A DNA stretch of 64,000 bases from an uncultured Bacilli bacterium (GTDB lineage: Bacteria; Bacillota_I; Bacilli_A; RF39; UBA660): the NCBI GenBank assembly GCA_934089275.1, contig CAKOJJ010000001.1:180296-244295 (forward strand). The letters are read 5' to 3'. The number at the start of each line of letters is the position of its first letter. The stretch's first letter is position 1. Positions 1 through 64,000 of this stretch are shown one piece after another. Below the pieces are notes generated by a model. It had not been told where the DNA came from. It saw only the letters and a list, made by a program, of their open reading frames with translations, and searched no databases. The translations under genes were made by a program, and so were the position numbers.

Positions 1-670
1 CTGTTGGATCACTTGGAACAGATACTGCTACTTTAGTTGTTGTTTTCTTAGTTGTTGTTGTAGCTGCATTTGTTGTAGTCACAGCAGTTGTTTTTTCTTG
101 TTTGTTTTCTTTTATATCTGTAATTTCCGTTACGCTTTTATCTTTCAAATCTTCTATTTTCAATTCTGGGTTTGCTTCAATTATGCTTTCTATATATGCT
201 GCTTTGCTAACTGAGATATTATATTTTTCACTTAGTTGTTTTGAAGACTCAGTAGCCTTAGTTTCAATTATTTGTATTTCTTTATTCTTTGCTTTAAAAT
301 CTTCATTTATAATGTTTGATACATCTGATGTAGAAACCTTACCTTCGACATTTAACAAAATAACTGTATCATCTTTTATAAATTCTTTTTCAATTAATCT
401 ACTATTTATAATTTCAATCGCTGCTTTTATATCTTTTCCACTTACATCTTCTACAATTTCATTTGCATCTTCATTTAAAGCAACAGCATCAACTACAATA
501 TTCTCTTTATCAAGACTTAATTTTATGCTTGGATTAATGTCTAATATTATAGTAGATGTAACATCTATTTTCCCTTCCTTTTTATTATTTTTATTTAATA
601 TCAAAAATAATGAAATGATAACTAATACTGCCAAAACAATGGAGGAAATAATAAATACTTTCTTTTTCAT
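1..670 (-). CDS. membrane-anchored protein of unknown function; N-terminal part only, gene runs off the left edge
   Basis: Not in the ORF track because there is no stop inside the window. Hand translation of the minus strand from ATG 670..668 (AGGAG upstream) stays open down to nt 2: MKKKVFIISSIVLAVLVIISLFLILNK... It has one TM helix, a soluble region, then a Thr-rich tail (TTAVTTTNAATTTTKKTTTK). The + ORF 102..704 is its antisense shadow. Confidence 0.55.
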   Translation of the reverse strand, partial: MKKKVFIISSIVLAVLVIISLFLILNKNNKKEGKIDVTSTIILDINPSIKLSLDKENIVVDAVALNEDANEIVEDVSGKDIKAAIEIINSRLIEKEFIKDDTVILLNVEGKVSTSDVSNIINEDFKAKNKEIQIIETKATESSKQLSEKYNISVSKAAYIESIIEANPELKIEDLKDKSVTEITDIKENKQEKTTAVTTTNAATTTTKKTTTKVAVSVPSDPT

Positions 671-733
671 AACTCACTCTCCTAATATAAATATATCATA
701 TTAATTCAAAATATAAAACAAAAAAGGATAACC

Positions 734-2839
734 TTAGTTACCCTTAATTGTAACATCAAACTTGTCATCTTTATAATCAACTACTAAAGTAGAACCAAAC
801 TCAAGTTCACCATTAATTAAAACTTTAGCAATTGTTGTTTCAACAGTTCGACTCAATAAACGTTTTAGTGGTCTAGCTCCATATGTAACGTCATATCCAT
901 TTTCTATCAAATAATTTCTTGCAGAATCAGTAAGTTTAATATGAATATTATTATCTTTTAATCTATCTTCCATTTCACGAATTAATTTATCTAGAATACA
1001 TTTAATGTTATCTTTAGTTAATGGGTTAAAGACAATTATTTCATCTATTCTATTGATAAATTCAGGTCTAAAGTATTTCTTAACGTCATTCATAACTTCA
1101 CTTGTATTACCATCTAAAATATGTTCACTTCCTAAGTTAGAAGTCATAATTATAATGGTATTTTTAAAGTCAACTGTACGTCCATTTGAATCTGTTACAC
1201 GACCATCATCAAGAATTTGAAGTAATAGATTTAAAACTTCTGGATGAGCTTTTTCTATTTCATCGAATAAAACGATTGAATATGGATTTCTTCTAACTGC
1301 TTCTGTTAATTGACCGCCTTCTTCATATCCTACATATCCAGGAGGAGATCCAATTAAACGAGAAACACTGTATTTTTCCATGTACTCACTCATGTCAATT
1401 CGAATCATATGTTTTTCATCATCAAATAGTTCATAAGCAAGAGTTCTTGCAATTTCAGTTTTACCAACTCCAGTTGGACCTAAGAAGATAAATGAACCAA
1501 TTGGTCTATTTGGATCCTTTATTCCACTTCTGCTTTTAATAATCGCGTCACTTACAAGTTTTATGGCTTCATCTTGACCAATAACTCTCTTCTTCATATT
1601 TTCTTCAAGATTCAAAAGTTTTTCTTTTTCGCCACTAACTAATTTACTTATTGGAATATTAGTCCATTTGCTTATTACTTCAGCAATACTTTCGCTTGTA
1701 ACTGTATCACTTAATATCTTGTTTTTTTCAAGTCCATTTAATTCAGCAAGTTCTCTTTCAAGTTCAGGAATATCACCATGACGAAGTTTAGCAGCTTTCG
1801 TTAAATCATATTCATTTTCAGCTTGTTCAAGATCAAATTTAGCCTTTTCAATCTCTTTTTTCTTTTGTTTTATCTTATCATTAATACCTTTTTCTTTATC
1901 CCAAGCACTTCTTAATTCTTTTTCTTGAGATTGTTTTACTTCAAGTTCTTTATCAATCTCTTCTACACGTTTCTTAGAAAGTTCATCCTTTTCTTTTTTA
2001 ATTGCTTCCCTTTCAATTTGTAAACGCATAATCTCGCGAGTTAAAGTATCTAGACTTGTTGGAACTGAATCCATTTGAACACGAATTGTTGCGCATGCTT
2101 CATCAACAAGATCTATTGCTTTATCAGGCAAGAATCTATCCGTAATGTATCTATTTGATAAAGTAGCTGCTGTAATAAGAGCCTTATCTTGAATAGTAAC
2201 ACCATGATGAATTTCAAATCTTTCTTTTAAACCACGAAGTATTGTTATAGTATCTTCTACACTAGGTGGAGCAACAATGATTTTTTGAAATCTTCTTTCA
2301 AGAGCACCATCTTTTTCAATGAATTTACGATACTCATTTAAAGTTGTCGCACCAATTACATGAATTTCTCCACGAGCAAGCATAGGTTTTAGGATATTCG
2401 AAGTATCCATTCCACCTTCTGCACCAGCACCAACAATCATATGTATTTCATCAATAAACATGATTATTTGACCTTCACTCTTTTTGATTTCATTTAAAAC
2501 AGCTTTTAATCTTTCCTCAAATTCACCACGATATTTAGCACCAGCAATTAAGCTTGCAAGATCAAGTTCCCAGATAGTTTTATCTTTCAAACTATTTGGA
2601 ACATCTCCTCTTACAATTCTTAAAGCAAGACCTTCAACAATAGCTGTTTTACCAACTCCTGGTTCTCCAATTAATACTGGATTGTTTTTTGTTTTACGAG
2701 AAAGTATACGCGTTATACTACGTATTTCTTCATCTCTTCCAATTACTGGATCAATTTTGCCTTTTCTGACATCTTCAATGATATTACGACCATATTTTTC
2801 TAAAACGTTTTCTTCTTTTTCTTCCATATTTGGATACAT
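734..2839 (-). CDS. clpB: ClpB-type AAA+ disaggregase lacking the N-terminal domain
   Basis: Two Walker A motifs ([18 protein letters not shown]) and a long coiled-coil M-domain between the AAA modules. The protein begins at the segment just before [14 protein letters not shown], which in full-length ClpB lies after a roughly 150-aa N-domain. Confidence 0.9.
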
Positions 2840-2914
2840 ACTATCACCTCACAAGTATAATTATACTCAAAAATTAGCACTTGTCAAGCACGAGTGCTAA
2901 TTATATAAAAATAC

Positions 2915-3307
2915 TTATTTTGTATAGTTCCAAATACCTAATTTACCCTTAGCTGGAATAAATTCATCTAACACTTGAATATCACTTAAAATCCAAGCAT
3001 ATCTGCCTTCTGCATACTCTCCACAGATATATTCTTTATAATTATTCTTTTTCATATCTTCAACAAAAGATGAACTCATGTAAACACAGTCAACAAGCTT
3101 ACATTTACAAATAATATAACCATTATGCATACTTCTTTCCCCTACTAAACGAAGAAGATCAGTTCTTTCTTTAATATCCACATTACCTAAAGATGCATGA
3201 ATATAAAGTTCACCTCGATAATTAGTCTTAAAACTTCTTGTTTCAATCATTTTATCTTTATCCATTATAAGAGTTGCAAATGGTTCTTTTAAACTTAATA
3301 CTTTCAT
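2915..3307 (-). CDS. ASCH (PUA-like) domain protein
   Basis: 130 aa. The N-terminal pattern LSLKEPFATLIMDKDKMIETRS is typical of ASCH domains. Assigned by recall, not searched. Confidence 0.55.
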   Translation of the reverse strand: MKVLSLKEPFATLIMDKDKMIETRSFKTNYRGELYIHASLGNVDIKERTDLLRLVGERSMHNGYIICKCKLVDCVYMSSSFVEDMKKNNYKEYICGEYAEGRYAWILSDIQVLDEFIPAKGKLGIWNYTK

Positions 3308-3310
3308 AAT

Positions 3311-3898
3311 TTATCCCTCTTTTATACATATTTTTATAATATTTATCATTTCTTCAACTGACATATCACAGTTGTTTTTAATCCAAGTTCCTATAAGAGC
3401 AACTATACCATTTATATAAAATGACAAAATATATTCTCTCATTTTAGTTGGAACATCATATTTATCTAAAATAGGATTTAAAACATATTTTTCTAAGCTT
3501 TCATAACGTTCTACTGACTTCATAGTTTTTCTTCTTGTAAATGATGCCAAAAAAATATTTTTATTGTCCTTAATATAATTTAGATATGGAACCAAATATT
3601 TATCGTTTATTAAATACAAATTTTCTTTAGAAGACACATTAATATTAGTTATAAAATCAGAAGTATCCTCAAAATAATCAAGAAACTTTTTATTTATAAA
3701 TCCTAAAGTTTCTTCTAATAAATCATCTATTGATTCATAATGAAGATAAAACGTAGATCTATTAACACCAGCTTTTTTGCAAATTTCTTTTACTGTTATA
3801 TATTCATAATCTTTTTCATTTAATAAACAAATTAAAGCTTCATCCATTAAAAAAGCAGTGCTTGAATATTTTTCTTTTTGTTTATTCATCCGCACCAT
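3311..3898 (-). CDS. TetR/AcrR family transcriptional regulator
   Basis: N-terminal HTH segment ITVKEICKKAGVNRSTFYLHYESIDDLLEE, a TetR signature. About 195 aa. Confidence 0.8.
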   Translation of the reverse strand: MVRMNKQKEKYSSTAFLMDEALICLLNEKDYEYITVKEICKKAGVNRSTFYLHYESIDDLLEETLGFINKKFLDYFEDTSDFITNINVSSKENLYLINDKYLVPYLNYIKDNKNIFLASFTRRKTMKSVERYESLEKYVLNPILDKYDVPTKMREYILSFYINGIVALIGTWIKNNCDMSVEEMINIIKICIKEG

Positions 3899-3904
3899 CT
3901 TTTC

Positions 3905-4249
3905 TTAATCTTCTTTTGCAATTTCACTAGCTAATTTTATTATATCATAAGAATATTTATCTTTTGAATTTTTTAATATTTTTTTGTAAATTGGATAATT
4001 AATACTTACACATAAAATTCCAATTATTCCAATAACAATTCCTAGAATAACACTACTACCAATAACACTCATTGATAAGCACATTCCTGTTCCAAATATT
4101 AAAGCCGAAACTATTCCAAAAGAATATGCAAATACTTGTGCTGGTAATTTTGCCTTTCTATCAAGTTTCTTTAAAGCGATAACTTTCGATTCACTTTTCT
4201 TTGAATATTCATTAGCTATTTGTTCTGCATAAATCTTATCTGTATTCAT
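3905..4249 (-). CDS. small two-TM membrane protein
   Basis: Start moved to the internal ATG (MNTDKIYAEQ...) preceded by GAAAGGAAG. The C-terminal half is hydrophobic. It lies in the operon with the TetR gene. Confidence 0.5.
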   Translation of the reverse strand: MNTDKIYAEQIANEYSKKSESKVIALKKLDRKAKLPAQVFAYSFGIVSALIFGTGMCLSMSVIGSSVILGIVIGIIGILCVSINYPIYKKILKNSKDKYSYDIIKLASEIAKED

Positions 4250-4322
4250 AAAATTCTTCCTTTCATGTTTCAATTGTAATTGAAATATGTTAGAGAATGA
4301 ACAACACAAATAAGTATTTTGT

Positions 4323-4793
4323 CTATTTTTTAATATACAATATATATATTAAAGCTAATATAACTAAGTAATCATAAAAATATAACTTATCAAACAATAT
4401 AATTGGAAAGACAACTGCTACGATTAAAATCCCAATTTTAATAATTTTGGCAAACAAATTATTATTTTTAGTTAAATATACAAAATATGCCATTATTGGA
4501 GATAAAAACGCGAAGATTGTCCAACCTATTATAAATCTTTTTCCATATACTCCGTGTGTGATATATGCTGTTAAATAATAAGTTAATAACATGCTAAGCA
4601 AGAATACAAAAACATTTATCATCGCATACCATTTATTTTTACTATTTAAAGTAATCAAAACACCTATAAGTATATAAACTGAAATCGAAGAAAAAATATC
4701 ACCTAACACTTGTGTATATATATCAAACATTCTTATTACAAAGCCAAATATTAAACCAATTATAATCATGTTTAAAGGATTAACTTTTTTCAT
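4323..4793 (-). CDS. polytopic membrane protein of unknown function
   Basis: 156 aa, about 5 hydrophobic helices, first gene of the 4793->2915 minus-strand operon. Confidence 0.5.
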   Translation of the reverse strand: MKKVNPLNMIIIGLIFGFVIRMFDIYTQVLGDIFSSISVYILIGVLITLNSKNKWYAMINVFVFLLSMLLTYYLTAYITHGVYGKRFIIGWTIFAFLSPIMAYFVYLTKNNNLFAKIIKIGILIVAVVFPIILFDKLYFYDYLVILALIYILYIKK

Positions 4794-4929
4794 ACTATCA
4801 CCAGCATTATTTTATCATAAATTATCTTATATATTCTTGGTATTTAATTAATGATCACAAAATTTACATCGTGATTATATTTAATACATGCTATTGAAAA
4901 CATTTTAAAAAAAATGTTATATTCTATTT

Positions 4930-5012
4930 AAGTGAGAAGCAAAGTTTCTTTAGGACGCGATGCTTACCACAATTGTGTTGTGCACCTTTTTCAAAAGAAA
5001 AGGTGCTTTTTT
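4930..5012 (+). ncRNA. candidate small RNA (possible antitoxin-type antisense RNA)
   Basis: Promoter-like TTGAAA (4894..4899), 18-nt spacer, TATATT (4918..4923). About 85 nt downstream there is a 9-bp GC-containing stem (gcacctttt / aaaaggtgc) followed by T6, ending about 5012. No convincing ORF. It converges on the small peptide ORF 5018..5113. Confidence 0.25.
4983..5012 (+). terminator. rho-independent terminator
   Basis: gcacctttt-tcaaaag-aaaaggtgc followed by tttttt. Confidence 0.6.
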
Positions 5013-5017
5013 ATATC

Positions 5018-5113
5018 TTATATTCCTTTTCTACAAAGAAGATATAATAATATAAAAATTATAATGATTAAACTTGTTACTAATAGTTCGATTTTAAATG
5101 AATGTTTAAACAT
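5018..5113 (-). CDS. candidate 31-aa hydrophobic peptide (type I toxin-like)
   Basis: Hand translation gives MFKHSFKIELLVTSLIIIIFILLYLLCRKGI*. An AAGGAAG Shine-Dalgarno lies 8-9 nt upstream. The SD (5118..5130) can pair over 13 bp (one G-U) with 5167..5179 of the same transcript. Too short for the ORF track. Confidence 0.3.
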   Translation of the reverse strand: MFKHSFKIELLVTSLIIIIFILLYLLCRKGI

Positions 5114-5387
5114 TATATATCACTTCCTTACTACAGCTTGTTTGCTGAAAATTCACGTCCTACATGTAAGAAAGTGATAAGCATCGCATTCGTATTCTCG
5201 AGTATTTATTTAAGCACAGTTTTTTTATATCTCAAAACTACAAAATTTTAAATTTGGAGACTCAGATTTTTAATATTTGTATTGATTTATATGTAAATTG
5301 TTAAAATCTGTCAAAAAAAAGCTACCAATTTTTAAGTTTTGTAGTTTTTACACTTTTTTACAAAAAAATTTGCAAATTATTGCAAAT

Positions 5388-7364
5388 TTATTTATTCAAA
5401 TTATTAATATAGTCAACTATAATATCTGCAGTTTTTTCTACCCCATATTTATCTACATTCAGCATAATGTCATAATTGCTGAAGTTTTTCCAATCCGTTC
5501 CCGTATAAAATTTGTAATGTTTTTCACGTTCTTTATCAATTTTTTCAATTTCTTTTAAAGCCGTTTTTTCTTTTAAACCATAATAAAGAATTGCACGTTT
5601 TTCTTTAGAAGCAGGATCACTATAAAGAAATACTTTCACTAAATCTTTATTCTTTCTTAAAATGTAATCTGCACATCTTCCAACAATTACACATGAATCT
5701 TTAGAAACACTTTTAATTATTTTTTCTTCGGCTATATAAAGTAAATCCTCATTGTTATTTATATAACTTGATCCTTTTTTAGTTTGATCAATTGATTCAA
5801 TATAATCGGCATTCAAACCAGATTTTTTAGAAGCTAAATTTATTATTTCTTTATCATAAAAAGGAATTCCTAATTTCTCTGATACAAGTTTTCCAACAAA
5901 TCTTCCTCCAGAACCATATTCACGAGATATAGTTATTACAACATGTTTTCCGTCATAGTTATTTAAACTATTTGATTCCAAATTTACTTCTTTACTCTCT
6001 TTTATACCAAGTTTCTTATATTCACTTAACAATATAAATAAAGTTATTACAAAACAAATAGCATCAGCTATACATCCCGCATACATGACTCCATATAAAC
6101 CTTTATTGAATACAAAAGCTAAAATAAGCGATATTGGAATAAGCAATATTATTTGTCTAATAAATGATACTGCTGTTGATTTAAACACATTTCCGACAGA
6201 TTGAATAACAATACTAGTTGTCATCTCTAATGCATTTAAACATATTACAAGCAAGAAACTATGACACATTAGTTCAGCAAATTCCATAAATAGCTCATAT
6301 GAGGAATCAGATGAACTTATAAATATTGATGCAAGTTCTCTAGGGAATAATATAAATACTATATTGAAAATAATTCCTACAATAAAATTAACAATCAATA
6401 CTTTTCTAATAGTTTCCTTTACACGTTCTTCGTTTCCCGCTCCATAATTAAATCCAATTATTGGTTGAGCACCTATCGATATACCTAAAACCGTAGAAAT
6501 GTATAAACTATTTATTTTAGATATTACTCCATAAACTGATAAAGGGATATCTGAACCAAACTTAGTAGAAGCACCAAGTTTTGTCATCATATTATTCATA
6601 AACACAAAAAGCACTAAAATCGTCATTTGAGTTATAAATGAAGATAATCCTAAAGACAATACTCTTAAAACATCTTTATCAATCTTAAAACATTCTTTAT
6701 TTAATGTCACTGATTTTACTTTAAATAAATATACAAACGCGATTATAAACGATATAACTTGACCTATCACAGTTGCAATTGCTCCACCTGTAACTCCAAG
6801 ATGGAAAACAAATATAAAGATTGGATCCAAAATTATATTGATGATAGCTCCAACAACCAACATAACCATTGAATACGCAGGTGATCCATCAGCCCTTATA
6901 ATACTTGACATACTAGAATACATTATCATAAATGGTGCACCAATTATAATAACTCTTCCATAATCAACTGCATACTTATAAACACTTTCTGTACATCCAA
7001 AGCAATATACAAGTTTAGGAAGCATTATATATGCAATAACGCTTACAACAACAGAAACAACAAGAGTTAAAGTTATTGACGAACCAATACTCTTTGCCGC
7101 ACTCTTTTTATCTCCTTCTCCTAATTTTAATGATAAGTTTGCTGCTGCTCCATTTCCGATAAGTCCAGCTATAGCATTGAACATAATAACAAGTGGAAAT
7201 ATAACATTAGTTGCTGCATTTCCAAGTGTTCCAACACCCTTCCCAATAAATATTTGATCTACAATATTATAAACAGAATTAATAAGCATACTGATAACAC
7301 AAGGTATTGAAAAAGTTAACAATAGTTTACTAATCCTTTCTTTACCCAAATTTAATTCTTTCAT
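5388..7364 (-). CDS. MATE-family efflux transporter fused to a C-terminal cytidylate-kinase-like (P-loop) domain
   Basis: The N-terminal ~450 aa form a 12-TM MATE-like protein (ISKLLLTFSIPCVISMLINSVYNIVDQIFIG). The C-terminal ~190 aa start VVITISREYGSGGRFVGKLVSEKLGIPFYDKEII, typical of the cytidylate kinase-like family. Confidence 0.8.
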   Translation of the reverse strand: MKELNLGKERISKLLLTFSIPCVISMLINSVYNIVDQIFIGKGVGTLGNAATNVIFPLVIMFNAIAGLIGNGAAANLSLKLGEGDKKSAAKSIGSSITLTLVVSVVVSVIAYIMLPKLVYCFGCTESVYKYAVDYGRVIIIGAPFMIMYSSMSSIIRADGSPAYSMVMLVVGAIINIILDPIFIFVFHLGVTGGAIATVIGQVISFIIAFVYLFKVKSVTLNKECFKIDKDVLRVLSLGLSSFITQMTILVLFVFMNNMMTKLGASTKFGSDIPLSVYGVISKINSLYISTVLGISIGAQPIIGFNYGAGNEERVKETIRKVLIVNFIVGIIFNIVFILFPRELASIFISSSDSSYELFMEFAELMCHSFLLVICLNALEMTTSIVIQSVGNVFKSTAVSFIRQIILLIPISLILAFVFNKGLYGVMYAGCIADAICFVITLFILLSEYKKLGIKESKEVNLESNSLNNYDGKHVVITISREYGSGGRFVGKLVSEKLGIPFYDKEIINLASKKSGLNADYIESIDQTKKGSSYINNNEDLLYIAEEKIIKSVSKDSCVIVGRCADYILRKNKDLVKVFLYSDPASKEKRAILYYGLKEKTALKEIEKIDKEREKHYKFYTGTDWKNFSNYDIMLNVDKYGVEKTADIIVDYINNLNK

Positions 7365-7405
7365 ATTTTACCTACTTTCTTTTTTCGAGCCTTGCTCATT
7401 ATAGC

Positions 7406-7446
7406 ACAAAAAAAATTCTTGTGTAAGTTTTTTTCAAGAATTTTTT
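7406..7446 (-). terminator. rho-independent terminator after dgkA
   Basis: aaaattcttg (7412..7421) pairs with caagaatttt (7435..7444), with a T-run on the minus strand. Confidence 0.55.
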
Positions 7447-7447
7447 A

Positions 7448-7816
7448 CTAAAATATTTTAGGTATAAAAATTATAAATCCAATGATAGAAGAAATAATCG
7501 CATTAACTAAAACAGCTCCAGTAGCTATATCTTTAGCTAGTTTAGCATATTGATTTATTTCCTTTGTTACTAAATCAACAGTGTTTTCAATTGCTGTATT
7601 TATCATTTCACTTCCAATAACTAAAGCAAAACATATAAGACAACTAATCCATTCAAAAGCACTTATCTTGTATATAAAACCAAAACTAATAACAAGCAAC
7701 ATTATTGAAAAATGCACTTTCATATTTCTTTCTTTTAAAAGAACTTCATTTATTCCCAAAAAAGCGCATTTAAAACTATTAAAAATATTTTTATTTTTCA
7801 TTTTCTTTTCCATCAA
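7448..7816 (-). CDS. dgkA: diacylglycerol/undecaprenol kinase (DgkA family)
   Basis: About 120 aa with 3 TM helices and the motif GSEMINTAIENTVDL, characteristic of prokaryotic DAGK. Confidence 0.8.
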   Translation of the reverse strand: MMEKKMKNKNIFNSFKCAFLGINEVLLKERNMKVHFSIMLLVISFGFIYKISAFEWISCLICFALVIGSEMINTAIENTVDLVTKEINQYAKLAKDIATGAVLVNAIISSIIGFIIFIPKIF

Positions 7817-8459
7817 CTTGATTTATAATCCATTTAATATCTTCAATTGACTTATCCATATTAAATCTACCATTTCCAACAGGATAATAAACTGAATAGC
7901 AATCAAAATTTTTATTATTAATAGTTTTTACAAATTTTTCTTTTCTACAAAGAGAAACAGATATTTTTCTATTTAAGACGATTGAACTTACTTGATTTCC
8001 AAAAAGAATGATTACTTTAGGATTAACAAGTTCTATTTCTTTTTCCAATAAATGTAGATATTCTTTAAAAACTTTGTCAGGAAGAGCTCTTGCATCAGTT
8101 TGAGTACATTTTCCTAAATTTGTAATAAAATATTTATGTTTTTTTACATTTTCATATACTTCTAAAGCAAAATCGTATGTCCATTCATTTCCTTTAATTG
8201 ATCGAATTTTTTCATAAATATCATCATCTAACAAATCCACATTATGAAAAAGTGTCCATATATTTTTTGTACCTATCCAAGGAGATTTTAATCCTTTCCA
8301 TTCCTTACTTGAAGCTATGTTTCTTCGAGTTGGATTCATAAAAACAAAACATACATCTGGATTATCAGTACACCCACCAAAATTAATAGAATCAAGTTCT
8401 TTATCTCCATACTTATTTTGTAATCTATCATATTCCTGTTTCAATCGTTCTAAGTTCAT
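7791..8459 (-). CDS. uracil-DNA glycosylase superfamily protein
   Basis: 222 aa. The CFVFMNPT and GNQV segments resemble UDG-like family proteins of Firmicutes. Assigned by recall only. Confidence 0.45.
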   Translation of the reverse strand: MNLERLKQEYDRLQNKYGDKELDSINFGGCTDNPDVCFVFMNPTRRNIASSKEWKGLKSPWIGTKNIWTLFHNVDLLDDDIYEKIRSIKGNEWTYDFALEVYENVKKHKYFITNLGKCTQTDARALPDKVFKEYLHLLEKEIELVNPKVIILFGNQVSSIVLNRKISVSLCRKEKFVKTINNKNFDCYSVYYPVGNGRFNMDKSIEDIKWIINQVDGKENEK

Positions 8460-9627
8460 ATTCTTTCTCCTTGCTTTTCTTAAATTTTTTCATATAAATA
8501 TTTGCTGTTATTAGTTGATAAATGGATGAAACTATCTGACCTAAACTTGTACAAAATGGTGTTGGTAAAAACGATGATGCAACTCTTATTCCGCTTGCAA
8601 CAAATTTGTTAAAAGTCATTTTAATACTTGAATATTCTAATGTTAAAAAACATTTTTTTAAACTATATATTGGATAAATTGCTAAATCAAATAGTTCAAC
8701 AGAAAGATAAATAGCAACTAAATCTAAGTTCAACTCATATTTATTATACATTATTACAAACATCAAAAAAATTGTCGAATATAAAATGAATAATAAGCAA
8801 TAAGCATTTTTTAAAGACTTTTTATCATCATACTTATTTTTAGCAAGATCTATTTTAGCAGCTTCTTTTATAGCAGCAAACGAATCCCATTGACAATCAG
8901 TTATAAGAGCAACAAAATTTAAAGCAGCTAAATACTCTACTCCATAAGTTGAAGCATTAGAAAGTCCAAAAAAATATATAAAGAAAAATAATACACTATC
9001 TAAAGCATCCACAGAATCATATTTTATACTTTTAAATACCCTAAAATCCATTTTAAACTCATTAAATTCTAATATAAACATAATAATTAAATACACAAAT
9101 ATTATCAATAAAACTCCACTAATTATCATCGCTTGATTTTTTGTAATGAGTGAAAAAATTACAAGAGAAATTGTACTAATTGTATTGAATAAAATAGTAT
9201 GTATATTAGCCGTAGTATTTTTTTCTTCATAATAAAGTTTTTCTATCATTATTGCAAAAATACCATGAAGACCCAATTGAGCAATAGAAAACAAACAAAA
9301 ATTATGATAAACTTGAACATCCATGTGCATAAACGATATGAAACTATCCACATTAATGGCGAATAATCCAAAAATCAAAAATGTAAAAAATATTCCTAAA
9401 ACTAAACCCGACATAACAAAATTTTTATTATTTTCTTTCTCTGCTTGAATATTAGGAGCTACTCCAAAAATAGACTTAATCAAAGAATAAACAAATTGCA
9501 GAGGATATGTAAGAGAAAAAACATTAATCAAATCTTTATCAACAAGAAGACCTAATAAAAACCATTGAATTATCGGCATCAAAGAAAAAAACAAAGAATC
9601 AAAACTGATTTTTAAAAGTCTTTTCAT
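8428..9627 (-). CDS. polytopic membrane protein (possibly MOP/Wzx-type flippase-like)
   Basis: About 400 aa with more than 10 hydrophobic helices. Start moved to the ATG (MKRLLKISF...) preceded by AGGAG. The function is a guess. Confidence 0.45.
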   Translation of the reverse strand: MKRLLKISFDSLFFSLMPIIQWFLLGLLVDKDLINVFSLTYPLQFVYSLIKSIFGVAPNIQAEKENNKNFVMSGLVLGIFFTFLIFGLFAINVDSFISFMHMDVQVYHNFCLFSIAQLGLHGIFAIMIEKLYYEEKNTTANIHTILFNTISTISLVIFSLITKNQAMIISGVLLIIFVYLIIMFILEFNEFKMDFRVFKSIKYDSVDALDSVLFFFIYFFGLSNASTYGVEYLAALNFVALITDCQWDSFAAIKEAAKIDLAKNKYDDKKSLKNAYCLLFILYSTIFLMFVIMYNKYELNLDLVAIYLSVELFDLAIYPIYSLKKCFLTLEYSSIKMTFNKFVASGIRVASSFLPTPFCTSLGQIVSSIYQLITANIYMKKFKKSKEKEYELRTIETGI

Positions 9628-9724
9628 AACCTCTACTCCTAACCTCATAACCATTATAAGAAGATTATATCATAAAGGATACCAAATTACATAGTTTAAT
9701 TATATAATATAGTTAGAGGTATTT

Positions 9725-10435
9725 ATGGAAACAATTGGAGATCGAATAAAATTGGCAAGGAAAAAATGTGGTTACACACAAGATACATTAGCTAAAGCTT
9801 TATATTTTTCTGATAAGGCTATTTCAAGTTGGGAAAACAATCGTACTAAACCAGATATAAAAAGTCTTTGTATCTTAAGTGAAACTCTAAATACAACAAT
9901 TGATTATTTGCTATATGGAACTAAACCAAATAATAAAGATGAAATCGAATTAAAATTTCGTGTTACTGATGATGAATATTTAAGAATATTAAATGATGTA
10001 AAATCAAATTCATCATTTATTGAAAAATTTAAACAAATTGACGAATATTTTATTATGAATAAAGAAAACAGTTGGCTTAGAATAAGAGAAAATAAAAACA
10101 ACATCACTTTATCTTTAAAAAAGAAAATCAAAGATAACAAATACTCTAAAAATATAGTTTCTATAGATAATAAACAAAATATGTTAGAGATACTTTCCTT
10201 CCTTGGCTATAAAAGTTTAGGAATTATAGATAAGGAACGTACAATTTATAAATATTTAGACGATTTTCTTATATCTTTTGATATAGTTACCGATTTAGGT
10301 AAATTTATTGAATTTAAATCCATAAATTTAGAAAACAATTCTTATGAGAAAATCTTTTCTGTTTGTAAACACTTCTCTATTAATATAAAAAATATAGAAA
10401 CAAAGAAATATATCGAATTAAAAGATCATCTATGA
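9725..10435 (+). CDS. XRE-family HTH fused to a CYTH (CyaB/thiamine-triphosphatase-like) domain
   Basis: N-terminus IGDRIKLARKKCGYTQDTLAKALYFSDKAISSWENNRTKPD is an XRE HTH. The C-terminal domain opens with the CYTH EXEXK signature (EIELKFRV), followed by WLRIRE...LSLKKK. Confidence 0.75.
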   Translation: METIGDRIKLARKKCGYTQDTLAKALYFSDKAISSWENNRTKPDIKSLCILSETLNTTIDYLLYGTKPNNKDEIELKFRVTDDEYLRILNDVKSNSSFIEKFKQIDEYFIMNKENSWLRIRENKNNITLSLKKKIKDNKYSKNIVSIDNKQNMLEILSFLGYKSLGIIDKERTIYKYLDDFLISFDIVTDLGKFIEFKSINLENNSYEKIFSVCKHFSINIKNIETKKYIELKDHL

Positions 10436-11557
10436 GATGACCTTTTTTAGTTCTACAGATGGTCCATCAACTGACTTCGCATAATTATCATATTCTTGAT
10501 TATCACTTACATCTTTTATTGTTTTAATAAATGGTGGAATACTTACTTTTTCTCCATCACTTAAATTAATTTCTAAATATCCGTATTCTTCATATCTTTC
10601 TCCATCAACAAAGACATCTACATACATATAAGTATTTTGATAAGTAAAATATACACGATATTTTCTAATAGTAGAAGAACCAGGTATTTTAAAATTAATT
10701 AATTCATCATAAATTTTTTCTGATATTCTTTTAGAACTTACAAGTATTTTTTCAGCATTATTTTTTTCATAAACAGTTAACTCGTATGAAACAGAATCAT
10801 TTATAGTTGTTTTTCTTAATCTCTTTTCTTCACCTTTAGAACTAACTAAATAACTTTGTTCAATAAATGAAGAAACTCCATTTTCAAAAAGATAATTTAA
10901 ATCGCTTTTATTAATATTAATTAAATATTTCCTTTGCTTCTTTATAGTTTTTTTATCAAGTAACTCATTAATATAACTTATAACTTCATTTACTTTATCA
11001 TCCATTTTTTCTTTTGGAGCAACAATTTTAACCTTAGGATGTCCAACCCAGCTTTTTAGAGTTTTCTCGCCTAATTCTAATGCAACATCAGCACTTTCAC
11101 TTCTAGCTTTATTATTTTCTAAAGTATAGAAACTTTTTGCTCCAACCAAATCAATAACTAAATCATATTTATTTAAAATACTTGAATAACTATTTGGACA
11201 TACTTGATTTAAAAGATCATTAAAATCTTTATCACCAATATACGCTTTATTATCAATTACTCCACGATCATAGATAACTAAAATGTCCTTATCTGGATGA
11301 TTTTTCGCATATAATTCAATTGCCTTGTCATATATTTGTTCTTTACTAAGTTGTAAAGAAAGCACTAGTTCTTGAAAATCAAGTAAATCAATCTTATCAT
11401 CACCGAATGGTTTAATACCTGAATTAATTATCTCTGTTGCTGTCTCACCTACTACAATAACTTTTACTCCAAGAGATGAATATATATTCACAATACTATT
11501 TAAAACAGTTGTTTTTCCACTCCCTGGTCCTCCAGTTAATACAATTTTCTTTTCCAT
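10430..11557 (-). CDS. P-loop ATPase/kinase (NadR-like AAA) fused to a CYTH-like C-terminal domain
   Basis: Walker A GGPGSGKTT at the N-terminus. The C-terminal ~170 aa begin KKQRKYLI, in place of the E-x-E-x-K seen in active CYTH enzymes, so the acidic motif looks degenerate. Confidence 0.6.
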   Translation of the reverse strand: MEKKIVLTGGPGSGKTTVLNSIVNIYSSLGVKVIVVGETATEIINSGIKPFGDDKIDLLDFQELVLSLQLSKEQIYDKAIELYAKNHPDKDILVIYDRGVIDNKAYIGDKDFNDLLNQVCPNSYSSILNKYDLVIDLVGAKSFYTLENNKARSESADVALELGEKTLKSWVGHPKVKIVAPKEKMDDKVNEVISYINELLDKKTIKKQRKYLININKSDLNYLFENGVSSFIEQSYLVSSKGEEKRLRKTTINDSVSYELTVYEKNNAEKILVSSKRISEKIYDELINFKIPGSSTIRKYRVYFTYQNTYMYVDVFVDGERYEEYGYLEINLSDGEKVSIPPFIKTIKDVSDNQEYDNYAKSVDGPSVELKKVIS

Positions 11558-12106
11558 TTAATAAATTCTCCTTATCATTTTTTTACTTTTATCAAATTCA
11601 TGAATACTGGCATGAGTAACTAAAAATTTTTCTTTATCCATATCAAGAGGAATATTAAGTAAATTATAATAAATCATATTTATAACCCCTCGATGCGTAA
11701 CAACTAAAGTATCATCGTCAAAACTATCGATCAAGCTATTTATTCTTTTATACAAATCCTTCAACGATTCACCTTCTGGATAAATCGTATCGGCACTAAC
11801 ACTTTTAATAAAAGTTTTATCAATTTGTTTTAATTTTTTTCTTTCTAAACCATTATATATACCTTTATTTTGTTCTCTTAAAGTTTCTAAATAGGTTACA
11901 TCTTTATTCAAAATATTACCAATAATTAAAGCACTTTCTTTAGCTCTTGCAACATCACTAGAAATTATTCTTTTGATATTAAGATTATTTTTTATCCAAA
12001 CTGCCGAATCCTCAATCTGTTTTCTACCATCAGCAGTTAAACTAATGTTGCTCCAACCACCTATATAACTTTCATCATCAAGTCCGTGTCTTATAAAATA
12101 TATCAT
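11558..12106 (-). CDS. histidine phosphatase (PGAM/CobC-like) family protein
   Basis: N-terminal MIYFIRHG (RHG catalytic motif) and a later VTHRGVI. Its stop codon abuts the start of the P-loop-CYTH gene. Confidence 0.8.
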   Translation of the reverse strand: MIYFIRHGLDDESYIGGWSNISLTADGRKQIEDSAVWIKNNLNIKRIISSDVARAKESALIIGNILNKDVTYLETLREQNKGIYNGLERKKLKQIDKTFIKSVSADTIYPEGESLKDLYKRINSLIDSFDDDTLVVTHRGVINMIYYNLLNIPLDMDKEKFLVTHASIHEFDKSKKMIRRIY

Positions 12107-12143
12107 CTCATCACCTCAATTAAACTATATCACGAGAACACAA

Positions 12144-12169
12144 CAAAAAAACTCTACAGTTTGTAGAGT
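12144..12169 (-). terminator. rho-independent terminator after the PQ-loop gene
   Basis: actctac / gtagagt stem (12151..12169), with a T7 run on the minus strand. Confidence 0.55.
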
Positions 12170-12171
12170 CA

Positions 12172-12432
12172 TCATTTGTGTCTATAAAGAAGTGTTAAAA
12201 ACAATATAAGTAAACAAAACGAAAATTCCAAAGTATTTTCAAGCCTTAACATAAATTCATTTGTACAAAGATATGCATATAACACGTAAGATAAAGAAGA
12301 AATTACCCATAGTATCCAAGACGATACGCTTATATCATCACTTTCTTTAGTTTTAATGAGCTTTATTGCTTGTGGCAAAAAACTTACTAAAGTACACATA
12401 GAAACCGTTCCAAGTAAAATATTTGCTAACAT
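12172..12432 (-). CDS. PQ-loop / SemiSWEET-type 3-TM transporter
   Basis: 86 aa with three TM helices and the LPQAIKLIKTKES PQ-loop motif. Confidence 0.7.
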   Translation of the reverse strand: MLANILLGTVSMCTLVSFLPQAIKLIKTKESDDISVSSWILWVISSLSYVLYAYLCTNEFMLRLENTLEFSFCLLILFLTLLYRHK

Positions 12433-12444
12433 AATTAAACTCCT

Positions 12445-13047
12445 TTACAACACTTTTTCATATATATAAACATCTTCTTTATATGTTTTTCCATTTTCAC
12501 CGTATGCTTTAGATTCTATCGTCGTTTCATAAATACGTTTACATCCAGTTGCCTCGTAAATATAATAAGAACATGAATCATCTGTTAAAATTTGAAGTTT
12601 TTTTAAACCATCCTTTTTTGCTAAAGTAAATATATCAGTTAACAATTTTTTACCGATACCTTTACCTCTAGTTTTTTTATCAAGTATAAGAATAGATAAC
12701 TCTCCATCAAAATAATTTCTTAGTTTCTCTGGAACATAATCGTATGTTTCATCATATTTTATTAAAGCATCCTTATCTTTTATTTTTTTGCTTTTATATA
12801 ATTGCTCTCTAATAAATTTAGCCAATTTTTTTCTAAAGAGATGTTTTCTTGAACCATTTTTAGAATAACCTGCATAACCCAAAAGTTTGCCATTCTCACG
12901 ATAATAAACAAACTTTTCTGTTTCCTCGATTTGTTCTAACAAATAGATAAAAGCACATAATTCATGTGGAGCTCCAGATTCCGTCGTACCTAAATTCCAC
13001 TCTTCTACAAGCATACGCACTTGAGCCTTTATATCTTTAAGCAGCAT
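12445..13047 (-). CDS. GNAT family N-acetyltransferase
   Basis: Acetyl-CoA motif TRGKGIGKKLL within a 200-aa protein. Confidence 0.7.
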   Translation of the reverse strand: MLLKDIKAQVRMLVEEWNLGTTESGAPHELCAFIYLLEQIEETEKFVYYRENGKLLGYAGYSKNGSRKHLFRKKLAKFIREQLYKSKKIKDKDALIKYDETYDYVPEKLRNYFDGELSILILDKKTRGKGIGKKLLTDIFTLAKKDGLKKLQILTDDSCSYYIYEATGCKRIYETTIESKAYGENGKTYKEDVYIYEKVL

Positions 13048-13107
13048 ACTATCACCAAAGAAATTATATCACATACCTAAAACTTATTTATATTTCTTAC
13101 ATTTGCT

Positions 13108-14790
13108 TTACAAATTTTTCTCAATAATTTTCTTTAGCATTGTAGAAACTTCTTCAAAAGATTTCTCTTCAAATGGATTTGGCATTTTATACAAATCAAT
13201 TAATTTTTTAAATGGATAGTATGATGCAACTGCAGCAACATTTCTAAAAGTATCCAAGTTTTGGCTTGATTTATTCCAAATCGCTAGAGCACAAAAATAC
13301 GAAAGTGCATAATCAATATAATAAAAAGGATCGGTATAAATATGCGTTTGTCTAAAATAATAATTTCCATTTTCAAGATTCTTGTTACCAATATATCCTT
13401 CATATAAATGATATTTCTTAGAAAGTTCCACATAAGTAGAACTTATATCTTCAACTTTTAAATTTTCATTTTTATAAATTGTTTCTTGAAACTCATCGAT
13501 CAAACAAATGTAAGGCATTACCGTAATTAAATTATATATACATAAAAAACCGTACTTCTTTTTATCATCATGCGTAAATAGAACATCAACATAGTCTGAT
13601 GCAATAAGCTGCATTGCATGAGAAAATATTTCAGCAATTTCAAATGTTGGATACTTTAAAAGTGGAGAAACAATATGATGTTTATCTTCTATATTAGCAA
13701 GATATTTTTGAAATGCGTGTCCCATCTCATGTGTCGTTGTAAGAACATCATTATAATTTCCCTTATAATTACCTGTTATTACCGGTACCCCTTCACAAAC
13801 TAAATAATTAGTTATCGAAAAATTAACTTTATTATCCCTTGTACAAAAATCAATATAACCATTAGAAAGCATATTTTTAAATAAGTTTCCTAATTCTTCA
13901 TCAATAGAAGTAAACACACTTTTCATATGCTCTAGTAATTCTTCGTTACAATATAACGGCTTAGGTGAATCATTAAATAAAACTGTGTCATAATAAGTCA
14001 ATTTATCAACACCTAGTTGTTGTTTTTTAAATTCGTTTAACAATTTGCATAAAGGTATAAAATACTTTATAACATTTTCTCTAAAAGTCTTAATATCAGT
14101 ATAATCATACCCAAATCTTCTCAAGTTGTGTAAACTATATTCAGAATAATCATTAAACCCTAATCTTTTAGCCATTTTATTACGAACATTGACTAATTCA
14201 TAAAGAACATTTATGTATTTATTTCTTTGATTATAATAATATTCATTTACTGCATCATGTGCTCTCTTTCGCATATTTCTATCATTAGAAGTAAAATATT
14301 TTGCTATACGTGGAAGTGTTAAACTTTCTCCTTCAAATTCAATTGTGTTCTTATTCAAAGCACGATATTCAGACTTTAATTCATTTTCTTTTTGTTTCAA
14401 ATCAACTACTTCATCACTTATAATTTTTACTCTTGAAGCAATAGTATGAAAAAAATTTTCAGGAATTAGAGAACTTAGGTTTTCCTTAAATTCAGTATTC
14501 AACATAACATGATAAAAAGGAACAAATAATAAATCAAACTTAGGTTTAGCTGAATTCCAATATTCTATCTCTTTTTTATAAAATTCATCATCTAAAGCAC
14601 GCATATTTTGAATATCCGCATAGTCATACATCTCTTCAATCTCGTTTTGAATTTCAATTACTTCTTTAACTAATTTTAAAAAACTTTCAAAATTTTTAGT
14701 TTGTTTTAACTTTTGAATTATTTTTTCTAACTTTACCATTGTTTTTTCATAATCAATTCTTTTATAGTCAATATCTTTAATGTTTTTCAT
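13108..14790 (-). CDS. pepF: M3B oligoendopeptidase F
   Basis: 560 aa with the zinc motif HEMGHAF. Length and layout are typical of PepF. Confidence 0.85.
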   Translation of the reverse strand: MKNIKDIDYKRIDYEKTMVKLEKIIQKLKQTKNFESFLKLVKEVIEIQNEIEEMYDYADIQNMRALDDEFYKKEIEYWNSAKPKFDLLFVPFYHVMLNTEFKENLSSLIPENFFHTIASRVKIISDEVVDLKQKENELKSEYRALNKNTIEFEGESLTLPRIAKYFTSNDRNMRKRAHDAVNEYYYNQRNKYINVLYELVNVRNKMAKRLGFNDYSEYSLHNLRRFGYDYTDIKTFRENVIKYFIPLCKLLNEFKKQQLGVDKLTYYDTVLFNDSPKPLYCNEELLEHMKSVFTSIDEELGNLFKNMLSNGYIDFCTRDNKVNFSITNYLVCEGVPVITGNYKGNYNDVLTTTHEMGHAFQKYLANIEDKHHIVSPLLKYPTFEIAEIFSHAMQLIASDYVDVLFTHDDKKKYGFLCIYNLITVMPYICLIDEFQETIYKNENLKVEDISSTYVELSKKYHLYEGYIGNKNLENGNYYFRQTHIYTDPFYYIDYALSYFCALAIWNKSSQNLDTFRNVAAVASYYPFKKLIDLYKMPNPFEEKSFEEVSTMLKKIIEKNL

Positions 14791-14808
14791 GGCTAAACTA
14801 CTTCCTTT

Positions 14809-15522
14809 CTATTTTAACTTTTCAAAAATATCTTTTAAATCATCATGAATTACTAAAGTAGCATAATTATCGTATGGAGTTTCGCTTTCATTTAATATAA
14901 TTAAATTTTTTCCTTTAAACAAACTTACTAAACCCGCTGCGGGATTAACAGTTAATGAAGAACCAGCAACTATCAAAGTTTCACAAGAAGAAATTTCTAT
15001 TATTGCTTTTTCATAATCTTCATTTAAACTTTCACCATATAAAATTACTTCAGGTCGAATTATACCACCACATGAACACAAAGGTATATCATCGGCAAAG
15101 AATATATAAGATGCATCATATTTTTTACCACACTTCATACAATGATTTTTATAAATTGTACCATGAATTTCTAAAACATGATTTAACCCTGCTTTTTTAT
15201 GAAGACCATCAATATTTTGAGTTATAACACATCTTAATTTGTTTTGGTCATTCAACTTTTTTAAAACCTCATGAATAATATTTGGCGAAGCATCTAGACA
15301 ATTCAAATTGTTTTTATAAAATTTATAAAATAAGAACGGATTATTTTCTAAACAATTTATACTCAATAGATATTCTGGAGATACTTCTAAATCCATTTTA
15401 TATATTCCATTTTTACCTCTAAAATCTTTTATTCCAGACAAAGTAGAAGTACCTGCTCCATCAAAAAATACGATATCATTTGAAGAGTTAATAATTTCTT
15501 GAAGTTTTTCAATTTTTTCCAT
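14809..15522 (-). CDS. cobB: NAD-dependent protein deacylase (Sir2 family)
   Basis: GAGTSTLSGIKDFRG, QNIDGLH and HG motifs, plus Zn-ribbon cysteines (CMKCGKKY ... CSCGG). Start placed at the internal MEKIEKLQ; the exact start is uncertain. It overlaps the 3' end of the upstream radical SAM gene. Confidence 0.85.
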   Translation of the reverse strand: MEKIEKLQEIINSSNDIVFFDGAGTSTLSGIKDFRGKNGIYKMDLEVSPEYLLSINCLENNPFLFYKFYKNNLNCLDASPNIIHEVLKKLNDQNKLRCVITQNIDGLHKKAGLNHVLEIHGTIYKNHCMKCGKKYDASYIFFADDIPLCSCGGIIRPEVILYGESLNEDYEKAIIEISSCETLIVAGSSLTVNPAAGLVSLFKGKNLIILNESETPYDNYATLVIHDDLKDIFEKLK

Positions 15523-16564
15523 ATCCATCACCATACACTTTTTTACATAAAGGATAAGCTCTAGTGCCAACTCCACTTATATGAAAATCATCTAAGTTCT
15601 CATAAATGTTATAATGTTTAATTCCATATTTTTGATATTCTTCATCACTCAATTCTTTAAAAGCTGGACAAGGCAAAATAGTTCCATCATACTTTATATC
15701 AATCTTTTGAAGTCCAGCAGTACATGCATGAGTTTGTTCATCACTAAGAGGAATGCCAATTCTTATGTTACCAGAATAAACCTTTTTAGCTTGTTCAAGT
15801 AAAGAAAAAAATTCTTCTTTTTCTTCTTTTGATAAAGCTAACGAACTTGCATTTTCTTTACCTCTTCCTTGAGGAACAAAATTAAGTAGACTTATATTTG
15901 GAACCTTAACAATTTCAATAAGTTCTAATAAATCAAGTATTTCTTTATAGTTTAACTTATTTGGAATAAAATGAACATCAACATCCATTCCTAAAAATGT
16001 TGCATTAAAAAGCGAATCCAGAAGACAAACTCGCATTGATTCTTTTCTTCCCATAAGTATTTCATCAGTTTCATATTCATAAGCTTGAATATCAAAAACA
16101 ATTTTTGAAAGTCCTGCATTCTTCAATTCAATTATTTTTTGTTTGGGTATTCCAGAATAAGTCTTATCTTTCAAAATATTATCATAATACTTTTTTACAC
16201 TATTTATAGTAAAAGTATCATCAGGATCAATAGATTTTAAAGCTGCTTCTTTCTCTTTTAAAAAATAAGCAATTTCTCCATCTCTCAATTTGTTAGCAAA
16301 TTGTATTCCACTTGTAAATAAAGTAACTTTTATTCCTAATTTTGAAGCATAACTAATCATTTCCAATAAGTTTGGATGAAGCAATGGTTCCCCACCAGAT
16401 AAAGACAATTCTTCAATTCCTCCAGTAGATACAAAATAATCAATAACTCTTTTAAAATCATCTAAAGAGATAAAAGTGTTTCTATTCATACATGAATTTG
16501 AGGAACAAAACATACATTTATTTGGACATTTATTAAGTATTTCAAAACATAAATCTTTAACCAT
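15509..16564 (-). CDS. radical SAM protein with a Cys-containing C-terminal (twitch/SPASM-like) extension
   Basis: CPNKCMFC (CxxxCxxC) and SLSGGEPLL motifs. The C-terminal region has HACTAG...DGTILPCP. Start moved to MVKDLCF, preceded by AGGTGG. Confidence 0.75.
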   Translation of the reverse strand: MVKDLCFEILNKCPNKCMFCSSNSCMNRNTFISLDDFKRVIDYFVSTGGIEELSLSGGEPLLHPNLLEMISYASKLGIKVTLFTSGIQFANKLRDGEIAYFLKEKEAALKSIDPDDTFTINSVKKYYDNILKDKTYSGIPKQKIIELKNAGLSKIVFDIQAYEYETDEILMGRKESMRVCLLDSLFNATFLGMDVDVHFIPNKLNYKEILDLLELIEIVKVPNISLLNFVPQGRGKENASSLALSKEEKEEFFSLLEQAKKVYSGNIRIGIPLSDEQTHACTAGLQKIDIKYDGTILPCPAFKELSDEEYQKYGIKHYNIYENLDDFHISGVGTRAYPLCKKVYGDGYGKN

Positions 16565-16639
16565 AAAACCACCTAAACTATGTATATTATAACATGTATA
16601 GTGCTTAACATAGAAAAAATGCATATCATTCTATGCATT

Positions 16640-17257
16640 TTAATTATATTTTTTTACTTTACCAAATCTATTGAAAGGAAATAAGATTAGTTCAGTTGTT
16701 CCTTTAACATCTTTAAAAGGAATAGTTCCAATCATTCTTGAATCTTTAGAATCATCTCTGTTATCTCCCATTACAAAGTATTCACCTTCGGGAACTGTTA
16801 TTTCTTCACTACAAACCGTCCACGTTGTTTCACAAGTTCCAATTTTCTTAGAAGTAGTTAAAAACTTTTCTTCTACAACCTCACCATTTATAGTTAAAAC
16901 TCCCGTTTTTTCTTCATTAACATATTTTACTTCATATTTTATTTTGTCACCAGGTAAACCAATAACTCTTTTAATCAAATCTCCAGAATCAGTTTTGATA
17001 ACAACAATATCAAACCTTTTTATTCCTCTTATACTTTTAGTCAATTTATAAAGAATCATCGTATCTCCATTTTGTAATGTAGGACTCATACTTGATCCTT
17101 TGACATTAATCGGCGTTGCCACAAATAATCTAATTATTACTACAAAAAATATAATAATCAAATATGGCATATATTCTAAAAACAAATCTTTGCTTGCTTT
17201 TTTAGTATTTTTATTTATATTTTCTTTTTCTTCTATTGTTAAATCTTTCTCGCTCAT
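16640..17257 (-). CDS. lepB: signal peptidase I
   Basis: GSSMSPTL catalytic Ser box, RVIGLPGD and GDNRDDSKDSR boxes, and an N-terminal TM helix. Confidence 0.85.
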   Translation of the reverse strand: MSEKDLTIEEKENINKNTKKASKDLFLEYMPYLIIIFFVVIIRLFVATPINVKGSSMSPTLQNGDTMILYKLTKSIRGIKRFDIVVIKTDSGDLIKRVIGLPGDKIKYEVKYVNEEKTGVLTINGEVVEEKFLTTSKKIGTCETTWTVCSEEITVPEGEYFVMGDNRDDSKDSRMIGTIPFKDVKGTTELILFPFNRFGKVKKYN

Positions 17258-17290
17258 TTTTATTCACCTAATTAATTGTATCAAAAAGTC

Positions 17291-17318
17291 AAAAAAAAAG
17301 AAACTATTATTAGTTTCT
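17291..17318 (-). terminator. hairpin plus T-run overlapping the rplS stop codon
   Basis: agaaacta (17299..17306) pairs with tagtttct (17311..17318), followed by T9 on the minus strand. The stem includes the last rplS codons. Confidence 0.5.
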
Positions 17319-17648
17319 TTCTTTAATTTTAATATCTTTAGCACTATTGTCAAGATAGTTAAGTTTAGCTCTACGAACCATACCTTTTCTTACAACTGTT
17401 ATTTTATCAACTAATGGAGAATTTACTTTAAAAATTCTTTTAACAACAATTCCTCCACTTTTCTTTCTAACAGTGAAAGTTCTTGATATTTTACTACCTT
17501 TAATAGAAGTTACGATTCCTTCATAAGCTTGGATTCTGTGAGTTTTACCTTCTTGAATTTTGTAATCAACTCTTACAGTATCTCCAACACGAAATTCAGG
17601 AACATCAGTTCTAACACTTTTTGCATCTACGATATCTTTTAAGTTCAT
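17310..17648 (-). CDS. rplS: 50S ribosomal protein L19
   Basis: MNLKDIVDAKSVRTDVPEFRVGDTVRVDYKIQEGKTHRIQAYEGIV... is canonical L19. Start set at the ATG behind AAAGGA rather than the upstream ORF start. Confidence 0.92.
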   Translation of the reverse strand: MNLKDIVDAKSVRTDVPEFRVGDTVRVDYKIQEGKTHRIQAYEGIVTSIKGSKISRTFTVRKKSGGIVVKRIFKVNSPLVDKITVVRKGMVRRAKLNYLDNSAKDIKIKERN

Positions 17649-17835
17649 GATATACATCCTTTCTCTATAACATACACCCATATAATCATTGATAATCACC
17701 AAGCGGATTACATTTAGCTCTTTTCCAAAAGCACATATATTTTAGCATAAATATTTAATACTTTCAATACTAAACTTGATTTTTTATATTTTTATATTTA
17801 TAATACATACACTGAAAGAAAAAAGGAGAAATCAT

Positions 17836-18753
17836 ATGATTACCAAAAAATCGACATCAGGCTATACAACAGCATTATATGCAAACTATTTTGATAAATG
17901 CGGCATAAGAAGCTTTGAAGATATAAGTGATGAAAAATTAGATAGTTTGAAGAAAAAAGCTATTGAAATAAATAAAAAATTGAAAAAAGATGACGATCCA
18001 AACTACTATGTAACTTTACTAGATTATATTAGAGACAATATTACAGATTTAAATGAAACCGAAAAAGTATTACTATTAGTTCTAATCATCGATCCTGATT
18101 GCATTACTTGGAAGCTTTATAATAGCACAAAAATTCCTGATATAAGTGAGATGAAGAAAGCTTACACTCAAGCTAAAACTATAAAAGAGAAAAGCGAGAC
18201 CAAATTAAAATATGAAGATGCTATAAGAAAAAGAACAAGATCGATTATTGCTCTATCCAATAAAATTCAAGATGAGGTTGGCATATTTCTTCAACCAATT
18301 ATACCAATAGAAAAATTATATTTAAACAGAAAGAACTATTTAACATTAAAAAAATGCACTAATAAAGATAACTTAACAATCTTAAATCAAGTACTAAAGA
18401 AATTAGATTTAATCAAAGAAATAACTGAAGAACGTAAAGAAGCTTTGAATAAAAGCTTAAAACATTATCAAGAAAAATTTCCTAAAGTTGATATCAATTT
18501 ATTGATATATCATGTATTTGCACAAGCAGAAACTCTTGGTTTAAAAACCGCAAGTGAACAACTTTACTTTTTAATAAACGCTGCTCAATTAGGTTATGAA
18601 GAAGACGAAACACTAGCAGCTATTTATCAATATTATTGTACTTGGGATGCCATGAACGAAGAATTAAAAAGAGTTTATGGATATAGTTCGATACCTTTAT
18701 TAAAACTACAAGGTTATTATAATACGATATACAATGTCAAAGGAGACTTTTAA
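17836..18753 (+). CDS. hypothetical protein
   Basis: Start set at the ATG preceded by AAAAGGAGA (MITKKSTSGY...). Lys/Glu-rich, with no recognised motif. Confidence 0.5.
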   Translation: MITKKSTSGYTTALYANYFDKCGIRSFEDISDEKLDSLKKKAIEINKKLKKDDDPNYYVTLLDYIRDNITDLNETEKVLLLVLIIDPDCITWKLYNSTKIPDISEMKKAYTQAKTIKEKSETKLKYEDAIRKRTRSIIALSNKIQDEVGIFLQPIIPIEKLYLNRKNYLTLKKCTNKDNLTILNQVLKKLDLIKEITEERKEALNKSLKHYQEKFPKVDINLLIYHVFAQAETLGLKTASEQLYFLINAAQLGYEEDETLAAIYQYYCTWDAMNEELKRVYGYSSIPLLKLQGYYNTIYNVKGDF

Positions 18754-18762
18754 AGTCTCCTT

Positions 18763-20200
<1,438 letters not shown>

Positions 20201-20238
20201 CTATATTTAATCAAAAATAAAAACACACTTAAGTGTCT

Positions 20239-20685
20239 TTATTTGTTTTTTGTTGATAGTGCCATTCTTAAGCAATTATCAGCATTTGTTTTTCTCATTC
20301 TATATCTTTTTTCACTAATATATGAAGAAATTTCATCTTTATCTTTATAATAAGTTTGGAAAGGTTCACTATCTTCTTCATCAACAAAATTTATAGGGAA
20401 CAAAGCTTGTTCTCCATCAACATACGCAAGAGAACATACATTTCCTTGCAAATCTATATAATAACGAATGATCGCATCAACTAAGTCATCTTGAACTGCA
20501 ATTACTTCATTTGAATAATCATAAACCATACCTTTAACAAATGGAGTAATTCTATCCAATTGACCATTAACTAAAACTTTTGCATAAGCAACTTCATTAT
20601 TATAACTAAAAATTGCTCTAGTTTTCTTTTCATTTTCCCAAAGAACCTCAACTTCATCTTTTGAAAAAATAATATTTTTTATCAT
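20239..20685 (-). CDS. hypothetical protein
   Basis: Sits between queA and tgt. Start set at the ATG 8 nt after AGGTGG. No recognised motif. Confidence 0.45.
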   Translation of the reverse strand: MIKNIIFSKDEVEVLWENEKKTRAIFSYNNEVAYAKVLVNGQLDRITPFVKGMVYDYSNEVIAVQDDLVDAIIRYYIDLQGNVCSLAYVDGEQALFPINFVDEEDSEPFQTYYKDKDEISSYISEKRYRMRKTNADNCLRMALSTKNK

Positions 20686-20732
20686 AACCATTACCACCTA
20701 AAAACATATTATAAATAAAAGATTTTTCTATG

Positions 20733-21761
20733 TCAATCAATTATTAACATTGCATCCCCAAATGAGAAGAAACGATACTTATTTAAAACTGCTTCTTTAT
20801 AAGCATTAAGCACATGCTCTTTTCCTGCAAGTGCACTTACAAGCATTATTAATGTAGATTTTGGAAGATGAAAGTTTGTTATCAAATTATCAATACCCTT
20901 AAATTCAAAACCAGGATAAATAAATATATTTGTGTCATTAACTTCAGGAGTAAATTCATCATATTTTTTTCTATTAGACTCTAATACTCTTGTAGATGTT
21001 GTACCAACAGCAAATATTTTACCACCATTTTTTCTAACATCATTTAAAGTTTTAGCAGCTTCTGAACCAATAATATAAGTTTCCGTATGCATTTCATGTT
21101 TAGTAACATCTTCAACATTTACTGGTCTAAAGGTTCCTAAGCCAACATGAAGTGTTACATGAACAATATTTATCCCCTTTTCTTTGATTTTACTCAACAA
21201 TTCTTTAGTAAAATGAAGTCCAGCTGTAGGCGCAGCAGCTGATCCATAATTTTCAGCATATACAGTTTGATAACGGTCTTTATCTTCTAATTTTTCATGA
21301 ATGTATGGAGGAAGTGGCATAGTTCCTAAGTTAGCTAAAATTTCCATCAATATACCATCATATATAAGTCTTACATGAGTAATACCATCATTTAATATTT
21401 CTGTAACTTCAGCTTTTAAAGAACCATCTCCAAAAGATATAATTGTTCCAACATGAAGTCTTTTTTGAGGCTTAGACAAACATTCCCAAAAATCTCCTTC
21501 TATATTTTTTAAAAGCAAAAGTTCAATAACTGCTTGAGTATCCTCTTTTTCACCAATAAGTCTTGCTGGAATAACTTTAGAATCATTTATGACTAAAGCA
21601 TCACCAGGATTTAAATAATCTATTATATCTGTAAACGTTTTATGTTCAATTTCACCTGTTTTTTTATGTAATACCATAAGTCTAGATGCATCCCTTTTTT
21701 TCAAAGGAACTTGTGCAATCAACTCTTCAGGCAATTCATAATCAAAATCATCTGTTTTCAT
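20733..21761 (-). CDS. queA: S-adenosylmethionine:tRNA ribosyltransferase-isomerase
   Basis: [30 protein letters not shown]... is the canonical QueA N-terminus. 342 aa. Confidence 0.95.
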
Positions 21762-22617
21762 TTTTACTACCTCTTTTCCTAAACGGAATGACTTTCAACT
21801 CCGCTTGTGGTTCATCAATTTCTTTAGTACATTCAACTATTTTAGCATTTATATTCAAAATTTTGCAAATAATTGATACATCCATCGAAGAAATTGCTCT
21901 AAAATAATTTAAAAATTCGTCAATTTTTTCTTGATCCATTGTTGCTAACAATTTAATACGTTGTATATTTTCAAAATCAATTGGTTGAAATATATTTTGT
22001 CCATATTGACTAACAAAGTTTTGTATTTCATTCATTTTTTCAAAAACAACTTTATATATATCATCTAACGAAGATACGTCATTAAAACTTCTCTCATTAT
22101 CAGGGCTATAATAGCCATATAACGTTTCGTAATAATTATTCAATTTTTCTTTTATAATATTGTCATTTTGATATATACTTATTATATTTAATAAAGAAGA
22201 TAACAAAGGTTCTAGTTTTCCACCAAATAGACCTATACTTTTTAAATAATAAAATTGTTCCATCCATTTAATATTTTCATCAAACAAACTTATTTTTAAA
22301 TACCTAGAATATAAAATAACCGGATATTCTTCTTCAAAAAAGACATTCATTATAATTTTTATTATATAATCATTGCATTTTAAAAGATGTGAATCACAGT
22401 TTAATAAATTTATCAAAATAATGATTAACCATACTCCATCGTCACCCATGTCACCAAAGGACATCACCAAATCATGATATGTTTGGTTTGCAGAAAACAA
22501 CGAATCAACACGATCCACATTTTTATTAAACTTAGTTAATAATAAATGTTCATCAATAATTAATTTCTCTTTATTAACAGATTCATTTACATATTCTTTC
22601 AAAGTCAAATAAATCAC
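21748..22617 (-). CDS. hypothetical protein (tandem paralog B)
   Basis: 289 aa. Collinear weak similarity to the upstream 280-aa ORF, for example [21 protein letters not shown] versus DEIASIVLDKMNQLNDFTREV. Confidence 0.5.
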
Positions 22618-23456
22618 CTATTTCTTTGCTTCTCTAAAAAGTTAATATAAATTATTTGCTCATTTCCAAAAGCACGGTAATAGCTTTGAGCAGTACTAAT
22701 TATAATAGAACATTTTTCTCTCATACCTTTTGGTTCTTCATCTACTTGATGAAAAAAGGTTAGAATTTCTTTTTGCCTATCTAAATCTAAATACTTTAAT
22801 TTAGAAATAAAATCAACTTGTGCAAATTCTTTTTTAGAAAAAGCATCATATTCAACAACTTCCCGAGTAAAATCATTTAGTTGATTCATTTTATCTAAAA
22901 CAATTGACGCGATCTCATCAAAATCATCTGTTTCATTAAACCAAAGAGGCTTTTTTTCTACAGGACTAGATAAAATTTCTTCATAATATTCTACTAATTC
23001 ATTAATATTTTCCTCTTTTGTTTTTATCGGATCAATGACATCAAGTCCAGTTAACAAAGTATGCATTGGATCAACATTTAAACTTCTTTTATTGTTATGA
23101 AGTTGAGTTATTAAATTAAGTATTCTTAAATCTAAAATAATATCCAAATATTTTTTATAACTCGTAATGTTTAAGCCATAATTATATATAGCTCTTACAA
23201 TGTCATCAATAACGCTTAAACTTGCATTAAGCAATCTTTTGTCACTATCAAGAGCACAGATAAAAGTCATAAGATAATAACACGAACCCATTTGTTCATC
23301 CGTATAATAATCAAGCATTTTTTCATATTGATCATAACCAACCGTAATTTTAATTTTGCTAAATACTCTCATAAATCTTTTATATAGCATTTGATCATTT
23401 ACTTCGGCTTTATCAAATTCATAATTACTCATCACATACTTTTTTATATCCTTCAT
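22614..23456 (-). CDS. hypothetical protein (tandem paralog A)
   Basis: 280 aa. Overlaps paralog B by 4 nt. No recognised motif. Confidence 0.5.
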   Translation of the reverse strand: MKDIKKYVMSNYEFDKAEVNDQMLYKRFMRVFSKIKITVGYDQYEKMLDYYTDEQMGSCYYLMTFICALDSDKRLLNASLSVIDDIVRAIYNYGLNITSYKKYLDIILDLRILNLITQLHNNKRSLNVDPMHTLLTGLDVIDPIKTKEENINELVEYYEEILSSPVEKKPLWFNETDDFDEIASIVLDKMNQLNDFTREVVEYDAFSKKEFAQVDFISKLKYLDLDRQKEILTFFHQVDEEPKGMREKCSIIISTAQSYYRAFGNEQIIYINFLEKQRNR

Positions 23457-23467
23457 AATTTCTCCCT

Positions 23468-24463
23468 TTAAAATAGCCTATCTCCTTGATTTAAATGTTC
23501 ATAAGCTTTATCGGTAACCATTCTTCCACGAGGAGTACGTTTAATAAATCCTTCTTGTAATAGATATGGTTCAACAACATCTTCAAGTGTAGAAACTTCT
23601 TCCCCAATCGACGATGCAATAGTTTCAACACCAACAGGTCCACCATTAAATTTCTCAATCAAACTTGTTAAATACTGAATATCTATTTTATCAAGTCCAT
23701 ATTTATCTACTTTCAATCTGTCTAGAGCTTTTTTAGTTATATCCAAATCGATTACTCCATCACCAATAACAGATGCAAAATCTCTTACTCGTTTAAACAA
23801 TCTGTTTGCTATTCTCGGAGTTTTTCTACTACGTCTTGCAAGCTCAACAGCTGCATCATCAGTTATTTCCATATCTAATACACGACTAGTTCTTTTTATA
23901 ATACCAACCAGTTCTTCTTCAGTGTAATAATTAAGTTTATTTATAATACCAAAACGATCTCTTAAAGGAGCTGATAAATCTCCAGCTCTAGTTGTTGCTC
24001 CAACAAGTGTAAAAGGTGGCAAATCTATTTTTATGCTTCTACTTGAAGAATCAGTTCCAACAACTATATCAAGTTCAAAATCTTCCATTGCTGGATAAAG
24101 TATTTCTTCAATAAACTTTGGCATACGATGTATCTCATCTATAAATAAGACATCTCCCGGTTCAAGAGTTGAAAGAACTGCAGCTAAATCACCTGATTTT
24201 TCAATTGCTGGGCCACTTGATGTTTTAAAATTCGCTCCAAGTTCATTTGCAATTATATGAGCAAGGGTTGTTTTTCCAAGCCCTGGAGGGCCATATAAAA
24301 GCACATGATCTAATGGTTCATTACGCATTTTTGCTGCTTCAATAAATATTTTTATATTTTCTTTTACTTCACTTTGACCAACATATTCATCTAAACTTTG
24401 AGGTCTTATATTATCTTCATTAATTTCTTCCTCAGTTTTATCTCCAGTTACTATTCTGTCCAT
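23468..24463 (-). CDS. ruvB: Holliday junction branch-migration helicase RuvB
   Basis: [21 protein letters not shown] and DEIHR motifs. 331 aa. Confidence 0.95.
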
Positions 24464-24473
24464 AGTATATCTC

Positions 24474-25025
24474 CTAACTATTTAATAATAATTTTAATGC
24501 TTCTTTAATTTGATTTTCAATTGTTGCACTTTGATCAATTTTACTTATAATTTTCTTTATATCAGCATTCTTATAGCCAAGACTTACTAACGCTTCAATT
24601 AATTCATCGTTTTGAACAACTGTAGTTTCTTTAGTATTTAATTTACCTTTTAAATCAAGAATAATTTGTCTTGCAAGTTTATCCCCAACTTTAGGAAATT
24701 TAGTTAAATACATAATATTTTCTCGATCAATTGCGTCAACTATACCATTGACACTTCCAGTTGCAAGCATCGGTAAAGCTATTTTAGGTCCAAGGCCTTT
24801 TACATTTATAAGTTTTAAAAATAAATCTTTTTCTTCTAAGGATTTAAATCCATATAAAGAATACTCATCTTCTCTTATATAATTATACAAATATATCTTA
24901 TACTCATCACCGACATTAAACGAATATGGATTAGAAACAAATACATTATATCCAATTCCATTATTATCAATAACAACACTGCTACTTGTTATTTCATCTA
25001 TTATTCCTTTTATATAACTATACAT
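24474..25025 (-). CDS. ruvA: Holliday junction DNA-binding protein RuvA
   Basis: MYSYIKGII... start behind AAGGTGAG, and the HhH region [12 protein letters not shown]. Confidence 0.9.
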
Positions 25026-25143
25026 TTTTCTCACCTTAATAAAAGTATATCATACATTTGTTTATAATTATATATATTTTTAAAAAAGTAATGTCAAAAT
25101 ATAAACTTCATTAATAAACTATAGTAGATAAAGGAGGTATATT

Positions 25144-25326
25144 ATGTACTATTACGGATATAATAACTATGGCATGAATACAAATCCTTGTTGTATGTCT
25201 AATCCTGGATTTGCTGGTTATACAACTGGTGGATATTCATGGGGCGCAGCTTTATGGATTGTACTTTTCATTCTATTAGTAATAATAATCGGCGCTGGCT
25301 GGACTGGATACAACAATAACGACTAA
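25144..25326 (+). CDS. tiny Gly/Tyr/Asn-rich single-TM protein (YjcZ-like tiny TM family)
   Basis: AAAGGAGG Shine-Dalgarno. 60 aa: MYYYGYNNYGMNTNPCC...GAALWIVLFILLVIIIGAGW. Followed by a clean terminator. Confidence 0.6.
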   Translation: MYYYGYNNYGMNTNPCCMSNPGFAGYTTGGYSWGAALWIVLFILLVIIIGAGWTGYNNND

Positions 25327-25331
25327 TAAAG

Positions 25332-25360
25332 AAAATCACATCAACTTGATGTGATTTTTT
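25332..25360 (+). terminator. rho-independent terminator
   Basis: atcacatca-act-tgatgtgat followed by ttttt. Confidence 0.7.
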
Positions 25361-25427
25361 AATTTAGCAATATTAATATTTTATTTGACTTTTCACTTCC
25401 AAATACCATAACTAAACATAAATTTGA

Positions 25428-26642
25428 TTATTTTGTGCTGGCTTTTTCAGTTCTTGATAGTTTATTCAATTTTAACTTACAAACTAATGATTTTCCGACT
25501 ACACTTTTTATGCCTTGATTACTACTTTCTTGAGCTACTATCATCACTTTATCTGTCATAACATTTACCGGAGAAAATAATAAAGATATACGTGCAAATC
25601 CATCTCCTGTGCGTTGGCCACTTAGCATTGACCCATCTGATACACCGCCGACATATCCAGAGCCACCTCCGCCGCCACCGGCAATATAATATGATGCAGC
25701 TCCACCTCCGCCGCCATACCAGCCGCCTCCGCCGCCTCCGTGCATACGACTTCCAGATGCTCCGCCAGTGCCAAATCCTCCAGCTTTTCCATTTGCTTCA
25801 GTTCCTTGACCTGCTGTTCCACCACTTGTTTGAGTTCCTCCACCTGCAATAGTAAATTTACCACTACTAACAGAGTTTGTTCCTTGTCCTCCGGATTCAC
25901 CAGTTAATCCACCACCGGAACCACCATTAGTTGTTACATAATGATTTCCATCCCAACCAGCAGCGCCTCCACCGCCACCGGCGACAATCAAAACTTCTTC
26001 TTTATATGAACTATATTTTGATAGAATTCCACGGTTTGTTGTTGCTATATGTGTAGCGCCTCCACCGGAACCACCACGTCCTGCAGTGGCGTTAGCTGAA
26101 CTTGATCCTCCTCCATTATAACCTCCAGAAAGTGAACCACCATTCGTAGATTTTCCTACTCCACCTACCGCAATATAAAGGTTTGTAGATTTTAGTAATT
26201 CTTTATTTCCCACAGAATATCCACCAGATCCTCCAACACCATTATATGAGCCACCTTGTGCTCCCCATACTTCTAATTTGTATTTTCCCGAACGTGGCGC
26301 TGTAAAGGTTTGAACATTTCCAGTATATTCGTATGTCCATACTAAACTTTCTTCTGCTATTTTTTCGCATTCTAAGTAGGCTTCAACATCATATTCAGTT
26401 GAATCATTTACTATATCTACAGTTACATCTCCATTTACATCACTTATCGTAAATTCATCTTTTGCATCATTGATTCCAATTATTTCTGCATTATCTACTT
26501 TTAATGAAGATAAATATACTTTAAAATCGCTTATATTTTCTGATATTTTTCCTACACCATATATATTTACGGTTGTATTAAATGCTGCATATCCAATCAC
26601 CATAAACAAAACCACTATCAAAAGTATTGTCGATTTTTTCAT
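25428..26642 (-). CDS. secreted or membrane-anchored protein with a glycine-rich (Gly_rich/ALK-GRD-like) domain
   Basis: N-terminal signal/anchor. YEYTGNVQTFTAPRSGKYKLEVWGAQGGS...GGSGGYSVG...LYIAVGG matches the bacterial glycine-rich protein family pattern. The N-terminal ~95 aa are homologous to the DGR target 43512..44381. Confidence 0.75.
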   Translation of the reverse strand: MKKSTILLIVVLFMVIGYAAFNTTVNIYGVGKISENISDFKVYLSSLKVDNAEIIGINDAKDEFTISDVNGDVTVDIVNDSTEYDVEAYLECEKIAEESLVWTYEYTGNVQTFTAPRSGKYKLEVWGAQGGSYNGVGGSGGYSVGNKELLKSTNLYIAVGGVGKSTNGGSLSGGYNGGGSSSANATAGRGGSGGGATHIATTNRGILSKYSSYKEEVLIVAGGGGGAAGWDGNHYVTTNGGSGGGLTGESGGQGTNSVSSGKFTIAGGGTQTSGGTAGQGTEANGKAGGFGTGGASGSRMHGGGGGGWYGGGGGAASYYIAGGGGGGSGYVGGVSDGSMLSGQRTGDGFARISLLFSPVNVMTDKVMIVAQESSNQGIKSVVGKSLVCKLKLNKLSRTEKASTK

Positions 26643-26662
26643 TTTTACACCTTCGTATCTTC

Positions 26663-26699
26663 ACATTTTTATTTTATAATACCCCCCCCGATTTTCAAG
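26663..26699 (-). promoter_or_regulatory. conserved promoter block with a G8 tract (copy 1)
   Basis: The minus strand reads CTTGAAAATCGGGGGGGGTATTATAAAATAAAAATGT: TTGAAA, a 16-nt spacer containing G8, then TAAAAT. It is identical over 37 bp to 44401..44437. Confidence 0.55.
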
Positions 26700-26918
26700 G
26701 GCATTTCTATGTTTACAATATTTTTGATGTGAAATTACAATGCTAAAATTAAATCAACCAAACTTTATCAAAAAAACTCTTTTTACTTCAACTATTTAAA
26801 TATTATAAAAAGCAATATTAATACTTTAATAATGACAAAAATTAAAATACATTTTATTATAATACTGTGTGCAAATCATAATAATATAGCTTAATATTCA
26901 TTTTTATACAACATATGT

Positions 26919-26932
26919 GTTCAATTTTGAAC
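26919..26932. promoter_or_regulatory. perfect 14-bp palindrome, possible operator
   Basis: GTTCAATTTTGAAC, about 45 bp upstream of the XRE gene start, in the divergent intergenic region. Confidence 0.3.
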
Positions 26933-26976
26933 TTTTATTTTATTTAATTTGCTAATTATATTATAGGTGAATTATT

Positions 26977-27237
26977 ATGTATTACACAGATAGAATGAAA
27001 TGGTTAAGAGATATGAAAAATATAACTCAAAAGGAAATTGCCGCTTACTTAGGAATAAAGCAACAACAATATGCAAGATATGAAAAAGGTATTAATGTGA
27101 TGCCAGTAACATATTTGATAAAGTTATGTCAATTTTACAATATTTCCGCAGATTATATACTAGGATTAACTAGTAAAATAGAAACCATAAAAACTGAAAA
27201 CGAAAATATAAAAGAAAAAGAATTAGTTACAAGCTAA
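26977..27237 (+). CDS. XRE-family HTH transcriptional regulator
   Basis: KNITQKEIAAYLGIKQQQYARYEKGINVMPVTYLIKLCQFYNISADYILGL. 86 aa. Confidence 0.8.
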   Translation: MYYTDRMKWLRDMKNITQKEIAAYLGIKQQQYARYEKGINVMPVTYLIKLCQFYNISADYILGLTSKIETIKTENENIKEKELVTS

Positions 27238-27245
27238 TTCTTTTT

Positions 27246-30200
27246 TTAAAATAATGATAATTGGTTAGACTCACTTAGGCCGTCTAAACAACCTAAAGCT
27301 TTAAGTCTTTCAATCGAAGATCCATTAACCTTTCCACGTTTTTGTAAATCTTCTTGAGATATAAAAGGTGCCTCTTCCCTTGCTTTAATTATTTCTTTAG
27401 CAACGTTTTCTCCAAGTCCATCTAATGCACAGAACGGAATAATTAAACCTTTTCCATCTTCTGTGATTACAAACTTTTTAGCATCACTTTTTTCAATGTC
27501 AATATTTTTAAAGTATATACCTCTTGCTGCTGCTTCAAGACAAATACATAAAGTATCACGCGTATCAGTTTCTTTGTTACTTGCTAAATTTCCTTTTGCA
27601 TCAATTTCATCAATCTTTTCGCGTATAGCATTTTCTCCTCTAATCATCGAAGGTATATCAAATGCATCTCTTCTTATTGATAGGTATGCACAATAATACC
27701 AAATTGGATGATGAACTTTAAACCATGCAATTCTAAAAGCACTTGTAACATATGCAGTGGCATGCGCTTTTGGGAACATGTATTTTATTTTTCTACATGA
27801 TTCAATATACCATTCTGGAATATTATATTCTCTTAAGAACGCAGCATGTTCTGCCCAAGTTGCAGGATCTTTACTAGGTTTTCCTTTACGAACAAACTCC
27901 ATTATTTTGAAGGCTTTTCCTGCTGGAACTCCCCATTGAATTAAATTAACCATGATATCGTCACGACATCCAATAACATTTTTAAATGGAACTTGAATAT
28001 TTCCGTTTTCATCAGGTGTACACAAGTCTCTTGCATTACCTAACCATACATCAGTACCATGTGAAAGACCAGATATTTTAATAAGTTCGGCAAACGTCGT
28101 TGGTTTTGTTTCTTCAAGCATTCCAAGTAAGAAAGATGTTCCAAATTCAGGTACTCCAAGAGTTCCCGTTGGACAATATTTAACTCCATCCTTACTCGTT
28201 AAGCCTCTAAGACGAGTTTTTTCAACTCCTAAAACTTCTGGACCTGTAAATATTTTCATTGTATCACGGTCACCTAAATCAATTTTAGTGACATCTATAC
28301 CCGAAAGATCTTGCAACATTTTTAATACGGTTGGATCATCGTGTCCAAGTATATCCAGTTTTAAAAGGTCAGCATCAATTGCATGGTAATCAAAGTGTGT
28401 AGTTCTCCAAGCAACTGTTGGATCATCAGCTGGATATTGAAATGGCGTAAAATCCCAAATGTCTTTATATCCTGGAACAACTACGATTCCACCTGGGTGT
28501 TGTCCAGTTGTTCTTTTAACTCCCGTACATCCAACTGCCATTCTCTCAACCTCTGGTATACGAATAAACGATTTAACCAAACCTTTTTTTCTAAGTTCAT
28601 CTTTGCTTGTTACTGAAAGACCAAAACATGCACACTCAATAGTTAATTCATTATACATTACATCTTCATAATAACCTTGAACATAACCAAACGCTGTCTT
28701 ATCAGCAACCGTACCAATAGTTCCGGCACGATAAACATTATCTGTACCAAACAAAACTTTTGTATATTCATGCGCACTGGCTTGATTATCTCCTGAGAAG
28801 TTAAGGTCTATATCTGGAACTTTTTCTCCAGCAAATCCTAAGAATGTTGCAAATGGCATGTCATTTCCTTGATGAATCATTTGAGTTCCACATTTTGGAC
28901 AATTAGTTTCTGGCAAATCGAATCCACTTGGATAATTTTCAGAATAAGGATGACCATCTTTATCATTGAATTCACTATATTGACAATTTGGACAATAATA
29001 ATGTGCTGGAAGACCATTACATTCTGTAATACCCATCATACTTGCAACAAATGAAGAACCAACTGAACCACGTGATCCAACTAAATATCCATCATCATTT
29101 GAGTGTTTAACAAGTTTTTGAGCTATCAAGTAAATAACGTCAAATCCTCCACCAATAATTCCTGTTAGCTGAGCTTTCGCTTCTTCTATAGCCTCTTCAT
29201 CTGTTAATTCTTTATCACTAAGTCTTTTAACTTGTTCTTTTTTTAAATTAACTACTCCGTCATATCCGCTCATTATTACATCATGAAGTGTTGGAGTAAA
29301 TATTGCTTTTTTCTCTTCTTCACTCATTTCCGGATGTTCAATATCAATTTTTTCTTGAACTAATACATTAATTTTATCTCCATAGAATTCTTGAGCAATA
29401 CGTTCCTCAATATTAGCAGGAAGTGGATCTCCATACATACTATGAGCTTTATCAAATACAAGATCACGACATGTTTCTTGAGAATGTTCAATTATTGGAG
29501 AATATGGTTTATCAGGATAAACTACTACTTCAATCTCCTCCAACATATCAATTATTTTATTTGGATTCTCAATAACTATTTCATGAATTAAATCTCGATC
29601 ATTTAACCATGCAAATTCATCTAACATTTCTCTTGTAGTTCTAAAGAATTGATTAGGAATATGTCCCATTTTAGGAATTTCACTTTTAGTATATTTGCAT
29701 AAAAGCGAATAAGTTCCATTAACATAATTAACGCTTACTAAACCAGCTATTTGTAGTTTTCTCAAAGAAGAATCTATCATATATTTCTTTTCTTCAAAAC
29801 TCGTTTTAGCTGCTGCTTCATCTTGATTGTTTTTATCAACGGCATAAACTAAAGCTAAGTTATTGGAAGTAATCTCTACATTTCTTACATTAGTTAATGC
29901 ATAAATATATTTTAAAACTTTTATATCTACACTTGTTAAATCATGCCCTTTATCATGTGCTTGTTTTATAGCATGTTCAATGTTTTCTTTATTAACATTA
30001 ATCTTGTAATCACCTTTTAAATATCTAGCTAATGGATGTCTTCCTTTACCAGGAACATTTTGATTAACAATTATTTCTCTACTGATTAAATCTTGCGGAT
30101 CAATATTATGTACATCTGATGTTGCAACAATTATCTTTCCAAGGCTTTTTGCACATTTAATAATTTTTCTTATTGCAAGTTTTAAATCATCCATATTAGA

Positions 30201-32990
30201 TATATCATGATTTTTAAGCAAATGTTTATAGTTATCAATTGGTTGAATTTCAATATAATCATAGAATTTCATTGCTTCAATTAAATCTTCTTCACATCTT
30301 GTTAAAGCAAGATTAAAAATCTCACCATTTAAACAAGCTGAACCAACCAAAATTCCTTCACGATATTCATTTATTAGTTTTCTTGGTATTTTAGCATTTC
30401 TTTCAATAAAGTTTGTATTAGCAAAGCTAATAAGTTTAAACATATTTTTTAAACCAACTTTATTTTTAGCAATAAAAGTTACATGTTTTGTATAATCATA
30501 AATATTAGCAAGATTTTCTGTAAATGTTTTACCAGGAATATTTTCATACATTTGTAAGAAATCATCTTTACACCAAGGGAATTTCCATACATAATCTTTA
30601 TTATCATATTTCAAGAAAGGATAATCTTTATCTTCATACGTTTTATCTTCTTCAACTGGAATTACATAGTTTTTATACGAGCATAATTCAGCGATATTGC
30701 CAAGTTTCTTATGATCATTTTTAAAAGCAACATCCTCTAGTTTATAAAGATCATTTAATTCAGATATTTTAGTTAAACCTTCAATTTGTTTTAACATCTT
30801 ATTGAATATATATCCAGTATTTTCTGAGTCGACATCAGCACCATGGTGTTGTCCAACATAAATAGTTACTGGGATTTCTTTTTCACCAAAAGTGCTTGCA
30901 TAATTTATAACACAAGCATTTTCTGCTGGATGAAGCGTAAAATCACGTTTTATTACACTTCCATCCTTAAATTTAACCTCAATTTCACACTTTTCTGTTT
31001 TACTCTTCTTATAAATTGTTGGAAGATAATAAGTATTTCTAACCTTAGTTACTTTACTTTCAGTTGTAATATCATTATCTAAATATTCTTCACTTTGAAC
31101 TTTCAAAATAGATTCAGAATCAACTAAAACATCTTCAATCTTTTCTCCATCTTCATCATCAAATTTGAAACTTCCAGATGGAAGAGCTGTATCGCTTTGT
31201 TCTTCATCTTCAGCTTCTCCAGTATCAATACCATAAAATTTACCTAAAGCTTTCAAACTGTGTTTCTTAAGTTCACGGTTTACTACTCTTGATAACATTA
31301 AAGTATCAATAATTGGATTTTCTAATTTTCCTAAATTATATTTATAATATGCCATATCTAACATATTCTTATCGAATCTAGCATTGTGTGCTACTAAAGG
31401 TAAAGAACCGATCCATTCTTTAAAACGTTTTATAACGTTTTCTTCATTATCAGCATCTTTAACGTCATCATCACTTATATTAGTAACTCTTGTAATTGAT
31501 TCATCTATATGTCGTCCTGGATTAATAAGTTCATCAAATCTATCAACAACTTCACCATTTTTAAGTTTTACTGCACCAATTTCAATCATAGAATCACTTA
31601 AACCAGGGTTAAAACCTGTTGTTTCTGTATCGAATATAACAAATGTATTATCTTCAATTAGTTCATCGTTTGGATTGAAAACAACATTAAGTTTGCTTTC
31701 AGTCATCTCAAGTTCGACACCGTATCCAGCTTTAAATGGAACAAAATTTTTCTTCTCTTCTTTTAAACTTTCAATATACTTTTCTAACTCTTCTATTCCT
31801 TCTTGATTTCCTGAACTTTTAATATTTTCAAGAGTTTCTTCATTTTCTTTAATCTTAGCATCAAGATCTTTTTTTCTTCCCTTATTAAATTTTGTAACTG
31901 TATCAAATACATGTGGAAATGATTGACAGCAATCATGATCAGTTATAGCAATACCTTTATGACCATAATCCATTGCACGCTTCACTAGAGCAACTTCATC
32001 ACAAACACCATCCATTTGACTCATCATTGTATGTGCATGAAGCTCACATCTTTTTTCAATTTCTTCATCTTTTCGCTTAATAGTAGGATCATCAATTTCT
32101 TCATAACTTCTAAATTGGAAAACCAAATCATGTGCAAAAGAATCATCTCTAACTTGACCAATAAAATGATACCATTTACCAGATTTTAATTCTTTTCCAT
32201 ATTTATTAAATTCTTCTTCATCACCAGCAAAAGTTTTAGCTAATATGCTCGAAGTATTATCACTTATTTTCAAAGTTATCAAATATAATGGATTACCATC
32301 TTTTTTCTTTAAAACACTGAAGTCAGTAGAAAAAATATAAGCTTCTAAATTTACTGCATTTTCTTCTTTTTCAATTGAAGCAATAGAAACAATACCTTCT
32401 CTTTGATATTCAACTTTTTTCTTAGGTGTCCATTTTGGTTTATCTTCAACAACTACTTTTGTTGGAATAATAACATTTTCTTTAGCAGCTTCTATTTTTT
32501 CTTTAATGTTCTTTTTTTCTTCTTCATTTATTTTAAATGAAGCATCTATTCCATGTATACCAAGAGTGTCCATGCGATTTAAAATTTTCTTCACTTCTTT
32601 TTTTAAAGTTGCTTCTTCATTTTTACTTGTAACTTCTATTAAAATAATATCATCATCAATATCAATTGAGTCTTTATTTATACCACCCAAACTCGGATAA
32701 TTATCTATTACCTCATCTAGAAAATATAAGAAATATTCAAGAATTAATTGACTTGGCAATACCTCATAATTCATCTCGATAATAATAGATTTAACGTCAT
32801 TTATTCCATCTTTACACAAAGTAATCAAATTCATCATTGATTTTACAGGAATAAGTTCTTTTGCGTTAATTCTAATAATCCAAGTTGTTCCATTATCCCT
32901 TATTGCCATTTCTTTAAACTTAGCATTTTCAAATGCAAGTACATCATTATAATTGATTAATTTAAAAAAGTTTATTAGTTTTTCATCCAT
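27246..32990 (-). CDS. polC: DNA polymerase III alpha subunit, PolC type, with large lineage-specific insertions
   Basis: Exo motifs FDTETTG, AHNARFD and HHGADVD; PHP motif ELHAHT; Zn module CPNC...CPKCG; GVKRTTGQHPGG; LDILGHDDPT; C-terminal NQLSLF. It is 1914 aa versus about 1440 aa for Bacillus PolC. Confidence 0.95.
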   Translation of the reverse strand: MDEKLINFFKLINYNDVLAFENAKFKEMAIRDNGTTWIIRINAKELIPVKSMMNLITLCKDGINDVKSIIIEMNYEVLPSQLILEYFLYFLDEVIDNYPSLGGINKDSIDIDDDIILIEVTSKNEEATLKKEVKKILNRMDTLGIHGIDASFKINEEEKKNIKEKIEAAKENVIIPTKVVVEDKPKWTPKKKVEYQREGIVSIASIEKEENAVNLEAYIFSTDFSVLKKKDGNPLYLITLKISDNTSSILAKTFAGDEEEFNKYGKELKSGKWYHFIGQVRDDSFAHDLVFQFRSYEEIDDPTIKRKDEEIEKRCELHAHTMMSQMDGVCDEVALVKRAMDYGHKGIAITDHDCCQSFPHVFDTVTKFNKGRKKDLDAKIKENEETLENIKSSGNQEGIEELEKYIESLKEEKKNFVPFKAGYGVELEMTESKLNVVFNPNDELIEDNTFVIFDTETTGFNPGLSDSMIEIGAVKLKNGEVVDRFDELINPGRHIDESITRVTNISDDDVKDADNEENVIKRFKEWIGSLPLVAHNARFDKNMLDMAYYKYNLGKLENPIIDTLMLSRVVNRELKKHSLKALGKFYGIDTGEAEDEEQSDTALPSGSFKFDDEDGEKIEDVLVDSESILKVQSEEYLDNDITTESKVTKVRNTYYLPTIYKKSKTEKCEIEVKFKDGSVIKRDFTLHPAENACVINYASTFGEKEIPVTIYVGQHHGADVDSENTGYIFNKMLKQIEGLTKISELNDLYKLEDVAFKNDHKKLGNIAELCSYKNYVIPVEEDKTYEDKDYPFLKYDNKDYVWKFPWCKDDFLQMYENIPGKTFTENLANIYDYTKHVTFIAKNKVGLKNMFKLISFANTNFIERNAKIPRKLINEYREGILVGSACLNGEIFNLALTRCEEDLIEAMKFYDYIEIQPIDNYKHLLKNHDISNMDDLKLAIRKIIKCAKSLGKIIVATSDVHNIDPQDLISREIIVNQNVPGKGRHPLARYLKGDYKINVNKENIEHAIKQAHDKGHDLTSVDIKVLKYIYALTNVRNVEITSNNLALVYAVDKNNQDEAAAKTSFEEKKYMIDSSLRKLQIAGLVSVNYVNGTYSLLCKYTKSEIPKMGHIPNQFFRTTREMLDEFAWLNDRDLIHEIVIENPNKIIDMLEEIEVVVYPDKPYSPIIEHSQETCRDLVFDKAHSMYGDPLPANIEERIAQEFYGDKINVLVQEKIDIEHPEMSEEEKKAIFTPTLHDVIMSGYDGVVNLKKEQVKRLSDKELTDEEAIEEAKAQLTGIIGGGFDVIYLIAQKLVKHSNDDGYLVGSRGSVGSSFVASMMGITECNGLPAHYYCPNCQYSEFNDKDGHPYSENYPSGFDLPETNCPKCGTQMIHQGNDMPFATFLGFAGEKVPDIDLNFSGDNQASAHEYTKVLFGTDNVYRAGTIGTVADKTAFGYVQGYYEDVMYNELTIECACFGLSVTSKDELRKKGLVKSFIRIPEVERMAVGCTGVKRTTGQHPGGIVVVPGYKDIWDFTPFQYPADDPTVAWRTTHFDYHAIDADLLKLDILGHDDPTVLKMLQDLSGIDVTKIDLGDRDTMKIFTGPEVLGVEKTRLRGLTSKDGVKYCPTGTLGVPEFGTSFLLGMLEETKPTTFAELIKISGLSHGTDVWLGNARDLCTPDENGNIQVPFKNVIGCRDDIMVNLIQWGVPAGKAFKIMEFVRKGKPSKDPATWAEHAAFLREYNIPEWYIESCRKIKYMFPKAHATAYVTSAFRIAWFKVHHPIWYYCAYLSIRRDAFDIPSMIRGENAIREKIDEIDAKGNLASNKETDTRDTLCICLEAAARGIYFKNIDIEKSDAKKFVITEDGKGLIIPFCALDGLGENVAKEIIKAREEAPFISQEDLQKRGKVNGSSIERLKALGCLDGLSESNQLSLF

Positions 32991-33185
32991 GAAGCTACAC
33001 CCTACCTATATGAATTATTATACAATAAATATCATTAAAACTAAACCGATTTATCAACTTTTTTAATAGTATTTTTTATGTAATGAAAAACTTAATATCA
33101 AAAAAAGAAGCTTTGTTATAAAGCTCCTTAAACATTATTGCTATCAACTTATTAATAGCCTTACTCTTCATTGCTTTGAAGTAGT

Positions 33186-33219
33186 ATCACTTATAAATAA
33201 AAACGACACTCATCTGCAA
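33186..33219 (-). terminator. rho-independent terminator downstream of rpoC
   Basis: gacactcatc (33194..33203) pairs with gataagtgtc (33210..33219) with one mismatch. A T-rich run follows on the minus strand. Confidence 0.55.
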
Positions 33220-33355
33220 AGATAAGTGTCAAACCATATTTTGGGTAGACATTCAACTTGGCTTACTGAATGTTCCCTTTTTTATTGTATGCAATATTGC
33301 ATCTCTAAATACATATTACTACATATGTTTTTATTTTGCAAGAAAAAAGAAGAAA

Positions 33356-36300
33356 CTATTCAGCTTCTTCTTCGTTAGTTTCTTCATCAACAACAACTAA
33401 CTCTTCTTTAATATCATCAGTATCATCATCTAAGAATTGATCTTCTAATACTTCGCTAGCATCATCAGATAAGAAATCTTTTTCAAGTTGAATTTCAATA
33501 TCTGAATATTGTTTAGCACCAGTTCCTGCTGGGATAAGTTTACCAAGGATAACATTTTCTTTTAATCCCTTTAAGTAATCAACTTTACCTTTAATAGCAG
33601 CATCTGTTAATACTCTTGTAGTCTCTTGGAATGATGCAGCAGATAAGAATGAATCAGTTTCAAGAGCACTCTTAGTTATACCTAAGATTACTGGTCTACC
33701 AGTAGCTGGTACACCACCAGATAAGATAACTGGTTTATTTCTATCGGCAAATTCTTTCATTGATACAGTTAATCCTGCAACTAAGTCAGAATCTCCTTCA
33801 TCAACTACTCTCATCTTATTAATCATTCTACTAGCTATAATTTCAACGTGTTTATCAGAAATATCAACACCTTGAGATTTATAAACTTTTAAGATTTCTT
33901 TTAAGATATAATTTTGAGTTGTAATTGGGTCAGTAACAGCAAGTAATTCTTTTGGACTAATAGCTCCTTGAGTAAGTTTTTGTCCAGCAACTACTTCAGT
34001 ACCAACTTCTACAACTAATTTAGCTTCATAAGTTGTTGTATGTTCTCTAGATTCAACATCGTTTGTAATAGTAACTTTCCATTTACCATTTGCGTCTTCA
34101 ATATTTGTAATTTTACCATTGATTTCAGCAATAGTAGATTTACCTTTTGGATTACGAGCTTCAAACAACTCTTCAACTCTTGGAAGACCTTGAGTGATAT
34201 CGGCATCTCCACCATGGGCAGCACCACCTGAGTGGAATGTACGCATTGTTAACTGAGTACCAGGTTCACCAATTGATTGAGCAGCCATAATACCTACAGC
34301 TTCACCAGTTTCAACTAAGTTACCAGTAGCTAAGTTAATACCATAACATTTTTGACATACACCATTTTCAGCTGTACATGTTAGAGCACTACGAATTTCA
34401 ACTTCTTTAATTCCTGCTTTAATAATCTTAGCAGCAATTGATTCAGTAATAAGTTCGTTTTTATCAATAATTGTTTCTTTTGTTTCTGGATTAATTACTT
34501 TCTTAGCAGTATATCTTCCAGTTATACGATCAACTAAACCTTCAATTACAGATCCATCTTTATCGTCAACTAAGTCAGATACAACTAGACCAGATAAACA
34601 TCCACAATCAGCTTCTTTAACAATGATATCTTGAGCAACATCTACAAGTCTTCTCGTTAAGTAACCTGAATCGGCAGTACGTAATGCTGTATCGGCAGAT
34701 CCTTTACGAGCACCATGTGTATTTAAGAAGAACTCATTAACTTTACGTCCTTCAACAAGTGATGAAGTTATTGGAACTTCAGAAACTGTTCCATCTGGTT
34801 TTGCCATTAATCCTGACATTCCTGCCATTTGACCGAATTGTCCAACAGATCCACGGGCACCAGAGTTCATCATCATGAAGATTGGATTATCAATTTGTTC
34901 TTTGGCAATACTAGCAAGTTCACCATGAACCTTATCTTGTACACCATTCCATACGTCACATACTGAGTTGTGTCTTTCTTCATCAGTAATTAAACCACGT
35001 TTAAATTGTTTATTGATTTGTTCAACTTTATCATGACCCTCTTTTAAGTATTCTTGCTTATGAGCAGATACAACGATATCAGACATTGAGAATGTAATAC
35101 CTGCTATAGTAGAGAACTTAAATCCTAAGTCTTTTAATTTATCAAGCATTATTGAAGTTTCAGTTGTTTTATAACGTTTGAATACTTGAGCAATAATCTT
35201 TTGTAAATCTTTCTTACCAAATGGTTGAGAAAGAGGCATTTTACTTATTTCTTCAGGAATATTTACTCCTTGATCTAAGAAGTATTTCATTGGAGTTATT
35301 CCTTCAATATTTTCCTTAGTTGGTTCTGATAAATATTGGAAAGTATCTGGTAAAATTTGGTTAAATTTAATTTTACCTACAGTAGTTACTAAATACTTAT
35401 CTTGAACATCATCTAAGAATAATTTATATTTAAAACTTCTAACTGGAATAGCAATTCTTGTATGTAAAGTAATTTCTTTTCTTTCATAAGCCATTAAAGC
35501 TTCATCTTCATTTTTATATACTTTACCTTCATGCTCTTCTCCAGCTTTTTCCATTGTTAGATAATAGTTACCTAAAACCATATCTTGTCCTGGAGTAACG
35601 ATTGGTTTTCCATCAGATGGTTTTAAAATGTTGTTAGCACCTAACATAAGAATTCTAGCTTCAGCTTTAGCTTCTTCTGAAAGTGGAACGTGTACTGCCA
35701 TTTGGTCTCCATCGAAGTCAGCGTTGAATGCTGTACAAACAAGTGGATGTAGACGAATAGCTTTACCACCTACTAGTTTAGGTTCAAATGCTTGAATACC
35801 TAATCTATGTAGAGTTGGTGCACGGTTTAACATTACTGGATGTTCAGTGATAACATCTTCAACGATATCCCAAACACAGTCATCTCTATTATCAATTAAT
35901 TTCTTAGCGCCTTTAATATTGTGAGCAAGTCCTGCATTAACTAAACCATTAATTACATGTGGTTTAAATAATTCAAGAGCCATTTCTTTAGGTATACCAC
36001 ATTGATACATTTTTAAACTTGGTCCAACAACGATAACTGAACGACCTGAGTAGTCAACACGTTTACCTAATAAGTTTTGACGGAAACGTCCTTGTTTACC
36101 TTTAAGCATACTAGATAATGATTTTAATGGACGACTAGATGCAGCTGTAACACTTCTACCACGTCTACCATTATCAAATAATGTATCTACTGCTTCTTGT
36201 AACATACGTTTTTCGTTTTGAACGATTATTGATGGAGCACCTAATTCAAGTAATTTTTTCAAACGATTATTTCTATTAATAATTCTTCTATATAAATCAT

Positions 36301-37063
36301 TTAAATCAGATGTAGCAAATCTACCACCATCAAGTTGAATCATTGGTCTTAAATCTGGTGGAATAACTGGAATAGCATCTAGTATCATCCATTCAGGTTT
36401 ATTACCACTTTCTTGGAATGCAACTAAGCAATCAAGACGTTTACCTAAACGAATTCTCTTTTGGCCTGTTGCGCCATTTAATTCTTCTTTTAATGCTTCA
36501 ACTTCTTTATCAACATCTACTTCTTGTAGAAGTTTCTTAATAGCTTCAGCACCCATACCTACTTCGAAACCATTTCCATATTTTTCATAGTAAGCACGGT
36601 ATTCTTTATCAGATAAAGTTTGTTTCTTTGCAAGTGGAGCATTTCCTGGATCAATTACTACATAACTTACGAAATATAGTACTTCTTCTAGTTCTCTTGG
36701 AGACATATCTAGAACAAGACCCATCTTAGATGGAACACCTTTAAAGAACCAAATATGAGAGCAAGGAGAAGCAAGCTCTATATGTCCCATACGTTCACGA
36801 CGTACTTTAGACTTAGTAACTTCTACTCCGCATCTATCACATATGACATTTTTATATCTTAATCTTTTATATTTACCACATGAACATTCATAATCTTTAC
36901 TTGGTCCAAAGATTTTTTCACAGAATAGTCCATCTCTTTCTGGTTTTAAAGTACGATAGTTGATAGTTTCTGGTTTTTTTACTTCACCATAAGACCATTC
37001 TCTTATTTTCTCAGGGCTAGCAATACTAATTCTTATACCTTTAATGTTGTTAACTTCTAACAT
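33356..37063 (-). CDS. rpoC: DNA-directed RNA polymerase subunit beta'
   Basis: [14 protein letters not shown] catalytic motif, Zn-finger CSCGKYK...CDRCG. 1235 aa. Confidence 0.98.
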
Positions 37064-40000
37064 TATTCTTCCCCTCCTTCAAAACCATTTTCCAAAGCCA
37101 TGATATCATCAAGACTTGGTTCATCTTCGAATTCTTCATCTTCATTTTCGAATTCATCTGTTTCTTCATCCTCTACTGGAGGTTCTTCTGGAATTGGTTT
37201 TCCTTTTACTTCTCCAGTATTGATATCTATTTCATCAATAGTTAATGCATCACCATCATCTTCATCTGCTTCAAGTTCTCTTAAATCATGAACTTTATCG
37301 TCATAATCGATCATTTCAATATTTAATCCTAGAGCTTGGAACTCTTTAATTAATACTCTGAAACTTTCTGGAACACCAGCAGTTGAAATTGGTTTACCTT
37401 TAACTAAAGCTTCATATACTTTAACACGTCCAGTTACATCATCTGATTTAACTGTCATAATTTCTTGTAGAACATGACTTGCACCATATGCATATAGTGC
37501 CCAAACTTCCATTTCTCCAAATCTTTGACCACCAAATTGAGCTTTACCACCTAAAGGTTGTTGAGTAACTAAACTGTATGGTCCAGTTGAACGAGCATGA
37601 AGTTTGTCATCTACCATGTGGTGAAGTTTAATCATATACATGACACCAACAGATACTCTATTTTCGAATGGTTCACCAGTTTTACCATCATATAGAACAG
37701 TTTTACCATCATGATCCATTCCAGCTTCATCCATCATTTCATAGATTTCATCGATTGTTGCACCATCGAATACAGGAGTTGCAACATGTACGCCAAGTTT
37801 CTTAGCTGCCATACCTAAGTGTAATTCTAGAATTTGTCCTAGATTCATACGGCTTGGAACACCTTGTGGATTTAATACTACATCTACAGGTCTTCCATCT
37901 GGCATATAAGGCATATCCTCTTCTGGTAATATCAATGAAACAACACCTTTATTACCATGACGTCCAGACATCTTATCTCCTACTTGAATCTTACGTTTTT
38001 GAACTATGTAAATTCTTACAACTTTAGATACACCAGCAGGAAGTTCATCGCTGTTTTCTTTAGTATATACTTTAACATCATGAACAATACCATCAGCTCC
38101 GTGAGCAACTCTTAATGAAGTATCTCTAACTTCACGAGTTTTTTCTCCGAATATTGCATGTAATAATTTTTCTTCTGAAGTTAATTCTTGAACACCTTTT
38201 GGAGTAACTTTACCAACTAGGATATCTCCTTCATGTACTTCAGTACCAATTCTAATAATACCTTCAGCATCAAGATTACGTCTTGCATCTTCACCAACAT
38301 TTGGTATATCACGAGTAATCTCTTCAGGTCCAAGTTTAGTATCACGACAATCTATATCATAATGTTCAATATGTAGAGATGTATAAACATCATCTTTAAC
38401 TAATCTTTCATTTAATACAACGGCATCCTCATAGTTATATCCATTACATGTCATGAATGCTACAACCATGTTTTTACCTAAAGCTAATTCACCTTTATCA
38501 GTTGAAGGTCCATCAGCTATAACTTCTCCTTTGTGTACCTTTTCACCAGCAACAACAATTGGAGAATGATTTATACAACTTTCAGCATTACTTCTTTCAA
38601 AGTTTGCTAAGTAATATACATCTTTATCTTTTTGAGTTTTAACAACTATTTTTTTAGCATCAGCATATTCAACTACACCATCTGCTTTACAAACTATTGT
38701 AGATCCTGAATCTCTTGCTGCTATATACTCAACACCTGTTCCAATTAAAGGAGCTTCAGTTCTAAGTAGTGGAACAGCTTGACGTTGCATGTTTGAACCC
38801 ATTAGGGCACGAGTTGCATCATCGTGATCCAAGAATGGAATAATACTTGTAGTGATAGAAACAATTTGACTTGGGGCAACATCAATAAAATTAATTTGAC
38901 TTGCTTTAGCATAAACGTTATCACCATTTAAACGGCATGCGTTTTCATCACTTGTTAAATTATTATTTTCATCCATTTCAATAGTTGCTTGTCCAATGTA
39001 ATAGTCTGCTTCTTCATCAGCAGTTAAATAAACTATTTCATCAGTAACATGTTTATCAACAACTTTTCTATATGGAGTCATTATAAATCCATATTCATTA
39101 ATCTTAGCATAACTTGCTAAAGATGTAATAAGACCGATGTTTGCACCTTCTGGAGATTCGATTGGACAAATTCTTCCGTAGTGAGATACGTTAACGTCAC
39201 GAACATCCATTCCAGCTCTATCACGAGATAAACCACCAGGTCCTAAAGAACTTAAACGACGTTTATCTGTTAACTCAGCTATTGGATTGATTTGATCCAT
39301 GAATTTTGACAATTGACTTGAACCAAAGAATTCTTTCATAGCTGCTGTAACTGGTCTTATGTTGATTAATGTTTTTGGAGTAATTTGATCTAATTCTTGA
39401 GTAGTCATTCTTTCACGAATAACTCTTTCCATACGAGCAATACCAGTTTTGAATTGATTTTGAATTAATTCACCAACTTGTCTTACACGTCTGTTTCCTA
39501 AATGGTCAATTTCATCAACATTTCCGAATCCATCAAGTAAGTCTAAATAGTAACTTACTGCACCATAAACATCGCTTATAGTAAGTCTTCTAGAATCGAT
39601 TGATTGATCATTACCGATTATAGTAATTACTCTATTTTCATTCTTTTTATCATATACTTTTACTGTTTGAACTTTATTATATTGATCAAGTTCATCATTA
39701 ATTTTAATTTCTTTTACATTGTAACCATCGGCAAATATTGGTCTTAATGTTTCAAGAATTGTTTTATCTACTATTGTACCTTTTTCACATATAACTTGTT
39801 TATCGACTTTAATATCTTCTGCTAGTTTCATTCCTAAAAGTCTATCTAAGACATTTAGTTTTTTATTAAATTTATAACGTCCAACTTTTGCTAAGTCATA
39901 ACGGAACTTATCGAAGAATCTTGTAATCATTTGATTCTTTGCAGATTCAAGTGTTGCAGGTTCTCCTGGACGTAATTTTTCATATATTTCAATTAAGGCT

Positions 40001-40698
40001 TCATCAGTATTCTTAGTTGAATCTTTTTCTAAAGTATTTTTAATGAATTGATTATCTTCACCAAATACTTCTAGAATTTCTTCATCACTAGATAAACCTA
40101 AAGCACGTAATAATGTTGTAATAGTAACTTTTCTAGTTCTATCTATACGAACATATACTACATCACGAGCATCAAGTTCAAATTCTAACCATGTACCTTT
40201 ATTTGGAATAATTTCTCCAGAAACAACTGGGCGTCCATTTTTATCGATTTCTCTTTTGAAATAGATTGATGGACTTCTTACTAATTGAGATACGATTACT
40301 CTTTCTACACCATTAATAATGAATGTTCCTGCATCAGTCATCATTGGCATGTCACCTAAGAAGATTTCTTGTTCTTTAACTTCTCCAGTTTCATGAATGA
40401 ATACTCTTGCTTGAACCTTTAAAGGTGCTGAGTAAGTAACCATTCTTTCTTTAGATTCCTTTACTCCATATCTAGGTTCATCAAATGAATATGAATCGAA
40501 TTCAAGTGATACCTTTCCTGTGAATGATTCTACTGGGAATACATCTTTAAATACTTCATCAATTCCTTCAGTTAAGAACCAATCATAACTTTTCTTTTGA
40601 ATTTCTAACAAGTCAGTCAATGCCAAGGCGTTAGTAGTTTTTGAGAAAGATCTTCTTTCTCTATGGTCACCAAATTTTTGAACTTTGTATGCCATCAT
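37063..40698 (-). CDS. rpoB: DNA-directed RNA polymerase subunit beta
   Basis: [13 protein letters not shown] and [10 protein letters not shown] motifs. 1211 aa with an acidic C-terminal tail. Confidence 0.98.
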
Positions 40699-40785
40699 TT
40701 CACCCCAATACTATAGTAATTTTTTGAGCTTCTCCACGCAAAAAGGAGTATTCGCCACCAATTTAAAATTTTATCAGTAATTCAA

Positions 40786-41382
40786 TTACTTGTCAATAAG
40801 TTTTGCTTTAATTATATAAAAACCTTTGCTTTTTTCAATTATATTTACATCGTATATACTTTTCATAGTTTCAATCATGCTTTTAGCACCTTGATCTTTA
40901 CGCATAACGATATAAAGATAACCAGATTTATTTAGATGTTTACTCGCTCCCATAATAAATTCAGTAATAACGGCTTTACCTGCACGAATAGGAGGATTAG
41001 TTAATATTACATCAAAACACCCATCTATGTTAGAATAAATATTTGACTCAACTATATTAACTTTCAAGCCAAACTTTTTAGCATTCATCTCTGTTAAATG
41101 AAGGGCCCGTTTGTTAACATCCGCAAGAGTAACTGAAATATTTTTATACTTGCAAATCGTTAAACCAATTACACCATATCCACATCCTAAATCAAGAACA
41201 CTTGAATATGATATATCTTCTTTTAAAAAAGTTTCAATTAATAACTTAGAGCCATAATCAACTTTATCTTTAGAAAACACTCCTAAATCACTTGTAAACT
41301 CTAAAGAATCATCAAAAATATGTAAATAAACGTTTCTAAATTCACTTTTTAATTTACTATTATTAGTAAAATAATGTTCCAT
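40786..41382 (-). CDS. class I SAM-dependent methyltransferase (YbxB/RsmC small-domain type)
   Basis: VLDLGCGYGVIG (motif I) and TNPPIRAG (motif IV). Same position upstream of rpoB as ybxB in Bacillus. Confidence 0.8.
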   Translation of the reverse strand: MEHYFTNNSKLKSEFRNVYLHIFDDSLEFTSDLGVFSKDKVDYGSKLLIETFLKEDISYSSVLDLGCGYGVIGLTICKYKNISVTLADVNKRALHLTEMNAKKFGLKVNIVESNIYSNIDGCFDVILTNPPIRAGKAVITEFIMGASKHLNKSGYLYIVMRKDQGAKSMIETMKSIYDVNIIEKSKGFYIIKAKLIDK

Positions 41383-41470
41383 AAGATTCCCCTTTGATAA
41401 ACAAGATTATATCAAATTATGGAATCTAACTCAAGAACTTTCTAAAACAAATCGTTGTTTCAACACTCTT

Positions 41471-42595
41471 TTACCAAGAAAAACTTTTATGATATAGATT
41501 TTTACAATTTCCATATTTTAACAATCCATTATAGCTTGATAACCATTTGTAAAATGTTTCCTTATCAATATAATTACTATTAACCAACAAAATTAAATTT
41601 TTAATTTTTCTTTTAAAGTTATATTTAACTCTAGTTCTTAATTTCATAATAATTTTATTGTTTTTAATAATAAATCTATAACCTAAAAAATCTATACCAT
41701 TTTTTATTCCATTAATCTTTGTTTTATTTATATTCAACTCTAATTTTAACTTATTAGTAAGATATTTTTCTATTTTCTCTAAACAATAATTCAAATATTT
41801 TTTATCTTCATGAATAATAACAAAATCATCCATATAATTAACTACATATTTTAAATGTAAATCTTCTTTTAAATAATGATTAAAATCACATAAATAAATT
41901 AAACCAAACGCTTGATATGTTTGATTACCAATACTACAACCTTTATTATATTTATATAAAGGTATTTCCTCAGTTTCTTTTATTAACTCCAAATTATCTA
42001 AATACTTAATTCGATTATTTTTTAATTTTTTTATACAATCATTTATATAAGCGGAATTGGTACTATCAATTATTCTATAAAGTACTTCTAAAGCATCTTT
42101 ATCTTTTATTTTTCTATTTAAAATACATTTTAAAACATCATGATCTATATTATAAAAATATTTTTTTATATCCAATTTTAAATAATAAAAATTACTATTC
42201 TTATATTTAATTTCATTTAAATATTTTTTTACAAGATTAATTCCATAACTAGACCCTTTATTAATTCTAGTTGCATACATAGAATTAGTATAAATATTTT
42301 CATATACATCAACTAATAAATATTTAGCTATTAAATGGTTAATTACTTTATCTTCTATACTTTGAGACATTATTACTCGAGATTTAGGATCTGTAATAAG
42401 AAATATATTATATCTAGAAAAATTTATATTTTTAGACATTAATTTATTTCTAATATTAATGATATGCTCTGTTTTATATAACATAAACTTTTCAGCTTTT
42501 TCTTTGTTTCTTACTTTAGAACATACTAAATCACACATTTTGCTAATATTATCTATATCATATACTTTATAATAAATATTAGATACTCTTTTCAT
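41471..42595 (-). CDS. DGR-type reverse transcriptase
   Basis: RT motifs SRVIMSQSIEDKVINHLI, ATRINKGSSYG, YLKLDIKKYFYNIDH, SIGNQTYQAF (the motif-4 position where DGR RTs carry [ILV]GxxxSQ), YMDDFVII and IDFLGYRF. 374 aa with no maturase or endonuclease domain. Confidence 0.9.
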   Translation of the reverse strand: MKRVSNIYYKVYDIDNISKMCDLVCSKVRNKEKAEKFMLYKTEHIINIRNKLMSKNINFSRYNIFLITDPKSRVIMSQSIEDKVINHLIAKYLLVDVYENIYTNSMYATRINKGSSYGINLVKKYLNEIKYKNSNFYYLKLDIKKYFYNIDHDVLKCILNRKIKDKDALEVLYRIIDSTNSAYINDCIKKLKNNRIKYLDNLELIKETEEIPLYKYNKGCSIGNQTYQAFGLIYLCDFNHYLKEDLHLKYVVNYMDDFVIIHEDKKYLNYCLEKIEKYLTNKLKLELNINKTKINGIKNGIDFLGYRFIIKNNKIIMKLRTRVKYNFKRKIKNLILLVNSNYIDKETFYKWLSSYNGLLKYGNCKNLYHKSFSW

Positions 42596-42974
42596 ATTTA
42601 AACCAACTTCTAACCATTAAATCTAGTTCAAGCAAATGAGTACTATAACTTTCAAACTTTTTATTAATAATTAAATCTTTTCTTAAAGCCTCTTCCAAAT
42701 AAAAATTCAACATTTGAATATTTACAACAATTTCTTTTTTATGATCTACTTCTTGAAATATATTAGCTCGATATATATTTTCTAATATAGAATAACTAGA
42801 TTCAATAATTCTAGTTTTTAACACTTTATAAGTATTTGGAAAACTCATTGTATTTCTTTCAATATATCTAATTGTTTTACGTGCTTGTTTTGCAATTAAA
42901 AACTTTTCATGAGGTTTATATTTATTATATAAATTATCTAATTTTTGTTTTTTCTTAATATTTACTTCTTCCAT
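42579..42974 (-). CDS. avd: Avd-like accessory variability determinant (four-helix-bundle, 23S rRNA IVS protein family)
   Basis: 131 aa, basic and helical (SYSILENIYRAN ... LELDLMVRSWF). Overlaps the RT start by 17 nt and lies immediately downstream of TR. Confidence 0.75.
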   Translation of the reverse strand: MEEVNIKKKQKLDNLYNKYKPHEKFLIAKQARKTIRYIERNTMSFPNTYKVLKTRIIESSYSILENIYRANIFQEVDHKKEIVVNIQMLNFYLEEALRKDLIINKKFESYSTHLLELDLMVRSWFKYEKSI

Positions 42975-43147
42975 AAGACATTTTTATAATAAAAAAAGCA
43001 GTAAGGATAGAAAACAAAGAAGTTCATGTTATTTACTACTAATCTAAGTTTTCATTTACTGCATATATTTTGTGTTTCCACACGGAATATTCTTATTTCC
43101 AAATCTCTAATTTAAAATATTACTAATTAAATAAAGTATATTGGAAG

Positions 43148-43302
43148 TTCAGGGAGACAGGACTAGTTGCAATTGACAGAACCAGAAGAGTTCACATTGC
43201 AGTTCTCATTAGTCGAGTTATCGTTGCAATTCACGTTGCCATTCGAATTAGCATTGCAGTTGAATGCATCAGAGTTGCAGTTGAAGTTAGAACTATTGTC
43301 AC
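43148..43302 (-). repeat. DGR template repeat (TR)
   Basis: Aligns without gaps to 43497..43651 (offset 349). In the coding sense, 18 of 45 aligned codons are AAC/AAT, and in that frame it reads ...NCNSDAFNCNANSNGNVNCNDNSTNENCNVNSSGSVNCN*. Confidence 0.9.
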
Positions 43303-43452
43303 CAAAGCTCCATTAAATTCAAAATACCCCAAAATTTTTATTATATTTCCTTTCTAATTTATTAATTTTTTTGAAATAGTTGATACCAACCATTTCAAAA
43401 CTTTAATGCCTACACTTTCGTTCGGCACTTTTTCGTCGCACTGCTCCTCAAC

Positions 43453-43496
43453 ATCTTTTGATAAATCAAAAGATAGATTTTAGATATTCAGATATC
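43453..43496 (-). promoter_or_regulatory. two hairpins immediately 3' of VR (candidate DGR target-recognition structure and/or terminator)
   Basis: gatat-tcag-atatc (43483..43496) abuts the TR/VR-shared 18-mer. atcttttgat-aa-atcaaaagat (43453..43474) is a perfect 10-bp inverted repeat. Neither has a counterpart next to TR. Confidence 0.45.
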
Positions 43497-43651
43497 TTCA
43501 GGGAGACAGGACTACGCGCAATAGACAGAACCAGAAGAGCGCACAATGCAGCTCTCATCAGCCGAGCGATCGTAGCAATACACGGCGCCATCCGAATAAG
43601 CATTGCAGCTGAATGCATCAGAGCTGCAGCCGAAGTTAGAACTATTGACAC
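43497..43651 (-). repeat. DGR variable repeat (VR), 3' end of the target gene
   Basis: 22 mismatches to TR, all where TR has A in the coding sense (T on the + strand), changed to C, G or T, plus one non-A mismatch at 43515. The first 18 nt (43497..43514, including the stop TAG) are identical to TR. Confidence 0.9.
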
Positions 43652-44381
43652 TACAAGCTGATTCTCCAAAATGATTTTTCAATGCTAAAACTGAATTGTC
43701 ATAATCATTCATTTTTATACAAAATAATCCATTATCATTTATACATACACCCGTTGCATTATTTAAATCTAGTCCTACAAAAACATTTTTACCTAATGTT
43801 GTATAATTTGTTGTACTTGATGTTGTTGGTGTTCCATATTCGAAATATGTTGGCATCCATGCTACAAATGTTGGTTTTGTTTCTCCTAATGTATCTCTTT
43901 CGACTGCATTGAATTCTAATTTACATATATATTCTTCACTTACTTCTTCTGTTGATGTTTTATCTAGTGTTATTGTTAATGTTCCATTTAATGTTTCTTT
44001 TGCTTTAACTATTGTTGCATCATTTTCCAGTTTATTTTTGATACTTGTATATTTTGCTGTTGTTCCTTCTTTTGGTACACATATTACACTTACTTCTGCA
44101 TCATAGTTACTTGAATTATTTGTTACTTCATATGTTAACACTGAAGTTTGATTAAGTGTCTTTAATTCACTTGTTTCAAAAGTAATTGTTTTCTTTGTAT
44201 CGTCTATTACTGAACTATATACATCCTTTCCATCTATACTTGCAGCTGTGAAGATTACACTGAAATCTTCATTGTTTTCGCTTACTTTTGCATTTCCATT
44301 TATTACTAATGTTGTTGATACTGCTGCAAAACCTATCGACATTAGTAATATTGCTACTATAAGCATACTTTTCTTCTTCAT
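43512..44381 (-). CDS. DGR variable (target) protein; secreted or membrane-anchored, with a C-terminal Cys-rich variable region
   Basis: N-terminal signal/anchor MKKKSMLIVAILLMSIGFAAVSTTL. The last 45 codons are the VR: VNSSNFGCSSDAFSCNAYSDGAVYCYDRSADESCIVRSSGSVYCA*. Confidence 0.9.
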   Translation of the reverse strand: MKKKSMLIVAILLMSIGFAAVSTTLVINGNAKVSENNEDFSVIFTAASIDGKDVYSSVIDDTKKTITFETSELKTLNQTSVLTYEVTNNSSNYDAEVSVICVPKEGTTAKYTSIKNKLENDATIVKAKETLNGTLTITLDKTSTEEVSEEYICKLEFNAVERDTLGETKPTFVAWMPTYFEYGTPTTSSTTNYTTLGKNVFVGLDLNNATGVCINDNGLFCIKMNDYDNSVLALKNHFGESACSVNSSNFGCSSDAFSCNAYSDGAVYCYDRSADESCIVRSSGSVYCA

Positions 44382-44400
44382 ATTTTTACCTACCTTTTCT

Positions 44401-44437
44401 ACATTTTTATTTTATAATACCCCCCCCGATTTTCAAG
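44401..44437 (-). promoter_or_regulatory. conserved promoter block with a G8 tract (copy 2), upstream of the DGR target gene
   Basis: Identical 37-mer to 26663..26699. Similarity continues to the start codon and partly further upstream (shared gtttaca). Confidence 0.55.
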
Positions 44438-44603
44438 TCATTTTGAAGGGTTTACATAAATTTTTAAATTTTTTTACACTTTAAGAAATTTTAACTTACA
44501 TTTTTATTTTCACCTAATTTCACACACCTATCCTATTTTTAATTATACTACATATTTGTTGTAATTGTATTCTTTATTTTTAGTATGTGTAAAGTAAATT
44601 GTT

Positions 44604-44638
44604 CCATAAAAAAATTGTTAAGATATCTTAACAATTTT
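44604..44638 (-). terminator. rho-independent terminator overlapping the greA stop codon
   Basis: aaaattgttaagat / atcttaacaatttt perfect inverted repeat (44611..44638), followed by a T-run on the minus strand. The stem contains the last greA codons. Confidence 0.6.
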
Positions 44639-45088
44639 AACATCATAATCGCCGTTTGGACTTGGAACTTTAACTATGTCTCCAACTTTCTTACCAGATA
44701 ATGCTTTACCTATTGGTGATTCATCACTGATCTTATTTGCAAATGGATCAGCTTCTAGAGAACCAACAATTTTATATTCGTCAGTATCATCATCACCAAC
44801 ATATTCTATTTCAACAGTAGAACCTAAACCAACAACATCTTTTGGAGCTTCTTCTATGATAACAGCATGTTCAATCATATATTCAAGTTCTTTAATTCTT
44901 GCTTCTACTTGAGCTTGTTCATTTCTAGCAGCATCGTAGTCGGCATTTTCAGATAAATCACCTTGAGCTCTTGCTTCTTTAATAGCTTGAATAATTCTTG
45001 GTCTATCTTCTTCTCTTAATTTATTTAGTTCATTTTCAACTTCTAAATAACCATTAGCAGTCAATTTAATTTCTTTTTTTCCTGGCAT
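44618..45088 (-). CDS. greA: transcription elongation factor GreA
   Basis: LTANGYLEVENELNKLREEDRPRIIQAIKEARAQGDLSENADYDAARNEQ is canonical GreA. 156 aa. Confidence 0.95.
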   Translation of the reverse strand: MPGKKEIKLTANGYLEVENELNKLREEDRPRIIQAIKEARAQGDLSENADYDAARNEQAQVEARIKELEYMIEHAVIIEEAPKDVVGLGSTVEIEYVGDDDTDEYKIVGSLEADPFANKISDESPIGKALSGKKVGDIVKVPSPNGDYDVKIVKIS

Positions 45089-45157
45089 AATTAGTCACCC
45101 TTCTTTAATAAATATTTGTTTATCAAAACTACTTTCATAAGATTACTACATAATGGT

Positions 45158-46354
45158 CTAAAAGTCAAACACTTTTAAACGCATCATGTCATATTTTTTT
45201 AATTCAAATGGTACACGAATCTTAACAATCATTTGAGGATGATTAGCTTCTTCCACTATTTTTCCATCTTCATCTAATATTTCTTCTATACGAAAGTTTC
45301 TAGTTTCTGTTGACGGTCCAAAAAATTGAACTTCATCACCTATTTTAAAATAGTTTCTTTCTTCAATTGTTGCAATTCCGTCTTTATAGTCTATGATCAA
45401 CCCTAAAAAATCTTGATTAGAATATTCACATCTACCCAAATAATATTGTTCTTCAACTCCAGGTAATTTATCAAAGAATTGTGGAGTTGATTCACGATTA
45501 GCTACACGATTCAAAATATTTAAAGCATAGTTCGAATATTCAGGAGTTAAAGTATTATTTAAAATTTTATCAATTAATCTTCTATAAATAAGTATTACAG
45601 TAGATACATAATAAATACTACGCATTCTTCCTTCAATTTTAAATGAATTAACTCCAGCATCAATCATATCTTTAATAAAAGGTACCATATTTAAATCTTT
45701 TGGAGTCATTGAAAAAGGTTCTTCGCATACCTTTTGACCATCTTTTTCATAATCAAAAGTCCAACGACATATTTGAGCACATCCACCTCTATTGGAATCC
45801 CTGTTGGTACAATAATTAGAAAGCACACATCTACCGCTTATACTTGTGCACATTGCTCCATGAACAAAACATTCAATTTCTAATCCAGTTTCCTCTTTTA
45901 TTCTTTTTATATCTTCTTTATTTGCTTCACGCGCTAAAACTACTCTAGTTGCTCCTAAATTCTTATAGAATAAAGCAGCCTCATAATTTAAAATTGATGC
46001 TTGAGTTGATACATGTATACATAAATCTATGTTATTTTCACGAATCATATTCATAACTGCAACATCACTTGTAATTATGGCATCAACATGAATTTCACTT
46101 AAATAAATTAAATAATCTTTTAAACCTTTAAAGTCTTCATAATGAAACACTATATTAACTGTAACATATACTTTTTTCCCTAAAGAATGAGCATAATCAA
46201 CAGCCGTTTTTATTTCATCCAAATCCAAATTCTTAGCATTAGCTCTTAAAGAATAATTTTTATAACCAAAATATACAGCATCAGCTCCATACATAAAAGC
46301 ATATTTTATTTTTTCTAAAGAACCAGCTGGAGCAAGTAATTCAATATTTTCCAT
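45158..46354 (-). CDS. peptidase U32 family protein (YrrO/TrhP-like, tRNA U34 hydroxylation)
   Basis: ELLAPAGSLEKIKYAFMYGADAVYFG and the Cys cluster CTNRDSNRGGCAQICR, typical of U32. Synteny with Bacillus yrrO. Confidence 0.85.
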   Translation of the reverse strand: MENIELLAPAGSLEKIKYAFMYGADAVYFGYKNYSLRANAKNLDLDEIKTAVDYAHSLGKKVYVTVNIVFHYEDFKGLKDYLIYLSEIHVDAIITSDVAVMNMIRENNIDLCIHVSTQASILNYEAALFYKNLGATRVVLAREANKEDIKRIKEETGLEIECFVHGAMCTSISGRCVLSNYCTNRDSNRGGCAQICRWTFDYEKDGQKVCEEPFSMTPKDLNMVPFIKDMIDAGVNSFKIEGRMRSIYYVSTVILIYRRLIDKILNNTLTPEYSNYALNILNRVANRESTPQFFDKLPGVEEQYYLGRCEYSNQDFLGLIIDYKDGIATIEERNYFKIGDEVQFFGPSTETRNFRIEEILDEDGKIVEEANHPQMIVKIRVPFELKKYDMMRLKVFDF

Positions 46355-47130
46355 TATTTATAGTCCTCCAATTTAAATACAGTTTTTTTATTTAAGAAGC
46401 CATCATCGCCATAATTCTTACCATCAATTATATCTTTTATTTCACTCACGCTTAAACCAAGATTTAATACTAAGAAAAACATTACTTTATCTTCATATTT
46501 AGGAATTAAAGAAACATAATTAAAATAAGTATTATTAAATATATATGTTCCATAAACACTCTCTCTTGCTAAAAATTTATTACCAGTTATTTTTTCATTT
46601 AAAACCATATCATTATAATCACTTAATCCTGCATGTTTATTAAAATTTGTAAGCAAAGTTCTTCTTGAATACATGATATTATTTTTTCCCAATATTGGAA
46701 GTATAAGTGGTTTAACAGAATTATTAATTATTTCATCTATTTCTTCTTTTGTGATTTCATTTGAAATAACTGCACTTGTACATCCATTTTTCAAATGAAA
46801 ATTAATTGAATTATAATTTACTGCAAAATGAACTTGATTCCAAATAAGAGGAGTGTTTGTATCTTTAAATATATTGAAAACTCCTAAATCTTCAAAGATA
46901 ATTCCTTTAAATCTTAAAAATTCATTTTTAATACTTTTCAATTCATCAATTGCAACTGTATCCATTACTCTGTTTAAATAAACATATGCATCATCTGGAA
47001 TATCACATAAATCAAAAGAATTATAACCAATAGAAAAATTCTTAACAGCAAAAAGAAAATTGGTGATTCCAACTTTCTTATATTCTTCCATTTCACTTAA
47101 ATTGTTTATATTAATCAATATTTTTGACAT
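46354..47130 (-). CDS. peptidase U32 family protein, second subunit type (YrrN-like)
   Basis: Position and size match yrrN, with weak U32-like features. Start placed at MSKILININ after AGGAAG; it is uncertain. Confidence 0.6.
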   Translation of the reverse strand: MSKILININNLSEMEEYKKVGITNFLFAVKNFSIGYNSFDLCDIPDDAYVYLNRVMDTVAIDELKSIKNEFLRFKGIIFEDLGVFNIFKDTNTPLIWNQVHFAVNYNSINFHLKNGCTSAVISNEITKEEIDEIINNSVKPLILPILGKNNIMYSRRTLLTNFNKHAGLSDYNDMVLNEKITGNKFLARESVYGTYIFNNTYFNYVSLIPKYEDKVMFFLVLNLGLSVSEIKDIIDGKNYGDDGFLNKKTVFKLEDYK

Positions 47131-47722
47131 CTTCATCAGACTTCCTAAAACTAACTGATAATCCATCACCTATATCATAGAATTTAGTGACAAACTCTTC
47201 ATTAGTACGTAAAAATTCAATATATTTTTCAATTTTAGTTACTAATCCTAAAACATTTCTTGATTCAATTTTATCTTTATCAGCTACTAAACCATGAAAT
47301 TTTAAGTTATCAGTGATGATTACACCACCTTTAGATAAATAGTTTTGGAACTTTTCAAAGAATTTTATATATTGACCTTTAGCTGCATCGATAAATATTA
47401 AATCGTATTCATGATCAACTAAATTAACATCTAAAGCATCATTAAACACTATTTCAATTCTTTTATCCATTCCTGTACGATTAACGTTTTTAACAGCTTC
47501 TCTATAACGTTTATCATCTCTTTCAATAGTTGTAACCTCTACATCATCATCAACGCTTGCCATAAGAATTGCTGAATAACCAATAGCAGTTCCTAATTCA
47601 AGAATTTTTTTAACATTATTAAGTTTAATATATTTTTGTATAAATTTTATGGAATCATGCTCAATTATAGGCACATTATTAGCCTCAGCATACCTTTCCA
47701 TTTCCTTTATAACATCGTTCAT
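47111..47722 (-). CDS. class I O-methyltransferase (YrrM/TrmR-like)
   Basis: ILELGTAIGYSAI SAM motif and IFIDAAK. Synteny with Bacillus yrrM. Confidence 0.85.
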   Translation of the reverse strand: MNDVIKEMERYAEANNVPIIEHDSIKFIQKYIKLNNVKKILELGTAIGYSAILMASVDDDVEVTTIERDDKRYREAVKNVNRTGMDKRIEIVFNDALDVNLVDHEYDLIFIDAAKGQYIKFFEKFQNYLSKGGVIITDNLKFHGLVADKDKIESRNVLGLVTKIEKYIEFLRTNEEFVTKFYDIGDGLSVSFRKSDEDVKNID

Positions 47723-47737
47723 TTTTACTTCTCCTCT

Positions 47738-48823
47738 TTAAGACAAAAGACCTTTGCTTATAAGCTCATTATTAGTCTTTTGATGTTCTAAATACGTTTT
47801 ATTATAATATACTTTGCCATTCACATCGGCAATAAAATAGAAATAATCATTAGTATTTGGATTTATAGCTGCATCAATTGACATAATTGATGGACTACAA
47901 ATTGGTCCGATTGGGATTCCTGTAGTACAAGCTCCCCTAGTATTATATGCATTGCACGAATTAAGATCACTATTTACTATATCCGAGCAATTTTTCTTCA
48001 CTCCATAGCAAGCTGTAACATCGCTTCCAAGAGGCATATTGTTTTTTATTCTATTTTGGAATACACCAGATATTTCTTTTCTATCGCTTTCGCTAGACGC
48101 TTCTAATTCTATCACACTCGCAAGAGTAAGTAAACTATTAATATTTATCTTATTAGTTTCAATATATTCCTTATATGGCTTTAATTTATTATTCATACCA
48201 TTTAAAAGAACTTCAATTGCTTCTTTAACAGTAGCATCTTTTTTTATAAAATAAGTATCAGGGAATAAATATCCTTCTAATGGATAATATACGCCATCCT
48301 TTAAAATATCATCAGTTATAAACCAATATTTTTCAATCAAACTATTTAAATATTCTTTATCTTTACATGCATTTATTACATCGTCTTTAGCAAATGACAA
48401 GTTATTTGCAAGAACTTCAGCATAATCAGTAAAACGTTTTCCTTCAATAAATGTAATTGCTGTTTCATTTTTATCTACATTGGTTCCATTACTTAAATTT
48501 TCCAATATTTCTACTAAAGACATACTTTTACTTAATCTATAATTTCCTGCTAAAAAATCTTTTTGATAACTAATTTTAACAAAAACTTTCGTAAAATTTA
48601 CGTTTTTAATTAAGCCTTCTTTTTTTAGATTAACTATAATTTGATTTTTACTTGATCCACTTTCAACATTAAACATCACTTCATCAGTATTTGAAGAGTT
48701 TACTGGCATAATCATAAAGAAAGTTATTCCACCAATGATAACTAGAAAAGCAAAAACCACAATTAAAAGTATTAATACTAGTTTCTTTATTTTTTTGCTT
48801 ATTTTATCGACATCATTATTCAT
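47738..48823 (-). CDS. mltG: endolytic murein transglycosylase MltG (YceG family)
   Basis: N-terminal TM helix. LASVIELEA catalytic Glu region, then FQNR...GSDVT...YNTR. Start set at MNNDVDK behind GGTGA. Confidence 0.85.
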   Translation of the reverse strand: MNNDVDKISKKIKKLVLILLIVVFAFLVIIGGITFFMIMPVNSSNTDEVMFNVESGSSKNQIIVNLKKEGLIKNVNFTKVFVKISYQKDFLAGNYRLSKSMSLVEILENLSNGTNVDKNETAITFIEGKRFTDYAEVLANNLSFAKDDVINACKDKEYLNSLIEKYWFITDDILKDGVYYPLEGYLFPDTYFIKKDATVKEAIEVLLNGMNNKLKPYKEYIETNKININSLLTLASVIELEASSESDRKEISGVFQNRIKNNMPLGSDVTACYGVKKNCSDIVNSDLNSCNAYNTRGACTTGIPIGPICSPSIMSIDAAINPNTNDYFYFIADVNGKVYYNKTYLEHQKTNNELISKGLLS

Positions 48824-49127
48824 TCTTATCACCAGTTGTTGCATCAGTTTTTTCTTTAATCATGTCAATTACACTAGAAAGAATATTATCTATTATCTTC
48901 CATTCTTTATCAGTAGTTAAAGGTAATAGTTTTAAATCATCACCAGTTTTATCATATGTATTGGCATAAACTTTAGTGTTACCAGCTTTATCAGTTGTAT
49001 TGTCAGTATATGCAATATAACTTTTTCCTGTTTCATCAGAATCAAACGTAAACAAAACATCACAAACTAATTCTTCACCTTTATCATTTTTTATAACAAT
49101 TTTTCCATTATCTAACATTAGATCCAC
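48816..49127 (-). CDS. DUF1292 family protein (YrzB-like)
   Basis: About 100 aa and acidic. Segment EELVCDVLFTFDSDETGKSYIAYTD. Synteny between ruvX and mltG. Confidence 0.7.
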   Translation of the reverse strand: MDLMLDNGKIVIKNDKGEELVCDVLFTFDSDETGKSYIAYTDNTTDKAGNTKVYANTYDKTGDDLKLLPLTTDKEWKIIDNILSSVIDMIKEKTDATTGDKNE

Positions 49128-49536
49128 TTCCTATTCTTTTTAAATAAGTATCCAATATGATACTTGCTGCCACCGAATCTATAACTTCTTTTCTGTTTTT
49201 TCTACTCATATCAGCTCCAATAAGATACTTTTCAGCCTCAACCGTACTTAATCTTTCATCGATTAAATTAATAGACATTCCTGATGCTTTTTCAAGTTTT
49301 TCTTTAAATATATTGGTCCTTTCAATCGCTTCCCCTAAAGTATTATTCATATTCTTAGGATAACCAAGTACTAGAACTTCAATATGTAATTCATCAATCA
49401 AACTTAAAACATCAGCTACTAATTCATCAATATCATTATATCTTAAAGTTTTATAAGGGTTTGAGATTATTCCCAACTTATCAGACACAGCAAGACCTAA
49501 TGTCTTCGTGCCCAAATCCATTCCAAGAGCTTTCAT
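49108..49536 (-). CDS. ruvX: Holliday junction resolvase-like putative pre-16S rRNA nuclease RuvX/YqgF
   Basis: MKALGMDLGTKTLGLAVSD... and DERLSTVEAE motifs. Confidence 0.9.
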   Translation of the reverse strand: MKALGMDLGTKTLGLAVSDKLGIISNPYKTLRYNDIDELVADVLSLIDELHIEVLVLGYPKNMNNTLGEAIERTNIFKEKLEKASGMSINLIDERLSTVEAEKYLIGADMSRKNRKEVIDSVAASIILDTYLKRIGSGSNVR

Positions 49537-49778
49537 TAGTTTTCTAAATAGTTCCTAACCATAAGTTCTAAAACTTTATTCCTATCAAGATTAAGCATCT
49601 TATCACGAGCATTTTTGTAGTTAGTTATATATCCAGGATCTCCAGATACTAAATAACCAACAATTTGACTAATCGGATTATATCCTTTTTCTTTTAACGC
49701 ATCATAAATCTCATCTAAAGTAGTTTCAATTAATGCATTAGTTATATCTTCAATTTCAAATAGAGTTGTCTTATCCAT
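49536..49778 (-). CDS. IreB/UPF0297 family protein (YrzL-like)
   Basis: KGYNPISQIVGYLVSGDPGYIT is the UPF0297 signature. 80 aa. Confidence 0.8.
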   Translation of the reverse strand: MDKTTLFEIEDITNALIETTLDEIYDALKEKGYNPISQIVGYLVSGDPGYITNYKNARDKMLNLDRNKVLELMVRNYLEN

Positions 49779-49903
49779 AACTTCACCTCTAACATATAAA
49801 TTTTATCATATTAATTTATGCTAATCAATATAATAAAAAGTTTGGTATTGATTAAGCGGTATTATTTTTGAACAAAAAAAGCAAGAACTTGTGTCCTGCT
49901 CTT

Positions 49904-51820
49904 TTATATTTTGAAATCGTCTTCTAACGAGAAGTCAACGTTTTCATTAATCCATTCTTTTCTAGGTTCAACCAAATCTCCCATTAAAACTGAAACTCGC
50001 TTTTCAGCCATAGCTGCATCGCTTATATTTACTTTAATTAAGTTTCTTGTTTTTGGATCCATAGTTGTTAAACTTAGATTATCGGCATTCATTTCTCCTA
50101 AACCTTTGTATCTTTGTACACGGTATGTTGAATTATCTTTATCTCTTACATAATCTTTAAATTCTTCATTAGTATAACAATATGTTTCTTTTTTACCTTC
50201 TTCAACTTTAAACAAAGGAGGCATTGCAATGTAAAGATGTCCTTCTTCAATTAATGGTCTCATAAAACGATAGAAGAAAGTTAAAAGCAAACATTGAATA
50301 TGAGCTCCGTCATCATCGGCATCGGTCATTATAATTACTTTATCATAATTGATATCTTTTACATCAAAATCTGCTCCACAACCAGCACCTATACAATGTA
50401 TTAAAGTGTTTATTTCTTCATTTTTAAAAGCATCAGCTACACTTGCTTTTTCTGTATTTAAAACTTTTCCTCTTAAAGGTAAAACTCCTTGAAATTTTCT
50501 ATCACGACTACTTTTAGCTGTTCCTCCAGCAGATTGACCTTCAACAATAAATAATTCATTAATTTTTGGATTACGTGTTTGAGGAGGAGTTAACTTATCG
50601 GATAAACTTCTTTTTTCATCTCGTTTGCTTTTTCCAGCTCTAGCTTCTTCTCTTGCTTTTCTTGCTGCTTCACGAGCAAATTTGCTCTTACTCATCTTAT
50701 CTAAAATAACTGTTGCTTCACTTTTGTTCTCTTCAAGATAAAATTTCAAAGTATCATACACAATTTGTTCAACTGCTGGTCTTGCTTCTGGTGTTCCAAG
50801 TTTTCCTTTAGTTTGACCTTCAAATTGAAGTAGATCCTCAGGTATCTTTAAATTTATTACAGCTGTTAAACCTTCTCTTGCATCACTTCCGTCAAAATTT
50901 GAATCTTTATTTTTTAAAATTCCATTTGCTCTTGCATAGTCGTTAAAAACTTTTGTAAGACCAGTTTTAAATCCAACCTCATGTGAACCACCATCGCTAG
51001 TTTTAACATTGTTTACGAAAGACACTATTTGTTCATTATATGAATCCGTGTATTGTAGAGCAATATCAACTTCAATATGATTTTTTACACCATGTATTGG
51101 AACAACGTTGTTTATCGTTTTTTTATCTTCATTCATATATTCAACGAAAGACACAATTCCATTCTCATAATGATATGTTACCTTTTTATTATCAGCAACA
51201 TTTTCAAGTTCAACAGTTAATCTTGGCAATAAAAATGCACTTTCTTGCATTCTTTCGCAAATTGTAGAAAATGAAAATTGACAATTTTTAAATATTTCAT
51301 AATCAGGCATAAAAGTAACGCAAGTTCCTGTTTTCTTTGATTCACCAATTTTTTTCAAAGGACTTGAAACTTCTCCACCATTTTTAAAACGAATATTTGA
51401 TATTAGTCCATCTGTATAAATAGTAACATCCATCCATGAAGATAAAGCATTTACTACGCTTGCACCTACACCATGTAATCCTCCAGAAACCTTATAATTT
51501 CCTTCTTCAAATTTACCACCAGCATGTAATACAGTGTAAATAACTTCTGGCGTTGATTTTCCACTTTCATGCATACCAATTGGAACACCACGGCCATTAT
51601 CAGCTATTGTAATTGAACCATCACCATTAAGACGAATCTTAACCATATCACCATAACCGTTTATTATTTCATCGATTGAATTATCGACAATTTCCCAAAC
51701 TAAATGATGAAGTCCGCGCTTGTCAGTTGAACCAATATACATACCCGGTCTTTTTCTTACAGCTTCTAATCCTTCCAATATTTTAATTGATGAAGCATCA
51801 TACTTCTTTGCTCCTGCCAT
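49904..51820 (-). CDS. type IIA topoisomerase subunit B (GyrB/ParE family)
   Basis: LEGLEAVRKRPGMYIGST, HHLVWEIVDNSIDE (GHKL ATPase), EGQSAGG and IIMTDADDDGAHI (Toprim). GyrB and ParE cannot be told apart by eye, and no A subunit is adjacent. Confidence 0.88.
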   Translation of the reverse strand: MAGAKKYDASSIKILEGLEAVRKRPGMYIGSTDKRGLHHLVWEIVDNSIDEIINGYGDMVKIRLNGDGSITIADNGRGVPIGMHESGKSTPEVIYTVLHAGGKFEEGNYKVSGGLHGVGASVVNALSSWMDVTIYTDGLISNIRFKNGGEVSSPLKKIGESKKTGTCVTFMPDYEIFKNCQFSFSTICERMQESAFLLPRLTVELENVADNKKVTYHYENGIVSFVEYMNEDKKTINNVVPIHGVKNHIEVDIALQYTDSYNEQIVSFVNNVKTSDGGSHEVGFKTGLTKVFNDYARANGILKNKDSNFDGSDAREGLTAVINLKIPEDLLQFEGQTKGKLGTPEARPAVEQIVYDTLKFYLEENKSEATVILDKMSKSKFAREAARKAREEARAGKSKRDEKRSLSDKLTPPQTRNPKINELFIVEGQSAGGTAKSSRDRKFQGVLPLRGKVLNTEKASVADAFKNEEINTLIHCIGAGCGADFDVKDINYDKVIIMTDADDDGAHIQCLLLTFFYRFMRPLIEEGHLYIAMPPLFKVEEGKKETYCYTNEEFKDYVRDKDNSTYRVQRYKGLGEMNADNLSLTTMDPKTRNLIKVNISDAAMAEKRVSVLMGDLVEPRKEWINENVDFSLEDDFKI

Positions 51821-51853
51821 AAAGCATCACCTTAATAAAATTTAACATAAATT

Positions 51854-51880
51854 AAAAAAAAAGACAACCAAATGTGTCTT
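51854..51880 (-). terminator. weak rho-independent terminator
   Basis: aagaca / tgtctt stem, with a T9 run on the minus strand. Confidence 0.45.
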
Positions 51881-51913
51881 ATAAACGTAAATTTTAGCCG
51901 TTTTACAGTAATA

Positions 51914-52042
51914 TTACAAATTTATTTTTTGAGTTTCTTCAAGCTTTTTTAATAGTTCTTCCTTGCTCATTTTTTCTTTCACAGGTTGTTCACTTTTTCT
52001 TTGAACATACTCTAAATAAACGTTTTTAAACTCTATTTTCAT
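51914..52042 (-). CDS. possible 42-aa protein
   Basis: Internal ATG preceded by AGGAG (MKIEFKNVYLEYVQRKSEQPVKEKMSKEELLKKLEETQKINL). A terminator lies downstream. No known family. Confidence 0.3.
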   Translation of the reverse strand: MKIEFKNVYLEYVQRKSEQPVKEKMSKEELLKKLEETQKINL

Positions 52043-52049
52043 ACGTCTC

Positions 52050-52682
52050 CTACTTATTACTTGACATAATAGATTCAATATATTTATTTGCTGCATCTAA
52101 CACGTCTTCTTCAATTTTACTGCTGTGATGTATTTCTTTTGTTTCCGTTTTTTCAATTGCAGAAAAATCAGGAAAGTCTTGAACATCAGCCATAAATTTA
52201 TTTTCATCAGAAGAAACACTATCTAGTCTATTTGGAAGTTCTATTTTTTCTTCTAATTCTTCCTTTTTTTCATTTTGTAGACTATCAAAAGCATTCCAAG
52301 CCATATCATTAAGTGCATTTAAATCTTTAAGTTCATTTTCTATAGGTTTAGTTTCTATAGGTTGACTTTCACCAACTATATTACTATCTATAGGTTCATC
52401 CTTAATTGCTTCATTATTTTCTTTAGGTAAAGTCACAGTATTCAAAATATCACTGAATTCCTCATCATTTATTTCTTCAGCTGGGCTCAAGTCATTAACA
52501 ATATGAACTTCACTCGAATAATCGATTTCAGGAGTTGCAACATTTTTTATATTTCTAAATGGTCCATACTTTTTCTTATTATTAATCGTTATTATGATAA
52601 AAACTGCAATTAACAATACCAATAAAACAATGATAACTGGAAAAAAAGCATCACTCATTATAAACTCGTCAAAAGCACTCAT
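52050..52682 (-). CDS. membrane-anchored acidic protein of unknown function
   Basis: One N-terminal TM helix, followed by low-complexity Glu/Asp/Asn-rich sequence. Confidence 0.45.
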   Translation of the reverse strand: MSAFDEFIMSDAFFPVIIVLLVLLIAVFIIITINNKKKYGPFRNIKNVATPEIDYSSEVHIVNDLSPAEEINDEEFSDILNTVTLPKENNEAIKDEPIDSNIVGESQPIETKPIENELKDLNALNDMAWNAFDSLQNEKKEELEEKIELPNRLDSVSSDENKFMADVQDFPDFSAIEKTETKEIHHSSKIEEDVLDAANKYIESIMSSNK

Positions 52683-52751
52683 TTAATTCCCTCTATTCTA
52701 CATTATCAATATTATCACATAAAAAGAAGTTAAACAAGAAAAAAAGATGTC

Positions 52752-53966
52752 TTAGAACAATCTAAGTACATCTTGGAAAGTTATATATAACATCAATAAC
52801 ATAATAAGTATAAACCCAATCGAATGGAAATAACCTTCCACTTTTGGATCAACTTTTTTTCTAGTAATTGCTTCTATCAAAACAAATAATACTCTTCCTC
52901 CATCAAATGCTGGGAAAGGTAAAATATTTAAAACTCCTAAATTAATAGATAAGTATGCCATTAAATATATTAGATTTGCAAATCCTGCTTGAGCAACAGT
53001 TCCAACAACCGAATACATTCCAACAGGTCCAGATAAAGCTGATAAGCCTAATTTACCAGTAAATAATGATCCAATTATTAAAAGCATTGTTGAAACTATA
53101 CTTCCAAATTTAGAAAAGGCATATTTCAATGCACAACCAAAACCTTTATGAATCTCACTAGGTGCAGATATTCCAACTAATTTAGTCACTGTTACTTCTT
53201 TTTCAGTCTTATTGTATTCTTTCAAAACACTTTCAAGTGTTGTTGTATCATCTAATTTTATTGTTTTATCATCAAAAACAACGTATTTATCTGGAATAAT
53301 TTTGTATTCGCTTACACTTCCATCTTCATGTTTTATTTTATATGTATAATAATCATTTTTATTTTTTAGGTTTGTAATTATTGTAAGTTTATCCCAAGTA
53401 CTAACTTTATAACCATTACAACCTATTATTTGATCATTCTTTTTCAATCCGGCTTTTTCAGCTGGACTTTCACTTTGAATACTTCCAATGATGCTAGATT
53501 GTTCAGTACTTCCATAAAAAAGTCCAATCATGAAAAGCAATACAATAGCCGTAATAAAATTCATTGTTACACCAGCAACTAAAATTAAAATTCGTTTTGT
53601 TTTTGATTTATTGCACATAAATTTGTCTTTAGGAAGTTTTTCATCATCTTCCCCTTCTTCTCCAGCCATTGCACAAAATCCTCCAATTGGAAATGCTCTC
53701 AATGTGTATTCAGTTGGATCATTTTTTCTTTTAAAAGTAAGAATTTTAGGTCCCATTCCCAAAGCAAATTCATAAACATGTACTCCACATTTTTTTGCTA
53801 CTAGGAAATGTCCTCCTTCATGAACAAAAATCAAAACACTTAAAATTAGCAATAACACTACTATATTCCAAATAGGTGTATTTGGTAAAAATATAAGAAT
53901 TAAAACTACAGCAACAACTATAGCAACTAACAACAATATATTTTTTAAATTATTATCTTTTTTCAT
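52752..53966 (-). CDS. rseP: RIP metalloprotease RseP/RasP (site-2 protease, M50)
   Basis: HEGGHF zinc motif, a PDZ region and NILPFPAFDGG. Confidence 0.88.
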   Translation of the reverse strand: MKKDNNLKNILLLVAIVVAVVLILIFLPNTPIWNIVVLLLILSVLIFVHEGGHFLVAKKCGVHVYEFALGMGPKILTFKRKNDPTEYTLRAFPIGGFCAMAGEEGEDDEKLPKDKFMCNKSKTKRILILVAGVTMNFITAIVLLFMIGLFYGSTEQSSIIGSIQSESPAEKAGLKKNDQIIGCNGYKVSTWDKLTIITNLKNKNDYYTYKIKHEDGSVSEYKIIPDKYVVFDDKTIKLDDTTTLESVLKEYNKTEKEVTVTKLVGISAPSEIHKGFGCALKYAFSKFGSIVSTMLLIIGSLFTGKLGLSALSGPVGMYSVVGTVAQAGFANLIYLMAYLSINLGVLNILPFPAFDGGRVLFVLIEAITRKKVDPKVEGYFHSIGFILIMLLMLYITFQDVLRLF

Positions 53967-54020
53967 CTGTAAGCCTCCTATGTTCTAATAATAATATGCT
54001 TTAAATATATTCTAATATAC

Positions 54021-55220
54021 TTATAACGTTCTTGTATAAAAATATTTTTTTAAATCTGGAAATTTTAAATAACTTTTTGGATCAACAAGATTAGCAACCC
54101 ATTTAGAATATGATGTATATGTTGTTCCATACCAACCAGTTCCTAATCCGAAATGTAAGTGTGCTCCAGTTGAACAAGAATCCCACGGAGTTCCTGATCC
54201 ACCACCAACAGTTCCAACAATAGTTTGATTAGTAACTTTATCACCAACATTAACTTTTATCGTTAAAAGATGCATATAACATGAAGTATATTGTTTACCA
54301 TTTATTAAATGTTGGATATATACTTGATTTCCACCACAACTAGCTTTTCTAACAATTTTAGAAACCATTCCATTCGCTACACTATAAACATTAGTTCCTT
54401 CTTTGTTTCCACCAATATCTATTCCTGAATGGAATTTATTTTTAACACCTGTTACTGGATGAGTTCTATATCCAAAATAAGAAGTAGTAACCCCTCTATT
54501 CAAAGGCCTTAAAAATCCTGTATCGCCTTTAACTTGGACGCATTTTTCAAGATCTTCATCTTCTTTACAACCTATTTTTACATAATAATTAATCAATTCT
54601 TGAGTTGATGAAATTTCGTCTTTAATATCCATAGTAATATCCAAATAATCGGATAATTTATTATTCAAAGATTTTATATCTTTAGCTAAACTATCTATTT
54701 GGTTATTAAGTTCTACCTCTCTATTCTCAAGATCAATTTTTAATTGAATATTGGCTTCTATTTTGCCTTTCCACTCATCAATTTTATTCTTTTGATAATC
54801 CATAAGTTGTCCCATAACAGCATATCTATAAATTAAGTCTTCATAACTAGTAGCTTTAAAGATGTATTCCAAATATACATTATCGCCTTTAGAAACTTGA
54901 TAATTTTTTACTATTTTTTCAAGTTCCGTTTTGCCATTCGTGATATCTTTTTCCAATTGTTCCGATTCAGCAAGTGACTCAGCTATTTTTTGTTGATTAT
55001 TAGATATCTCTGTTTGTTTACTAGAAACAGAAGCTTTAGCACTATTGATTTCATTCTTTGTAGCAGTTTTTTTAGATTCGTTAGCTGCTTGCTCTTTTTT
55101 CCAAGCAGCAAGTTCTGCACGAAGTTCTTTCAAAGTACGAGCTTTACTAGCTGCATATGTACTAGTTCCTGCAACTAAAAGCAAAGCTGTACATATTACA
55201 ATAACTATTTTTTTCATCAT
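54021..55220 (-). CDS. M23 family peptidoglycan hydrolase with N-terminal coiled coil (PcsB/EnvC-like)
   Basis: Signal peptide and a ~200-aa coiled coil. C-terminal HSGIDIGG ... HLHFG (M23 motifs). Immediately downstream of ftsEX. Confidence 0.8.
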   Translation of the reverse strand: MMKKIVIVICTALLLVAGTSTYAASKARTLKELRAELAAWKKEQAANESKKTATKNEINSAKASVSSKQTEISNNQQKIAESLAESEQLEKDITNGKTELEKIVKNYQVSKGDNVYLEYIFKATSYEDLIYRYAVMGQLMDYQKNKIDEWKGKIEANIQLKIDLENREVELNNQIDSLAKDIKSLNNKLSDYLDITMDIKDEISSTQELINYYVKIGCKEDEDLEKCVQVKGDTGFLRPLNRGVTTSYFGYRTHPVTGVKNKFHSGIDIGGNKEGTNVYSVANGMVSKIVRKASCGGNQVYIQHLINGKQYTSCYMHLLTIKVNVGDKVTNQTIVGTVGGGSGTPWDSCSTGAHLHFGLGTGWYGTTYTSYSKWVANLVDPKSYLKFPDLKKYFYTRTL

Positions 55221-56113
55221 ATCTTTAAATATCTCCTTACTGCTTTTATTGATCCAAATACACCAACCAATGATCCAATAATTGCTAAAACAAAACTAGA
55301 AACATAAACAATTTCACTAGGTTTTACCATCATCAATAAATCTGTATATATTTTTCCACCTAATACATCATAAAAGTAAGTATATCCAAATATCGTAATT
55401 ACGATTGGTAAAATAGCTCCGATAAGTCCAAGAATAAATCCTTCAAATATGAATGGTAACTTAATTACTGTATTACTTGTTCCAACCAATCTCATAATTC
55501 CTATCTCGTTTTTTCTTGAGAAAATTGTAATTTTAATCGTATTTTCATTTAAGAATACTGTTACCAACACTAAAGCTATAACAGCTGCAATACATGCATA
55601 TCTAGCAAAATCAAAAGCATTTAGTACTTCATTAACAATTGTTTCTCCATATTTTACATATTTAACTTTTTCAATGTTTTTAATTTCATTCGCTGTTGAT
55701 GTAATCTTTCTTACATTCTTTACATTCACTACCATCGTTGAAAGCAAAGGGTTTTCATCAAAAACTGATAAAGTTTCTTTTATTTGATCATCTTTAAGTA
55801 ATTCATTCTTTATTTCATCTTTACTACGAAAAACCGTTTTATCCTTATCAACATTTTCTATGCTTAAAACACTGTTTTTTACATTTTCTATCTCTTCATC
55901 ACTAGCGTTTTCATCTATAAAAGCAACAATTGTCATTGATCCTTCAATATTTTTAGTCATCGAATTAACATTATAAGTTGCTAGTAAAGCAATTGATACT
56001 AAAATTAAAGTTATTGTTGTACAAGATATGGAAGCTAAACTAAGTGAGAAATTACGAACAATACTTTTAAAAGCATTACTAATACTTTTACCTAAAATTC
56101 TAAACAGTCTCAT
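55217..56113 (-). CDS. ftsX: cell division permease-like protein FtsX
   Basis: Four TM helices with a large extracellular loop after TM1. Adjacent to ftsE. Confidence 0.85.
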   Translation of the reverse strand: MRLFRILGKSISNAFKSIVRNFSLSLASISCTTITLILVSIALLATYNVNSMTKNIEGSMTIVAFIDENASDEEIENVKNSVLSIENVDKDKTVFRSKDEIKNELLKDDQIKETLSVFDENPLLSTMVVNVKNVRKITSTANEIKNIEKVKYVKYGETIVNEVLNAFDFARYACIAAVIALVLVTVFLNENTIKITIFSRKNEIGIMRLVGTSNTVIKLPFIFEGFILGLIGAILPIVITIFGYTYFYDVLGGKIYTDLLMMVKPSEIVYVSSFVLAIIGSLVGVFGSIKAVRRYLKI

Positions 56114-56801
56114 CTTCTATATAACTTCCCTTCTTTTTGTCGGATACTACTACACCATTGTGAATAGCTACAACTCTTTTTTTCATTCTATTAACAATCT
56201 CTTTATCATGTGTTGCCATAATAATAGTCGAACCCAATTCTTTATTTATGTTATTAATAACATCCATTATTTCTTTACTCATCTTAGGATCCAAATCCCC
56301 AGTTGGTTCATCGCATATAATAAGTTTTGGCTCGTTTACAATTGCTCTAGCAATACATACTCTTTGTTGTTCACCACCAGATAATTGATTTGGATAACTT
56401 CTAAGTTTGTTTTTAAGTCCTACTCTTTCAATCGCTTTTAGAACTTTTTCCTTAATTTCATTCTTATCAACACCATAACTTTCTAATGGATAAGCAATAT
56501 TTTCATAAACAGTTAACTTAGGTAACAATTTAAAATCTTGGAATACAACTCCTATTTTTCTTCTTAACTTATAAACATTGCTGTTTCGCAAACTCGAAAC
56601 ATTAACGCCACCAACAAAAACACTTCCTTTATTTGGCTTTTCTTCTCTATATAAAAGTTTTGTAAGTGTTGATTTACCAGAACCAGATTCCCCAATAATG
56701 AAAACAAATTCACCAGCACTTATTGTCAAATTCACATCTGCCAATGCTGTTACTCCATTTTTATATACTTTATAAACATTTTTTAGTTCTATGAATTCCA
56801 T
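56100..56801 (-). CDS. ftsE: cell division ATP-binding protein FtsE
   Basis: GESGSGKST, LSGGEQQR and IICDEPTG. Start placed at MEFIELKNVYK. Confidence 0.9.
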   Translation of the reverse strand: MEFIELKNVYKVYKNGVTALADVNLTISAGEFVFIIGESGSGKSTLTKLLYREEKPNKGSVFVGGVNVSSLRNSNVYKLRRKIGVVFQDFKLLPKLTVYENIAYPLESYGVDKNEIKEKVLKAIERVGLKNKLRSYPNQLSGGEQQRVCIARAIVNEPKLIICDEPTGDLDPKMSKEIMDVINNINKELGSTIIMATHDKEIVNRMKKRVVAIHNGVVVSDKKKGSYIEDETV

Positions 56802-56875
56802 ACCATCACCATACAATTATTATATCATAAGAAAAAGATAATTAATAATAATTTACATCTATCAACTGTAAAGCA

Positions 56876-57286
56876 TTAATTATTTCTTTTAGTATTTATA
56901 ATTTCCTCAAAACGTTCTAAACTCATCGGATTTCTATTAGCAATTTCAATACAACTATTAATGAAAACAACGTCATCATACTTTATTAAACACCTATAAT
57001 GTTCAAAAGTCATTTTATAACTTATAATCATACCACGACATATAAGTTTAAAAAATTTTATAATTAGCCTTATTTCTTTTAAAGAAACTTCATGATTTAT
57101 TTCATGATTAATATAGTCAACTATTTTTCTTAAACCAATTGATCCATAATCATGATTTAAATTATAAAGAACACTTCCAAAGCGAATATAAAAGCTTATT
57201 TCATGCTGATTTTCAATCTCTTTTATTGAATAATTGAATATTTCATTATCAACAAATAAGTTATGTATATAATTTTCATAGTTCAT
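56876..57286 (-). CDS. hypothetical protein
   Basis: Start moved to MNYENYIH behind AGGAGG. No recognised motif. Confidence 0.45.
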   Translation of the reverse strand: MNYENYIHNLFVDNEIFNYSIKEIENQHEISFYIRFGSVLYNLNHDYGSIGLRKIVDYINHEINHEVSLKEIRLIIKFFKLICRGMIISYKMTFEHYRCLIKYDDVVFINSCIEIANRNPMSLERFEEIINTKRNN

Positions 57287-57367
57287 ATTCTTTCCTCCTA
57301 CTAATATCTTTACCGATAAATTAGCAATTTTCTTGTAAAATAAAAAAATATGCAAAATTTGCATATT

Positions 57368-58360
57368 TTAAAGAACAGAAATTGAACTTATATAATAATT
57401 ATTATTGATAAGTTTAAATGTAAATTTATTTTTTGATAAACTGCTTTCAGAAGTTTTTAATGATTCCCCACTGCTATAATCTTTTAAAGCCACATCTTGA
57501 TTATTAATATTATAAAGCTTATTATCCTTCACTAAAGCTGTTATACATTCAACAACAAGTTCATCATTTTCTTCTTTAATATCTGTTATTTCAGTTAAAA
57601 TGTTTTCTTTTACGATTTCTCCATTAGCAATCGCCATATATGTTGCATTAGATAAAGAATAAGCAAAAGCTACTCCTCCTATTTGGAAAGAACTTGCTGA
57701 ATATCCTTCCTCACTTCCAAATATACTTAGGTATGAACTCTTTAAATCTTCTTCTTTAACAGAATAAATTATTCCATCTTTAGCTATCGACTCACTCGAT
57801 AAATTATTATAAGCCATTGCAAGTTTATCCTTGATATCAATCTTACTAACATCAAAATTTCCTTTTAGCAAAGCTACATTATCAAATTTTATATTGTCTA
57901 ATATATTTCCATATTTGTTCATATACCATTTTAAATCTTTTACCAAAGCCGTTGTCGTTGTTGTAGATGTTGTAGGAATTTTTATATCTTTTACAACATC
58001 TAAATTACCAGTAACATATAATTTATAAATCAAGAAAATAGAACCAGCCATAAGTAATAAAATGTAAATATATAATCTAACTATTTTAAAGCTTTTGCGA
58101 CGAGACATTTTTTTCTCATCTTCTTTAATACTTTCTTTAATATCACTTATGATTTCACTTGAAATAGTTTCTTTTAAATTTTCTTTATATTCATCATTGA
58201 TACGTTCATTTACATCATTTAACACTGTTTCACAAAGATTAGAACGAACTTCATCATTTATTTCTTCAAGAACACCTTTTCTAATACTCTCTTTTTCTTT
58301 TTTTGTTAAATAAGATTTTTGCTTGTTTTGTTTATTGTTTACGTCTTTTTTACTATCCAT
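57368..58360 (-). CDS. membrane-anchored protein of unknown function
   Basis: Charged N-terminus, one TM helix (about aa 95-115), then an extracellular domain. Confidence 0.5.
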   Translation of the reverse strand: MDSKKDVNNKQNKQKSYLTKKEKESIRKGVLEEINDEVRSNLCETVLNDVNERINDEYKENLKETISSEIISDIKESIKEDEKKMSRRKSFKIVRLYIYILLLMAGSIFLIYKLYVTGNLDVVKDIKIPTTSTTTTTALVKDLKWYMNKYGNILDNIKFDNVALLKGNFDVSKIDIKDKLAMAYNNLSSESIAKDGIIYSVKEEDLKSSYLSIFGSEEGYSASSFQIGGVAFAYSLSNATYMAIANGEIVKENILTEITDIKEENDELVVECITALVKDNKLYNINNQDVALKDYSSGESLKTSESSLSKNKFTFKLINNNYYISSISVL

Positions 58361-58405
58361 TTACAACACCTCATAGTTTAATTATAAATTAATTCGACAT
58401 TAAAA

Positions 58406-59872
58406 TCAATTATTTATGTGATGGTGTACAGTTGGAGATGACACATTTAAAGTGTCAAACGTGTAACCATTATTTAACCCATAAACAATAATATCTTCAA
58501 TTACATCAATTGTATTCCTTTTAATGTCATGCATTAAAACAACTGCCTCATTTTTTTTGCTTATTCCTGTTATAACATTTTTATATATTTGTTTAGAATT
58601 TGCTCCAGCAGCATCACAAGAGTCAACATTCCAGTCAAAGTAAACATAACCTCTTTTTGTCATTTCATTTGCAATGGCTGATACAACACCTTTTGAATGT
58701 CCTCTACTAACTGTATTAGAGCTTCCACCAGGGAATCTAAATAAATTAGTTTTCGAACCTGTATATTGTTCTACGATACTATTCATGTCATTAAAATCTT
58801 TTATATAAGTTTCAACTGAATCGTATATACTCCATTTATGAGTTAGTGTATGAACAGCAATACTATGCCCTTCTTCATATTCTTTTTGTATTAATGGTAC
58901 ATAAGCTTTAAATTGGTCAGTAACAAAGAAAGTTGCTTTAACATTATATTTTTTTAGTATATCTAAAAGTTCTTCAGTATATCTTCCAGGTCCATCATCA
59001 AAAGTCAAATAAACAACCTTATCTCTATTTGAAGATATTGGATCATTTATTATTCCATCATACACAATAACTGAACGGGTTTTTACAGTTGTTTTTGTAC
59101 CACTTGTAACAGTATACTTAACTTCATAAGTACCAACCTTTGTTGTGTCAACAGTTCCTTCAATTTTAACTTCGTCATTTATTTTATTCTCACAAGCATC
59201 AAAAGCAACCGCACCTTCCTCAGTATATGATTCATTTTGTTTAACATATACAATATTTCTTCCATTTAAAGATATTTTAGGACTTGGTTCTTCAGTTTCA
59301 ACTATCGGGATTTCTTTTGTTGTTTCATTGCCAGAGGAATCAACAACGCTTAAGATAACTTTATTGCCATCGATTTTTTCCTTAACTTTATTTGTTATTA
59401 CTCCATCATAATTATCTTCTGCAGAAAACTCTATATTCAATTTTCCATTTTTTTGACAAGAAAACAACTCAACTTCTTGCATATCTGTTTTTATAACTGG
59501 TGGAATATTATCAATCACATTTACTACTCTTTTTGCTGTATATGTTGTATTGTTATATTCAATTTCATATGTATAAGAATATTGACCTAAATAGTTTGTA
59601 TCAACATCATTTTTAATATTTACTTTTAATTCCTTAGTATCTATTTTTTTATCATTTTCTAAAAACTCAAAACCCGCATCAGTATAATCTCCTTTTATCG
59701 ATACGTCAACACTAGAATTTCCATTTAGAATTAAGGAATATACCTTTTTAGGTTCATATATTGATTTAGACAAAAACATACTTACAACAAATATAAATAA
59801 AGCTAAAATCATTCGAGTAATTTCAACATAAACATTATTAATTTTAATAAATTTCCTTTTAACTCTACTCAT
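58406..59872 (-). CDS. polysaccharide (peptidoglycan) deacetylase, NodB family, with Ig-like repeats
   Basis: N-terminal TM helix. Two Ig-like repeats (YTDAGFEF.., YTEEGAVAFD...GTYEVKYTV). C-terminal NodB motifs TFDDGP and HTLTH. Confidence 0.85.
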   Translation of the reverse strand: MSRVKRKFIKINNVYVEITRMILALFIFVVSMFLSKSIYEPKKVYSLILNGNSSVDVSIKGDYTDAGFEFLENDKKIDTKELKVNIKNDVDTNYLGQYSYTYEIEYNNTTYTAKRVVNVIDNIPPVIKTDMQEVELFSCQKNGKLNIEFSAEDNYDGVITNKVKEKIDGNKVILSVVDSSGNETTKEIPIVETEEPSPKISLNGRNIVYVKQNESYTEEGAVAFDACENKINDEVKIEGTVDTTKVGTYEVKYTVTSGTKTTVKTRSVIVYDGIINDPISSNRDKVVYLTFDDGPGRYTEELLDILKKYNVKATFFVTDQFKAYVPLIQKEYEEGHSIAVHTLTHKWSIYDSVETYIKDFNDMNSIVEQYTGSKTNLFRFPGGSSNTVSRGHSKGVVSAIANEMTKRGYVYFDWNVDSCDAAGANSKQIYKNVITGISKKNEAVVLMHDIKRNTIDVIEDIIVYGLNNGYTFDTLNVSSPTVHHHINN

Positions 59873-59945
59873 ACTTACACCTCTATATTCTTATTATACC
59901 ATTTATATCAAAAACTATATATTTTTAATTTAATAAATATTTTAC

Positions 59946-59975
59946 TTGACACCAATATATAATTTATAGTATTAT
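59946..59975 (+). promoter_or_regulatory. sigma-A type promoter for tRNA-Glu
   Basis: TTGACA (59946..59951), 18-nt spacer, TATTAT (59970..59975), about 10 nt before the tRNA 5' end. Confidence 0.6.
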
Positions 59976-59985
59976 CTATTTGCAC

Positions 59986-60062
59986 GGCCCGTTGGTGAAG
60001 TGGTTTAACACACATGCCTTTCACGCATGCATTCATGGGTTCAAATCCCGTACGGGTCACCA
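59986..60062 (+). tRNA. tRNA-Glu (anticodon UUC), CCA encoded
   Basis: GGCCCGTTGGTGAAGTGG...CATGC-CTTTCAC-GCATG...GGGTTCAAATCCCGTACGGGTCACCA. The 7-bp acceptor stem pairs, the anticodon loop is cTTTCAc, and the sequence is close to Bacillus tRNA-Glu. Confidence 0.92.
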
Positions 60063-60072
60063 ATGTAAAATA

Positions 60073-60100
60073 AAAACGACTTTTAAAAGTCGTTTTTTTT
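60073..60100. terminator. bidirectional rho-independent terminator
   Basis: aaaacgactttt / aaaagtcgtttt palindrome flanked by an A-run and a T-run. It serves the tRNA on the + strand and gene 60099..60641 on the - strand. Confidence 0.7.
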
Positions 60101-60641
60101 ATTTATTATCTTTTTTACCAAAAGTATTTTTAAGACGTAATTTAATTTCATCACTCACAGAAATTGGTGTTAATTCTTCTTCTCCTTCTGGAAGAACCAA
60201 TTTAGCTTTTCCACGTTTAAATCTGTAAACATCTTTAAGCGATTGATATCTAAGAGTAAGAGTTTTATATCTAATTAATAATTCTGGATGTTCATTTTTT
60301 TCTTGTGCAGACATCTTCTTTAATTTAGCAGCAATTTGATTTTTTTCATTAATAATACAAATTCTTAAAGCATTCATTTCTTCACAGTCTAAATCCTTTA
60401 TTTCATCATAATCAACTATGTCATCAATACTTTTTAAATAATCAATTGATTCCGGATTTCTAAATGCAATAAAATCATTTAGATTATCCCCACTAACAAT
60501 AAAAACTCCACTTTCGTCACTAGCCTCTCTAAACAAAGATTCAAAGCTAGCATTTTCAAGTAATTCTTGTTTCTTAGTATCTAAAAGATAGGAAAAATCT
60601 CTTATTTGTAAATAAACTACACCATCTCTAACTATTTTCAA
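60099..60641 (-). CDS. hypothetical protein
   Basis: 180 aa, with no recognised motif. Confidence 0.5.
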   Translation of the reverse strand: MKIVRDGVVYLQIRDFSYLLDTKKQELLENASFESLFREASDESGVFIVSGDNLNDFIAFRNPESIDYLKSIDDIVDYDEIKDLDCEEMNALRICIINEKNQIAAKLKKMSAQEKNEHPELLIRYKTLTLRYQSLKDVYRFKRGKAKLVLPEGEEELTPISVSDEIKLRLKNTFGKKDNK

Positions 60642-60718
60642 ATTTATCAGCTCCTTGAGAAACTATAATATCATAAACAAAGAAGATAGTCAAGGATCGC
60701 CCTAGAATATGCTCGTTT

Positions 60719-61237
60719 TTATTTTGTTAATTTTTTCATTTCAATCTTTTTTTCATATATAGTTTCTAAACTACTGTTTTTATCCTTCTTTACTTTAACT
60801 ATAAAATATAAGTTGTTTTCAAAATTTTTCTTTACTGTTTTACTAAATTTTTCACTTTTATTATTACTTTCAATATAATTAAAAGCGCTGTAAAATTCTA
60901 GCGTTTTAGTTAAAGATTCAGCTGAATCAAAATCTTCACTTTGAGTTAGAAACTCCATATATTCATTATCAGTTTTAACATAATATCCAGCAGTTATTCC
61001 GTATATTTTGTAATCCTCTTTATTATATGCTGCTGGTGTTGAATAGAACATATGCATATCATTATTGATAAACGCATGAATAGTTGAAATACTCACATCA
61101 TCATTATTAACAGAAGATATATAAATCTTACTAGATGTACTTAATTTATAAATAACTAAAACACTTACAGCAAGTAAAACTATTAAAGTTATAATTATAG
61201 GTTTAGGACTATTAAAAAAACTTTTTATCTTATTCAT
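60719..61237 (-). CDS. membrane-anchored protein of unknown function
   Basis: One N-terminal TM helix. Overlaps the PBP gene stop by 8 nt. Confidence 0.5.
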   Translation of the reverse strand: MNKIKSFFNSPKPIIITLIVLLAVSVLVIYKLSTSSKIYISSVNNDDVSISTIHAFINNDMHMFYSTPAAYNKEDYKIYGITAGYYVKTDNEYMEFLTQSEDFDSAESLTKTLEFYSAFNYIESNNKSEKFSKTVKKNFENNLYFIVKVKKDKNSSLETIYEKKIEMKKLTK

Positions 61238-63410
61238 TTGTTTCTTCTTCTTTCTTTTTATAATATGTATTAGGATTTATATTTTGAAAATTAACCTCAA
61301 GTGTAGAATTTTCAATATCCAATACAGTTCCAGCCGGAATATTATACGTTTCTACATATCCATAATTATTAAAAGTATATTTAAGACCAATTAAATTACA
61401 GAAATTGATAACTTCACTTTCACTCCAACCAGTTATATCAGGCATTGTTATATTTTTACTATTTGTAAGTAGGAAAACCTTTGAACTTTGGCTTGTTTTT
61501 ACTCCTGCTTTTGGATATTGTTTTATTACACGAGTACCATCGCCAATGATTAAAGGATTTATTCCTTTACTTTGTAAAGACGAAGTTGCTGCAGTCGTTG
61601 TTTTATTAACATATAAATCTATATCAACAATTTTACTAGCATCCTTATCACTTACTCTAGTATCAAGATTTTTATATTTAGCAACACTTTCAACCATTTT
61701 CTTAACTATTGCACCCATATTTTTGCTAGTTCCATGAAAATCTTTTACAGCTACGTATAAAATGTACTCTGGATCATCTTTAGGAAATATTCCAGCAAAT
61801 GATCTGATTACATTATAGGTACCAGTAATATAATGACCTGCTCCATTTGTGTAATTTGCTGTACCAGTTTTACCGATAAGTCTAACTGAATCTGTATGAT
61901 AAACACGCCCTGTTGCCGCAGTATCTGATCCATTGACTGTTAAATCCATAAGTTCTTTAACCTTATTAACTGTTGATGTTGAATATACTTTATTAAGCTC
62001 TTTCTTACCACCTTGGTAAACAACTTCATTTTTATTTGGATCAACAATTTTTTCAATTATATATGGTTTCATAACAGTACCATCATTTGTTAAAGTCGAA
62101 AGAGCTTGAATCATTTGAATCGGAGTTACTGTCATACCTTGTCCATAAGATGCCGAAGCAACCTCTGTTTCATATTCAAAATCAATGTCTCCTTTATATT
62201 CGTTAGCAAGTTCAATGCCCGTTTTTTCTCCAAAGCCTAAATTAGTATAATATTTAGTTAAACCTTGTTTTGTTAATCTTTTCGCTAAATTAACAGCCGC
62301 AACATTGGAAGAATACGTAAATCCAACATCATAGGTAATATTACCCCAACCTACTTTATTCCAGTCTTTTATCTTATAATCTGCTACTTCAACTGTACCT
62401 GATTTATATAACTCATCACCTTTATACAAGCCTTCCTCAATAGCCGAAGCAAATGAAAATATCTTCATTGTACTACCAGGTTCATAAGTATATGAAATAA
62501 GTGGATCATTATAATTTTGTAAATCAAGCTTATTCGGATTAAAGCTTGGAGATGTAGAAGAACCAATTATTGCTCCAGTTTTAGCATCAGCTACTGTTAT
62601 AGTAACCCATGAAGGATTATATTCATTAAATTCTGATACAGCATTATCAAGAAATATTTGGACTTGTTTATCCAAAGTAAGATAAACGTCATATCCATCT
62701 TCAGCAGGCGTGTTTTGACTTACTTTATCAGCCATTTGATATCCATAAGCATCATGTTGATATGTTATACTTCCATCTTTTCCTTTTAAATATCTATCAC
62801 AAAACATTTCAATTCCAAGTTCACCAGTCATTTCACCAGTTTCTTCATTCTTTTTTGCATAACCAATTAAATATGAAGCAAAATTTCCGTTTTGATAATA
62901 TCTTTTAGATGATTTAACAAAATCTATTCCCGGAAGATCAAGTTCTTCTATTTTTTGTTTATCAAGTTCACTTAAATTCTTACCGCCAGAACCAAATTCA
63001 ACTTGATATTTTCCTTCAACACTTAATCTTTTCAAAATATACTCATAAGTCATTGTTTTATTTATTGGTTCTAAAACTTCAGCAAGTTTTCTTGCAGTCA
63101 TTTCTTTATCAACAACATGTTTAGGATATCTTTCATCAGTAGTTCTACTTGAAGAAAGATAAGCAATTAAAGTATATGAATTAACATTTTGAGCTAAAAG
63201 ATTATTCGCATTATCATAAATATTGCCACGAGTTGCATAAAGAGTCTTTGTTGTTGTACTTCTTGCTTCGGCAATTTCCTTTAAATTAGACCCTTCAACA
63301 GAATCATTTGTTGCTACATATGCCAGTTTAACAAAAAAAAGCACAAATAAAAGAACAATACAAATTATAAAAACAAAATTGATTTTAATTGTATTGTTCG
63401 TATATTTCAT
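61230..63410 (-). CDS. class B penicillin-binding protein (PBP2B/FtsI type) with C-terminal PASTA domains
   Basis: STMK, SSN and KTGT motifs, an N-terminal TM helix and PASTA-like repeats at the C-terminus. Located in the dcw cluster after ftsL. Confidence 0.9.
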   Translation of the reverse strand: MKYTNNTIKINFVFIICIVLLFVLFFVKLAYVATNDSVEGSNLKEIAEARSTTTKTLYATRGNIYDNANNLLAQNVNSYTLIAYLSSSRTTDERYPKHVVDKEMTARKLAEVLEPINKTMTYEYILKRLSVEGKYQVEFGSGGKNLSELDKQKIEELDLPGIDFVKSSKRYYQNGNFASYLIGYAKKNEETGEMTGELGIEMFCDRYLKGKDGSITYQHDAYGYQMADKVSQNTPAEDGYDVYLTLDKQVQIFLDNAVSEFNEYNPSWVTITVADAKTGAIIGSSTSPSFNPNKLDLQNYNDPLISYTYEPGSTMKIFSFASAIEEGLYKGDELYKSGTVEVADYKIKDWNKVGWGNITYDVGFTYSSNVAAVNLAKRLTKQGLTKYYTNLGFGEKTGIELANEYKGDIDFEYETEVASASYGQGMTVTPIQMIQALSTLTNDGTVMKPYIIEKIVDPNKNEVVYQGGKKELNKVYSTSTVNKVKELMDLTVNGSDTAATGRVYHTDSVRLIGKTGTANYTNGAGHYITGTYNVIRSFAGIFPKDDPEYILYVAVKDFHGTSKNMGAIVKKMVESVAKYKNLDTRVSDKDASKIVDIDLYVNKTTTAATSSLQSKGINPLIIGDGTRVIKQYPKAGVKTSQSSKVFLLTNSKNITMPDITGWSESEVINFCNLIGLKYTFNNYGYVETYNIPAGTVLDIENSTLEVNFQNINPNTYYKKKEEETNE

Positions 63411-63426
63411 GCTTTAACCTCACTTA

Positions 63427-63723
63427 TTATTTAATAACTATTATATTATCATTATTATAGCTTAAACCATTACTCTTTGCAACATCTTGAATAGTGGATA
63501 GACTTGCAAGCTCGTCTACTTGCATTGATAAACTTGAATTAACGTTTTCTTGTTTTTCGATTTTTTTCTTCATCTTTTCAACTTCAATATTTGAACTTGA
63601 TAAAGATGCACTTGTATAAACAATCATAACAGGCGTCATAAGTGCAAGAATTGCTAAAACGGCAATAATTAGCTTTTCTCCCTTTTTAAATTTAATTCCT
63701 TTTTTTGAAGTTGATTTTTTCAT
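63427..63723 (-). CDS. ftsL: cell division protein FtsL-like
   Basis: 98 aa with a basic N-terminus, one TM helix and a short coiled coil. Sits between rsmH and the PBP gene. Confidence 0.6.
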   Translation of the reverse strand: MKKSTSKKGIKFKKGEKLIIAVLAILALMTPVMIVYTSASLSSSNIEVEKMKKKIEKQENVNSSLSMQVDELASLSTIQDVAKSNGLSYNNDNIIVIK

Positions 63724-63725
63724 AT

Positions 63726-64000
63726 CTATACCCTTTCTATTACTCTAAGTTTGGCACTTTTGCTTCGTGAGTTTTCTTTTATTTCATCATTTGATGCAAT
63801 AATTGGTTTTTTATTTATTAATTTTATTTTTGGTTTATATTCATCAGGTATATCAGGGATACCTTTAACTATTTCAGGAACTTCGCTGGCATTTTTAAAT
63901 ATATGTTTAACTATTCTATCTTCCAAAGAATGGAATGTTATAACAGCAATTCTTCCTTCACAGTTTAATAAATCTATAGCATCAGGTAGAACACTTTCTA
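63726..64000 (-). CDS. rsmH: 16S rRNA (cytosine1402-N4)-methyltransferase RsmH, C-terminal part (runs off the right edge)
   Basis: The frame stays open to the window edge and reads ...GRIAVITFHSLEDRIVKHIF...NSRSKSAKLRVIER, the canonical RsmH C-terminus. The ORF-track start is an internal TTG. Confidence 0.88.
   Translation of the reverse strand, partial: ESVLPDAIDLLNCEGRIAVITFHSLEDRIVKHIFKNASEVPEIVKGIPDIPDEYKPKIKLINKKPIIASNDEIKENSRSKSAKLRVIERV

Follow-up and report, generated by a model that had tools for sequence, protein, structure and literature searches.

A block of promoter-like sequence with an uninterrupted run of eight guanines (G8) between its -35 and -10 hexamers recurs throughout the genomes of certain uncultured gut Bacilli of the CAG:582 group: the core, CTTGAAAATC-G8-TATTATAAAATAAA, is found approximately 22 times in the genome analysed here and approximately 150 times in the loci that were fetched from related genomes and metagenomes. 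Here we argue, with a probability that we would put at roughly 0.55, that these sequences constitute a regulon-wide set of poly-G promoters subject to phase (or "volume") variation by strand slippage, of the kind known from porA, tp0126 and vlp, with G8 as the likely ON length. Four lines of observation speak for this scenario, namely, the promoter-like anatomy of the block, its conservation at many loci, the predominance of G8, and the existence of contigs from the same strain that differ in the tract alone. The original prediction of a promoter switch thus stands as far as promoter anatomy, functional constraint and changes of tract length are concerned, whereas its view of G8 as a sub-optimal length and G9 as the optimum does not.

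Anatomy of the block

The window, i.e., the whole stretch of 64,000 nucleotides that was analysed, corresponds to positions 180296-244295 of contig C1 in a metagenome-assembled genome (G000; 1.25 Mb in 27 contigs, 74% complete, 27% GC). Two segments of the window (Table 1) are identical over 37 bp and read CTTGAAAATCGGGGGGGGTATTATAAAATAAAAATGT on the minus strand. The identity, which had been claimed at the outset, is borne out by a search of the window that allowed three mismatches and returned these two sites only, with 0.00 matches expected from 100 shuffles. A promoter scan independently called TTGAAA, a 16-nt spacer and TAAAAT at 26698..26671 and 44436..44409, in agreement with the initial reading of the hexamers. 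The impression that G8 was exceptional among the G/C homopolymers of the window was also correct: the two G8 tracts are the sole G/C runs of at least six nucleotides in it. An ATG follows 20-21 nt past the end of each block, with a Shine-Dalgarno-like GAAGGTG or AAGGTAGG between them; measured from the end of the -10 hexamer, the distance to the ATG is about 25 nt, and both the anatomy and the position are of the sigma-70 type. A SigB-type reading, with GGGTAT as the -10 element, was dropped by eye, there being no GTTTAA-like -35 element 12-14 nt upstream, and other registers of the -10 hexamer were dropped because they leave too short a spacer to the conserved TTGAAA (11 nt for TATTAT, 14 nt for TATAAA).

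On the far side of the P0001 promoter, and divergent from P0001, the window carries an 86-aa gene of the Cro/C1-type HTH class (26977-27237, plus strand; RstR-like in NCBIfam, with a match that falls short of the curated cut-off), which separates this promoter from polC. The PolC protein (27246-32990, minus strand) comprises 1,914 aa, about 470 aa over the canonical PolC.

Table 1. Features of the two promoter loci, in window coordinates
Feature	Position	Strand	Basis or remark
Promoter core, copy 1	26663..26699	-	Upstream of P0001; identical to copy 2
-35-like hexamer TTGAAA, copy 1	26693..26698	-	Promoter scan
G8 homopolymer in spacer, copy 1	26682..26689	-	G8 in 5 of 5 other assemblies of the locus
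-10-like hexamer TAAAAT, copy 1	26671..26676	-	Promoter scan; 16 nt after the -35
Upstream conserved element TGTAAAC, copy 1	26711..26717	-	-35-like; about two helical turns upstream of TTGAAA
Promoter core, copy 2	44401..44437	-	Upstream of P0002, possibly of the whole DGR cassette
-35-like hexamer TTGAAA, copy 2	44431..44436	-	Promoter scan
G8 homopolymer in spacer, copy 2	44420..44427	-	G7 in contig L132, from another sample
-10-like hexamer TAAAAT, copy 2	44409..44414	-	Promoter scan
Upstream conserved element TGTAAAC, copy 2	44450..44456	-	Sequence and conservation at 124 loci
P0001, secreted, 404 aa; family-B N-terminal module and ALK/LTK-type glycine-rich domain	25428..26642	-	Signal-peptide-like N-terminus
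P0002, secreted, family A, 289 aa; DGR target, cysteine-rich C-terminus with VR	43512..44381	-	Signal-peptide-like N-terminus
Complete DGR	41471-44381	-	P0002/VR, TR, bAvd, RT
DGR variable region (VR)	43497..43651	-	85% identical to TR
DGR template repeat (TR)	43148..43302	-	TR/VR comparison
DGR accessory gene, bAvd-like	42579..42974	-	Pfam PF22296, E = 4.7e-10
DGR reverse transcriptase (RT)	41471..42595	-	Pfam RVT_1, E = 8.4e-13; sole copy in the assembly

Copies in the genome and in related bacteria

The block was initially perceived as a feature shared by two genes, which turned out to be far too narrow a view. In the genome of the window, TTGAAAATC-G8-TATTATAAAAT occurs 18 times as an exact match, always with G8, and 22 times when up to four edits are allowed. 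The entire assembly contains 33 G/C runs of at least six nucleotides; 24 of these are exactly eight long, and 22 of the 24 belong to the promoter motif, each being located 23-28 nt upstream of an ATG. The only G8 runs outside the motif, C25:7239-7246 and C6:28439-28446, both apparently lie in coding sequence. The former is part of ...LEKIGGGNYILYVSIADV..., looks RNase R/RNB-like and has flanks that resemble the promoter core (CTTGAGAAAATC-G8-TAACTATA); the latter belongs to the gene for a Thr-rich repeat protein, which could conceivably be switched by frameshifting. Many of the core copies sit at contig ends, and the motif breaks assemblies at its repeat copies.

Across related genomes and metagenomes, 124-150 distinct core loci were collected. 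The AATC-G(n)-TATTATA core is present in 6 of the 22 species genomes of the genus, with 20 copies in G000, 41 in G012, 34 in G017 and 3-5 each in G001, G002 and G019, and in none of 19 genomes from outside the genus. Public records with the core come from uncultured Bacilli MAGs (Hadza gut metagenomes) and from 'Firmicutes bacterium CAG:582', and 68 contigs with the core were obtained from human-gut metagenomes. The strain of the window occurs in the Hadza samples from which assemblies ERZ4561222, ERZ27287133, ERZ27287143 and ERZ27287431 were made. In two species that are more distant, G014 and G016, the promoters of the same protein family contain G8 or G9, with other flanks (e.g., CTTGCAAAAC-G8-TATGTT). 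Outside the window, at G000:C1:104089-113320, three paralogous proteins with sigma-region-4 repeats are encoded around xerD. A literature search found no paper on this promoter; for tracing the surface-protein regulon in these MAGs, the motif provides a clean marker that can be searched for.

Constraint on the core

Conservation was assessed over 124 distinct short-read loci. The TTGAAA hexamer is at least 98% conserved, a value that is partly imposed by the search pattern; outside the pattern, the C that precedes TTGAAA and the AAAA that follows TAAAAT are conserved at 96-98%, and TGTAAA(C), located 20 nt upstream of TTGAAA, at 80-98%. In the leader and in the sequence further upstream, conservation collapses. 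Over approximately 150 loci and in front of at least five unrelated gene families, the core is invariant, in contrast to the diverged sequence on both of its sides, and it is kept in at least six species with differing flanks, so that the notion of a block under functional constraint, originally based on two copies, gains considerable ground. At syntenic loci, where the upstream housekeeping genes are 94-99% identical, the same core is followed by other gene families and preceded by another sequence at -80..-36.

Interrupted tracts are rare. Since the uninterrupted G8 is preserved as the norm in a genome with 27% GC, selection appears to act on the homopolymer itself. Nevertheless, homologous promoters without G8 do exist, at L159 (G019), L160 (G002), L053 (G017) and, in G000 itself, on contig C1 upstream of 155881; in these, an interrupted 10-nt purine run takes the place of G8 (GGGGGAGGAG, GAGGAAGGAG, GGGGAGGGGG and AAAGATAAAG), and in G002 and G019 the -35 hexamer of such promoters is TTGATA. 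Possibly, the interrupted runs derive from G10 tracts that have decayed or become "locked". Their occurrence in sister species and in one G000 paralogue indicates that the homopolymer is dispensable for the promoter as such.

Length spectrum and instability of the tract

In all assemblies taken together, G8 accounts for about 90% of the copies, the remainder being G7, G6 and G9. All 22 copies in G000 have G8; among 59 distinct loci of other genomes, there are 51 with G8, five with G7 and one each with G6, G9 and G4AG5, and the metagenome contigs yield 56 with G8, four with G7, seven with G6 and one with G9. Five of the G6 tracts and one G7 tract come from VOFC01 metagenome contigs and were discounted, homopolymer errors being found in the coding sequence of these contigs as well: L074, L075, L081, L085, L096 and L128 combine a G6 or G7 tract with extra or missing A's in conserved signal-peptide codons. 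The VOFC01 contigs look like an error-prone long-read assembly unfit for the determination of tract lengths, and their G6 tracts were dropped as candidates for true variants. The pooled short-read set of 124 loci comprises 111 G8, eight G7, three G6 and two G9 tracts. Downstream of family-A promoters with a tract other than G8, the open reading frame is intact in nine of nine cases.

The original prediction envisaged variation of the tract in metagenomes and strains, and such variation does exist, most tellingly in two pairs of contigs that differ solely there. For this comparison, contigs of other assemblies were fetched by exact matches to the neighbouring housekeeping proteins. Contig L132 (ENA ERZ27287133) aligns with the window over 5,472 bp with no mismatches and a single gap, which is G7 versus G8 in the P0002 promoter, the variable region of the DGR (diversity-generating retroelement) being unchanged. 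Similarly, L152 aligns with L146 and L147 over 2,857 bp with no mismatches and a single gap, G7 versus G8, in the promoter at the Tad-like locus. In both cases, the contigs that are compared come from different samples. The chance that one random difference would hit the 8-bp tract is 0.0015 for the L132 pair and 0.0028 for the L152 pair. Among comparators that are at least 99.9% identical to G000, two mismatches in 56,306 bp are to be set against a change in one of 14 tracts. Both G7 variants are from MEGAHIT contigs, so that an assembly error might account for them; assembly ERZ27287133 has G8 at two other loci, and therefore G7 is no systematic artefact. Besides the P0001 promoter (Table 1), three further promoter loci have G8 in three assemblies each, and at the consensus level G7 is seen in two of 21 same-species comparators. 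Near-identical pairs among the loci derived from the search pattern revealed no difference in tract length, the sample containing almost no such pairs; clustering with both flanks required to match produced one cluster only. Thus, the tract-only differences in two contig pairs indicate that the tract is hypermutable relative to its surroundings, while G8 is still strongly modal. Intact MutS and MutL are encoded by G000 and by no fewer than 19 of the genus's 22 genomes; loss of mismatch repair is therefore ruled out as the cause, and the instability appears to stem from intrinsic slippage at G8.

Which tract length would be active? Exact TTGACA-N-TATAAT promoters in G000 have spacers of 15 nt (one case), 16 nt (nine), 17 nt (ten) and 18 nt (three). 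With 16 and 17 nt being the usual spacers in this genome, G8 (16 nt) and G9 (17 nt) fall within the working range, and G7 (15 nt) falls outside. Consensus promoters with 16 nt being as common as those with 17 nt (nine versus ten) and G9 being found at two of 124 loci, the assumption that one additional G would be needed for optimal spacing finds no backing here. Together with the mode of about 90% G8, the spacer statistics make it most likely that G8 is the active, selected length and that contraction to G7 or G6 would be the "down" move; G7 probably reduces or abolishes transcription. A pure spacing model, however, does not fit all of the data. If spacing alone were decisive, the promoters at C11:10432, C15:8298 and C16:36813 of G000, in which the distance from the -35 hexamer to the tract is 1-2 nt longer, should have shorter tracts, but they keep G8.

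Proteins downstream of the promoter and the DGR

With few exceptions, such as a GNAT acetyltransferase, the products that would be controlled by the G8 promoter combine a signal-peptide N-terminus with a C-terminal DUF6273, glycine-rich or DGR-variable domain. The two proteins of the window had been described as related secreted proteins with roughly 40% identity: the signal-peptide-like N-termini are there, but the relatedness is lower, with 33% identity that is confined to the first 101 residues and nothing alignable beyond. P0001 has a paralogue on contig C15 of G000 with the same promoter. In P0002, no Pfam domain was found; its 166 N-terminal residues are 85-95% identical to those of about 25 paralogues in G000. 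About 18 genes behind the core in this genome are P0002 paralogues that share this near-identical 166-aa module and divide by their C-termini into three types, with lengths of about 285, 397 and 503 aa; the 397-aa type matches DUF6273. The core also precedes two P0001-type genes, the GNAT gene and a 200-aa gene that is located beside a Tad-like locus and is followed by a giant Flg_new protein. The shared N-terminal module has no Pfam or NCBIfam name, and no lipobox cysteine is found in or after the hydrophobic segment of N-termini such as MKKKSMLIVAILLMSIGFAAVSTT. Of the 22 species of the genus, 20 possess the protein family, as against six with the core; therefore, most species use other promoters for it.

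At the Tad-like locus (G000:C19:12352 and contigs L145-L154), the G8 promoter is flanked by a Tad/T2SSE-type operon on one side and the 200-aa gene on the other, and the giant Flg_new-repeat protein that follows is 1,199-1,442 aa long. In three other assemblies of this locus, an IS transposase (DDE_Tnp_1) occupies the place of the downstream genes.

The second copy of the block stands in front of a complete DGR (Table 1). All 25 mismatches between TR and VR are an A in TR against another base in VR, and further matches to TR were found at the remote, VR-like ends of three additional family-A genes, which are located on contigs C3 and C11. A scan of the minus strand between the P0002 stop codon and avd found no promoter-like site, and a scan of the DGR cassette found no terminator-like site anywhere in it, so that the G8 promoter may also drive TR, avd and RT. 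A different DGR in G012, with an RT that is 43% identical, has the same layout of G8 promoter, 505-aa family-A target, avd-like gene and RT. The DGR is ruled out as a necessary partner of the promoter: G017 possesses 34 such promoters without a detectable RT, and in G001 the RT is a pseudogene. A literature search returned no description of a DGR target under a homopolymer-containing promoter.

A proposed dimmer based on slippage, and its alternatives

The proposed scenario can be envisaged as follows. The block would be the core of a clade-specific promoter for the housekeeping sigma factor (sigma-70/SigA-type), with the layout [TGTAAAC]-N12/13-CTTGAAA-ATC-G8-TATTA-TAAAAT-AAAA and then a leader of about 20 nt with the Shine-Dalgarno sequence. 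In a sub-clade of the CAG:582 group, this promoter would be reused by 20-45 genes in each genome, nearly all of which appear to encode secreted or surface proteins with a common N-terminal module and exchangeable C-terminal domains, presumably binding ones, several of them apparently rewritten by the DGR. G8 would set the spacing between the -35 and -10 hexamers to 16 nt, a spacing that works in this organism. By replication slippage, the homopolymer would gain or lose a G at a rate far above that of mutation at ordinary bases: a tract shortened by one G would create a 15-nt spacer and weaken or silence that single gene, and a tract extended by one G would lead to 17 nt and keep or raise the activity. 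Each member of the family would then possess its own heritable and reversible dimmer, in which selection would hold G8 as the predominant ON state. That the promoter is active, that the tract length alters transcription and that populations undergo frequent, reversible changes of the tract is what we infer from the comparative data. Several observations count against the dimmer: the G8 mode is very tight, also where the -35 hexamer is further away, slippage is not enhanced by a defect in mismatch repair, related promoters manage with an interrupted purine run, and the whole spacer is invariant in sequence, not in length alone; a site for sequence-specific binding would look alike.

Precisely this similarity brings up the main alternative, in which G8 would have a fixed role in recognition or structure; the core of about 30 bp (perhaps with TGTAAAC) would be bound by a specialised sigma region or by a transcription factor specific to the clade. 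We consider this alternative unlikely but worth keeping in sight. The predicted factor would co-regulate a surface-protein regulon, and length variants would be rare and mostly deleterious noise, with no switch. Invariance of the full spacer sequence would be expected under such a fixed element, as would the retention of G8 where its distance from the -35 hexamer has changed, the conservation of a second -35-like hexamer (TGTAAA) 20 nt upstream and the intact mismatch repair. Moreover, a lineage-specific family of proteins with sigma-region-4-like repeats is found in exactly the six of the 22 genomes of the genus that have the AATC-G8-TATTATA core. However, these six genomes form one sub-clade, so that the co-occurrence represents a single phylogenetic event into which any clade-specific gene would fit, and the link to the sigma-4-repeat proteins is thus weak, a lead only; in addition, G014 and G016 have their G8/G9 promoters without such proteins. 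A fixed element is also at odds with the homologous promoters that carry interrupted purine runs, and it leaves unexplained why same-strain contigs differ in the tract and nowhere else. Even if a factor does bind the core, slippage control would not be precluded, as exemplified by the tpr promoters of T. pallidum, which combine CRP binding with an effect of poly-G length (PMC7864442).

That G8 has no role and merely hitch-hikes on a recent family expansion or gene conversion seems quite improbable to us: in G000, about 18 paralogues do share N-terminal coding sequence at 85-95% identity together with a similar upstream sequence, and a dispersed repeat would break contigs as the core does, but the core with diverged flanks also precedes unrelated genes (GNAT, genes of the P0001 family, the 200-aa gene beside the Tad-like locus and still others), it is retained in several species with different surroundings, and a neutral G8 should decay at 27% GC, as the few interrupted versions have done. 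Very improbable in our opinion is also the proposal that the core serves mainly as shared homology, or a site, for the exchange of surface-protein cassettes between loci and strains. It is favoured by contig L133 (ENA ERZ27287143 k141_1356374), which comes from the species of the window, covers the locus next to GreA at window positions 44381-47600 and is 99.4-99.7% identical to the window through GreA and the core, with G8; just past the core comes the breakpoint, followed by a gene for 468 aa from another family (MKKRSAIIVAIVF...). Together with the syntenic loci, where different families stand behind the same core, this swap suggests that shared 5' ends mark the junctions of strain-level cassette replacement. 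Still, 30-40 bp offer little identity for homologous recombination to work efficiently, the loci have no associated recombinase, the location 25 nt before every ATG and the -35/-10 geometry are promoter-like, and the exchange of cassettes is more simply explained as a by-product of shared 5' ends. We regard cassette replacement at the shared 5' ends as such a by-product and not as the primary function.

The slippage dimmer can be extended to a three-layer system of surface variation with the poly-G promoter as its master layer, although we consider this extension doubtful. In the first layer, 20-45 genes may each be dimmed independently by tract slippage; in the second, the tract length may also gate the DGR, resulting in phase-variable hypermutation; in the third, the invariant core, perhaps read by the sigma-4-repeat proteins, may double as the junction for cassette swaps between strains. 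If the switching is real, stochastic control of expression and targeted protein hypermutation would act on the same genes, which bears on the way in which surfaces exposed to the host or to phages vary in the gut. It would also be a very large set of homopolymer promoter switches, 20-45 in a genome of 1.3-1.5 Mb and all at one length, in an uncultured human-gut commensal with a small genome, and coupled to a protein family that is diversified by DGR and by cassette exchange.

Comparison with known systems

Pathogens such as Neisseria, Treponema and Mycoplasma provide the textbook examples of homopolymer promoter switches; the opc gene of N. meningitidis, for instance, has a poly-C promoter tract. 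In Mycoplasma hyorhinis, the vlp system consists of paralogous surface genes, each with a conserved promoter that includes a poly(A) tract between -35 and -10; independent on/off switching yields combinatorial surfaces, and size variation is brought about by tandem repeats. Variable proteins generated by DGRs are known from mtd of the Bordetella phage BPP-1, tvpA of Treponema and ldtA of Legionella.

In porA of N. meningitidis and in tp0126 of T. pallidum, a poly-G tract between -35 and -10 controls transcription (PMC7864442). The promoter activity of the T. pallidum genes tprE, tprG, tprJ and tprL is also set by poly-G length; the promoters of these paralogous surface proteins contain tracts of 7-12 G's, of which those of at most eight are permissive in tprE/G/J, in tprL G8 is more active than G10, and tract length varies within isolates (PMC7864442).

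The promoters described here resemble porA in that a G homopolymer occupies the sigma-70-type spacer of a surface-protein gene; in porA, its length sets the spacing and the transcription. Unlike porA, which is a single locus with an optimum of 17 nt, there are 20-45 promoters per genome with one core and a modal spacer of 16 nt, the organism is a gut commensal of Gram-positive lineage, and the switching is predicted from the comparison of sequences. With tp0126, the G8 promoters share the location of the tract between -35 and -10, whereas most tpr tracts lie just upstream of the transcription start site, outside the spacer, in a family that has far fewer members and no DGR. The Treponema data are experimental, and those presented here comparative.

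In the logic of the system, the nearest relative appears to be vlp (Yogev 1991 and Citti and Wise 1995, cited in PMC4198240): in a small-genome relative of the Bacilli, several paralogues each have their own homopolymer-bearing promoter, just as about 22 genes do in G000, 41 in G012 and 34 in G017. The tract is poly(A) and the products are lipoproteins in vlp, as opposed to poly-G and proteins without a lipobox cysteine here; furthermore, C-terminal diversity arises here by domain swapping and DGR mutagenesis, and 3-6 times more genes are involved. As in the known DGR systems, a canonical TR/VR/avd/RT set with adenine-specific mismatches targets P0002 along with three or more remote paralogues. 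What sets these promoters apart from the known promoter switches is the host, an uncultured gut commensal of the Bacilli, the scale, the tight G8 mode, products that are not lipoproteins, and the coupling to DGR targets.
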